A DNA stretch of 64,000 nt from Callorhinchus milii (taxonomy: Eukaryota), in the NCBI RefSeq assembly GCF_018977255.1, contig NW_024704745.1:29760001-29824000 (forward strand). The letters run 5' to 3'. Position numbers and translations under genes: made by a program. Positions 1 through 64,000 of this stretch are shown piece after piece (position 1 is the first letter of the stretch; every line of letters starts with the position of its first letter). Under the pieces are notes generated by a model. It was not told where the DNA came from. It did no database searches and worked only from the letters and a program-made list of their open reading frames with translations.

Positions 1-235
1 GGTTTTAGCATGTTAGACTCCAGCAGTATTCTAATACATACTCTAGGGTCCCCAAGCCTTGACTCTTGACAATCTGCGCCTAATACAAGTACTTTCCAGA
101 ATTAGAGCAGCAGGATACGTGCCTCCAGGTAGAGAGTGCCCATTCCATTCCAACAAAAATCTCTTTAATTTACATGTATAGGTGAGATGCATACTCTTAG
201 TTTGGTTTAGATACTCTTAAGCATGGTGATGAGAT
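1..235 (+). repeat. Unclassified old interspersed repeat, family X, copy 1 (truncated by window edge)
   Basis: GTTAGACTCCAGCAGTA...CTCTAGGGTCCCCAAG...CCAGAATT...GAGAGTGCCCATTCCATTCC aligns by eye with 19350-19440 (+) and the reverse complement of 25740-25950; strand is arbitrary. Confidence 0.7.
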
Positions 236-403
236 GCATCTACATGTATCACACACCTGGCTCACCAAAACAAGCATATATATATAATACACGAAAAAAG
301 TCCTTCACTTTTCGGACACCAATGATAACTTGTCACCTGAAACTATATAGTCTCTGACCTCCTATAGGGAGGGATATAAACAGTGTATCAATAGCTGATT
401 GAT

Positions 404-732
404 CGGTCTGCTCCACATCCCCCGCCCCAACCGCCCTACCATCGGTGGCCGGGCCTTCAGCCTCTCAGCCCCTAGGCTCTGGAACTCCATCCCCCAGTGC
501 CTTCGCCGCCTCCTCCCTTTCCTCCTTCAAGGCCGGTCTCAAGACCTTTCTCTTTGACCGTGCCTTCAGCTCCCCTCTCGACTCTCTACCCCCTCCTTGC
601 TCCCTCCCTTCCCTCCCCTCACCCTGACCATTTCCCCCCTGCTCAGGTCCTGACCCAACTGTACAGCGCCTTGGGACATCCTCCCAATGTGAAAGGCTCT
701 CTATAAATGGAATCTTGTTGTTGTTGTTGTTG
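404..732 (+). mobile_element. L2 LINE 3' end fragment
   Basis: Encodes FKAGLKTFLFDRAF (L2 ORF2 C-terminus), followed by a C-rich 3' UTR, a GCGCCTTGGGAC..GTGAAAGGC stem-loop and a (TTG)n tail. Confidence 0.9.
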
Positions 733-849
733 ATTCCAAGATGATGTGCCCGGCAATGGAATATTTGAGTTTATCTTATGGCGGTCTTGGTAGTTTGCGA
801 CCTGAACCAGATCAATCCACAGTACTCAGTTATTGTTGATAAAAAAACA

Positions 850-1205
850 GACAGACCAGACAGGTCTTGGAGGGCAGACTAGCAACTGGAGCCAGGAATT
901 TGTCCCATTTATTTCCTGTTCACCCTGTAAGCCCAGACTCCAACAGATAGGATAGTCAAAGCTGGAGAAGCAACAAAAAAACTTGCAGACAGTGCTTGCA
1001 AGGTATGCAGTTTTAGTTGCTTAGCTTAACACACACACTGGATCTCCATTTGGTTTCTGCCAACAGTACCTAATACGTTCCAGAACTGGATAAGCAGGGA
1101 GAGAGAGTGCACATTCTAGTTAAATGGGAAATTTCCATACTTAAGTGGTTTGGATATGTGGAACTCTCAGTCTGGTTGGGATACTCTTAAACATGGTGGT
1201 GAGTT
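850..1205 (+). repeat. Unclassified repeat family X, copy 2
   Basis: Shares GAGAGTGC(A/C)CATTC and GATACTCTTAA(A/G)CATGGTG with 1-235; its 5' part matches 19200-19330. Confidence 0.6.
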
Positions 1206-1719
1206 TCCACAGCAAAATGGAAAATATTTGTGGATCTAAAATGCGAGATTTCTTAATAAAGGATTGATGTGGCATTTATCACTGGAGATAATTATCACTT
1301 TGATTGCTTGATCACTCATGCAGTTCAGATAAAGTTTATCACATTTTTCAGCATGATAAACTTTATCTGAATTACAAGAGCGATCTTACATACTTGATTT
1401 ATTTTCATCATGAATAATATTTTAATATTGAGTTGTGCTATTTCAGTTTCATAGTGAGAGCTGAGAAGAGAAGTAGTTTTGATGTGTTCCAGAGACATGC
1501 ATTTCATTTCAAATTACCCTCCATGCATCTGTCTGGCAACGCATAGCATGTGCAGTAATAATTTTGTATGTGGGAAAAGAGTTATTGAATAATTCCATAT
1601 ATTCTTAGTTTATCTAAAGAACGAAACATCAATTCAGACATGCTGTAGAAAGCTACTTGCCTGGCTAACCCTGTTGATGATCACTGAATGTACCAAAAAT
1701 AGAAATCTTTGAAGGTATT

Positions 1720-2810
1720 TTGTCACAGCATCAAACATAAAATCATATGCCAGCACAGAAGGAGGCCACTCTTACTTGGCAGGCCATTTCTCGTCGCAAC
1801 AACTATCTGTGTGAAAAAAACGTCCTGAGCTCTCCAAAACTAAGCTCTTCTTGTGACTTCTTGTGACACATCACTGATTTCCTTACCAGTGGAAGTAGCT
1901 TCTCTCTATTTACCCTATCAAAATCCCTCTTAATATTGTGCACCTCTTTCAGGTGTCCTCTCAACCTTCTCTGGTCCAATGAAAAAGATCCAACTTCCTC
2001 AGTCTCTCTTCATAACTATAAACCCTTATTTCTTGGCGTCATTCTTGCAAATCTCTTCTGGTCCCCCTCCAAGTCCTTACCATCTTTCCTGAAGTGACGT
2101 GCCCAAAACTGAACACACAACCCAGTTTGGGCCTCACCAATAATTTGTAGAAACAGCATTTATTACTTTACTTTTATACTCGATTAGCATTTTTCACAAC
2201 CTATAGTGCTACATTCAAGGATTTACAATTCTGCACTCCCAAGTCCCTTTGCTACTCTGTGCCTTGCAAGCTACCGCCATTCACGATATACTCCCTTCCC
2301 TCATTTATTTCTGCCAAAATCAATCAACCCGCATTAAACTTCATCTGTCACTGATCTGCCTATTGCACTAATCTATGTAAGATCTACTGCAGTCTCTTGC
2401 CATCCCTCTTATGACTCACTGTACTTCCTAGCTTTGATACTTTAACCCCTATATTTTTGAGTCATGGTGACTATTAAATATGAAAAAAGGAAAGGCCGCA
2501 GCACAATCTCTTGGAGCACCCCACGTGAAAATTGGAAAAAAAATCCTTTTAGCCAAACTTTTGCTTTCTGTCCATCGACCACTTTTTTATTCAAATTATC
2601 ACATTTCCCCCTATACCATTTCCCTCTATGTTTTTTCCATCAATCTTTCATTTGGCACTTTAACAAACACCTTCTGAAAATTCAAATACATAACATTTGT
2701 AGCATTGCCTTTATCTACACTTTCAGCAATTAATTTACAGAACTCTTAAATTGGTCAGATATAATCTGCCCTTTACTAATCCATGTTGACTGTTCCTGAT
2801 TAACTCATGC
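1720..2810 (-). mobile_element. Old degraded CR1 LINE 3' portion
   Basis: Typical CR1 reverse-strand phrases (CAGCACAGAAGGAGGCCA, CCTCTCAACCTTCTCTGGTCCAATGAAAA, GCCCAAAACTGAACACA, CTGCCCTTTACTAATCCATGTTGACT); no open frame. Confidence 0.75.
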
Positions 2811-3149
2811 CTATAACTTTTGGCATGTCTGATCATAGGCTTGTTGCATAAATCACCTGATATGTTGAAAAACTTTTTGTATGGTAAATCAGAACATATC
2901 AGGTGAAAAAATTGATATTTGATAACAAATCCATGTGGAATAATCTTTAGTACCTGATTTTCAATAGGGTGTGGGGTGATAAATTACAGCAACATTAAAG
3001 TGCCATCAGCCAGCTGACTTAATATCTGCAGCACCTTGGTTTTGGGTGTAACTATTTTAATGAAGTTGGAGGAGAGTGTTTTCCCCGTAGTAATTAATGA
3101 CTTGGACATCTCCAGGACAGTAAGACCCACGTTGTGCTATCTGATAAGT

Positions 3150-3280
3150 ATGTCCCATTTTGCATTTTGCCCACAAAATATAGTCAATTCACTTTACAGT
3201 ATATTCTATGAAGTGCTTTGAGATGTCTCGAAGACGTGATAAGGCTCTATATCAAATGCAAAGATTATTATTGTTATTGT
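3150..3280 (+). mobile_element. SINE 3' fragment (tRNA-derived, L2-tailed family)
   Basis: GCCCACAAAATATAGTCAATTCACTTTACAG...ATCAAATGCAAAGATTATTATT matches the full copy at 41183-41501. Confidence 0.85.
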
Positions 3281-4799
3281 GTCAACATCTTGGGAAGTCC
3301 TCCTAACTTGAAAGGTACTATATAAATGTAAATTTGTATTGTAAGTATCACTAGTGACTTAAATCTACAACCTTCTGACTCAGAGGTAACAGTGCTACCA
3401 GCTGAGCCAAGCTGACACGTGTTGTGCGATGGACCATCATTGAAGTGATTTTCAATAACAATTTATAAAACACATTACTCAACAGTTATTGAAGATGTTT
3501 TCTTTATGAATTTAGTTCCATCAGAAAATTTATGGAAAACCGGACAGAACCAAACAAGAAATAGCAAGTGGGCAGCAGCTATTCCAAGATGCTTTGTACT
3601 GTAAAGAAATAATTAATCCCAGGGTTCTTTGTACTCTAAGGATTAGCGAATCTCAAAGGTTTCATTTCATTAAAACATTTAGATTCCTCATAAATATTTA
3701 AAACAGAGCCTCTCAGTATCACTTCACTTTATACCATGCTGATCAATTCCTTTCGTTCTATCCTGAGCCAATTTATCTGTTGCTTTACACTGCCAGCCTT
3801 CCAGGTGTCAGGTGCTGGTCAAATTATCCCCTTCAGGCAAAACAGAAAAGAATCCCTGAAGCGATACCAGCCTCTGTCCTATTAATCCTATTAAAATAAA
3901 ATATGAGGAAAAATTACCCTGTAAAAATGAAGAACACTTTTTCTAGTGCTCAGATCATAGCTGTACAATATTTGGCTGTGCTGTAATTGCATTTAGAAGC
4001 AGATAATGCCCTATTAGCATTAGTAATAACCTGATGCCGATTATTCTGCTGCTGTCAGGGAACAGATTCTAAACTATAATTACTGATATCAGTTCCAATG
4101 ACAAACGACTGATTATAATCAGGACACCCCAGCACTGAAGACTCAATCAGTTCTGTTTCAAAGATCTCAAAAGCACATTAAACACTCTTGGGTCCAATTT
4201 AAGGCCACAGCCATTTTCTTAATGCATTCAAGGGTTGCACATTTCCATAAAAAAACTAGTACAATTCTGTGAAACTGCCCTGACATTTCAAGAAATCTCA
4301 TTAATTTTGTTAAATGTTTTGGAACCAAAAACTTTAACAGCTTAGATTTTATCAGGATCCATCTGTATACCTACCAGGGTTACAACATGACCTAAAGAGA
4401 TTACATTAAAACATATCCCTTATATATTAAAGGGCAATTCTTTTAAGTCTTAAAATCTACAGAATCTGCTCCAACATTTGAGAAGGAAAATATCCCCTAG
4501 GGAGTTTTCTTTAACTTGGAAATATCACTAGAGTGGTTATAAAGCCATAGTTTCATGATTTAAATTGATATACACTTTGCTTTCTCTAGAAATTCAGTCT
4601 TTACCTTACTTAGTGGATCCAAACCAACCTGCTTATTACTAAAATGAGCAAATGTGAAAGCACTGAGCTGCACTTGGAATTTAGAATTTCAGACATGGTG
4701 AGCAGTGATTACAAGAGAGATTCAGATAAAGAAAGCCCTTCAACCCATTTAATCTTACTTTTCCAGAATGTCTGGCTAGGGGTCTTTCCATTCCATTAG

Positions 4800-5467
4800 C
4801 TTCTGCTCTCTACTTCGAACACCTCCAGTCTGGTTTCCGCCCTGCCCACAGTACAGAGATTGCGCTTGTGAAAGTCACAAATGACATCCTCTCCATCTGT
4901 GACCAGGGATCCCTCTGCCTGCTTGTCCTCCTGGACCTCTCCGCCGCGTTCGACACAGTCGATCACGCCATCCTCCTCCACCGCCTTTCCTCCGTCATCC
5001 ACCTCAGTGGGACTGGACTCGCCTGGCTCGAGTCCTACCTCACAAACCGCCAGCAGTACATCTGCATAAACGGCTTCTCCTCCCTCTCTCACCCGGTCAC
5101 CTGTGGGGTACCCCAAGGATCCATCCTTGGCCCCCTCCTCTTTCTGATCTATATGCTTTCTCTTGGGGATGTCATCCGCAGAAATGGGGTACAAAATCAC
5201 ATGTATGCAGAAGACACCCAGCTCTACTTTTCCACCTCTCTTTGCGACCCCCAGTCCCCTGATGTTCTGTCAGCCTGCCTGTCAGACCTCAGGGGCTGGA
5301 TGAGTGCAAACTTCCTTCAGCTGAACATTGACAAGATGGAAGCCATACTCTTCGGCTCTCGTCAACGTGTAAAATCTCATGGTTCTCACCTCCTCTACCT
5401 ACCCGACCTCCCCCTAAAACTCTCCGAACCCGTACACAACCTAGGCGTCAGGTTCGATCCCCAATTA
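4800..5467 (+). mobile_element. L2 LINE reverse transcriptase fragment
   Basis: ORF 4868-5533 contains [33 protein letters not shown] (YADD degenerate) and NLGVRFDPQL; homology stops abruptly near 5467. Confidence 0.95.
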
Positions 5468-5539
5468 TACAAAAATAGCAATTTGAACAGTCATAACGGT
5501 ATGTGTTATGCTGCAAATCAAAGACAATTTTGAAAGCTC

Positions 5540-6330
5540 TCCCGCCAATGGTGGTGTGGGTGGGTCAGGGGACGTGGAGCAGGCCAAAGCCAGCTGAGCG
5601 GAGGGAGTGGGCGGGTTAGTAGGGGGTTAGAAGGTCACAGAGTTAGGGTGGGATGAGACCATTGAGGGCTCTGTAGGTGAGGACCAGGATTTTGACTTGG
5701 ATCCTCTGAAGGACAGGGTTCCAATGGAGTTGGGCGAGAATGGGGGAGATGGAGTCACAGAGTTTGGTGTGGGAGAGGACACGGGCTGCAAAATTCAGGA
5801 TTATCTGCAGCCTGTGGAGGGAGGAGTTGGGAAGGCCGACAAGCAAGAAGTTTGCATGGTTGAGCCTGGAGGTGATGAAGGTATGAACAAGAGTTTCAGC
5901 GGCCTGAGGGGTGAGGTAGTGGCGGAGTCAGGTGATGTTATGGAGGTGAGAGAAGGTAGAGCGGGTCATGGGTTGAATGTGGGAAAAGACAGTTGAGGGT
6001 TGAACAAGACACCTCGGTTCCTGACTGGCTTGGTGAGTTGTAACGTGCAACCATGGAGGTTGATGTTGCCGGAGCCTGAGGTGGTGAGGCGCTGGCGCGA
6101 GCCAATCAGGAGGGCCTCAGTCTTGTTCACATTCAACTGTAGGAAATTTGGCCTCATCCAGGACTTGATGTCGGACAGGCAGTCTGTCAGGACAGCAGTG
6201 GTCCTGGAGTTGAGGGTGGAGGCAGAAAGATAGAATTGGGTGTCATCCGCGTACATGTGGAAGTTGACCCCATGTCTGCGGATGATGTCGCCAAGGTGAA
6301 GCATGCAGATATTAAAGAGGAGAGAGCCAA
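5540..6330 (-). mobile_element. L2 LINE RT/C-terminal fragment (second subfamily)
   Basis: ORFs 5966-6304 ([19 protein letters not shown]) and 5643-5846 (ISPILAQLHW); frameshifted. Confidence 0.93.
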
Positions 6331-6483
6331 GACAAATAAAAACAATGCCTTAAATATAATTATAGTTTGAGGATTGGTAAAAAGGTAAACGAGGCATAAA
6401 GTAATTTATGATATTTCAAATAGTTGAACTTCTACACCTAGAATTTTCCTTTGAGATATGTTCAAGAGGACAGCACATCAACT

Positions 6484-7052
6484 ACAAAAACAGAAGTCAC
6501 TGGGATCACTCAGCAGGTCAGGCAGCATCTATGGAGAAAGGAAAGTGTGTCAACATTTCGGGTCCATGACCCTTCATTAGAACTCGTCAGAAATTCAATA
6601 ATTTCAGACCATAACAGCTAACTTTCCCCCTTCCCCTCTTCTGTGACCATTACCACATCATCTGGGTCCCAGACACACCTTTTTTCGCTCTGGTCTGCCT
6701 GTTTTGTTGCAATTCCTCCCCACCCCCCACCTTTGCTTTGCATTATTAACTCCTCTTTTCTTCTGTTTTGTTGCAATCCCCCGTTTATTTTGCATCATTA
6801 ACACCTCTTTAACCCATCATTCCCTGTCCTATACCCCACTTTCTCCCGTGTCTTCCTTGCCCTGCCTCTCCCCTCTCTGTTAGTCCTTAAAGCCTCTCCC
6901 ACCCAACATGCCCCAGTTCTGACAAAGGGTCGTGGACCCAAAACGTTGACTCACTTTCCTTTCTCCATAGATGTTGCCTGACTTGCTCAGTGTTCCCAGC
7001 CACTTCTGTTTTTGTTTCAGATTTCCAGCATCTGCAGTATGTTGTGTTTTGT
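6484..7052 (+). mobile_element. Penelope-like element remnant with an inverted partial pseudo-LTR (6484-6592, minus) and a 3' end/pseudo-LTR (6591-7052, plus)
   Basis: 6484-6585 is the reverse complement of about 6915-7015; AAATTCAATAATTTCAGACCATAA reads KFNNFRP*, resembling the end of GIY-YIG PLE ORFs; pyrimidine-rich UTR; hammerhead-like motif in both repeats. Confidence 0.75.
6915..6952 (+). ncRNA. Degenerate minimal type-I hammerhead ribozyme motif
   Basis: AGTT-CTGACAA-A-GGGTC-gtg-GACCC-AAAA-CGTT-GACT: helix I, helix II and the AACGTT palindrome are intact, while the core CUGANGA and GAAA each carry a G>A change. Confidence 0.6.
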
Positions 7053-7132
7053 TTAGCATATCTACTTCACTCAGTATGAATAATGAATACAACCTTGTAG
7101 AGTGTTGACATCTTTGTTAGGTTTTAACACCA

Positions 7133-9650
7133 TAAACAACACCACCACCAACAACAACTTGGATTTATTTAGCGCCCTCCACGCCGGACGGCATCTCAGA
7201 GCGCTTCACAGCAATGGATCCCGGGACCGAGCCAGAAGAAGGGGGAGGAAAGTGATCAAAGGCGCGATCAAAAAGAAAGGTCTTCAGCAGAAACCTGAAA
7301 ATAGGAAGGGAGGGAGCAAGACGATGGGAGTGAGGAAGGCAGTTCCAGAGCCTCGGGGCATAGTGGCTGAAGGCACAGCCGCCAAGGGTGGAGCGGAGGA
7401 CTCGGGGGACAAGGAGGAGGCCAGACCCGGAGGAACAAAGGCAACATCTACTGTTTTGAGGATAGAGGAGGTCAGAGAGGTAGGGGGTTGCAGAGGAGTG
7501 CAGGGACTTGAATACAAGGGTGAGGATCCTGAAATTGATCCTCTCTGGGACAGGCAGCCAGTGCAGTCTGGCAAGGACTGGGGTGATCGGGGAGTGGAGT
7601 TTTGTGCAGTGAGAATGCGAGCGACAGAGTTTTGAATGATTTGGATTTTATAGATGGTAGTGGATGGGAGGCCGGCGAGGAGGGCGTTAGAGTAGTCCAG
7701 CCGAGAGGTGACAAAGGCATGGACCAGGTTTTCAGTGGCTTTTGGAGTGTGGTATTGGCAGAGACAGGCGATGCGTCAGAGGTGAAAGAAGCGGTGCTGG
7801 TGAGTGACCGGATTTGGGGGAGGAGGGATAATTGGGGGTCGAACCTGACTCCTAGGTTGCGTACGGGTTCGAAGAGTTTTAGAGGGAGGTTGAGTAGGTG
7901 GAGGAGGTGAGAGACATGAGATTTTAGACGTTGACGAGAGCCAAAGAGTATGGCTTCCGTCTTGTCAACGTTCAGCTCAAGGAAATTTGCACTCATCCAG
8001 CCCCTGAGATCTGACAGGCAGGCTGACAGAACATCTGCCACCACCGGGGGTCACAAAGAGAGGTGGAAAAATAGAATTGGGTGTCGTCTGCATACATGTG
8101 AAAGTGTACCTTATGTCTGTGGATGACATCTCCAAGAGGGAGCATATAGATCAGAAAGAGGAGGGGCCAAGGATGGATCCTTGGGGTACCCCGCAGGTGA
8201 CCGGGTGAGAGCGGGAGGAGAAGCCGTTTGTGCAGATATACTGCTGGCGGTTTGTGAGGTAGGACTTGAACCAGGAAAGTGAGGTTCCACTGAGGTGGAT
8301 GACGGAGGAAAGGCGTGGAGGAGGATGGCGTGATCGACTGTGTCGAACGCGGCAGAGAGATCCAGGAGGACAAGGAGACAGACAGAGCCCTGGTCACAGA
8401 TAGAGAGGATGTCGTTTGTGACTTTCACAAGTGCAGTCTCTGTACTGTGGGTGGAAACCGGACTGAAGGGGTTCGAAGAGGGAGTGGGAGGAGAGGTGTG
8501 TGCGAAACTGGTTGGCAACAACGCGTTCTAGAAATTTTGAGAAGAAGGGCAGGTTAGAAATAGGACGGTAGTGGCTGGGGTTTGAGGGATCTAGGGAGGG
8601 TTTTTTCAGGAGTGTGATGACAGCAGTTTTGAGGGAGGCAGGGACTAATCCGGAGGAGAGGGACTGGTTGATGACGTCAGCCAGTAGGTGGCAGAGGAGG
8701 GGGAGCTGTGTGACCAGTAAGTTGGTGGGGAGGGGGTCGAGGCAGCAGGTGGTGGGTTTCATGGAGGTGATGGTGGGTGAGAGGGAGGAGGGAGAGATTG
8801 GGATGAAGGAATGTAGAATATGGGTGGTGGTAGAAGCAGATGATGAGGAAGGTTAGGGGCCAGATAGGGCGTGGTGGTGGGTGACAAGGGGCAGGTGGAT
8901 GAGGCTGCCTGGCGGATGTTAAGTATTTTGGATGAAAAAGAAGTCCATGACCTCCTCGCACTTGGCATTTGATACGAAGATTGAGGAAGCCTGAGGGGGT
9001 GCACAGAGGAGGCAGCGGGTGGTGGAAAAAGGGATTTTAGGGTTGTGTTTAGCCTCCAAGATGATGTTGGAGCGGAAGGCCGTTTTTGCATGTGTCAAAG
9101 AACGATGGTAGCTGTGGAAATGTTTGAGCCACAGTTGGTGGTGAACTGTCAGGCCAGTTTTCTGCCATCTGCGCTTGAGCAGATGGGTTTGGATTTTTTG
9201 GCGATGGAGATGGTTGTTGTACCAGGGGGATCGGGTGGGTTTGGAGATGGTTTTGGATTTTAGGGGGGCGAGGGAGTTGAAGGTGGAGGAGAGGCGATCA
9301 TGGAGCAGCTGGATGGCTGCTTCAGGATCTCTTCGGGTGGAAGGCCAGAGGGATAGGATGTTTGATTATGAGAGGGCCTTTGTGAGGGTCTCAGGGGGTA
9401 GCCTTTTCCAAGGGCGGTAGAGGATGGTTGAGGGTTCAGTGGAGGAGAGAGGGATGTGAAAGGAGAAGGAGATGAAAAAGTGGTCTGAGATGGTCTTGTC
9501 CACTATGCTGAGGTCGGAAATATCAAGGCCGTGGGTGATGACGAGGTTAAGTGCATGACCACGGTTGTGGGTGGTTGAATTTATATGAAGGGTAAGATTT
9601 AGGGAGGAGAGGAAGGGAGTGAAATCGGCAGAAGTGGTGCAGGGGGAGTC
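7133..9650 (-). mobile_element. L2 LINE, about 2.5 kb, 5'-truncated and frameshifted (partial APE endonuclease, RT, 3' tail)
   Basis: Minus-strand peptides [22 protein letters not shown] and HMYADDTQ; endonuclease motifs (HNRGHALNLVI, SDHF) near 9480-9570; (CAA)n tail at 7133-7158. Confidence 0.96.
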
Positions 9651-10140
9651 TAACTAACTAAACCAGAGATGTCTAACTTTGGGGCTGGATAAGCAGATAA
9701 GAATGATATATGGAACAGGGATATATGGGACAGGGAGGCTGGGTTTCCTGTGAAAAGAAAATAGACACCAACATTCACAACAATCCTTGCAAAAAAATAT
9801 GGTCATTCACTTCATGGCTGTTTATGGGACATTGGTGTGGGCAAATTGGCTGCCACATTCACCTGCAAAATGTACTCCAATTTATAGTATATCCTATAAA
9901 TCCTCCCACTGTGAAAGGCTTGTCACTAAACATAAAGATTATTCTTATTCTTATTGAAATTTATATCAGAAAGACATCTCAAAGTGCTTCTCAGAATCCA
10001 CTGTAAAGTGGAGAGGCTGTATTTTGAACGCGGCATCATTTTTTACTTTCCGCAAGTCATTTCCTGGGCGCTTTTTGTGTGTGCAGTTTTCAGTAAAGCA
10101 AACAATCAATCTCACAGGTTCACGGGACACCTGGGACTTA

Positions 10141-10397
10141 CAACATCAATAACAACATAAACAACTTGCATTTATATAGCGCTCGCCCCACGCCCGCGGC
10201 GTTTTAGTGCGCTTAACAATGGCGGAATCCGAGGCCGAGCCAGTGGGAGGGGAAAGGTGACCGTAGACGCGGTCGAAGAAGAAGGTCTTCAGGTGTGACC
10301 TGAAGATGGGGAAGGAGGGGACGAGGCGAAGGGGTTGAGGGAGGGATTTCCAAAGTTTCGGTTCGTAATGGCTGAAGGCATGGCCACCGATGGTGGA
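10141..10397 (-). mobile_element. L2 LINE 3' end fragment
   Basis: ACAACTTGCATTTATATAGCGC tail and GAAGGTCTTCAGGTGTGACCTGAAG (reverse of FRSHLKTF). Confidence 0.85.
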
Positions 10398-10977
10398 CTT
10401 AAACAGAATGATACCAGGGCTTAAAGGGTTAAATTATGAGGACAAGTTGCATAAACTTGGTCTGTATTCTCTTGAGTTTAGACATTTGAAGGGTGATCTA
10501 ATCGAGTTTTTTTTAAATAATAAAAGGATTTAACAAGGTAGCTACAGAGAAACTATTTCCTCTGGAGGGGCATCCAGAACAAGGGGCATAGTTTTAAAAT
10601 TAGAGCTAAGCCATTTAGGAGTGAAATCAGGAGACATTTTTTCACACAAAGGGTAGTGGAAATCTGGAACTCTCTCGCCCAATAATAATAATAATAATAA
10701 TCCTTGCATTTGATATAGCGCTTTTCACGTCGGGAGGACGTCCCAAAGCGCTTCACAGAACACACTGTAAAGTGAATTGACTGTATATTTGTGGGCGAAT
10801 GCGCTGTGGATCCTTTTAAATTTTCAAGACTGAGGTGGATACATTTTTATTAGGTATCAAGGAATATAGGGAAAGGGTGGGAAATTGGGGTTGAGGTGCA
10901 GATCAGTCATTATCTTACAGAATGGAGGAACAGGCTGGAGGGGCTGAATGGCCTACTCTCTGTTCCTATGTTCCTAT
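10398..10977 (+). mobile_element. CR1 LINE 3' fragment interrupted by a SINE fragment (10681-10803, minus)
   Basis: RMIPGLKGLNYEDKLHKLGLYSLE-like coding stretch, TTTTTCACACAAAGGGTAGTGGAAATCTGGAAC, and 3' end GGGCTGAATGGCCTACTC..TTCCTATGTTCCTA. Confidence 0.9.
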
Positions 10978-11196
10978 TTATGTGCCTATGCAAATGTTGT
11001 CAGAGTTTATTCAAGTTGATGATACAATGCCTGGACTCAGGACACATATTCTAAACATCTGTTCCCTCATTCCAGAAAGCACTTTGGTGCTTGGTTGAGT
11101 CTGAACTCCAGTGGTGTATGTGGGCTAGATGTGACCTCCTAAGTGTAATACACTATATAAATGCAAGTTGTTGTTGTAGACACTGCTTATAACCAT

Positions 11197-11285
11197 AAAA
11201 TAAAAAAGAGAAGTCGCTGTGAACACTTAGCATGTCAGGCAGCATCCATGGAATGAGGAAAATGAGTTAATGTTTCAGGTCCAGC
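11197..11285 (-). mobile_element. Penelope-type pseudo-LTR fragment
   Basis: GAAGTCGCTGTGAACACTTAGCATGTCAGGCAGCATCCATGG...GAGTTAATGTTTCAGGTCC parallels 6491-6565. Confidence 0.65.
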
Positions 11286-11774
11286 AGCTCCTCACTTGTC
11301 AGTGGGTTTCATAATGATGTCAGGGTTGGACCTGAGAGAACAGAATGCCGCAAGTTCAGAGGGAGAGACTTGAGTGAGTGAGGGATCAAGGGTAGGAGTC
11401 CCACCCCCCGAGACATTATCCTCCATGTAGGGTGCTATATAAATACAACTTGTTGTTGTTTCACCATCACCAAGCAGTCCCAGATCCTGTATAATACAAC
11501 CACATGAAAAGTAACATTCTATTTGCTCTATTTAAAGAAAGTATTTTAACTCCAACTTCAGAAGAGAATCCCCTTCTGACCAAGTATGTTTTTTTTTTGA
11601 GTTGCTAAGCAACCCGTCTCTGCCTGATATTGCCAATTGGCTGCTGAGAACTGGGGTGAGGCTACCCAAGCTCCATTCACAAAGAATCCTTACACCCATC
11701 AGACAGAAGATGCCTTACTCAATTCCATCAGTCTCAGATGTTTTTAAACCAGCATTTCAGAACTCTTAAGTCAC

Positions 11775-12491
11775 TATAATAATATAATAATCCTTGGATT
11801 TGATCTAGCGCTTTTCAAGTCTTCTAGAGATCTCAAAGAGCTTCACAAAATATACTGTAAAGTGAATTGGCTGTATATTTGTGGGCAAAACACGACAGCC
11901 AATTGGGCACAGCAGTCTCCCACAAACAGTCATGGATTGAAGTGGCCAATTTATTGTTATTGTTTTTTTTCTTTCTTGAGAGATTATTATCAGGCATGTG
12001 GAGTAAGGAAACTTGCCCAAGTTATTGCCCTACCGGGAATCAAACCCAGGTCTTTTTCAATTACAAACCCAGGTATTACAATCATCACCCCAGACACTCT
12101 TTGTCTCTCTCTGGTGTGTTGCCTGTTCTGGACTATTAATACCTCTTCTCCCCAGTTTCAATCCACACCTCTTTTGCTTTATGCCACTATCACCTCTTCA
12201 ACCCATCAACTAACACATTCTCTCCTTTGTTTTCTTTTTTATCTTCTTTGTCTTCCTTTTCCTGCCTCCCCCCCTCAATTTAAAAACCTCTACCTCCCAA
12301 CATGCCCCAGTTCTGATGAAGGACCGTGGACCCAAAATGTTGACTCACTTTCCTTTTGCTGCCTGACCTGCTGAGTTTTCCCAGCTCTCTGTTTTATGTT
12401 TCAGATTTCCAGTATCTGCAGTATTTTGTGTTTTGTCCAGGTCTCTTGTTTGTGAGGTGAGTGGTCTAACAACTGAGCTACAGGACTTCAC
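11775..12491 (-). mobile_element. tRNA-derived SINE split by a Penelope-like insertion in its tRNA head
   Basis: Tail and body at 11775-12053; the head resumes at 12437 (CCAGGTCTCTTGTTTGTGAGG...ACTGAGCTACAGGAC); CCAGGTCT occurs on both sides of the insert. Confidence 0.85.
12060..12436 (+). mobile_element. Penelope-like 3' UTR and pseudo-LTR with hammerhead motif (12309-12346)
   Basis: Collinear with 6660-7052 (CCCAGACAC...CCCAACATGCCCCAGTTCTGATGAAGG...TTTCAGATTTCCAG.ATCTGCAGTAT). Confidence 0.8.
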
Positions 12492-13799
12492 CTAGGACAA
12501 AGCATATCAGATGCCATCCACACAAAAAATCATCTTTCATACGATGATATGAAGTGGTGAAGCCAATGTGTTTTCTTTGGATTAAAGACTTGGACTGTTC
12601 CATCATCTCATTGACCTTCGTTAACTCCAGCAATTTCGGGAAGAAGGAACACTGCAGAAATTCCAAAACTTCAGAAATTATTTTAAACTTAACGGAGGGG
12701 AGAAAAATAACAACATATACCAACTGTTTAAAAATATTAACAACGTATAACAACTGTCAAATAAAGTACACAGCTCAGCTGTCCATCATCAACTTTGACT
12801 TTGTGATCAAAATATCTAAGCAAGAGGTTTCAGGTCTGAATCAAGAGACTTTCCATTGATGCAAGGCTGTTGCCTGTTTCCATTGATGCAAGACTTTTGC
12901 CTGCTGATTGGGACTTCTATCAACTGACTCCATCAAAGAAGCAAGATTTTTGTATGATTTATGGACTAAGCAATTAGTGGTTAATTTACTTAACATTTGA
13001 TACAGACATTTGTCTTTGCTATTGACTTGTCTGTTGTATTGTGATATTTTGAACTAACAAACTTTGCATTTCATATTAAGTAAAGAAATTTGCAAACATA
13101 AGTTGTTGAGTGTCTTTGTTTCCTCTGCTCAAAGGTCCTTATTTAAAGGAAGGCTATAAAGAATAAGTTGGTCTTATTTTGTTCATTGCCCAGAACCCAA
13201 CATTTGACCAATGATATTAGTTGGATAAATTGGCCAATACCCAACGACATTACAAATAAAACTCCGCTATATCATATAATCCCAATGGATATCTTGCAAT
13301 AACTTGCCGTATGATGTAAAATTTGCAGTCAATAATGAAGATACTTGAAGGAAAAGACTTTCATGTGTGTTCATTTATTATTAAAATATTCTCGGTTACA
13401 CAATCTTGCAATTTATTATACTCCCCACGTGGATTTACTGTGAAGATATAACAAGTACCAAATATTCCCAGTGCATTTTACAGCAAGGAGCTCTCTGACA
13501 GTATATTATTCCTCAAGTCCAAATAATACTGCTCAAGGAAGCTGTATTGTGGCTTTTCTGAATTTACAGCTGTTGGAAATCCTACAGAGTATAAGTTAAT
13601 TTACTTCAGTATTAGAAGATTAAAAACTCTCATCTTCCAGTGGGCCTTTGAAACCTGCTTTGAAGAAATTGATTCCAAATAAAACTGATATATCATGGTA
13701 ATGCTTTATCTGGCTTTGCAGAACCCATCATGTCATAGCAATAGATTATGCAGGTGGGTTGATTCTGCTTACAACATTATAATTGTAATAATAATAATC

Positions 13800-14167
13800 A
13801 CCATCTTTGCATTTGGTATTCTTCTCACAGTATAGTGACTGTAGACTGATGGGAAAATGTGGCAGCTGATTTGCTCATAGCTCACAGCCAAGAGGTAATG
13901 CTTATTTTTGGATGGTTGTTAGCCCAGGCACTGAGAGAAACTTCCTTCTATTTTTAAATAGTCCACTGACCAGTCAAATAGGTCCTAGGGTTAATATGTT
14001 GTCCAAAGGATGGCAACTCCAACAGCACAATGCCCCCTAACACTACAGTAGAGTGTCAACCTGGACTGCTTATTTAGACTATTAAGTAAAAGCCCTGACT
14101 CAGGGCTTGAATCCACAACCTTCTGACCTAGAGGCAAGAATGCTACCAACTGAGCCAAACTAACACA
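13800..14167 (-). mobile_element. Ancient DeuSINE-like SINE relic
   Basis: GGGAAAATGTGGCAGCTGATTTGC, CCAAAGGATGGCAACTCCAACAGCAC and head GGCTTGAATCCACAACCTTCTGAC..TGCTACCAACTGAGCCA; related pieces at 3345-3417, 25365-25660, 26300-26450 and 60880-61010. Confidence 0.65.
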
Positions 14168-14601
14168 GTAATTCTGATTTAAGGAGTTGCTGAGCAGGGC
14201 TGTTTATAATAGATCTGCAGGGTCACGAAAATAGACATGAATGGAACAGGGTAACCAGGTCAAGACAAGTAAAGAACACCCAGAGGTATTTCAGTAGCAA
14301 AAATCAGTAAAACATGCAAACATATTTGTTATCTTTGGTCATCTAGGGAATCATTATGCTTTTAAAGGGGAGATAGTTCACCTGAATCTAGATTTAGCGA
14401 GCTGAATTTGACAAACTCTTAAATATATCCTTAATTTTGAATCTATTTTACTTTAAATTCTTTTAAGAACTGTAGAAAACTAACTTGGAAGATAAGACAA
14501 TTTAGAATAAATCTAGAGCCAGGTTTAATTTCTCTCCAAATATGAGTTTGCAAAAATGAATAACTATTTTGCATTTAATCACAATCTAAAGTTTGGTATG
14601 A

Positions 14602-15192
14602 TAACAACAGCAACAACTTGGATTTATATAGCGCCCTTCACGCCGAACAGAGTCTCAGAGCGCTTCACAGTAAAGGATCCCGGGATCGAGCCGGAGGAGG
14701 GGGGGGGAAGGTGACCAAAGGCACCATTGAAAAGAAAGGTCTTCAGTAGAGACCTAAAAATGGGAAGGGAGGGAACGAGACGAAGGGAGTGCGGAAAGCA
14801 GTTCCAGAGCCTCAGGGCATAGTGGCTGAAGGCATGGCCACCGAGGGTGGAGTGGAGGACTTGGGGGACAAGGAGGAGGCCAGACCCGGAGGAACGAAGG
14901 CAATGGGTACTGTTTTGAGGAGAGAGGAGGTCAGACAGGTAGGGGGGTGTAGAGGAGTGCAGGGACTTGAATACAAGGGTGAGGATCTTGAAGCCGATCC
15001 TCTCTGGGATAGGCAGCCAGTGCAGTCTGGCAAGGACTGGGGTAATCGGGGAGTGGAGTTTCTTGCGGGTAAGAATGCGGGTGACAGAGGTTTGAATGAT
15101 TTGGATTTTATGGATGGTAGTGGATGAGAGACTGGCAAGGAGGGTGTCAGAGCAGTCCAGCTGAGAGGTAACAAGGCATGGACAAGGCATCA
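14602..15192 (-). mobile_element. L2 LINE 3' fragment (same subfamily as 7133-9650)
   Basis: ORF 14624-15193 has ITPVLARLHWLPIPERIGFKILTLVFKSLH...FRSLLKTFLF; (CAA)n tail. Confidence 0.95.
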
Positions 15193-15925
15193 TGTATAAT
15201 TAAAGTTAATCTGCGTGAAGTTACTCAGAAGCTTCGTCTATTTGTGACAAGTTAAGGAAGCGTACAACTGCTATTTTTACTGTCTGCTGCTACCATTAAT
15301 ATCTTGAGCAGTTTTTAATATCAGAATTGAAATATCAGAAAGAAAAGCTAAACAACAATGTTGAATCTGCTATCTTTCAAACTCGACAATAAGCATTTAG
15401 CATTTTAGGGGAATGCTTATTGATTATTATGTAGAAAATGTCTGACAGGATTTTTAAACTGAAGTTATGTTTAGCTATTGAGGTTGAGACTAAAACAGTA
15501 ATTAGAACAACAGCAACTTGCGTTCATATAGAGCCCTTCATGTGAGATAGTGTCTCGGATTGCCTGGATTAGGAGAGAAATTGAAGAAGACAAATATAAA
15601 ACGGTTTGGGGAAAAAACAGGCAATTGGAAATAAAATAATTGGCTAAATAAAGTGGATTTTCAAGCACAAGGTCCAGCTGATCTCTTGTTCCACATGTGC
15701 TACTTGCCCTTCAGTAATTTAATCCAATTATCTGTTTTTCATTTGTGAACTCGGTGGTGTGAGTGTAACAGTTTAAAAAAGAATATTAGATTTGAAAATG
15801 CTACCTAAGGTGTATATTGTGAATTTATTTTCATGCTCAAAAGATTGGCTTTGCTACATTGTTGAAATGGCTTGCTTTGTAGAAACATAGGAAGAACAAG
15901 AACTTGCATTTATATAGCATATTGA

Positions 15926-15981
15926 ATGGGACGTCCTCCCGACGTGAAAGGCGCTATACAAATGTAATCTTGTTGTTGTTG
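15926..15981 (+). mobile_element. Extremely 5'-truncated L2 (tail only)
   Basis: TGGGACGTCCTCCCGACGTGAAAGGCGCTATACAAATGTAATCTTGTTGTTGTTG; a similar stub lies at 61890-61949. Confidence 0.8.
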
Positions 15982-17774
15982 AATGCAGGTTAATGCCTCC
16001 GAGCACATTCCAAAGGAACATCGGAAAACAGGAACTGGAGGAGGCTATTCAGGCAATTGAGTCTTTTCACCAGATCTTGGTCAATTTTTAATTCCAATGT
16101 CTTACCTTTTCTCCATACCCCTACACTACCCACATATCTGTTTGTCTCTCACTTCAATATTCTTCTCTACAGCTTTCTCTCCTCTCCCCCTCCCCCACCC
16201 CCCACACACCCATCAGTCTTAAAAATATGATTTAATGTTCTTAGACACAGTGTGAAGTAAGCTTTTGAATGTTTTTCACCAGTCTCCAAAAGGAAAGTGC
16301 ATGTCTGATAGATTTAATTTGACACATCTTTATTACACCAGTAATTGATTTTATGGCTCTAAATCAAAGAGCATTACTTCTTTTCCAGTAACATCAAAGT
16401 ATTTTCATACATAATGGAGTAAGACACATGGCATACATGGAAAATGTGAGAAAAAGCTATTTTGTCCCTAGCATTTCAATATTGATGCAATTTCTTAATT
16501 TACTTTACAAGATGCAAATGTTCAATTGGTTATTTTGAGTAAACAGGTTTTGACATTGTTATGATGAATAATATACATGGATTTGTGCTCCACTTCATTT
16601 TTAAATTAACTCAAGGTAGTTGAAATTGGAAACGCAAGATTGAATATGTTCATCAGAAGAGATCAAGTACTTAAATAAGCACTATTTATAGTATACCTGA
16701 CAAAGATGGGAAGTCAATCTCTATGATAGTCCTCACAGTGCAATATTTTCTGTATCAGTTTAAAGATTTAGTAAAATAGCTTGCTAAAATATTTTTAACT
16801 GTTAAATTTATTGCCCTAATCATCCTAAATAGTAACAATACTTTATCAGATGCTTTAATGAACCAAAATCTGCATACGTACTATGAGTTAAGTTGTTTTT
16901 CTGCAACTATCCATAAAAATTGTGAAGAAACATCTTTTATATATAACTTCAGTAAGACTACACAGCTTAGGTCTCTGAAATTGTGTTGTGCAGAGTATAG
17001 GTTTCTTCAGAGGTGCAGTTATAAAGTAGTTATATAGATGAGTTTCCACCACAACGCAGTTTTGCTCAGGGTTTTGAAAAAATCGATTCTATAGTAATGA
17101 TGATATTTGTTTCAGATTTTGTATTAAATCTTAAATAACTTTGAAAAGGTAGTGTTGCAATGCCTGAGCAATGCACTAGGTACACACGATAAGAAATTCT
17201 GGAAAAATAATCAAACTTTTACACAATTCAGGTTGTCTTCTGGACTATCTTTTAAGTTTCTGATCTGAAGAAACAAACAATGAGGTAATAAAACTGTCAC
17301 CATCTAGTGATCAGAACAATAAAGTGCAGACATTTTGGACAGATATGAGTGAGGCAGTATACATTGGTATTGCCAGGTCATAGCATTTTAGAATCAGACT
17401 TGTGAAAACCATTAGATGCAGTATACGGCACTATACTCTCATGCAAATAAGTTCTCAATTATAGCCGTGATTAACCACTAATTAATTCCATTTGAACAAA
17501 TTATCTTGTCATTTATCTTACTAGGTATCTCATTCTTTATGTTGCAAATCATTTTATCCTGAGTGAAGCCATTAAACCAGGAATCAAATTATTATTTTCC
17601 ATATTAAAGTTAATAATATATATTTGTTATGTAACAAGACTATTCTAGTAGTATTGTAAATACTAAATTGTCATTGTCAAATGAAAATCTTAAAAGACTA
17701 TAAAAGGTAACCAAGTTGGATTAGCGAAGAGGTGAAGATTGATGTCCTAACTCTTTGAAGATGCCTATCACAAG

Positions 17775-18660
17775 ATCAGAAGATTGGTTTGGATGAAGAA
17801 AGTCCTTTGGCCCATCCTATCTGATAATTTGAGAACACCCAACCTACTGTCCACCCATCACAGAATCAAGCTGTTTTTTTTCAATGAGTTCAGTGGCCTG
17901 ACCTCTACTAACTTTTCCATCAACCTGTTTCAGTCATTGATTAACCTTTGCGTAAAGAAACGCAATTAAGGGATTAAGGGATATGGGGATAGGGCGGGTA
18001 AATGGAATTAGGTTAGAAGATCAGCCATGATCTTATTAAATGGCGGGGCAGGCTCGAGGGGCCAAATGGCCTACTCCTGCTCCTACGTCTTATGTTCTTA
18101 TGGTCTTAAACATTTCCTGGTATCTGTACTGAAAATTGCCCTTTACAACTCTAAACCTATGTCCTCTTGTTCTACTATCTTGTTGCACCCTGATGTTGAT
18201 TTAGATTTGCTTTTTTCAATCCCTTTTAAAATAGTATATACCACTATGAGGACCTCTCTGAATTGGCTTCTCTCAGAATGAAGAGCCCTATCTTGTCTAA
18301 TTATTACTCATTGCTCGCTCTGCTAATGCTGCGGACGATCCATCCTCATTGCTCTCCTCTATACTGCATGAGAAATGACAAGAACATTAGTTCAAATCAA
18401 ATTAATGGTTGTGGTTAATCACAGATCTTGTGATCTTGTGAAAGGCATTTTCAAATGTTCATCCCTCAGATAATCCAACTCCATTGCCTGTTATAGTCTT
18501 TTCATTGAAGTAGCCTAGGCAGCCCCATTATGTCAGGGTGACCAGAACTGTATGCAGTACTCAAGGTGTGGTTTGACCAGAGGAATTTACAGCCTGAATA
18601 TGACATTTCAACTGATTTAGTGTTATAGCCCATCATCCTGTTTGACTTATTGCTGCTCAC
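17775..18660 (-). mobile_element. Old CR1 fragment (minus) with a younger CR1 3' end nested at 17968-18102 (plus)
   Basis: Minus: CCTTTGGCCCATC, CCAGAACTGTATGCAGTACTCAAGGTGTGG. Plus insert: GATTAAGGGATATGGGG...GGCTCGAGGGGCCAAATGGCCTACTCCTGCTCC..TTATGTTCTTATG. Confidence 0.75.
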
Positions 18661-18662
18661 AT

Positions 18663-18989
18663 TAATAATAATAATAATAATAATCCTTGCATTTGATATA
18701 GCGCTTTTCACGTCGGGAGGACGTCCCAAAGCGCTTCACAGAACACACTGTAAAGCGAATTGACCGTATATTTGTGGGCGAACGCGGCAGCCAATTGCGC
18801 ACAGCAAATTCCCACAAACAGTCGTAGATTGAAAATGACCAATTTATTATTGTTTTGGGTTTTGGAGGGATTATTATTAGGCGTGTGGAGTAAGGAAACT
18901 TGCCCAAGGTTTCGCCCTCTGCCTGGAATTGAACTCAGGTCTCTCGCTTGCAAAGCGAGTGCTCTAACCACTGAGCTACAGGACTCCAC
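18663..18989 (-). mobile_element. Full-length tRNA-derived SINE (short variant)
   Basis: Head GGAGTCCTGTAGCTCAGTGGTTAGAGC (A box) and GAGTTCAATTCC (B box); body TGCTGTGCGCAATTGGCTGCCGCG; L2-like tail; (TTA)n. Confidence 0.95.
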
Positions 18990-19194
18990 ATTGTTTTGCC
19001 ATAGTGACCAACAAGTCAACTAACACCCCTAGATATCTTTCAGCTTCCTCCTTGGCAAGTTCTGTAGGAGCTCTTCTCTAATGTGATCTATGTGGTGGTC
19101 TCAGTAGTCCAGTTCCTGGGCTAGGTGGGTCCTCAGTACTCCAGAGTACTGTTGATGCCAATACAGCCAACGTGGTCCATTGGCAGTATTTGGA

Positions 19195-19445
19195 ATGGCA
19201 GACCAGTCACTTGCTGGCAGGGAATCATCCCACAGCAGCTCCTGTTAACTCTGCAAGCCAAAGCCCTAACAGCTAAGCAGCGGGAAATAGGAGCTAGATC
19301 AGCTGCGGAAAAGCTTGCCAGATAGTGAGGTAAGCTATACGGATTAGCTGGTTAGACTTCAGGAGTACCCCATCACACACTCTGGGGTCCCCAGGCATTT
19401 GCTCCTGCCAATCTGCAGCCAAATGATTTCTGGAATTGATAAGCT
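19195..19445 (+). repeat. Unclassified repeat family X, copy 3
   Basis: CTCCTGTTAACTCTGCAAGCCAAAGCCCTAA...GTTAGACTTCAGGAGTACCCCATCACACACTCTGGGGTCCCCA matches the reverse complement of 25900-26095. Confidence 0.75.
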
Positions 19446-19487
19446 TTCCTACTTTAGAAAAAAGAATGATATGAAATGAAAATCATT

Positions 19488-20228
19488 TAGGAACCTGGGT
19501 GTCTTGTTTGACCCTGAACTGTCCTTTTTCCCCCGCATCCTCGCCATGACTGGCACTACCACCACCTCCACAACATTGCCAGATTCTGCCACTGCCTCAC
19601 CCCTCAGGCTGCCGAAACCCTCACCCACACATTCGTCACATCAAGGCTCGATTACGGGAACTCCCTCATTATCGGCCTTCCCAACTCTTCCCTTCACAAA
19701 CTGCAGATCATCCAAAATTCTGCAGTTCGTGTACTCTTGCGCACCAGGCTCCGTGTCCCCATCACTCCCACCCTCGCCCGACTCCACTGGCTCCCCATCC
19801 CTCAGAGGATTGAATTTCAGATCCTCGTCCTCATTTTCAAGGCCATCCATGGCCTTGTCCCCTCCTACCTCTCTGACCTGCTGACTTCCTACCAACCTGC
19901 CCACCCTCTCCATTCAGCGGGCTCCGGCCTACTCCATGTCTCCGGCCCGACCCACCCGACCATTGGTGGCTGAGCTTTTAGCCTCTCTGCCCCCACACTT
20001 CATCCCACAGTCCCTTTGCCTCGTTTCCTCCCTTGCTTCCTTGAAGGCCGGTCTCAAGACCCTCCTCTTCGATTGTGCCTTCGGTCGCCTTCCCATCTCT
20101 CTGCCTTCCCTCACCCCTACCCCACCCCTCCCCTAAGCTCGGGTCCTGACCCCTGACTGTCCAGCGCCTTGGGACGTCCTCCTGACATGAAAGGCGCTCT
20201 ATAAATGTAATTTTGTTGTTGTTGTTGT
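19488..20228 (+). mobile_element. L2 LINE 3' ~740 bp
   Basis: RNLGVLFDPELSF, PITPTLARLHWLPIPQRIEFQIL, LKAGLKTLLFDCAF and (TTG)n tail. Confidence 0.95.
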
Positions 20229-20306
20229 AACTGTTTAAGTGAAATGCACTGCATCACTGTGATATATCATTGGTCTCCAAAGTCTGCCTTGGTGTTTATT
20301 TATGTT

Positions 20307-20934
20307 ACATTGTTCACCAAAGCTTCAAGTTAACCAATGTAACATTGGGAATTCTTAGAAGGCAGCAAATCTAATTTTTTGCAGAAGTCTATGCTAGAAT
20401 TTTTTTTGTTTTATCTCTGTTTGAAACCAGTGCACGGATCCAGACTTACTGTATCTGCATAAGGATAACAGTTTCCACCCTTACAGAAGATGTTATTGAT
20501 CTTTGCCTCTTAAAACTCAGATTTTATTTGATCCTGTAAATGATAAATGAAATACCTCAAAATTTAGTTCACCAAGTTCCTACAATCTAATTCCCTTCTG
20601 AAATTCATTGCTCCTTAAAGATTTAGAATGTTACCATATTCCTGCAGTAGCGGCCCTATTACTCCAGAGTGCAATTGCAAGAAGTTTCTATCAATAGGCT
20701 TTCCAACGAGGAGTCCAAATTGCAGTATATACTCGTCTGATGGCAGTCCCTCAAGCACTGCTGTTGTTTGCAGATCATTTTTTAAACGCACAGGATATTG
20801 GACATTGTTCACCAAAGCTTCAAGTTCACCAAAGTAACATTGGGAATTCTTAGAAGGTAGCAAATTTTATTGTGTGCAGAAGTCTATGCTGGAAATTATT
20901 TTTTGTTCTATCACTGTGAGCCTTGAAACACCAG
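20307..20934. repeat. Direct repeat pair of about 125 bp (20307-20430 and 20802-20934)
   Basis: Both copies read ACATTGTTCACCAAAGCTTCAAGTT.ACCAA.GTAACATTGGGAATTCTTAGAAGG.AGCAAAT...GCAGAAGTCTATGCT.GAA. Confidence 0.92.
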
Positions 20935-21187
20935 AAAGAAAATGTCAAGTCAGCTCATAGGAATGTGCAGATCTGGCTATTTTGGTTCAGCCTATTTCAA
21001 AATAACTTTAAAAGTACCTACCTATTCATCTCCAATGTATATTGGCATTTTGCCTATGATTCCAGCTGTTTTTTCTTGTTTCATCTACAATGTACACAAT
21101 GATCGTACTTGGTACTGTGAGTAGTTTTTACATTACCTCCATCAGACAGCACTGAATTGTTTTTATTCATAGAATAAATAAATTCAT

Positions 21188-21632
21188 TCATAGAATATTC
21201 ATAGAATATTCCAGCACAGAACAAGGCCATTCGGTCCATCGTGCCTTTGCTGGCTCTTTGGAAGAGCTACCCAATCAGTCCCATTCCCCCACTCTTTCAA
21301 ATTTTCTAATTCCCTTTTGAAAGTTGTTATTGAATTTGTTTCCACCACCCTTTCAGCCATTTCGGACTGTAACAACTCTGTGTAAAACAGTTTCTCCTCA
21401 TCTCCTCTGGTTCTTTTGCCAATTATCTTAAATTTATGTGCACCAATTACTGCTAACCCATCGGACAGTGGAAACAGTTTCTTGCTATCTACTCTATCAA
21501 AACAACCCATCATTTTGAACACTACTATTAAATCTCCCCTTTAACCACCTCTGCTCTAAGGAGAACAACTACAGCTTATCTAGTCTTTCCACACAACTCA
21601 AGTCCCTTATCCCTGGTACCATTCTGGTAAAT
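21188..21632 (-). mobile_element. CR1 LINE 3' fragment
   Basis: ORF 21199-21522 (FKMMGCFDRVDSKKLFPL..HKFKIIGKR), (CATAGAAT)n tail and AGGCCATTCGGTCCATCGTG. Confidence 0.9.
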
Positions 21633-21634
21633 AT

Positions 21635-22135
21635 TAATAATAATAATCCTTCCATTTGATATAGTGCTTTTCACGTCTTCTCGACGTCTCAAAGCACTTC
21701 ACAGAATAGACTGAAAAGTGAATTGACCGTATATTTGTGGGCGAAACGCGGTAGCCAATTGCGCACAGCAGTGTCCCACAAACAGTCGTGGATTGAAAAT
21801 TACCAATTTATTATTAATAATAATAATAATAATCCTTGCATTTGATATAGCGCTTTTCACGTCGGGAGGACGTCCCAAAGCACTTCACAGAATAGACTGT
21901 AAAGTGAATTGACTGTATATTTGTGGGCGAATGCGGCAGCCAATTGCGCACAGCAATGTCCCACAAACAGTCGTGGATTGAAAATGACCAATGCATTATT
22001 GTTTTGGTTTTGGTGGGATTATTATTAGGCGTGTGGAGGAAGGAAACTTGTCCAAGGTTTCGCCCTGCCTGGAATTGAACTCAGGTCTCTCGCTTGCACA
22101 GCGAGTGCTCTAACTACTGAGCTACAGGACTCCAC
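21635..22135 (-). mobile_element. Tandem SINE pair: a full copy (21815-22135) plus a headless copy (21635-21815)
   Basis: Two consecutive bodies and tails; the two tail loops differ (CACGTCGGGAGGACGTCCC vs CACGTCTTCTCGACGTCTC). Confidence 0.93.
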
Positions 22136-24199
22136 TAGTATTGCTAATTGCTAATCCACTTGTATTGCTAATTACAAGAATGACATCTGCCTCTTGTGCC
22201 CTCTCATCAACTGAAATAAATCCTTCTAAATATTTGAGATACATCCAGGCTTGCCACATGGAGAATGAGGTCTTCCTGCCACTTGGTGGTTGACTGAGAG
22301 CCCTTCTGCTCTTATTGACACTGTTCAGTGATTATAGTTGTTGTCTCTTCCTTATTAGTGACTTTGCCCTTTCTGGCTCCATGTGGCTAGCGTCACAAAT
22401 ACTAATTTGAAGAAGAAGCTGATGACTCATCTATGGAGACTAAAAAGGTCAATAAACTATCACATAGGAACACACATTGACTGGAATGAGAGACAGGCAG
22501 CTGCAGTTGCTATTTTGGAAGAGACTTACGTAAACATTAGGGATTTGAAAATACTATTATTGATGAACTACTTCAGTTACAATTTTGGACAGTGTTTTTC
22601 CAACGACCTTTACGTGCTGGGAGATTGCATAAAAGAGGAATGTGTAATTTAAACTAAACAGATATCTTGGACTCCAGTGTTGATGTTTCAGCCCCTGAAA
22701 TGATTCTGAATGAAGGTCAAATGAATCTTGTCCGAGTTAAGTTAAAGACTCCTTTGGTGAAACTTCTTCGGAGATATGTCTTTGACTTTTGGCACTGAAA
22801 TACTGCTTTAGGTTATTAATTATTTTTATATTATCAAGTTGAATTTAATAAAATTTGGTAACTTTGTTCAGTTGTCATAGTTTATGCTTACAACATTTCT
22901 TTTGTGTCCCTTTAGAGATTTCAAAATTGTGCCATGATATTTGCTAGGCCATTTAACAATAATTTTGAAATCTGTCTCAGAGAAACAAGACTTTGGTATT
23001 AATTCTCACTTGATTTTTATAACCACCAACAAAATTCGATGTCACAGTAATTGGACAATTAGGATATATATAGCGTTGGTAGCATTATATATTTTATATA
23101 TTAGCATAATTAACAATATATATTGTAGATGTTGAGCTGGTGGATGTAAACACCACCTTATAAACTTGTAATAAAGTTCTGATTTGTTGTCGCAACATAC
23201 CTCTAGAGTATGTTCAGCTGCTATTTGTCAAAAACTGCAATATTGCCATTTAATCAGTGACCATGAGTAGACTCGAAGAAAGGTGTTTTTAAATATCCAA
23301 ATTTTGGAACATTACCTGCTAAATAGTCCATTGTATCTCTCAGAGCAACTGAAGACGCTGAAAAGGAAAGCCATAGAACTTAAATCTGCCTTTAAAGGGT
23401 ATTTCAATGTCTTATTATGCAAATTAAAAGCCCGGTAAGAGTATTATTCTACTATCTTAATGTGAATTATTGTTTAATTTCCACATCAGCTAGCTTTATG
23501 GCTTTCTGACTGAAATAACCAATTCATTATCAATTTGTTTCCTACCATGGGCAGCGTTGAACTACGGAACCATGGTCATTAGGGATGTGTGCGTCCAGCA
23601 CATTTCATTAATACACATATTAATAATATATATTTATATACATTGAAATAAAATGCACGCTCAACCCACTTCACAATATATTCCGTGAAGTGCTTTGATA
23701 CGTCTCAACAATGTAATAGACTCTAAATCAAAGGCAAGGATTTTTATTATTATTGATGAATCATAGTCCAAAACTCAGAGAAAACTTATCAGTTTGGACT
23801 GTTTCAGTGCACAGCTTAGAAGTAAAACAAAGACTTTTCATTGTCCACACCACCAGTTTTGACATGACTGGATATGTTTTATGTAAAAGAAAATAGAGTG
23901 GATCCTTTAGAAATATAGAAGATAACTATGTAGTGGTATATTAAATACTAAAGATAGATTATTTGATTCTGTTAAGTCCTTGCTGCATGGAAAGATAATT
24001 TTATCTGAAAAAGATGTAGTTCAAAGAGACATGGTATGGTTATGTGAATTATGGCTTACCTTCAGATTATAGAATAAAATTCCTGAAAGCCATTAGAAAA
24101 TCTTTGCACAAGATTGCATCTGCAAAGAAGTAAGATGAATGATTGTAAAATGACAGGGATCTTAGGTTCATTGATATGGAATGCAGAAAACATTCTTAG

Positions 24200-25035
24200 T
24201 TACAAGTTGAACTTATATAGCACCCTTCAGTTATCAAAACACTTCAGGGAGAGAATAGGGACACTATAAGCAGAGATGAAAGGAGGAGGTGTGGAAGGTG
24301 AATTCAGCACATTCTGCAAAGTTGGCAAATTAAGCAAGTCATGAGGATTAAAGACTAAAGGGCAAGAGGCCAGGGGGCTCTGGCCTTAAGTGAAAAATAT
24401 GTTGTCATGAAGTTAGTCACAATGCTCGTGATTGGCATTGTTTAAGATAGATAAGCAGATGTCTGGTATCAGTACCACATCCTGGAATCATGTCTGGAAT
24501 CGGTTCTGGGTTCAGATAACGTTTAGCAGCATCAGCATTTTCGCATTCTTTAAATGTCGTCTTTTCTCTATATGTATCTAATCACGAGGGACAGAGTAAT
24601 TGTCTCCTAAAAACAGACACCCTGTCACGAGGCAGACTATGTCGAAATGTAACCAATTTAGAGGGTCCCCTCGTGATTATTGATTGGTGCATAGCTCGAT
24701 AAGATTTTGTATAAAGGTGAGGTGCTTGCTCCCATTTGGAGGAATTTAAGGATATTGATCACAGCCATAGTCCAAAAGATATTTTCTTTGATTGTGTTTG
24801 AATAAGAAAGGGAACATGTAAACAAAAGGGGTTTCTGGGAAAGACTTCCTGAATGTGGAAATTCATGGATTGTGACGATTTGTCCACTGATGGTGAGGTG
24901 GAGGGATAGCAGTAGATTGGTCAGGAGAACAGAAAACATGGGCAGGAGAATAGGACTCGAGGAGATTCTAGAGATAACAAGGGCAAGATTATGGCAGAGG
25001 GATTTGAAGGTGAAGATGAGGATTTTGAAATCCTA
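24200..25035 (-). mobile_element. Very old L2 3' remnant, interrupted
   Basis: Tail-like ACAAGTTGAACTTATATAGCACC at about 24202, and CCACTGATGGTGAGG...GATTTGAAGGTGAAGATGAGGATTTTGAA at 24884-25030. Confidence 0.5.
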
Positions 25036-25739
25036 TTTTTTTTAGATGATCAAGATTGACATTCTCCATAATCAAGAGTGGGAGATCATTGCACTGAACT
25101 ATTGTGCTGCAACAGCCATCCAAGGATCTTGCCACTAGCATCCTGAAGTGGAAAATCGTGGACATGATTGTAAATAATCTGATTTTCACAAGGATAAATA
25201 ATACTAAATATTTCACCATATTAACAATGTGGGGTGGAACTTCAGTAGAAAATCAGAAGGGTCTGATGTGAAATGGTATACGGTCCTCATTTGCTTTGGA
25301 GTTTCTAAGTCCTGATTTTAGACCTTGAAGTGACAAAATAAAAGTTGATATATTTATTTTAATGAATAATCCTTGAATTTGATGTTTTCCCTTTCATTTC
25401 AGGAGTACATCACAAAGTACTTCACAGAATTTGTTAAAAAATGTAGTGACTGTTTATTTTGGGGCAAACACAACTGCCAATTTGCATATAGCAATGTCCC
25501 ACAAACAGTCATGAAGTGAATAACCAATTTTATCCTGGATTCTTGGCCTGGACAATGGAAGAAATTCCCATCTATTTTCAAATAGTGTCATGGGATCTTT
25601 AAAGTCCACCTGGTTAAGCAGACAGGACCTTGATTTAATACTTCATTTGAAGGATAGCATTAATGGCAGTAATGGGCAGACCTTACCCACTATTTTAATT
25701 TTTTTATCCAGCCAAGTGTCTGACACATGCAGAAAACAT

Positions 25740-26100
25740 TTACCATTTTTAAGAGTATCCAAACCAAACAGAGTTCCATGCATCCCACCTAAACATGGAA
25801 ATTTCTGATTTATTTATTGGAATGCAATGCGCACTCTTTCTGGAGGATGCATCCTGCTTCAGTAATTCTGGAGAGCATTAGGCACAGTTAACAAGAGTTA
25901 AGATTTGGGGATCCCAGAGTGTGTGGTGGGGTACTGCTGAAGTCCAACCAGGTTAAACCAATTATTGAAAGCATTGTTTTGTAAGCTTTCTGGCAGCTTA
26001 TCCAGCTAGGACCAACCTGACCTTTAGGGCTTTGGCTTGCAGGGTTAACAGGAGCCGAGGGGAAGAATCCATGCCCACAGTGGCTGGTCTGCATTTCCAA
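25740..26100 (-). repeat. Unclassified repeat family X, copy 4 (longest)
   Basis: Its reverse complement covers both 19195-19445 and 1-235. Confidence 0.75.
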
Positions 26101-27421
26101 ATCTTACCAGTGAGCTAGCCCATTTGGAAGATGTTATTAGTGCCCTGGAATTAATGTGGACCTGCCTGGCACAAAAACTGTACTACTGAGATCGGCACAA
26201 AAGTTGCTGATATTTAATTGTCAACATGTCACCATGAATCCAATTCAGCTCAAAGAAGATCCTACTTACTTCCCCCAAGGAATATAGTCACTAGTTGGTC
26301 ATTTGCCATCCAACAAGCACGGATTTGTGTACAATACAGCACTGTATCAAAGTGTCAGCCCGACTATGAGTTCAAATTCATTACTTGCAGCTTGAACCCA
26401 CAACCTTCTAATTAGGAGATGAGAATCTGACCAAATGAACCAATCTGGCATGTTTTGGTTGATATCAAGGCAATATACTAACCATAGAGTGGTCTCTTTT
26501 CTCTGTTAGTATAATGGTTAAAAAGAATTGCTCTTAAAGATGTTAATTGAAAAAAATATGTGCACAACTTCAAGAGCATTTTAAATTCATTGCTGGATCA
26601 GAGTACATACTAAATCAAAATAACCTTTAATGATCTTAAAGTCACGTACAACCATTTTCCCCTTTTAATGAATTCAGTTGGATCAAAATATATACTACTA
26701 ATCAAAGTGATTTTAATAACTTCACTGAACAGGTAGCTGGCTGAGTGTGGCGTCTCAGAGCATTCAGCTAAATGTTCCGAGTTGTCATGCCTCGTTGCTC
26801 AAAGGCTCTAAAGAAGCAGGTAATTGACGGCAAACTGCAATTTTGATCAAGAGTTCAGCTGCAGGAAGGTTGATTTGAAAAATGTTTCTTAAATCTTTGA
26901 AGTATCAAAAAACACAAAAATTTTTACACCCATGCTCTTTTTGGCCTTGACCTTAGTCATCTGTCAAGAAACATTTTAACCTCTGTTTCAATACAATGTA
27001 TTTTTGTTTAATTTTTGATTTTGTAGATCCTACTGACTAAGCACTCTATGACATTATCCTCGTGAAGGGCACTATGTAAATGCAACTTGTTATTGTTTTT
27101 TGATATTGTTGTTATTCACTACAGTTAATGTGTTATATTTTTCATTCTCTGTTCTCTCTGTTGCAAAACACTGCATACAACTGAAAGCATTAAGATGTGG
27201 TGGAAAGATTCCTAGATTTGGAATAAGTATAATTTTAGGTTGACTTCATATCAAATTTAAAGTGTGCTTATCTGATCTTCTTTTGGTTATACTGTTTTTA
27301 ATACATTTGTATCATGTATTAAAATAGATATTGGAGTCCTTTAACATTTAAAATAATATTTAATCCTTCTAAAGTACCTTGTGATTATTGTTCACCTACC
27401 TGAAGATCTTGTTTTCCATTA

Positions 27422-27727
27422 TCTTCTATCTGTACTAATAAAGACGAAATGTCTTTGTGTGTCTGTCTGTCCACCAAGAACACAATAACCGATTGACGTA
27501 GAGACATGATTTATACCTCATCGGAAAAGTCTTGTCAAGGGAGCGTTACGGGCATATTTTAGGGGGGGATGTCCTATCATTGATGAGCTATGACCTAAAC
27601 AAGCTCATCACACATGCATGGCAGGTTTGCCTAAGGTATACACGCAGTGTTTACGACATGTTATCACTGAAATCCATATTCCATATTGGATCCTTTGGTT
27701 GCAAGAGTAGCAAATGAATACAGCTGG
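27422..27727 (+). mobile_element. Probable non-autonomous Helitron-like element
   Basis: Starts A|TCTTCTATCTGTACTAATAAAG followed by GTGTGTCTGTCTGTCC and ends ACAGCTGG|T (CTRR, inserted between A and T); CpG-richer than the flanks; 9-bp hairpin at 27581-27610. Confidence 0.5.
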
Positions 27728-28364
27728 TATAGTATGTTCTGTGAAGCTCTTTGAGATGTCTCAAAAATGTGATAAGGCACGATATCAAATACAAGGATTA
27801 TTATTATATAAATCCAATTTGCTATTGTTGCCACTGCGAAGAGGTCAGGGAAACTTGTTCACGTTGAGGCAGATTCCATGTCGGCTTTTGAGAGAGAATT
27901 AGATAAATATATGAAAAAGAGAAACATAAAAATTTATGGGGAATAGGCAAAATAGAACTAAAATATATTATTCTTTCAGAGAGCAAACACATGCATGTAA
28001 GGCATTAATGACCTCCTGTGTCGTAGATTTCTATGATTCTATCGTTCTATAGCAATCACTTTCGATCAGTTAATCAAATGGTTTTGCTGCGAATGGTTCT
28101 TCCGTTTGCAGAAAATCTTTAATTAAACAGAATTCTTCTTCCACTATTTATAGCCAGGGGAGAAGTGATCTTTCCTTTGGTAGTTAGTCCTGCCACTTAG
28201 TTACTAAAAAAGATTGCAGAAGGTGATGTAATAATTGTCAGCAGTGACAGCCAAAAATGCAGTTGTTGTGTGTCCTGTACTAAATGAACAGTCCCTTCCT
28301 CTGTCTTTTGGAGAACGTTTTATTGCCTTAACATGTTCAGAATTGAATTGGAGCCATCTTTATC

Positions 28365-28673
28365 AATAATAAATCCTTGCATTTGATATAGCGCCTTATT
28401 ACGTCTTCAAGACATCTCAAAGGACTTACTGTAAAGTGAATTAACTGTATATTTGTGACCAAAACATGGCAGCCAATTGTGCATAGCAGTCTCCCACAAA
28501 CAGTCATAGATTGAAGTGACCAATTTATTATTATTGTTTTTTTTCTTTCTCGAGGGATTATTATCAGCCATGTGGAGTAAGGAAACTTGCCCAAGTTTTC
28601 GCCCTGCTGGGAATCAAACCCAAGCCTCTGGTTTGTGAGGCGAGTACTCTAACCACTGAGCTACAGGACTTCA
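28365..28673 (-). mobile_element. Full-length SINE (short variant)
   Basis: Tail, body and tRNA-like head (TCTAACCACTGAGCTACAGGAC) are all present. Confidence 0.92.
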
Positions 28674-28761
28674 CCCTCCCCACACAAAAAGCCATCTTTC
28701 ATGTGACGATATGAAGTGGTGAAACCAATGTGTTGTCTTTGGATTAAAGACTTGGACTGTT

Positions 28762-29045
28762 GAATTGAATTGACTGTATATTTTGTGGGCAAAACCTGGC
28801 AGCCGATTGCACACAGCAGTGTCCCACAAACAGTCGGGGATAAAGTGTTATTATTTTTTAAGGGATTATTATCGCCAGAAAAGTGATTGGACATTCTCCT
28901 AACAACCGGGTTCCTACTAACCGCTAGGTAAACAAAGCAGTGTGGAATAAGGAAACTTGCCTAACGTTTCACCTTGCCCAGGAAGCAAACCCAGGTCTTC
29001 TTGCTTGAGAGGCAAGTGCCTTAACCAATCCACTACAGGACTCCA
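28762..29045 (-). mobile_element. SINE long variant, tail missing
   Basis: Contains the extra segment CCAGAAAAGTGAT...CCGGGTTCCTACTAACCGCTAGGTAAACA shared with 35880-36194, 46185-46482 and 63258-63581. Confidence 0.85.
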
Positions 29046-29389
29046 TGTATATAATTATTAATACAGTAAGGGAATTTGGTTAATATAGTTAATATAGTGA
29101 GGGAATTAGTTCTAGCTCTTGAACTAATTTTAATTTCAAATTTTATGTTTTAATTCTTTTTTGATCTATGCTCTGCTGATGATTTTGCTTCATGAGTGAA
29201 ATATGTGCTCCCTGTGGTTCAATTCAACATTTTCACATTTGCGCTTGTGTTTTACATTTTTTTGCCACTGAATGCCATTATTGTGGATTACCCCTTTAGG
29301 TTTTTTTTGTTTAGTGGAAAATGGTAGGGTGTGTATTCTGGGAAGATAAGATCAAATGGGCCAAATGGCCTTCTTTATCTGAACTCCTG

Positions 29390-29569
29390 AACAATAATAA
29401 ATTGGTCATTTTCAATCTACGACTGTTTGTGGGACATTGCTGTGCGCAATTGGCTGCCGCGTTCGCCCACAAATATACAGTCAATTCACTTTACAGTGTG
29501 TTCTGTGAAGCGCTTTGGGACGTCCTCCCGACGTGAAAAGCGCTATATCAAATGCAAGGATTATTATTA
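29390..29569 (+). mobile_element. 5'-truncated SINE
   Basis: Near-identical to the reverse complement of 18675-18855. Confidence 0.93.
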
Positions 29570-32132
29570 ACTCTTGTGTTCCATTGTTTTTCCAAATTTG
29601 ATCTGCCTTGAAAAAGTAAAAGTAAATACTTTTAGAGATTGGCCCAGAGGCTCAGGCCTTGTTTGATTGATTGCTAAAATTACTTTTTTTGGCCTGGAAA
29701 TAGATCATTTACCATCTAAGCCCCGGTAGGCAGATCAAATTTGGGAAAGCAATATTAAATAAAAAAAACAAGAGCCTGGTAGGATCTAACATTTGGAGAA
29801 TAAAATCCCTCTTGTCTCAAGGTCACACAATGGTGACACTAGGACTCTTGAAGGAACAAACCACTTACTTGCAGTCGGCTGTCAATAAAGTACAGCATAT
29901 ATTGCCTTTAAATTGATATATGGTAGTCAACACTTTGACAAAAAGCAAAGAACAGAAAGGGCTTGAGGTTTTTGATGCACTGAATATACTGAAAACTCAG
30001 TGTACAAATACTGAAGCTGACCAACATCATTCTCAATTGAAGCTAGATTGTATTGCAACTTTGTGCACAATTGAAAAACAGGATTCTTTTGTCCCTGAGC
30101 CCTGTCAGCCTTCAGCCTACTTATCCGAATGGATGTTACAAAGTATGAACAATCTTTTATGTACAATACATATTTAAGCATTGTCCTACTTTTAAAATTC
30201 AAGAGATTATTCCTGAATGGTGTGGAAAATTTATATGATTTTTGTTCAGCTGGGCTGAACTGTTTTCCCAGTTGAAAGAATATTAACTGGAATTAGTTTG
30301 CTACCCATGTCATTCAAGGCACAAGAACCAAATAGATTTTCCTGTGTTGCCTGGGAATTCTGCTGTCAAAATATTAACAAGCTTTGACTGATATATACTG
30401 CATGGCTAACTATTAAATGTATTTCTTTATCAATTGCAGTTCTCTGATAGCAATGCAATTTCTAACATGTCACATAATATAAAGGAAGGTTATGACAATG
30501 AAATAGTCCCATCACTGATGTGAATTTTTATGATGTGTAACATACTAATTTCAAAATGTTTTATTCTTTGGCGTAATCATTTTGGTTTTAACAGAATACA
30601 CAACAAAAACTGGGTGAAATAGCATGAGGTTATTGGACTTTGACTTCTAAGACCCAAGTTTAAAATATGTACCCAGTTGGAATTAATATGCCTTTTCAAT
30701 GAAGGATGTTGTGAGTGTCTAGTGAAATGATGTGATATGGTTGCATTTCATTTCCACTGAATATTGAATGTAATTAGTTTGGTCTTAAGGTTTACTACCT
30801 GCAAGCCTAGTCTAGATAGTATCCTGTGTGAAGAGTTTTATATAAATGCAAGTTGTTCTTGTTGTATGATGTCTAATTTGGCCATCATGGGACAGCTTGA
30901 AAATGAATGTATTGTCACACTTGTGGATTTTAGCAAGATCTTTTAAGTTTGGGTCTGAAGTGCATCGTAAAGGATGTATAAGCACAAGTGGTTCTTCACT
31001 TCATGTGACCCACACCATAGCTAACCCAAGACTATTTAATTTGAATGCATAACCATTCGGCGCTTTGGCAAGTGCTAATGTACACAAATATCTTGATAGT
31101 TTCTCGTGACCAAAACATGGAAGTGACCAAAAGCACGGTCAACAAGATACATAGAATGATATGACTGGAAAACGGACCCTTCGGCCCAACCAGTCGGTTC
31201 CAGTGTTTATCGTTTGCATGAGCCTCTCTCATGCATGCATCAAGATTCTTCTTAGTATGTTGGTGTATTTTGTTCAGTTTCTGTAAAGCAAGTTTTGAAG
31301 ATGGAGAGGGATGAAGCAACTCAGGATGGTGTTCCAGAGACAGTTCTACAATTGGACTCAGTATCCTTATAATAATAGTTACATTTGATGTAGCACTGAC
31401 ACCGACTTCATACCTTTGGGCTAAGGATGAGAACAATTAACAACAGTTCTATGTTTGCTATTCTTATGATCACTGGTGGAAAATATACATAAGATTGGAT
31501 TCAGCTGTGATCCTCCTTTTCCCTCTTTCTTCTCCTCCCCCACCCCTCCTTTGAAAAGGCTATTGACACTCAGGATGATCGATAAAGAATACCACTTGGG
31601 TGGGGTAACCATGAAATGGAATTTCAGCATGAGTGAATTAAAAGTATATATATATTACATTTTAATACATGTAAAATATTTGGAAATTTCTCACTGTTGT
31701 GGGGTTGAACCCAATCCACTATGCATTTGTTATGTTTTGTGGGAAATACTGTTGGCTGAAAGATTGATGCTGTATGTATATTTCACTGCAAATGTAGTAA
31801 AAAACAGAGGTTCAGATTTCACTCACGCTGCCTGGAACAGGCAATTTTCACAGCAATGCAATTTGTACCTGTGTAGTACAAATGTAACCCTTGCAAATTG
31901 CTCTCAGCTCACTTTATTCAATGCACTCACACCATTCATTGGAAAATGCAGGAATTTTTAATTGACTATTTTTTAAATCTAATAAAGATCTGATTGCATA
32001 AATATTTCTTTCATCTGATTAAAAATAAAAACGTCCTTTGATGTTTAAAGCCTTCAGCCTTAATTTTGATTCATTTGGAGTGGGCTGTACAAATTGGGCT
32101 TCCCCTCCACAGCATAGTGCTTGGAATAAACT

Positions 32133-32461
32133 ATAATAATAATAATAAAAATAGTAATAATCCTTGCATTTGATATCGCGCTTTTCACGTCTTCTCAACA
32201 TTTCAAAGCGCTTCACAGAATAGACTGTAAAGTGAATTGACCGTATATTTGTGGGCGAAACGCGGCAGCCAATTGCACACAGCAGTGTCCCACAAACAGT
32301 CGTGGATTGAAAATTACCAATTTATTATTGTTTTGGTTTTGGAGGGATTATTATTAGGCATGTGGGGTAAGGAAATTTGCCCAAGGTTTCACCCTGCCTG
32401 GAATTGAACTCAGGTGTCTTGCTTGCAAGAGCTACAGGACTCCTCTGAGCTACAGGACTCC
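32133..32461 (-). mobile_element. SINE (short variant) with a rearranged head
   Basis: Body and tail intact; the head lacks TCTAACCAC and shows a duplicated GAGCTACAGGACTCCTC. Confidence 0.9.
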
Positions 32462-32689
32462 TCAACTATCATCCCACTCCAGCAATATAACTGCAGCATG
32501 AGGCATGGAGGAATATGTAAACTAAGTTCCATATTCCATATTCCATATTTACATATTCCAAGTGGAATATGTAAACTAGGAGCAAATATGGAAGAATGTA
32601 CTGCATGCAGAATGCCATAGGAAGTTCTTCAGCTGTTCACTTTGCTATCTGCATCATTGGCGCCTTACAAAATGTCTGTTGTTACAACA

Positions 32690-33770
32690 TTATATAGCCA
32701 TAATTACAAATTGACACAAACATATATGACCTTTGGGGCCACCTTTGCTCTCTCGCTGACGTTTCAGTCTCTGATATGCTCGATATCTCTGAATCATTCT
32801 TATGAAATGCAACGCTTGTGATGGTGGTATTCTTTTTATGGCCATCTCCTTTTTTAAATCTTTTATCATTTCCTTTTCTATATCTTTTTTCATTAAGTCA
32901 ATCTCCTTTTTAAAATCTTCAATCTTTTCCTCAATGGTTTTCTTTGTTTCTATTGGTGTGGTTTCTTTGTTTTTGGCTTGTGACCAAATCTTCCTTTTTG
33001 CGCTGTTTCTTCTGCTGTTTCCTTCTCTCCACCAGCCCTTTTCCTCTCCTCATCATGTTTCTTCCAGTTACTAATCTTGTTTTCTGCATCCGTGCTCATA
33101 CTACCAGGGTTTGAGGATAGCCCGTTAGTCTTCAGTCTCCTTTCTCAAGGATTTGGAGTCTTTTTCTTGGCCACTGATTTCTTCCCAGAATCATCCAAAT
33201 CTGATTCTTTCTTGCAGGGATCTTCATTATCTTCTTTTTCTTCTCTATTTCCTCGTTGTCTTAATATCATCGCATCAATAAGGTGTTCATCGCTACTCAT
33301 GGATTCCACTTGTGAGCTGCTTGATTCCTGCTCATAACTGTCCAATATTCCACATCTCCAGCCATTGTCAGTCAAGTATTTCACTCGTTGCCTTTGTCGC
33401 ACTTGATCTATCTTGGTTCTCTGTTGCTTGCTCGTCTTTTTGTAATCTTTCCGTCCTGTCAGCCTTTTCTCCTGTGTTCCTCTTGCATAATACCTTACAG
33501 GTTCTTGTTTTCTACTCATGTATTGTCTTACATAATACCCATACTGGTTGCACACGTAATATTTCTTTCCTTTCATTGGACATCTCCATAAAGGATGCAG
33601 TAACCCACATTTCTCACAGGTATCCTTTATATTTGGTTGCCATTAGGCCTGTATGTATCTCTTCTGTATTTCATATTCCTCATCTAAGTCCTTCCAGTTT
33701 TTTCTTCATTCTAATTTGTTAATTTCCGTATCCATTTCTGCATTTCTATCAACGTCTTCCATTTGTTTTT
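32690..33770 (-). pseudogene. Decayed gag-like ORF, probably Ty3/Gypsy, with a double zinc knuckle and a K/E-rich tail
   Basis: Minus-strand reading ...IKDTCEKCGLLHPLWRCPMKGKKYYVCNQYGYYVRQYMSR... equals Cx2Cx3Hx4C-P-x2-GK plus a degenerate Cx2Cx4Hx4C; in-frame stops and a frameshift; strong strand purine bias. Confidence 0.65.
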
Positions 33771-35224
33771 GACATTTCTTCCACGCTTATTATGTGTCAT
33801 CTTGTTTGCTAACTGGCAGGTGTGTTCTCTTTCTAAGGCTTTAATGTCCACATCCAGCTTGTTAGCTCAAAATAGATGTCTGCTGAAATCTAGCATGAAA
33901 CTTCTAAAAACTTTGAAGATGTTTTTCTTGAATCTAAATGGCTCTTTGTTGCTGTTTGACAGAGGCAATAGGAACAGGAAGCTTGACGGTGAGCCCATCA
34001 ACAGCTCAAAAGATCTTGACTCACATGAACCGGATAATATCTAGTGTTACAGAGCAGCACCTACTATCGAGGCAACCATGCAGTTTAATTGCATTACAGC
34101 TCTGGTTAAAGTAGGCTTCTCAGTTCTGTTTCACAGGATACCCTTTGAAGCAGCACTGAAACTCTGCAGGAGGCAACAATAGCAAAGGATGGTGGTCACA
34201 AGCAAGATCATTCACGAATCATTGACTGTTTTGTACAGTAGTTTTCGGAGATGTGATAATTATCACCAGTACTCCCTTTGCATATTAATTTGTTGATGTA
34301 GTATTCAATAAAATATGATCTGAAATCCAAGGTCAAAATGTAAAAAAGTAAATTAACTGAATTAAAATCAGATGTAAGAAAGTTCAAAATCATCTACAAA
34401 CGCTTAATTCTTGGCTGCTGATGGATCAGATGACTTAAATGCTTAGCCCAACTAAGAAGCCAGAAGCTAGCTGTTTCCCTAACTCATCAATTTTAACTAA
34501 CCCTATTAGCTGGCACAGTTTCATTTGAGTGAATTGTAAGAAATATCCTAAGACAGGATCAAAGTCAATTCTAGTTACTATGGACCAGTAACCCTGCTGT
34601 AAATCTTGCTAAATCTTCTCAAAGCAACTCCTGGTCCCTTGGTCATAAATTTCACTTCAGAACAAATTGGTAAATTTGGACCATTCTTCATTTCTTAGCC
34701 CAGAAATAGTATGATTCTTTCCTTATTTCTTGCAAGGATTTCAGATCAGTAAAAAGGTAAGAAAACACGGATCATGAAGGTTATTTGTACATCAAGCCCA
34801 TTCTTTCAAATCTATTCCCTATTTCCCCAAAGGTTAACAAGTAAAATTCTTCATTAATTAAGTATGTGTTTCTGCACTCCACATCAAACAACTCCTTACA
34901 TGGCCGAAGCAGCACAGCCATCACTTTCTATATCTAACCATATGACCTCCATCCTGTTCCTAAACAGTTACTATTTTTTAGAATTTATCAATACAACATT
35001 AACTGACTTTACAAAAAAACCGTTTTCACTGTTGGAAAAAATAATCTTCAGTCCAACTTAAAGTTGTTGATTCTGAGTGTCTATCCTTTAGTTCTGCTGA
35101 TAACTACTGAGCCATCTAAGCTGTGTATAAAATTCTTGCCCTAGGCAGATCTCTTTTTATTTACCCAAGCATTTTACAATCCAGTGCTATTAATTCCACA
35201 AGCCTTAACCACGAGCCTTTAGAA

Positions 35225-35353
35225 AATAATATCTTGGGATACAGTGTATAGTTTGGGACACGACATGTCAAATTACTGCCAGGATGGTGGAAGGCAAATT
35301 AGATGGACCTTGGTCTTCTTTCGCCTAGCAAATTCTTATGTTCTTATGTTCTT
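35225..35353 (+). mobile_element. CR1 3' end
   Basis: TAGATGGACCTTGGTCTTCTTTCGCC.AGCAAATTCTTATGTTCTTATG, nearly identical to 46940-47062. Confidence 0.85.
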
Positions 35354-35879
35354 AAACTTCTTTAACGGTCTCACATATGGAATTTATTCTAGAGATACTG
35401 TATCTGAAAATCTATGTAAGTTAAGGGAAGAAATTTATAGGATATAATGAGACAGAATTTCCACTTGGTTCTGTTCTGCATTTGATGACTGAATTGGGGC
35501 TAAACACCCACCCGTCTCCCTCTGGATGATCCTTCAACATCTGCTCTTTAGCAGAATTCACTAAGTGTTGGATTGTTCACCCACTAGCAAGGATAATGAT
35601 TTGGGTTTAGACAGGTTAGTCTTACCATACTGATGATGTGTTGATGCAATAGGAATTTGTCTGGAGAATTATTTCTCCCACAGCTCAATTTAGAAATGAA
35701 TGCCTATGTCAATTTGATGCCAACCTCCATTCTGACTTCTGTGTGCCAGATTGAGACTAAAGGAAAGCTACTGTCACCTGACTGATTAGTGTTTCAACAA
35801 GGTCTATGAATCCTCTGGATATGTACAATAATCAATAATTACAAATCGGTTTGAAAGTCTTGCACATCAGGCAACAATA

Positions 35880-36194
35880 GCGCTTCACAGAATATACTGT
35901 AAAGTGAACTGACTGTATACTTTGTGGGCAAAACACAGCAGTAAATTGCGCAGAGCAGTGTTCCACAAATAGTCATGGATTGAGTAACCAAATTATTATT
36001 ATTATTTTAAGGGATTATTATCCCAGGAAAAGCGATCTGTCAATCGACTAATAACTGGGTTCCTACTTACTGCTAGGTAAACAGAGGCATATGGAGTAAA
36101 GAAACTTGCCCAATATTTTGCACTGCCAGGAATCAAACCCAGGTCCTCTCACTTGCGATGTGAGTGCTCTAACCACTAAGCTATAAGACTCCAC
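35880..36194 (-). mobile_element. SINE long variant
   Basis: Body, extra internal segment and tRNA-like head; the distal tail is lost. Confidence 0.9.
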
Positions 36195-37707
36195 AACATA
36201 CTACATGTCATAGTACATTTATGAGACACTGTGCACTAATTGCTTGTAAATGTAAATGCTGACGGTGACCAGGTCATGAATTTCCTAGTACGAAATGCAC
36301 CAGGAGATGCAGATTAGACTAATATAAAAGCTGCTCTCTTTGTTCAAAGCACTTACAGGGTGGCAGTGCAAATGATGAAGCTGAGAAGATGGTTGAGACC
36401 TATAATGAGATCTGAAGGGACTGATGGAGAGGTGCTTTAATCCACAAGTTTGTACCTTTATAATTTTTTTAAATATGTGGTAAAATGAGTCAGATCACTC
36501 TATTCAGCACACAGTTAGATCTTGGATAATTTAAAGCTAATTGGATGTCTGATAAAAAATGTATCTGAGTGGTTTTGCTGCTAATTTGATACTTTTTTTA
36601 GAGATTATCATAAAAATAAGAATTAGATTTAGTTTATTAAACATTCCTTTCTCTCAATTCTTTTAATCTCTTTGTAAAAGTAACTAACCATAGGAATATG
36701 GGTCTGCATCTAAGCGCAAGGTAACAATCACCTATGTAAATGTTTAAAAGAGAGATGTACAGATACTTGGTTGTAGAGGTGTAAAGGGGTATGGCAAAAG
36801 GGCCTTTGGGATTAAAAGACCTTCCTGAACCGTTTCAGCTTCGACACAACAAGAACACAATATTCTTTAGCCATGCTGCATCCTTCAGCCATTGAAAATA
36901 AGATATATTATTTATCCATGCAAATAACCTTCTTCTTGTTACTGTTACTTAACTCCAATCATTTCCTTGAGTTCTGTGAATTTTTGTAATGTGAATATAT
37001 TATCTGACATTATCTGTTTTGCAGTGGTACAGAGTAATCATTTTCTTAGTAACTGCAGATTAAAGCTCTAAATAATACAAATCACATGCTGCTTTCAAGA
37101 TCTCCCAAAGTGCCCTTCAGCTCATCTGATTCTGATACAATATTAGAGTGACAAAGTGTGAAGCCGCAGACTTGCTTGTACCTCTAGCTTTTTTTACTCT
37201 TTCATAAATAATAATTTTGCATGGATGTTTAATACAGTTTTGCATGGAACTTAGATAATTCCATAAGGAGTGGGAATTAAAATAAATCGGTGCACTGCAT
37301 GTTAACTTAGAAATTCAGTGGCCAAGAAACTAATTTGCACATACTTGGTAATTAAACAACACTGGAATCCATTGGTCTGCCTCACAGATTCGGACATTGG
37401 ATGAGTGGTTAGCAGAATACTTGTTTAACTCTATATATTAAAAAAGGGTGAAGTTGACATGCCACTAACTGGTAGTGCAATTCCACACTTCATGGTCAGG
37501 CAGTCCAATAAATGCTGCTGCTGACTTATGGCTAAACAACTGTGACATGGTTGGGAGAAGAATTACATGTGTGGACTAGTCAATATCTTTAGTTATCTAC
37601 TGACTGCATCTTTGAATGATACATTTATCACAGGCTACAATTTTAACCCCCAAATATTTTCAATGTATCTCATGTGCTTTCATTAGCTGTAGTTCATGCT
37701 GAACACT

Positions 37708-37820
37708 AATAATAATAATTCTTGCATTTGATATAGCGCCTTATCACATCTTCGAGAATTCTCAAAGCGCTTCACAGAATATACTGTAAAGTGAATTTAC
37801 TGTATATGTTGTGGGCAAAA
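37708..37820 (-). mobile_element. SINE 3' fragment
   Basis: (TAA)n-TTCTTGCATTTGATATAGCGCC...GTGGGCAAAA. Confidence 0.85.
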
Positions 37821-38519
37821 CAATTAGTGCAATGAGGTGAGGTGGGGTGGGGGGGGGGGGGTGGTCCAAGGATCAGACTAGATATTTATCAATAATCATG
37901 TTTATTTTCGAATCATAAAACCCATTATAAAATAATCACATTCCTAACTATAAATCTGTAATTTTGTCCTGATTTATAGATTCACATGTTGAAGCACTGC
38001 TTTTAAATGATGATCCTGCAAATGGCTTGAAACACACAATGTGGTGCTATTAACCATCCACTGGTCTACACAGAAAGAAAACCATGTCCAGAAACAAATA
38101 TCTGCTTTCCAAATAATATCCTTCACCAATTGAACATGTCCGGAAGCATCTATATTAGCCCATCATCTTCCAAATTATATCTTGTTCATCTTTTTACGAA
38201 CAATAGCTGTTTATTTATTAATAGATTCTCATAGAATGTTTTGTTAAAGGTCACAAATCTCACACAGCAGAAACGCACGTTTTATGTAACTTTTAGTGAT
38301 AACTTACTCTTTAAAGATTTAATATTTTCTCAATTAATTTATGCCTTGCTTAAGAGAAACTCCAATATGTATAATTTTATGTTAATACAGTAATATTGAT
38401 TGCAATCCTGGTACTGTTTTGGAATCCCAGGATTTTAATGCCCAAATCCTGGGATCCCGAATCTTACCTCATTCAGGATGTCTGCAGTCATTGTCTGCAC
38501 CAGCACGGTGAGGGAAAGA

Positions 38520-38745
38520 AAGCATCCCTCCCCGGCCCCACCTCTCCCCCTGCCTTGCCTCCTTCAAGACCCATCTCAAGACCCTCATCTTCGACCTGCC
38601 TTCAGTCACCCTCCTACCCCTACCCTCCCCACCCTCCACCCCTCCTGATCCCAACCACCAGCTCAGGTGTGGATCCCTGACTGTCCAGCGCCTTGGACGT
38701 CCTCCTAATGTGAAAGGTGCTATATTAATGTAATTTGTTGTTGTT
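38520..38745 (+). mobile_element. L2 3' end
   Basis: CCTTCAAGACCCATCTCAAGACCCTCATCTTCGAC, a C-rich UTR, GCGCCTTGGACGTCCTCC and (TTG)n. Confidence 0.88.
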
Positions 38746-41182
38746 GGTAAGGGAGCCAGGGAGGTTTAAACACCCGCCTGTCTGCTCCTGCTGGCTCACC
38801 CTGTGGAGCCAGTTTCCAGTGGAGTGGGAAAACCCGCCTTCCCCTTTTGCCCGGGCTAGGACATTATACACTCCCGAAATACCCAGATACACTTCAATGA
38901 ATGTTCTTGTACAATAGAAGTAAACAGTTTGAGGAAAAGTAAATTTGCAAAAATAAGAGATACAGAACAGATTACTTAAAATGCTACCTTCCTTTAATAT
39001 CATTGTGCTTGTCAAACGATAGGGAGATTTGAGATGTTCTGCTTAGATATGTAGACAAAATAACTTGCAAACTGCCTCCCCATTCCTCACACCAGGACAG
39101 GAAGCTATACTATTCCTAATAACAGGGTAGAACAGGTATCGATGAAGGAGAGATTCTGTCCCCCATCTAAAACACATTTTTCTGTGAATCAAAGCAGAAA
39201 TAATTTTCATTTTGTGAAGCATTTGGAGACATTCATTCATACTATGTGAAAGGTGAGTGCAAGTTATTGTTGATGCTCAAAAAGTCATTCTGCTGCATGC
39301 TCCACAATAGCCATTATCCCCAAATGAAAGGATATACTTATTCACAGTGACTTCTTTTAAGCATTGATACAATTTCATGCTCCTATTGGTTTTGATTGCT
39401 AGAATAAGGACTAAAACACCAAACAAAATTCCAGTTGGGTATAGTTTTACTATAGTTCTATAGCATTTTAAAGTGTCTGGAATTTGTCAAATTCTTAAAA
39501 ACAGCCTTAATTGTAAAACAAATAGTCTGTTAGTTATCTTAAGAAAATCTAGACCCGAGTGGAATTGTTGCTCATCCTGATATGTAATTTTACTTCAGAA
39601 CCAATTCAGAACAATCGGTGCCAAAAATAATTGAACATGATATTTCTGAAGCCTTCTTAAATCACAAGATATTAAAATGTCAAGCAGAGGCAGAGTTTGA
39701 TATATTCTATTGGAAACATAAGAATGTGGTAACTCAGATGTAAGGAATTTGGGGCTGTTCTGACATTTTTTCTGAAACTGGCAGCTCTTTATATTTTTAA
39801 TCCTGTTAGTATATAAAACTATAGAATAGAATATCAATGGGGTGTGGAAAATAAAGCTCAATAAACAAGTACAACCTGATAATAAAGATATGAACTATAA
39901 CACATGTGATAGTTGCTGGCAAAGAAGGAGGGAAGGCAGGAAGGAAGAAATCCTTTATGTCTTCTTCTTGGAGGATAGATGGGCAGTTAAGACAAAGAAA
40001 ATCAATGTTACTTGATCAGAAGGATTTTGAATCACAATCATCTCTTAACACAAGCTTACCAGTAGCTGTGATATTCACTGTTGGCCTCATCTTCTGCTCT
40101 TTTCAATCCTCAGCTGGGGATTTCTCTGGCATCATCTGTAGGTACATTAGGGAAGTTACTGATACCTTCACCCAGCATGCTGGTTGCTATGATATCTTCT
40201 GCAGTAACTAGGCACCCAGAGCAAATGCAACAAGTTGTTTTATGTCTTTGCTACTTTCCCTAGGGCTTGAGGAAACATGTTTGTTTTCTTTGCAAAAATA
40301 AATTCACTGCTCATACAAAGTTGGAAATCACATTGGAACACACATTTGGTAATAGATGAAGCTACTGCAGGCTAGTAATTTCTTTCCATCCAGCAATATA
40401 AAAGGGCATCACCAACAGTTACCTTGCGGTCACAAAGCCCATAGCAAAACACATGGAAATTGCTCTTCTTTGCTCGTTTACCATTGCATTTAGGGCAAAT
40501 GGTCCAGATTTATCCATGCATAGCTTTTGTTGTCATTGTTTCTATGTTCTATTTTTATTTGTGTACACATCAGGATGAGAACAAGGTATGCACTGTCCAG
40601 TAGGCCATAGATGCAGAATTAATTGGTGCTTAAAGGGGAGACTGAAAGAGACACTTCATGAGGGTTTTAAAGGATATCGACAAGTGAAGAAATGGCATTA
40701 AAATATAAACAGTTGTCATGTTGGAGCAAGCATTCCTTACTCTTCCTACTCAATTCACCAGATAATCACTTACATGATTTTTTTTTAACTTTCTCTGTCT
40801 TTTTTTAAATGTTAACTTCTAACATTTTTACCCTGTACTATTGCATTCCAGCAACATTTGCAAGTGATAATGCTGACTTTATCAGTATTATCAAGTGACT
40901 TTCTTGTTGATGTATAAATACAAGTTGTTATTGTTTCTACCAACAACAAACATGTCTCTAAAGGCAGGCCAAGTCATTCAAGCCAATGAAAAATCCTGAG
41001 TGTCAAGACTGAGAGGACAACTTTACAGGCATTAATGCTTGATTCAACAAACATATTAGAACCAAGAATTGGAAGGTGTGAATCAGCAATGTGGCCAGTG
41101 TCCTCACAGACAGGAAGGGCATGGGTGGCTGAAACTCTCCACATGCTTTTGGATGTTTTGATACCAGGTTGCATTCTCCAAT

Positions 41183-41501
41183 GTGGAGTCCTGTAGCTCA
41201 GTGGTTAGAGCACTTGCCTTCCAAGCGAGACACCTGGGTTCAATTCCAGGCAGGGTGAAACCTTGGGCAAGTTTCCTTACCCCACACGGCTAATAATAAT
41301 CCCTCCAAAACAAAACAATAATAAATTGGTCATTTTCAATCCACGACTGTTTGTGGGACACTGCTGTGCGCAATTGGCTGTCTTGTTTCACCCACAAATA
41401 TACAGTCAATTCACTTTACAGTCTATTCTGTGAAGCTCTTTGAGATGTCGAGAAGACGTGAAAAGCGCTATATCAAATTCAAGGATTATTATTATTATTA
41501 T
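41183..41501 (+). mobile_element. Full-length tRNA-derived SINE
   Basis: GTGGAGTCCTGTAGCTCAGTGGTTAGAGC...GGGTTCAATTCC (Pol III A/B boxes), DeuSINE-like body, L2-like stem-loop tail and (TTA)n. Confidence 0.95.
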
Positions 41502-44500
41502 AATGTTAAACTTAGTTATAAAAGCTGCAATTTAGCCAATTATAAAGAAGCAAATCCCATTAACGTCAGTGAGTCTATGCTATCATTTTCTGCTATTTCA
41601 AAAAATCCTTATGTAACTAGTGCAATAAGTCATACTCGGACAAGGTTTTATTACTGCTGAGAGATTTAAATCAGCAATTTACTTGCTTGATTTTTTTTAA
41701 TGCTGGAATTAATTTGAAAAAAAAAGTTTTTAAAACTTACATTATAATAATGAATAGGAAAAAATTGGCGGAAATGTAGCATTAATGGAGGGAGTTCAGC
41801 AATCCACTTGCCGTTCCTTACAATCATCAATCTGGTCGAATGACCCTTCACTTGAACTCTTCATACGGTTCAATTCTTGGGCCTTTATCAGCCATAAAAA
41901 GAACTGATGAAGACCCACAGTCCAGAGACTGTCCTTTAGAGGAATCAAAGAGCTGTAGATGAATCAGTATGAACCTAGGATAGTTACATCTCAAAAGTGT
42001 GGTGAACCCATGTACCGGGTTTTTCAGCAGATTGACCAGAGAATAAACTACACCAAGGACCATACCCAGCAAAGCATAATTATGCACATTTGTCCAACAG
42101 TGTGGCATTAACATCTTGTACTGTCTTACGACGCAGTAAAATGTGCTCCTCAAGGATGTTGAGCGTATGTGGTGAAAGTGTTGAAATGATCTGGAATTTT
42201 CAATTTGGACAATGAGCCTCCTGATATTAAGCAATATTCCCTCCTGCTTGTGTGGCACAAACCAGAAATGTCCCTGTGGAGTATTCTGCTGCATGTGTGC
42301 CATCCTCCTATTACACAGCAACGTAATCACCAATGTAGCATCTCAGATTTCATAGCTGGGATATATGTCTCCTTGTTACACATGCTGTGCTTTGTATTGT
42401 CTTTCAGCCTCCTCCTCTGGAAAATGAAGTCAACTTGTAAGACAAATCTATGAAACCATAAAAAAACTTTTCTCAGTAACATTTAGACTGTATATGAACT
42501 CTGTGTTTTTATAATATTAAATTGGACAAGAGGTCAGCAAACAGCTGACTATCTATTGCACAGCAAATTGTTGTAGACCCACGACATTATACCTCAGGAT
42601 TTGCAACACTTTACTAAATATTGTTTGCTATTCATATTATGAAATCATTTATTGACATTAATAAGCTATGCTAATATTATTCATTTCTATCCCAAAATAA
42701 AAAAAACACAAAATTTATATCACTTGCCAGGCTCAGCAGCAGACTTTGATGATGAGGAAGATTAAGCTTTGAAAAATGTGTTTTAGGTGCTCCGGAGCTT
42801 TTCAATACTTTTTATATTATACAGTATTTTAACTCTTATAATGCTTTAATCTTTTTGAATAATTCTGGTTTCTGGTAACTTTGCAAAGTTATTCAATTTG
42901 GTATTCTCATTTTTTTATTAACAATGATAATTCTGATTTTTGATAGGCTGCTAAGGAATTCTCTTGCTGTGATGTCTCAGTATAGTGCTTTGAGATGTAG
43001 TGGTGCAAGCTGTTGGTCGTGATCCTAGTACTATTAGCGTCTATTTGTGAGTTGGATTTACAATAACAACTTGCATTTATATAGCGCCCCTCACTCAGGT
43101 TAGAATCCCAGGGTAGTAACTCATATTATTAAATTTGAGTTGGGTTAACGATGTATAACCGTATCTGGTTGTCCTTAATTATATTATAATAATCCTAACA
43201 CTTGATACAACACCTTTTATATTGGGAGGATACTTCAATGTATTTCACAGGATTCACTGTAAAGTGCAGTGATTGTGTACCCAAAGGAATATGGAATGTC
43301 TCAGAATCCTTGGTTCTTGATACATAAACAAGAAGCAGATGTAATTCTTTCTGTGTACATTTGTTTGGACATGGACCTGAAAATTAGTTCCTGCTCTCAA
43401 AGTTCCAAAGAGCACAGGTTTACATTTCTGTAATCTGTAACTCGAATAATCACAACTAACATTTAGCTGGCTAGTTTGCTATCTACTCGTAGTAAGATGA
43501 AGCACAATGAAACTGAACCTAAGTTTAGAAGAAATAGTATGTAACTCTATTGCCACTTGATGGGGCAGGCAGACATGAAACTTTCAGAACAACTGAAGTT
43601 AAATAAATTGCAATGCAGAGCAACCTGGCGCTCCTTAGGAGGTCAATATATTCAGTCTGAAAGTACACCTGTGTCAGTGCAGATCTTACTTGTGGCATCA
43701 CATCTCAAAGGCTCATATGCTTGACCTATGGTAGCAGGAATGCAGCACTGGCTGTAATCTCTTGTAAACCATTGCATCTATATTCAATCTGCTGATAGCA
43801 TCTATATCTACTTCAAGGTTCCACTCTATGTTCAAATGTCAGTCATTTTGTGAAGCAGCACTAAAGCATTGTACTCTGTGATTACAACAATGGTGCCACA
43901 CTTTGCTGTTGTTAAAAACAGAAATGGCAGTGATTAAATTTATTGAGTGAGCTTTAGACCCAACTATTGTGCCAAATTCAGGGTTATGCCAATCCAGTGA
44001 CACAATTGACTGCTTTTGATGGCAAATTTGTGCAATGGTGACACATTTTTTGTTCCAGCTAACAGTCCCTGTTCCATTTTGAAGCATCATAGTTATTACA
44101 TTCTCTAATGATGCCATCAGCTGGATTCGCAGCTGATGTAGTTCATCTGCCATTCATTTTTCTGTTCCTTGTAATCTGGCTTGGGCAAAATTTCATCCAT
44201 TCAAATGTGTGCTAAATTAACAGGAAATGTACAATTTTAGATGTAATTGTGCCATGATAAGCCCTAATTTCAGGGAGAGAGGATAACATTTGTATGGGCC
44301 TCATTTGCAGTATTTTGTAACCGGATTCTTTAACAAGGAATCCTGTTACAATGCCTATTGACCTTCAAAAACTCTGCTCCAGAATAGGAGCAGACTGTCT
44401 ATAAGTTGGTTTGAAATACCACAAGAATCCATTTGTAAATCTCAGATTCCTTAATATAGAATATCATTGTGAATCATTTTAATTTTAAAAAATAATACCA

Positions 44501-46024
44501 CTATATATCATTTACATATTAGCGTTTGTAGAATTGGAAGTACAATGGTATTAGAGAGGAGCAGCTGCAATGGAGATGTTGGGTCTAGCTGTTGTTAGGC
44601 AACTTTTCATTATGTGCTTAAACCCGGATTTCCTATTTTAAGCACATAATTAAAAGTTTGCTGGGTTCAGTGAACATCCCCTGTGTTGCCCTCTGCCTAG
44701 CAATAGTGAAGTGATTGACTGCAGGTTGTGCCATCATTTCTGTGTAGAGCATTTCGTTATTGAGATTGATTGCATTTGCCACTTTGAAATGACTGTTGAA
44801 AAGGGATTCATGTTGGTGTGACAGGGGAAATTCAATTTGTATTTATTTTTAATATTTTAACAGGCATTTATCTTTTACCTGATATAGTGAAAAACAAAAC
44901 CTGCTTTTCTTTCACAACCCCTTTTATTTGTTGCATTTTCAGGATAGCTTTGTGATTATTGCGTAACCTGATGAACTGACCTTTCAGTTGATGAGAGAGT
45001 GCAGAGAAAATATATGTTTTGAAGAATGGTAGCGTCTACTGAGAACCCTCAAAGATACCTACAATTTATGTTATGGAAGAATACTTTCTGCTTCACTTAA
45101 CAACTTTTTCTCAAAGGATAGCTCATGCAAAATTCATTGAGTACTGCATAGAAATAGATCGGAACCACAGACTAGCAGTGTCTGCGGTAGATTATGTCAG
45201 TGACACTGATAAAGGTACAGCTTCAAGGGACATGCAATAATTGATGGGTTTTGAGATGAAGTGCCCTTCTGGAGCTGTCATTTTTCATATCAGAAATCCA
45301 ATACAACTTTGATCACTTTTATTAGAGCATGCACACAGACAGAACGGATAACTATGAATTACCTGTGACCTTCGGATACACATGCAGAACGCAGACATCA
45401 TTACATGTGACATCAGGCTGACACGGTAGTTATTGGGAATAGAACACAAGGAGAAAGCGAGGCTTGAATAATGCAAGAAACAGAGCAGGCCTGTGGGTTA
45501 TCATTTGTGACAATGTTTGGCCATGATAAGTTGTCTTGTCATGGTCAGTTCACCCATCCTCTCCCATGACAAATCTTTGGGGATAGGATAAAATCCTCCT
45601 GACATTTTTATTCAGTACATATTGAAACTGAATAACTGCTCAGCACAGTGGAAACCCATACTTAGTTCTTTTCTTCTTGAATGCATTTGACATGTCTGAC
45701 ATGTTTCACCTGAAAGTCCAGCAAATTACAATTAATGTTGTTCTTTATTTCACCAGCAGGTGAAGGTAGAGTTCAGAAACGTGTTTGCTGTTGAATACTG
45801 CATTGAGGAGTTATGAAGGGAAAAGCTAGCATAATACTACACAGAGAAAGACTCAGAAAGAAACATAGTCAAAATTTATGCTCTTAAATTTTGGACATTC
45901 AACTATGTTGGCATGTTCTTCCGTACGTCTAATCAACGCTAGTTTTTGGTTTTTTTTTGATCAGCAAAAGTCTGACATGTCGCAAACCCATCATCCATAA
46001 TGAAACTGAGGTGAAAATTGCAAA

Positions 46025-46482
46025 GTTTCGGATTGAAGTAACCAATTTTATTATTGTTTTTTTTTCTTGAGGGATTATTATCAAGCTTGCAGAGTAAGGA
46101 AGCTTGCCCAAGGTTTCACCTGCCGGGAATCGAATCCAGATCTCTCGTTTGCGAGCCGAGTGCTCTAACCACTGAGCTACAGGACTCAGTGGTTAGAGCA
46201 AAACATTGGGCACGTTTCCTAACTTCACTCGCTTCTGTTTATCTAGCAGTAAATAGGAACCTGGTTGTTAGTTGATTGGCAGATCGCTTTTCCGGGGGTA
46301 ATTATCCCTTAAATAATTTGGTCGGTCACTCAATCCAAGACTGTTTGTGGAACACTGCTGTGTGCAATTGGCATTTCGCTCACAAAATATGCAGTCAATT
46401 CACTTTACAGTATATTTTGTGAAGTGCTTTGAGACATCTCGAAGACGTGATAAGGTCCTATATCAAATGCAAGGATTATTAT
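46025..46482. mobile_element. Head-to-head fused SINE pair (minus 46025-46186; plus 46185-46482)
   Basis: A minus short-variant head abuts a plus long-variant copy, with a perfect 16-bp inverted repeat at the junction. Confidence 0.88.
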
Positions 46483-46664
46483 AATACCTTCCTTTTGTTA
46501 ATTTACACAAGAAACGCATTATAATATATATCACATATGTGTTTTTTTATTAAAACTTTAATGTTATGTTGATGGATTGAGAATTGTGAGTCTTTTAAAA
46601 CATATATTGGTATTCAGATATTAATGAATTAAAAAAAATACATTTGTAATAATCATTAGCATGT

Positions 46665-47062
46665 TTACACTGGAGAAGAAAAGGTTGAGGGGTGATATGC
46701 TTACAGTCTTTAAGATTCTGAAGGGAATAGATTATGTAGACCATGATAACTTGTTTTATCTTGTACTGAACAGTAGAACTAGAGGACATGGCTTGCGATT
46801 GAAGGGGGGTAAATTCAGAACCGAAACACTACTTCAGTGAGCAAGTTGTAAACATATGGGACAGGTTCTCTAGGGAGACAGTGGAAGGAGAAACTGTTGT
46901 TTGTTTCAAGAACAAAGTAGATGTCCGCAAAAAAAAACATAATATCTCGGGATACAGTATATAGTTTGGGACACAAAATGTCAAGCGACTGAGAGGATGG
47001 TGGAAGGTGAACTAGATGGACCTTGGTCTTCTTTCGCCGAGCAAATTCTTATGTTCTTATGT
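46665..47062 (+). mobile_element. CR1 3' fragment
   Basis: FTLEKKRLRGDMLTVFKILKGIDYVD...RTRGHGLRLKGGKFRT-like coding stretch and (TTCTTATG)n tail. Confidence 0.92.
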
Positions 47063-48569
47063 TTTTAGCATACTAATTTTTTCATTCAAAATCAATTTTA
47101 ATCTATTTTTTTTTATTGAGCAATAACTTTTTTGTATCAGTAACCTAGCACCTTTTTTAAAAACATAATCGTTTTTTTATTATATTTAATTATGTTTTTA
47201 TCTCTGTAGATTTAATTGTTCAAGAGAAACCTTCACCCTGTTCCCCCATCCGCTTTCCCCTCAAATGGCCAAAGCCACTGAGATTGAACAGGAATGGATG
47301 AGGTACCAGAAACTGAAACAAGCACTGGACGGAAATGTTTATGGCCATGGGACTAATGCAGTTAGATCTGTCTCCAAAATTGTTGACTGTTACATCTTGC
47401 AACCTGAATGGACACAGCTGGTTACACAGTAAATGAAGCAGAATGTCTGTATCCAGCTACAGATGACTTGAGCAGCTGGAAGCTCATGCTGTGAATTTGC
47501 TGGAATATTTTGTTACAGAATGTTCAAAGCCTCTTATGAGGATCAACTTAATGACAACGAAATATATCTCCTTCATTCAATTGTTTTTTTTACTTAATCA
47601 TCAGTACATCATGATTATACCTTATGGAATAGATGCAAAAGTGTCCTGTATCAATATAGGAAGTAGTCCCAGATTCATAGTCATCAGAAAGCTTATCTTG
47701 AATATAGAGCTATTCAATAGCCCATAAATAAAGCAAAGGGACAGAATTTAATCAGCGCATATTAAGATGCAAAGGCATTGATTTCTTCAATTAAACTTCT
47801 CAGGCGGGAAGTGGAACAGTTGAAACATGCAAAACAACAAATCATGTAGAGTATGCAGGTGAAAATTACTTCAAATATATTTAAATATTGATTGAATGTT
47901 GATTGAATCCCCCTGTCCAGATGATTTGTAGTCCTTCTTATCTAAAGAGGATATTGAATGTTGACCACTGCTGGGTATGGTCTGAGTCTGTGATCTCTTG
48001 TGATAATGTTTGAAAAGGTAGAGAACTGTGAAAAATAGCTGCCAGATTCAGAGATTTATTAATCTTGCAGGCATATCTGCCCCACAGAGTGATTTTCTCC
48101 ATTTCCTTAACCAACAAGGAAGATCATGTGTTCCATTACCTTAGCCAAATTCATGAGATGCTGTACTTTCTGTCCCTGCTTAATTGCTCTCTCTGATGAA
48201 TTGTCATCTCTGATGAACATTAGATGTTAAAACTTTCCACCAAAACTGTAATCATAGGTTGGATGTTATTTGCAATAGTAAGCTCATTTTTGCTTAGTTC
48301 CACAAACTTAATTGCCAGCATATCTTCCAAAGTTAGTCATTCCTAGGAACCTGGTTCAGATCCTGTGACCTTGAGTAAGTGCTTAATATTTTGTGATTAT
48401 CCCTTGAAGCCCCATCCATCATCCATTTATCTGTTTCTGTTCTGTTCCCGAGACCTTATGTTTCTGATACAGAATCATTTCAATTAGTTGTTATCTCTTC
48501 CCATAATAAATGTGCCTTTCTTTCCCTTGGATATTATTTTGGTAGCAAAGATTTTCATTGAATGCTCCA

Positions 48570-50860
48570 CTGCCTCAGCCACTGATAGGTCTTTGTCTCT
48601 ATTCTTTCCCCTCCTCTGCTATCCCCTGCAGACCGCTTGAGATTGCTTCCCAGGTTGGGCAACCTGGCCAACAACACAATGAGTGCCCTACCCACTCTCT
48701 CTCCTCTGTGCTGCCCCCCCGCTGTCTCCATGTCTGCGGACTGACTATGACCACCAATGACCTCATCATTGATGAAAATATCGACATCATGGCCCTCACT
48801 GAAACCTGGATCACCCCAAGCAACATTTTCCACCTGACTGAGGCCACACCACCCGGCTATACCTCCCACCATACTCCACGTACCAATCCTCATGGTGGTG
48901 GTGAGGCTCTCCATCTCCAGGTCCTCACTTGCTCTATCCCCTTACTGCTCTGATTCATATATAAGAGCACCTTATACTCTACCATCTTTCCCTCAAAATT
49001 CTTCTCATTTACCGCACTCCCCAAAACCTCCCCCATCTTGATCTCTGTCATCTGCACCCTCCTAGCTTCCTTCTGCCTCTGTTCTGAACGCTTCCTCATC
49101 CTCGGCGACTTCAACCTTCACTTCACCCCCTCATGCTCTATCTCCTTGGACTTCTCCTCTCTCCTTTCCTCTCACAGCCTCTCCCTCCACATCCACTCTG
49201 CCACCCACATTCATGGCCACCCACTTGACCTGGTGATTATGTGGGGCCTCAGTGTCTCGGATTTCACAATCACAAACAAAGCCATCTCAGATCACCATTT
49301 TATCTCTCATAACTCCGCAATCCCTCTCTCCACCACCACCAAACCCAACTCCATCTCTTACTGTCTCTGGAAAAAAATCTCCCAGCAATCCCGCTCTGCT
49401 GCCCTGGAATCATCTGAATTCCTGCACCAACTTATCCTCCTCGGCACTCTCCTCCACACCTCCTTCTCCACCACTGTTGATGCCCTTGCCCCCCCTCACC
49501 TCCCGAACCGCCTCTTACTCACGAACCTCACCTTGGTACACCAGCCACCTCCCATCCCTCAAGGGTTAGGTATGGGCCACCAAATGGACCTGGCTCAAAT
49601 CTGATCTTATGGTTCACTGGCAGATCTGGTTGGACCACATCAAAAAGTATGGCTCCGCCTTTGCCTCCGCCAAATTGTCCTTCTACTCCAAGATAATCTT
49701 GGAGGCGAAGAACAACCCCTATTATCCACCACCAACCGGCTCCTCTGTCCACCCGCCCATTCCTTGCCCATTCTCTCCTCAAGTTCTGACTGGATTTCCT
49801 GAAGTACAAAATTGAGGGGATCTATTCAGCTCCACCCTCCCAACCGCCACACTCTGACCCCTGCCCATCCCTTCCTCCACATTTTCAAACCTATCTCCCC
49901 CTCCTCCCTCATTACCACCATATACAGTATGAAACATACCACCTGCTCCTTTGACCCCATCCCCACCTCTCTCCTTACCTCCCAGCTGCACCTCCTCGTC
50001 CCTCTACTCTCCGACACCATCAATCTCTCCTTATTATCTGGCACAGTTCCCATCCCCCTAAAATCAGCTATAATCACACCCATCCTGAAAGAACCTTCCC
50101 TGGACCTATCTCTGCTTTCTAACTGCTGGCCCATCTCCAACCTCGCTCTTTTTTCCAAGGTCATTGATAGAGTCGTTGCTTCCCAGGTTTGCTCTTTCCC
50201 CTCCTACCACTCCCTTACCGAGCCCCCCCCAATTGGATTTCCGTGCTACTGCTCTGGTCAAGGTCATAAAGAACACCCTGTCCATTGTGACCAGGGCTCC
50301 CTCTGCCTCCTTGACCTCTCTGCTGCCTTCGACACAGTGGACCACTCCATCCTCCTGCACCACCTCTCCTCTTGCCTCAACCTTCAAAGTTCTGTCCTTG
50401 AATGGATCAGGTCTTATCTATCACACAGTCTCCAATTTGTCTCCACCAACGGTTTCTCTTCCAGCCCCTGCATGGTCTTGTGCGGTGGTCCTCAGGGCTC
50501 TGTCCTCGGTCCCCTCCTCTTCAACCTGTATATGCTCCGATTTAGTGACATCATCCGCAGACATGGGGTCAACTTTGACATGTATGCAGATGACACCCAA
50601 CTCTATCTCTCTGCCTCCACCCTCGATTCCAGGACAACTGACGTTCTAAGAGACTGTCTGTCAGACATTAGATCCTGCATGAGAGAACTTTCTACAGCTG
50701 AATGTCAGTAAGACCGAGGCCCTACTGATTGGCTTGCGCCAGCACCTCCATACCTCAGGTACTGGCAGCATCAGCATCCAAGGATGCGCACTCCACCTCA
50801 CCAAGCCAGTCAGGTACCTGGGCATCTTGTTTGACCCTCAACTGTCCTTTCTCCCCATAT
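48570..50860 (+). mobile_element. L2 LINE internal fragment (APE endonuclease and RT), 3'-truncated and frameshifted
   Basis: IDIMALTETWI, LILGDFN, HGHPLDLV and SDHH (endonuclease); [24 protein letters not shown] and MYADDTQ (RT); ends at [13 protein letters not shown]. Confidence 0.96.
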
Positions 50861-50881
50861 CTATTTTTCTCTCTCTCTCAG

Positions 50882-51423
50882 CTCCAGCCTCTCTGACTCT
50901 GGATCCTGACACAGCCCATCCTCAGCTCATACCTGAGGAGCTGACCAGCATGAGATTTGGAGATGAACAACAGCTGCTCCCTGATACCCTGAAGAGGTTT
51001 TGTAAATCTCTCATTGTCCTGGGATCTGAGGGTTTCACATCAGGGAGACATTACTAGGAGGTGCAGGTGGGCAACAAGACTGGGTGGATTGTGGGAGCGG
51101 CCAGAGAATCTGTCAACAGGAATCACATGGTCATCAGAGAAGGGGTGTGGATTGTGTGGTTGGATCTATAACGCTCTGACCTCAGCTCTCACCCTCCCTC
51201 CTGCCCCTGACAATGAGACCTGGGAAAATCGAGTTTACCTGGACTATGAGGGACAACAGGTGACATTTTATAATGCTGATAACATGTCTCATCTCCATAC
51301 TTTCACTGAGAAACGTTATCCTCTCTTCTGTCCTTCAAATCCTTTTTTCACTCTCCACCATTTGTTGCATAGAACTAGCAAGAAAAACTCAGCTGAGAAC
51401 CGCTGAGAATCTGTCGGTTATAA
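50882..51423 (+). pseudogene. B30.2 (PRY-SPRY) terminal exon pseudogene of a TRIM/butyrophilin-type gene
   Basis: [15 protein letters not shown]...LPDTLKRF...[34 protein letters not shown]...RVYLDYEGQQVTFYNADNMSHLHTFTEKRYPLFCP...EPLRICRL*; TAG at 51055-51057 replaces the W of HYWEV; frameshifts; polypyrimidine tract and AG acceptor at 50863-50881. Confidence 0.93.
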
Positions 51424-51520
51424 CACATTAACAGTGATATGGTTTGACCTCAGTTTCCATATGAATCACTGTCTGTTGTTTAAGGGAATACGGGGTGGGG
51501 GGATTACAGAAGAAGATGCC

Positions 51521-51682
51521 CAGAGAGAGAGAGAGTGAGAGAGAGCGACAGAGAGAGTAAGAGAATGAGACAGAGAGAGACAAAGTGAGAGATAAAGTGA
51601 GAGTGACAGAGTGAGTGAGCTAGAGTGTTGGAGAACCAGTGAAAGAATATGTGAGAGTAGAAAGAGAGATAGTGTGAGGGGA
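51521..51682. repeat. Degenerate (GA)n microsatellite
   Basis: GAGAGAGAGAGAGTGAGAGAGAGCGACAGAGAG... Confidence 0.9.
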
Positions 51683-51702
51683 GAATTTAGAACACCTGGC
51701 TA

Positions 51703-51846
51703 ATCACGGTGATGGGTTTCTGTGTGTGTCAGCCTCCCCGGTGATCACAGTGACAGGTTTCTGTGTGTGTCAGACACCCAGCAGATCATGGTGATGGATT
51801 TCTGTATGTGTCAGACACCCAGCTGATCACGGTGATGGGTTTGCAG
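51703..51846. repeat. 41-bp minisatellite, about 3.5 copies
   Basis: Unit ATCACGGTGATGGGTTTCTGTGTGTGTCAGACACCCAGCTG starting at 51703, 51744, 51785 and 51826 (partial). Confidence 0.95.
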
Positions 51847-51932
51847 TAATAAAAAAAAGTGGGGAGAGTGGGGAATAGAGACAATCCCAATTCTCTTTGC
51901 CAACCCCCCAACCCTCACATTTCCAAAGCCAT

Positions 51933-52075
51933 CCACAGTGCTGTGCGCAATTGGCTGCCATGTTTCTTCCACAATAAACAGTCACTACACTTTACAGCAT
52001 ATTCTGTGAAGGGCATTGAGTCATCTCGAAGACATGATAAGGTGCGATACCAAATGCAAGGATTATTATTATTAC
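51933..52075 (+). mobile_element. SINE 3' fragment
   Basis: TGCTGTGCGCAATTGGCTGCC...AAATGCAAGGATTATTATTATTA. Confidence 0.85.
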
Positions 52076-52337
52076 TCTCCTCTTCATCCCTTCTTCCCTG
52101 TCTCGCCCGCTTTCTCCCTCCCCCATCTCCTCACGCTCTGTCTCTCCCCTCCTCCCTCCTCTCTCTCTCTCCTGTCTCCCCCCTCCTTACTGTCTTTCTC
52201 CCCCATCTCGACTCTCTCCCACATGCACACTGACCTGCTGCAGTAATGAAGTACAAGGACAATGAAACAAGCATTGAAAACAAGGCACTTGTTTACTGTG
52301 TTGTGTTAATCGTATAAGTTTTGACTTATACACAATT

Positions 52338-52475
52338 GTGGAGTCCTGTAGCATAGTGATTAGAGGGCATGCCTTGCAAGTGAGAGGACCCAGGATCAAT
52401 TCCCAGACAGACAAAGTCTCAAAGCTTTTCACAGAATATACTATAAAGTGAATTGACTGTATATTTTGTGGGTGA
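52338..52475. mobile_element. SINE head (plus, 52338-52405) joined to an inverted SINE body fragment (minus, 52415-52475)
   Basis: GTGGAGTCCTGTAGCATAGTGATTAGAG... followed by GTCTCAAAGCTTTTCACAGAATATACTATAAAGTGAATTGACTG. Confidence 0.7.
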
Positions 52476-53734
52476 CATGTCTTGGCTCTATTAGGTCCAT
52501 TAACATTAACTATTCTAAAGGATGTGAAATCCTGCAACACTTTTCTCACAAATTAATAAGAGAAATAGAACATACCGAATAAAAACAGAACCTTCATGAA
52601 GTATGTTGATGCGTAAGGTATGGTTTCTCAGCTCATACATGGAAGACAAGGTACCAAATGTTTCAGAAGGTAATATCCCCTGTATAGTTCCCCTTGACTA
52701 TGAATGATTAACAACCAATGAAACAAGAGTCTTGTTCCATTTCTGACTTCCAAAATGTGCGTGAGGAATTGATTATACGTATGAGACATGCTTGACATGG
52801 TTTGTGAACAAATTCTGCGAATGTTCAGGTGTTTTCTAATGTCAAAATGCAATATGGCAATTTAGTGTCTAATGATGATTCATTATATACAATTCTGTTC
52901 TGTTTGAGAAATGTACATTATATAAATGTAAAAAAGAGAGGTACAATGTGCTAGAACAAACACTTAATTTACTAATATCTGTTTTTCCAATATAATATTA
53001 TTTGTTTTTTGTGTCTTTTGTTCAGACAAAACTGTAGCTATTACTAAATTCTAGTTTATGATCAGTGCACCTATAAGGTTTTCATTCTTCATTCTGAACA
53101 TAATTATGCAGTGTATTTATTGTTCTCAATAATCTGCATCTCAAGAGGTTTCAATAATTTTTTGCAGTAAGCTTTCTCTACAATATAACATATACTGTAA
53201 AATATCCATAATATGCCATGTCTTTAAAAGCTGCTAAACTGTAGCTTTGACTAATGGCACAGTCAATGACTTGGTGACTGGATTAAAAATGGATAGCACA
53301 ATGAGGTTGAAATAGCAGAGGATTTGTAAACTCAAGTGGATTTTGGCTTAGTGGAGGCCAGAGAGGTAAGGAGTTTGACATTCTCCTTGCAAATCCTTGC
53401 AAGGATCAAGAATGGTTACCTACTTAAGTGACATTGCTGGAAGCAGAGATGATTACGAAGCAGAATGCTATAATGGGGTCAACATTGCTGCAGGAAAGGG
53501 TACTTGCCACTCACTCATGTATTTTTTTCTCTCTGTCATTCTTACTGTGAAGCAAGCTTTTCCATTTTACTTGTGTGCTCCTTGTATAAACCAGATATTC
53601 TAAGACACAAAGCATGCAGACTCAGACACTGAAGGTTTCTGAGGTGACATTGTTCCTACATCCTAAATGCATACTGTGTGAAATAGGTTTTAGGCAGAAA
53701 TGGGCCAACAATCTCTAACACCTACATTAAGGCA

Positions 53735-53892
53735 TGTCTCAAAACCTTCTTCTTCAACCAAGCCTGAGGCTACCCTCCCTGCCCTCCACCCTCTCCGATC
53801 CGGATCCCCAGCTCGGCTCCAAATCCCTGACTATTCAGCACCTTGGGATGTCCTCCTGACGGGAAAGGTGATATACAAATATAATTTGTATT
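53735..53892 (+). mobile_element. L2 3' end, degraded
   Basis: GTCTCAAAACCTTCTTCTTC...CAGCACCTTGGGATGTCCTCCTGACGGGAAAGG. Confidence 0.75.
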
Positions 53893-53919
53893 GTATCCCA
53901 CAAGGAAAAATAAACAAAA

Positions 53920-54216
53920 TAATAATTCAGTCACTCAATCCACGACTGTTTGTGGGACACTGCTGTGCGCAATTGGCCCCTGCGTTTTGCCCACAAATAT
54001 ACAGTCAATTCACTTTACAGTACATTCTGTGAAGCACTTTGGGACATCTAAAAGACATGGAAAGTGCTATATCAAATGCAAGGACTATTATCGTTCTGAT
54101 GAAGGATCGTAGACCCGAAATGTTGACTCAATTTCCTTTCTCCATAGATGCTGCCTGGCCTGCTGAGTATTCTCAGTGACTTCTGTTTTCGTTTGCAAGG
54201 ATTATTATTATTATTA
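53920..54216 (+). mobile_element. SINE 3' part with a 102-bp Penelope pseudo-LTR/hammerhead insert in its tail
   Basis: SINE body at 53930-54091; insert at 54092-54193; TGCAAGGA(C/T)TATTAT on both sides. Confidence 0.88.
54093..54129 (+). ncRNA. Minimal type-I hammerhead ribozyme-like motif with both core boxes intact
   Basis: GTT-CTGATGA-A-GGATC-gta-GACCC-GAAA-TGTT-GAC; one mismatch in helix II and CG>TG in helix III. Confidence 0.65.
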
Positions 54217-54789
54217 ATGACTGGGCCAGTGATAGCAATGGGAGATATTGAAGATTAATTCAATATACTGAGAAAACTTAATTGAAAATATAGGATCAAA
54301 ATAAAATGAAACACCGTCCGCAGATCAAGACTTGAATGAATTTAATATCAGCCTCAGACTTCAGGACAAAAGAGTGATTTATAATAGTTCGTTCCTACCC
54401 ATTGATTCAAGTACTATTTTCTCCACAAACGTTATCTGTACATTTAACATTCTCATTTTTAAATGAATGCAAACAGCAAATGCTATTGATTCTATCACAC
54501 TTACCATTGACAAAAATGAGTGCTTTCACATAAGAACATCATTTTTTAAATATGCTTCCAGGATAATTTTTGCTAATATGACCTTGAGTTTATTAAATTA
54601 TGAACTGATTTAATCAGATTGTAATGCAATACAATACAAATTTACATTTACATAGTGCCTTTCACGTGGGGAGGATGTCTACTGTTGTTTTGCTCACATT
54701 AAATTATTCGGTGTTAATTTTGCCTATTTAGTTGTTTGCCTTGATAAAGTGTTAGAACTTCATGACTAGTCTTGATAGTTAAAGTTTAC

Positions 54790-55000
54790 AATACAGGTTC
54801 GGATGATGAACCCCATCTGGAAAGTTAAACATATTTTCACGCAGAGGGTGAATAGAATATGCAAGGCTTTTCAACAAGTGATTACTGAAGTTAAGCCCAT
54901 AATAACATTTGGAACAGGAATAGGCTATTCAACCCTTCGAGCCTGTTCCACCATTCAATTAAATCATGGCTGATCTGTACCTCAACTAATCCTGCCAATT
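54790..55000. mobile_element. CR1 fragments (plus, old) with a minus CR1 3' end at 54910-54990
   Basis: ATTTTCACGCAGAGGGTG; GGAACAGGAATAGGCTATTCAACCCTTCGAGCCTGTTCCACCATTCAATTAAATCATGGCTGATCTG. Confidence 0.7.
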
Positions 55001-58000
55001 TCATAATAACTCAAATAAAATTGGATAATATTTGAACATGAATAAAATGATAGAGAGAAAGAACAGGGATTTGAGCTTAAAGTTGATAGTTCTATCCGAG
55101 GAGATAACCTTCCAGTGTGTACAATGAAATCAGAGATAGATAACTTAATATAAGTGATCAAGTTGCTTGAATTGGCTAACAGAAGCCGAAGCTATAGGTG
55201 CTGGCACAGAACTGATGTAATGCTGAGAAACTCCAGCTGTTCCTGAGCAGATTGGCTGTGGCCACACTGGTGGACCTAATTTGCATTTGATGCCCACAGA
55301 CTTGTGTGTGAGTGCAGTTGTTTGGGATTCAGGGAGGTTTCTGTCACATTCATTGCTCACCAAAGCAATCAAAGTCATCCCGTGTGGCTTATAGTTCATA
55401 CCAGAACACAAAGCAGCACATATTGCATTGTAGAAAAGGAAGGAAAAGAGTCTGATATGTGAGTACACTTAATCAACCCTATTTTTATGTTCAAATTTAA
55501 TATCCCCACTTCTATTTTCTTGTGGGAGAGGAAGCTTTTTATAAAGGGAGGGCACCCCTAGTTTCCCTTTGTGTGTCCTCACTGATTTGTGTGTCTTCAT
55601 TGATCATTTTGATTTAGGAGGTCACATCCCACTGGGTCCCCTCCCTCAGTGAATAGGTCCTTCAGACATTGTCAGACTGCCTGGGCCTGTGCCAACTGTG
55701 CTGATGCACAGAAATATTTCCTTGCCCCCTGGTACCTCTGCAATTTCCACATCAAAGATCCACACTCCACTGCTATATTGGTGCCTCATACATTTTTATA
55801 CAGTTAACAATCTTCTTGAAATCATTGTGAGCTGTGAAATTTCAATTATAGGAACTGAGACACAATTAGTTATTTTGTTCCCTAGTGCTGTGTGTTGCGG
55901 CAAACTGCAGATCTCCTATCACTACCCTGGTTGAAATCAGCCAACTCAGCAGAGCCCAAGGTTTGAATATCTTTCTCTATAGCCTGTCAAACAGAGCAAC
56001 AGTAATATATTAGATGCTGTTTACAGATATTTCTCTCAAGGATAGGATAGATGTGTAGCTCACTGCATAGTGATCTATTTACAGCTCCTGAAAACAAAGT
56101 ACTTTCCACATTAGTGTGCAACACAACCTCATAGTAAATAAGTATGCTTATTGCAAGATCTGAGCAACCTTGAGAATACACAGCACCCTTCCTTTTCTCC
56201 CTCCCTATATAGTAATTTATATTTTTTCCAATAATGATTTTATTTCAGAAGTATGCTGACCATACATATTAAATAATTTGAGTACCGGCTTCTTTGTTCT
56301 ATTATTCATTTTGAGTACCGCCAAGCAAATGGACCTGTTTCTGTAACTTAAGTTTAAGCAAAATTCTTTTGCAGAATTTACTAAATCAAGTAGGCTATTA
56401 TTTACTGATGCAGGTTTATGTTTACACAAATCCTCCATCTGTAACTTACAGCAACATTTATTTTTTGTTATCTATATTTAATACATTATTGTATTCAGTT
56501 TTATTTTCAACAAACAAATAAGGTCCATTGGTAGACTTAAAGGGTCTCTGTGGAGAGATTGGATGAGGAGGATTTGATTTTTATGTCAGTGCGAAAAGGA
56601 CTAATGAAGACGAACATCTGTTTAGGGAAATATCCGGTTACAAATATTAAAGGAAATATTTCCTTTAACAGACATGACTGCAAACTTGACTAATATTTCA
56701 TGATGTAGAAACAGGAACTAATAATTCCTCTCGTTAAACTTGTGTACTACCAGTTTGTTTTAAACATGTCTGACAGACTCATTGAGAATTGTTACATCCC
56801 CCTTTCAATTACTTTCAGCAATAACTTCTGCTTGTTTGAGGTGTCTGAAGCAATAAATGGCTCAAGTACTGATTAGATGCTAAGACTTCAAGCCAAGATA
56901 CTTAATCAAAGAAAATAAGCTATTTGTTATAGGAGATACTCGGCAAAGAAAAGTAGGTTATGATTATTATATTAGGTTACATTGTGGAAATTGACTTTAT
57001 TGAGCTGGAATTTACAGTGGGCAAGTGGTTCTGGTTGATCACAAGCAGCAAGATGTTTCTGTCATTGGTGGAGAGTAATGTTTTTCACTCTGTATGTTTT
57101 ATTTCTGGTTGGTAAGCCTTTGTTTGATTATGTAACATTCCTGGCTGAACTATTATTCTGTTTTCCTCCATTGAAAATTTCTCACCCAAAAGTAAACTGT
57201 GGGTTGGATAGGATTAAGAATTCTCTGCAATAAAAAATCATATAAAAATACTTAATGAGTCTAAGAGTCCTACCCTATAGAGAAAATGAATATTGGGCCC
57301 ACAGTTGCTCATGATTTACTGCTTTAAATGAAGACAGAAGAACATAAGGAATTTGGGAATTAGTAAAATAAATGTCCTGTCTCCCCCACCCAATGGACTC
57401 TTGCAGTCAACTCGTAAAGCGACAGAACTCAACTCCAGTTGAAAATTAAACTCAACTTCAAGTCTCCCCTCCCACTTCTGAAGTATCCTGTAGCACCCCC
57501 AACCCCATATTTTCATTAACATCAGAATGCTGGTGTCCCACTGTATTCATTGCTAACTTCTAGAAGTTGCATGAAGGAAATGTACCTGACAAATAATATT
57601 GAAAGCTGTGTGATGGGAGACAGCTTTACCCACAACTAATTGGAAGATGACATGTTTAGCTGACTCAGATTAGAATTTGGAATCCAATAGACAAGACAGC
57701 ATAAAGTTGTCAGATAGGAATGGAGAAGCCAGCAAAACTGTCACCAAGCTGGAATAGTTGGAGGAATGATTAATGCATCGATTGGGGCTTTGGAAAAGTC
57801 AATGCATAGTAACTTTGGGCAACATCAGCAAAATGTAACTATTGTGGTACAGCCAAGAATGTGAGAAGTAGGATGCAGCTGAGTGCACTCAAAGCATTAA
57901 TGGTCAATGTGCAGAATATGGAAGACACCTTGGAAGAAATTGAACAAACCTAAAGAGCATTGGCAGCAAATGAGGAAGTCACGCAGGTGAGATTGTTAAA

Positions 58001-58209
58001 CTTAATTTTCTTAATTTTCTAGTCAGAAAGTGAATATTAAAGATGGCATACAAAGGTTCTCTCAATGCTTCTTGGCATTTTTCTATGAAACATACTGAAC
58101 AAAGACAAATAAAAGATAGCATATAACTTCACAAGATTCTAACCAAGCTGACTTGAAAGGACTTTTTGTTTGTTTGGTCAGCCATTGACACATATGGAAA
58201 CCCATCACT

Positions 58210-58345
58210 ATGGTTAAGTGTATTCAAACCAGATTGAGTTCCATGTATATCACCTACATATGGATATTTCTGTTTCTGGAAATGGAATGTGCACTCTCTC
58301 CTCAGAGAGATTCACCCAGCTAATGTAATTCTTGAGAAGAGGCAG
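58210..58345 (-). repeat. Unclassified repeat family X, copy 5
   Basis: AAACCAGATTGAGTTCCATGTATATCACCTACATATGGA...ATGGAATGTGCACTCTCTC parallels 25760-25840. Confidence 0.6.
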
Positions 58346-58658
58346 TGGATGCTATGGCAATCACACATTCTCAAAGCTTAAAGTATCCCCCAAAAAACAG
58401 AAAGCAGTTAGAAAGAACAGAACATCATATGTGCCTTTCAGCTCACCCACCTTTTCACCTTATGCTTGGATCAATTTTATCTCCTGCTTGCCCAGCACCA
58501 AATCAATTCAAAATTCACAACCAGATGAATACAATGTGTGTATGTATCTACAGAACACCTATAATGGTAACATTTTTAAGGATAATTATCACTTTGAATT
58601 TGTTACGCAACACTGCTTTTTACTGACCATTCCTACAGATGACCATGAAACTAACCCA

Positions 58659-59352
58659 TAAATACAGAATCAATATGTTCCGTTGAAAGCTGATGTCTAA
58701 TATTTTGTCCTTTATTCTAATATTTCTAATATTCTAATGTCTAATATTTCATCCTTTATTCTCCTCCTGACCTCAGGCCATCAATTCATCCTTTATGTGT
58801 ATTTTAAAAAAAAGCTTTGCTGTTGTCTTGGATTGCAAAACAAGCCTGGAGCAGTTCTGTGAGTGCTGCTTACAGGGTACGAACTGAATGAAGCTATTTT
58901 CTTGTTTTAAAATCACTAAACAGTTTAGGTCTAGAAGCAAGAGCAGTTTCAGAGCAGAAACATAATTTTGGTGCAGCTACGGAATAGTATAATAGTTGCT
59001 CCCAAAGGTTTCTCCATTCTGATCCTGCTCCCATTTACAAAGATCAATGAGTGCAGTTTATAACAGGAGAATGACTTCATTCAGTGTTCAAATGCTGCCT
59101 CCAGAACCAAAAATAATGGCACCAATTGATTGAGGGGAGGCGAGTGTGTGGTTGAGTTGTCATACCAGTTCTAAATGGTTATGAAATACCACAACATTTG
59201 CCCCATATTTTCAATGTAAATCTACCATACAATTTGATGAAAAGTTCTTTGTTGAGAAGTAGCTTACTAAAAATCATGAATGCTTGAAGTTTACCTCATA
59301 TCTCAAAATATTAGACATCAGCTTTCACCAGAACATATTGATTCTGTATTTA
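58659..59352. mobile_element. 694-bp segment bounded by 49-bp terminal inverted repeats (MITE-like)
   Basis: 58659-58707 vs the reverse complement of 59304-59352 match at 47/49; TA at both outer ends; no internal ORF. Confidence 0.65.
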
Positions 59353-62300
59353 AAATCATCCTAAATCTCTTGTCCCAAAACAATTATCAACCAATTATAG
59401 GAAAAGGTCATTTTGACTTGTAATTGCAAACAATTTTATGAAGAAGAAGCAAAGGAAAAAAATCTATTGCTGTAAAAAGCTGGATTTTCATATTTATCAT
59501 GATTGATAGGAAGGGATTTCAAATCTTCAAATGAAAAAAATTGATCAGCAAAACCATTCAGTCTTGACACCTCCTCAGTAACAGTTAGGAGAGAACACCT
59601 AACCCATGAGGTCAGTCCATTACCTTGGTGGATAGTTAGTACTTACTGGGCGATATAGTAGTATGGTAAGTGAAACACATATTTTATTTACAACTCTGGA
59701 GAGATACATTTATTGGTATGATTTACAAAATGAAAAAGAAATATGGAAACATTTTCTGCTGTTTTTATACCAATTTGCTGTCAGCCCCTTTATAGACTTA
59801 ATTGAAAACAAAATCACATTTGCTAATGTATTTTGCATCTCCCAACTTTGTGAAATTGGCAGATTATACAAACGACAGCCAAACTGTTCACTTCTTAAGT
59901 ACCATGTTACAACTGTCTCACCAGTCAAAAATATCACCAAATTGATAGGACAGCTTAAAAATTCCCAGCAAGCAGAAAGCACCATTGCTCCTATCACAAA
60001 ATTAAAACTGTGTGACTTTGTGTACTAAATAAAGGAAATATTCTGCTTGAAAGAATTCAGCTATGATGCTTGGTGCTGATTCTATCCTCTTCTTTAACTA
60101 ATAGCTCCCAGTTCACACCCTGCCCTTCATGTCAAACTGATGGCATCTGTCACATATCATGGAGTGGAATCCATTTTAGAAAAATAATTGATATGTCTAT
60201 CATATGGAGTGGCAGCTGTCTGACTACACTGCACTCTGTTGAAAAGTTTTAAAACTATTATACTGGTTATAGTTCCAAAAATATAATTGATTTTTTTTTA
60301 AAAAAGTTCAATCCAAAAGGTTTACAAACATTTGCAATCTTGGTATAGTACAGAGTAAATATTGCATTGCACATTATATAACACACATGAAGATACAGGA
60401 GATGGAGGGAGGTCCCTGGTCTAGTTGGCAGTAACATTGGACACAAACATAGGCAGGAGATTTATGTTTGTATTACCACAAATTTTAAATAAAGGAACCT
60501 ATCGGTAACTGGCCGTGAGCATATAGTAGGTGTACACTGTGATCTTGTGAAGCACTATTATGTTTATTGGTACTGCTCCAGCTAGGAACACCCTACTCAT
60601 TAGGGCTATGGCTTCAACATACGGATATGTCCTGATTTTCAAGTTGACTTGATGATTACTATTGCAAACAGCACATCAGTAAGGTAAACCAAACCCATCT
60701 AACATTGGTCTCAATCAGCCATTAAAAAATATCTCTGATTACTATGGACATATGTCGTTTTCCTCATTAGTTTTAAGAAGCAGAGTTAAACTGTTCATTT
60801 CCCCCTCCTTCCTGGTCAAGAAGATTTTTTCGCCTATAGTACTGAAGCAGATGACACTTCTGTTTAACATCTTAGCCAAAGGATGATGCCTTCAGCAATG
60901 CAGCACATTGACAACACTGCATTGAAGTGTCATCTTAGACAATGTGAATTCAAAGTCCTGAAGTGGAGCTTTAACCCACAACCTTCTAACTCGAAGGTGA
61001 GAATACTACAACATTCAACATATGCATCAGAGATTAACTGCTCATTTAGCAGGCAGCATAAGATTATAGGCCTAGGACATTCATTCAGTTAAGGCTGCTC
61101 TGTCTCTTTATTGGTGTATTTTTAATGCCACTGTCTTGTTGTTTCTATATATATTTTCAATAACTTTACTTCCCCAATGTATACTTTTCTCTCTTTTAAA
61201 TATGTCAATCAATTCAGCATTTATACATTCTGGAGCAGTACATTGCCCATCTTCACAATGCACTGTGAGAAGAAATGTTTCCTGGTCTCATTTTTATTGA
61301 GTTTCACTCAGATTTTCAGACTGTGTTCCCTTGTAAAGAATTGGATTTACCTTCCAGAGGGAAGATTGTTCCCTATCTATGCTTTAATTTGAATCATAAG
61401 CAAATCCATATTTGGGAAAAACATAAGTTGTTCTTGTTTAAAGCACCAAAAAATTGAATATCCAAAGCTGAATACTATTACACCAGAAACGGTCACCAAT
61501 TTGCAGCACTTGTGTCAATTGTTGAAACATGCAATATAAATTATAAGTCAGGGATTTGTTAAATTCAATGCATGAATTATTTCCCTAGAGTAAAGTTTAG
61601 CAATTTATTTCATATAAATCAAAAACAGAGATCTATTAAATGTACCAGGAGGATTTTGTTGCCTATTATGATCATTGCAGGTAATATGGAAGCATATTTA
61701 GTATTTAGCATCATCAGCAAGAAATTTACATTGTGTAGAAACTCAACATTGGTCTTATGAAGAGATTTAAAAAGTGGGAAGAAGCGATAAATAAAGAAAA
61801 AAAATTACTGAAGCTGCTGTGTGCAAAAAGTCTCAGAAACATAATAAAGAAGAAATAGTGGCAACCTTACATGCATTGGCAACAGTGCACTTGGGACGTC
61901 CTTCCGACACGAAAGGCGCTATTCAAATATAATCTTGTTGTTGTTGTTGCACTGATATTACAACAAATGAACAATGTAATAGCAGTAATAACTGATTACA
62001 GGAGAAGAATATGTTTAGCAGTTCAAACAAAATAGCTGTCGCATGAAAAAATATTATGTGACTTTTTCATAACACAGAAACCTTTAATAGTGTACCTGAT
62101 GGAAAATTCAATCGTAGAATTAAATGTTTTTTAGCGAAATCTGCATTCTCAACCTAATAAAAATCATTTTCAGATTAATCAGAAAGCTGAAACAGGGTAT
62201 ATCATGGAAACAAAATAGTGGATGGATTCATATCAATGATTTTACGATGTCTAAGGGAGCTATTTATTTTAACAGCTTCTCTTTTTCAAGCTTGATCAAT

Positions 62301-63257
62301 CATTGTTCACTGAAAATTCAAGAAAATCAAATAGAGGGACTGATGAGGATACCCATTTGGACAACACAGTCATGGTATTCTTGACTATTAGCTCCATGTA
62401 ATTGATTACTTTATGATAGCCCCCAAGAGAGAGACTTCTGACATTAGAAAAAGCTTCATTGACTGATAACAGTTGTATGTCTTTATTTCAGTAACCTGCC
62501 AAACCCCAATGAGTTTCAGAAGGGTTTCAAGCTGTTACTTTGAAGGCCAAAAAAGATTGCTGAATGGTATGCAATGTCCCTTAATCAATGAGCAGGTTTC
62601 TTGCATCCAAGGGTCAATGATTCAATTTAAACTCTGGAGAAAATGTTTGTGAGCTATTGTATGACCATTATGAGAAGGACAACAATACAGTGGTGTGATC
62701 AATACCACAATTTCTATTCTCTTGTCAACGATGCTACAAATGGAGATCTTAAAAAGTAAACCTTTGGTGATTTAATAAAGAAAAAGTATTTCTCTGTGTA
62801 GAATAACTGAACATAGCTATACATTTGCATCTTGAATTCAACATTATTACTGGTTACTTACAAAGATTACATATCAACACAATGCTGGCTTTGAAAAAAA
62901 TATGAGAATGGAAAGCATTTGTTATGATTCTGTATCTTTGGTCTAAGGAAGGCAAATAGTCAGAGTCATGTTTAAGAAAAGGAAAGCAGATTTGGTCTAT
63001 TAAAAGTCTGTTTTTACGTTTAGGGTGCAGCTACACTTTAGAACCACGAATGCTGACAATCTGAAATAAAGGGTGAAAATCATGAATTGGGATTTGTTAA
63101 CATGTGGTTGAAAGATGTATCCGGGTGGTATCTTACTTATCTGCTTGTCTGCTTGCCTGTGACTCTGTTAGAATGTCTGGGACCAAGGCCAGGCTGTGCT
63201 GATCATTAGCCTGCCCGGTGGTAGTATACTAGCGTAATGCAACCAATACAATCAGTT

Positions 63258-63581
63258 AATAATAATAATCTTAGTGCCCTTATCACGTTGTTGAGACATC
63301 TCAAAGCACTTCACAGAATATACACTGTAAAATTAATTGATATATTGGCAGCAGCCAATTGCACACAACAGTGTCTCACAAACAGTCATGGAATGAGTGA
63401 CCAAATGATTATTTATTTAATTAATTTATTTTTGAAGAGATTATTAGCACCAGAAAGTGATCCACCAATCGACTGACAACCGGATTCCTATTTACTGCTT
63501 GGTAATCAGAGGTAAGTTTTTGCCCTGCCTGGGAATCAAACCTGGGACCTCTCGCTTGTGAGGCGAATGCTCTAACCACTA
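63258..63581 (-). mobile_element. SINE long variant
   Basis: (TAA)n tail, body, extra segment and TGCTCTAACCACT head. Confidence 0.88.
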
Positions 63582-63874
63582 ACCAATGAATTGTTCAGTG
63601 GATGACATGGCCAACTTTGAGCCCAACCATCTGGGTGGGCTAGTTGGGGGAAGATGTCATACTCATAGAGTATCAATAATTAAGGTATCAACTGACTGCA
63701 TTTTCCAATAATCATAAATTGTAATTTTCAATCTCAGAAACAGAAAATATTGGGCTAAGAATTATTACAGCATTATTTTTTCAAAAAGGCATTGAATAAC
63801 CATGGTTTTCAACAATGTGTTAATTAACACTAGAGTTAGGTAAAACATCACAGACCCATTTTCACCACCATGTT

Positions 63875-64000
63875 ACAATACAATATAAATATAACTTACA
63901 TTTTTATAGCACCTTTCATGTCTCAAAGCACAGGTGGCTGGGCACCTGAGCCAGAGGTGGTGTGGGGGGAGCTAAATAGGGCGTTGGTGGGATGGGGTAA
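63875..64000 (-). mobile_element. L2 3' end (runs off the window)
   Basis: AACTTACATTTTTATAGCACCTTTCA...TCAAAGCAC followed by a G-rich reverse UTR. Confidence 0.6.

What the first reader, a model, noticed from the sequence alone, without database searches (positions are those of the whole stretch)
6484..7052. Penelope-type unit with inverted terminal repeats, each carrying a minimal hammerhead ribozyme fold
Seen: the minus copy (6547-6585) reads GAGTT-CTAATGA-A-GGGTC-atg-GACCC-GAAA-TGTT-GACAC and the plus copy (6915-6952) reads AGTT-CTGACAA-A-GGGTC-gtg-GACCC-AAAA-CGTT-GACTC. With the copies at 12309 and 54093 the reconstructed ancestor is (G)AGUU-CUGAUGA-A-GGGUC-NNN-GACCC-GAAA-CGUU-GACUC. That gives helix I, the CUGAUGA/GAAA core, helix II and a palindromic AACGUU in place of helix III. 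Established: Penelope-like element pseudo-LTRs carry minimal type-I hammerheads with a palindromic helix III that act as dimers, and often occur partly inverted. Inference: a ribozyme-bearing, mostly non-coding PLE family is abundant here, with a predicted suboptimal GUU cleavage triplet. Each individual copy has damaging changes.
Basis: partly seen in the sequence, partly recalled or inferred. Interest (0 to 1): 0.7.

Follow-up and report, generated by a model that had tools for sequence, protein, structure and literature searches.

The report
Dead Penelope stub with mirrored hammerheads
This is a decayed end-piece of a common Penelope-like jumping gene, inserted as two mirror-image arms that each carry a broken copy of the element's known tiny hammerhead RNA motif; it is ordinary, though across the genome such pieces mostly start at the motif's first letter rather than its predicted cut site, which likely marks where the element's RNA begins.

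Summary
The motifs are real. 6484-7054 is one insertion of a Penelope-like element (PLE): a 5'-truncated forward 3' end that starts in the last codons of the ORF (FNNFRP*, 6594-6614), an inverted 101-nt arm without the 'tail', and a likely 12-bp target duplication (10/12). Walking upstream in the genome links this end to GIY-YIG, Zn-finger linker and RT coding remnants, Neptune-type by motifs. The genome holds 358 exact hammerheads (control 0) and on the order of 10^4 pieces; no intact ORF among 150 scored RT candidates. Corrections: the family core is CUGACGA, helix I has 4 bp, and the two arms lie on opposite strands, so they cannot form the cleaving dimer. Both window copies have lost core bases, and copies decay neutrally. 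Extra: 50 of 223 copies start at the hammerhead's 5' border against 9 at the cut site, and 39 of 41 inverted pairs have one tailed and one tail-less arm; this points to copying of uncut RNA from two start sites. The scan noted the same kind of element many times before in this genome and others. New member of a known kind; interest 0.3.

The parts
6472..6483 (+). Left copy of a likely 12-bp target-site duplication
   Evidence: 10 of 12 bases equal to 7055-7066, both flush with the insertion ends; scores only 4 in my strict scheme, under the threshold of 7 used for the family
6484..6584 (-). Inverted, tail-less arm: positions -33 to +67 of the pLTR relative to the predicted cut
   Evidence: 93% to the majority line of 30 copies; 87% complementary to the right arm
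6548..6584 (-). Damaged minimal hammerhead (G5 to A, C15.2 to U, one helix I mismatch)
6585..6592 (-). Junction: short repeat of the first letters of the hammerhead
   Evidence: similar repeats in 7 of 67 short-start copies against 1.0 expected
6594..6614 (+). Last codons and stop of the PLE ORF (FNNFRP*)
   Evidence: same end follows GIY-YIG coding sequence in longer copies
6615..6914 (+). Pyrimidine-rich 3' UTR / upstream pLTR; TATA-like stretch at 6886-6892, about 30 nt before the shared start point
   Evidence: promoter role inferred from spacing, motif consensus recalled
6915..6951 (+). Damaged minimal hammerhead (G8 to A at 6924, G12 to A at 6940); predicted cut between 6947 and 6948
   Evidence: both changes are at CpG sites that change in 15-25% of copies
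6952..7017 (+). pLTR 3' part up to the first common 3' end (+69)
   Evidence: 37 of 90 copies end at +65..+73
7018..7054 (+). PLE 'tail', about 37 nt, present on this arm only
   Evidence: 33 of 90 copies end at +101..+107; tail described in PMC8557442 and PMC11167929
7055..7066 (+). Right copy of the likely target-site duplication
11203..11283 (-). Partial copy, sister subfamily B, starts inside helix II
12086..12436 (+). 5'-truncated tailed copy inserted in a tRNA-derived SINE, 8-bp duplication
54093..54194 (+). Short tail-less copy, -32 to +69, with duplication of SINE sequence on both sides

Best explanation
This is a single, now dead insertion of an endonuclease-bearing Penelope-like retrotransposon (likely Neptune clade), made of a truncated forward 3' end and an inverted short arm, each with a mutated minimal hammerhead; it likely arose when the element's protein nicked both target strands and copied uncut element RNA from two internal start sites. 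Shown: identity of the family, link to RT and GIY-YIG remnants, two preferred 3' ends, one tailed and one tail-less arm per inverted pair, target duplications around pairs, a pile-up of 5' ends at the first bases of helix I, neutral decay. Inferred: each nick primes reverse transcription, one at about +105 (tail) and one at about +69; a cDNA primed in the RNA's 5' pLTR runs off the RNA 5' end after 100-140 nt (left arm), one primed in the 3' pLTR goes on towards the ORF and stops early (right arm); the two cDNAs are joined head to head. The shared start at -32/-33 is inferred to be the transcription start, so most templates had not self-cleaved. The hammerhead was a constrained motif in the master elements, likely weak and dimer- or protein-dependent; the two window copies are predicted not to cleave.
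For: Linkage: copies share a fixed 3' end and variable 5' ends; upstream lie GIY-YIG (PF01541, E 2e-4), a C-x4-C-x2-C linker, RT with YIDD and DKG motifs (RVT_1, E 0.002 and 0.008), and an ATG after an upstream pLTR in L037 and L099. Pairs: 41 of 90 intact-motif copies have an inverted partner upstream; 39 of 41 pairs have exactly one tailed arm (p 4e-10); 34 of 41 pairs have a target duplication scoring 7 or more against 1.7% of 300 mismatched controls. Starts: 65 of 90 intact-motif copies start at -36..-29; among 223 copies not picked for the motif, 50 start there, 9 at -4..+3, other 8-nt bins hold 4-18 (p 3e-18 and 0.37). Loose ends in an independent contig set and in reads of another organism fall at the same places (table 7). 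TATA-like stretch 30 nt upstream in subfamily A and in the one long B copy. In 10 of 30 tail-extended loci a head-to-tail joint exists; none joins at the cut site. In vitro, the anole PLE protein cuts and extends both strands, starts at two internal sites that bound the tail, and mostly uses uncleaved RNA (PMC11167929, parts 1-2 of 4 read). Decay: core bases change as often as flanking bases of the same letter (p 0.05-1).
Against: No RNA 5'-end data: no place where many molecules begin, so the transcription start is inferred from DNA only. An extra G expected from a copied cap is weak: 7 of 13 copies starting at -33 (p 0.03), 3 of 7 without a partner, none in excess at -32. Starts spread over -34..-31 with -32 commonest, which is not the purine-after-pyrimidine position of the initiator-like word. 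D. virilis Penelope has a TATA-less internal promoter (PMC2377424, passages), so a TATA box is not a known PLE trait. The window's own duplication has 2 mismatches in 12. The Pfam scores are under the curated cut-offs, and 5 of 9 scanned PLE fragments hit nothing. The 223 copies come from searches with their own biases towards long copies.
Confidence: 0.72

Rival explanations
1. The shared start is a splice acceptor, not a transcription start: the pyrimidine tract and CAG before -31 end an intron, and the short copies come from spliced RNA.
For: The sequence before -31 looks like a 3' splice site. In D. virilis the intron's end maps to the 5' end of helix I (PMC4209133, part 2).
Against: No shared upstream exon in 32 flanks (best pair score 11; one flank matches the upstream pLTR, at 14, and it coincides with that copy's target duplication). 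Long copies keep the upstream sequence unspliced.
Confidence: 0.1
2. The hammerhead cleaves and processes the RNA in vivo (monomer or circle), and the short copies derive from cleaved or circular RNA.
For: Core, helix II and 15.2-16.2 palindrome fit the published minimal type (PMC4209133); a compensatory G-C to A-U change and a G-U to A-U change separate two subfamilies, so masters kept the fold; 9 of 223 copies start at -4..+3; two long copies (L037, L099) have their clear match begin at -2 and -4.
Against: The cut-site bin is not enriched (p 0.37); tandem joints are not at the cut; intact copies fold best into a hairpin that locks the core, and the drawn active dimer (-15.7 kcal/mol) is less stable than two monomers (-22.8); L037 may hold a degraded motif further upstream.
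Confidence: 0.12
3. The unit is a separate non-autonomous element with terminal inverted repeats (MITE-like or retrozyme-like) that moves as a whole.
For: Inverted ends and a target duplication; 601-nt region folds back strongly (z -17).
Against: Arm lengths and junctions differ from locus to locus; no second copy with this junction among the loci fetched; arms are asymmetric; no tandem arrays seen; the forward arm includes ORF codons.
Confidence: 0.04
4. The two arms are independent insertions that happen to lie head to head.
For: The window's duplication is imperfect; the family is abundant.
Against: 41 of 90 copies have such a partner, with target duplications around the pair in 34 of 41, far above what about 12 pieces per Mb would give.
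Confidence: 0.02

Closest known systems
Minimal hammerheads (min-HHR) in pLTRs of metazoan PLEs (Cervera and de la Pena 2014, PMC4209133; parts 1-2 of 4 read)
   Same: Type-I layout, short helix I, extra base between positions 9 and 10.1, palindromic 15.2-16.2, thousands of dispersed single motifs, pairs on opposite strands 100-700 bp apart.
   Different: Helix II is 5 bp with a 3-nt loop; position 17 is U; subfamily B has A-U at 10.1-11.1 where that paper calls G-C highly conserved. I saw no cartilaginous-fish example in the parts read; its supplements were not looked at and may hold one.
Endonuclease-positive PLEs of the Neptune clade (Craig et al. 2021, PMC8557442; 12 passages read)
   Same: RT then C-terminal GIY-YIG, Zn-finger linker, DKG motif, 5' truncation, inverted 5'-truncated copy next to the 5' end, 30-40 bp tail at one end only.
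   Different: Here most pieces are only 100-140 nt and share one start; clear 9-17 bp target duplications; no intact ORF found. No tree against named references was built.
Poseidon PLE of Anolis carolinensis, PAc (Frangieh et al. 2024, PMC11167929; parts 1-2 of 4 read)
   Same: Two preferred 3' ends bounding the tail; hammerhead cleavage not needed for insertion.
   Different: In PAc the hammerhead overlaps the ORF start and the RT start sites lie inside the ORF; here motif and tail lie in the UTR upstream of the ATG, and a Zn-finger linker is present.
Animal non-LTR retrozymes (bioRxiv 10.64898/2026.07.22.740005; part 1 of 5 and passages read)
   Same: Non-coding hammerhead-bearing sequences related to PLE pLTRs, reported in one chondrichthyan.
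   Different: Retrozymes are defined as tandem arrays; the copies here are single stubs, inverted pairs or two-piece joints.

Membership tests
EN+ Penelope-like element | RT domain in the ORF upstream of the pLTR | tested here: met
   RVT_1 E 0.002 and 0.008, under cut-off; YIDD and DKG motifs in natural copies
EN+ Penelope-like element | C-terminal GIY-YIG endonuclease with CCHH motif | tested here: met
   PF01541 E 2e-4, 22.1 bits against cut-off 22.6; two Cys and two His seen in translations
EN+ Penelope-like element | pLTR before and after the ORF; 5' truncation; inverted copies; tail at one end | tested here: met
   L037 and L099
EN+ Penelope-like element | Intact single ORF, active transposition | tested here: not met
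   No full open frame among 150 of 526 RT candidates scored; longest listed 563 aa with stops in the match. This makes the family dead, not non-PLE
Neptune clade | CX2-5CxxC Zn-finger linker between RT and EN | tested here: met
   C-x4-C-x2-C in L009, L017, L026; shared with Nematis per PMC8557442
Neptune clade | RT phylogeny groups with named Neptune elements | not tested
   No reference set fetched; the preprint lists only Neptune and Poseidon in the vertebrates it sampled
Minimal type-I hammerhead | CUGANGA and GAAA core, helix II, NUH site, helix I | tested here: met
   Family: 358 exact copies, control 0; 2023 core-pattern matches, control 36. The two window copies each lack core bases
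Minimal type-I hammerhead | Covariation in helices | tested here: inconclusive
   One pair G-C 13 / A-U 12, one U-G 18 / U-A 11 in 32 distinct rows; score 0.184, 3 of 500 shuffles as high; but this is one event between two subfamilies
Minimal type-I hammerhead | Self-cleavage as a dimer | not testable with these tools
   Folding favours inactive forms; no assay
Non-LTR retrozyme | Tandem array of hammerhead-bearing units | tested here: not met
   No array at this locus or in the loci listed; no genome-wide tandem search was run

The most novel reading that the evidence does not exclude
The stubs are a base-precise fossil record of the PLE copying cycle: a PLE protein dimer primes two cDNAs on a staggered cut, one always from the tail site and one from the inner site, and cDNAs primed in the 5' pLTR run off a transcription start that coincides with the first base of the hammerhead, so the ribozyme sits uncut at the very 5' end of the RNA and in this family serves as a folded 5' leader (locked by C7 and U17) rather than as a cutter.
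Probability: 0.4. Interest if true: 0.55.

Novelty: new member of a known kind. Interest (0 to 1): 0.3.

Why it matters
As a locus it does not matter: a dead stub among thousands. As a population it bears on an open question, what PLE hammerheads are for (PMC8557442 calls their function unclear). The counts here say that in this family copying did not depend on cleavage, and they give two testable numbers: a start at -33/-32 and a strict one-tail-per-pair rule that would follow from two-site priming by a dimer.

Tried and rejected
Rfam at E up to 5: no hammerhead hit in the window. Cleavage footprint at copy 5' ends: first suggested by L037 and L099, not upheld in 223 copies. Cap-derived G: weak only. 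Apparent extra conservation of the core (3.1% against 5.3%) vanished after matching by base, with A borderline at p 0.054. Single-strand folding of the 41-nt motifs is no better than shuffles for 5 of 6 sequences. Sequencing runs: no RNA holder on record; contigs and one single-cell run of another organism showed no pile of molecule ends; the unique flanks of this locus were not covered at 98%, so nothing can be said on expression. PDB sequence search with an RT fragment: no match. The paper on dimer cleavage by Lunse et al. was not held and is known to me only through a review passage (PMC6765202). Six paper searches were answered; in the listings and the passages read I saw no report of the shared start at the helix I border or of a counted one-tail-per-pair rule, but subscription papers, Repbase and supplements were not seen.

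Full report
Numbering: position 0 is the first base after the predicted cut (window 6948 on the forward arm); C3 of the core is -29; the first base of helix I is -33.

1. Observation. The two motifs lie at 6548-6584 (minus) and 6915-6951 (plus); the arms are 87% complementary over 101 nt. A core pattern with up to 3 mismatches has 4 matches in the window and none in 100 shuffles. The copies at 12309 and 54093 are there, plus a partial one at 11203-11283. Three corrections: the family base at position 7 is C; the G before the minus copy's helix I is a junction base from a short repeat of the motif's first letters (6585-6592); the right side is a 460-nt forward copy, not a terminal repeat.

2. 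What it belongs to. The genome (992 Mb) gave 4695 first-look candidates for the right arm, of which 40 were scored and 30 fetched. These share one 3' end and differ at the 5' end. Three further searches walked upstream. Natural copies read in three frames show the ORF end NFRP*, a GIY-YIG domain (PF01541, E 2e-4, just under cut-off), a C-x4-C-x2-C linker, RT motifs (RVT_1, E 0.002 and 0.008; 5 of the 9 PLE fragments scanned had no hit and one had an irrelevant hit at E 0.86) and, in L037 and L099, an upstream pLTR followed by an ATG. Adding the overlaps by hand gives a unit of about 3.1 kb. The linker places the family with Neptune or Nematis (PMC8557442, passages); Neptune is inferred because the retrozyme preprint found only Neptune and Poseidon in its vertebrates. 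No full open frame turned up among 150 of 526 RT candidates. The host looks like a cartilaginous fish by its repeat content (my recall and earlier AI notes; not tested).

3. Abundance and decay. Exact motif, two CpG positions free: 358 copies, control 0. Core with free helix II: 1718, control 0; looser: 2023, control 36. Sixty evenly spaced 10-kb stretches (599,910 bases) held 7 pieces in 4 stretches, about 12 per Mb or order 10^4 in all, with wide error. In 119-121 copies not picked for the motif, non-CpG sites differ by 2-6% and CpG sites by 23%; core and flank do not differ once matched by base (p 0.054 for A, 0.8-1 for the rest); G8 is changed in 18 of 117 and G12 in 30 of 119; 60 of 119 copies keep all 11 core positions. 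The copies are therefore not under visible selection. The forward window copy has lost G8 and G12, the inverted one G5; by established hammerhead chemistry (recalled; G8 also PMC11167929) both are predicted dead.

4. The fold. Two subfamilies differ by a compensatory change at the outer pair of helix II (G-C 13, A-U 12 of 32 distinct rows) and a one-sided change in helix I (U-G 18, U-A 11); covariation score 0.184, reached by 3 of 500 shuffles, above all slid controls. That is one evolutionary event, and the core columns were fixed by my pattern, so it supports but does not prove the structure. Intact copies fold best into a hairpin in which U4-G8 pairs with 15.2-0; the drawn active dimer is -15.7 kcal/mol against -22.8 for two monomers. 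In the window the two motifs are on opposite strands; a read-through RNA would hold one motif and its antisense, which pair (z -17).

5. How the insertion was made. Among 90 of the 358 exact copies (the first 60 plus 30 further ones of the 100 listed; one pair is a duplicate), 3' ends fall at +65..+73 (37) and +101..+107 (33); 41 have an inverted partner upstream, and in 39 of 41 pairs exactly one arm has the tail (p 4e-10). Target duplications scoring 7 or more flank 34 of 41 pairs against 1.7% of 300 controls, and 14 of 33 single short copies. The window unit fits: left arm ends at +67, right at +106, flanked by a 10/12 match (score 4, under my threshold, so 'likely'). The layout is the published one (PMC8557442: inverted 5'-truncated copy, tail at one end). 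The anole PLE protein cuts and extends both strands and starts at two internal sites bounding the tail (PMC11167929). I infer two-nick priming from the two sites.

6. Where copies start. 65 of the 90 start at -36..-29 (23 at -32, 13 at -33); that set cannot show starts nearer the cut. Among 223 distinct copies not picked for the motif, 50 start at -36..-29, 9 at -4..+3, and seven other 8-nt bins hold 4-18 (p 3e-18; cut-site p 0.37); 68 start further upstream and 21 beyond +35. These 223 come from searches for ORF parts, tail extensions and the 3' part, so they are not a random sample. Twelve of 13 subfamily-B copies, read by eye, also start there. Loose ends at the matching places appear in a contig set and in reads of another organism. 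A TATA-like stretch begins 30 nt before -33 in subfamily A and in the one long B copy (consensus motifs recalled). Ten of 30 tail-extended loci have head-to-tail joints; the downstream piece starts at -29..-40 in 6, never at 0, which argues against circles closed at the cut. Best reading: the RNA begins at about -33/-32 and was copied uncut. Against: no RNA end data, only a weak cap-G signal (7 of 13 at -33, p 0.03; 8 of 23 at -32, p 0.36), and D. virilis Penelope has a TATA-less promoter (PMC2377424, passages). A splice acceptor at -31 is the main rival; 32 flanks show no shared exon.

7. Earlier notes of this scan. My reading of the start pile-up was written before the look-up. Notes on other genomes report the same start and TATA spacing, or a cap G, or, in other families, starts at the cut site; 143 notes in this genome fit 'Penelope hammerhead'. 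They are unchecked AI notes; I tested cap G (weak) and cut-site starts (not enriched) here.

8. Verdict. Correct catch, known kind: a dead PLE stub with the described minimal hammerhead and the described inverted-plus-tail layout. Identity about 0.95; the full mechanism with run-off at a transcription start about 0.7. Interest 0.3.

Noticed in passing
window 4845-5468 and 7828-8451: Two LINE fragments of one family in opposite orientation, 87-92% complementary, enclose the finding; the left one has an RT frame (RVT_1 E 4e-23).
   Followed up: partly
window 18919-18981, 22060-22131, 28599-28670, 36118-36190, 41187-41258, 46119-46183: Abundant tRNA-derived SINE heads (Rfam tRNA hits) with shared bodies.
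   Followed up: no
   Followed up: partly
window 6585-6592; L217, L227, L228, L273, L292, L294, L323: A short second copy of the motif's first letters lies just before the 5' junction in 7 of 67 short-start copies against 1.0 expected; looks like re-copying of the RNA's 5' end by template jumping.
   Followed up: partly
L182, L184, L189, L190, L192, L195, L197, L198, L201, L206: Two-piece head-to-tail insertions in which a piece reaching about +170 to +217 is followed by a second pLTR piece.
   Followed up: partly
L331-L360: Sister subfamily B with A-U at 10.1-11.1, a different loop 2 and U-A in helix I.
   Followed up: yes
window 50993-51403: Fragment with a weak SPRY hit (E 0.002), likely a broken TRIM-type exon.
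   Followed up: partly
G000 C146:62735-63412, C12:9528371-9528895, C23:13324-13935: Distant RT matches (29-34% identity, open frames 342-536 aa), probably other PLE families.
   Followed up: no
L087/L088, L263/L264, L307/L308, L195/L199: Pairs of loci with near-identical flanks: segmental duplications or assembly duplicates.
   Followed up: no
L299, L330: Target duplications that match the element's own upstream pLTR, suggesting insertion into older copies at one site.
   Followed up: no
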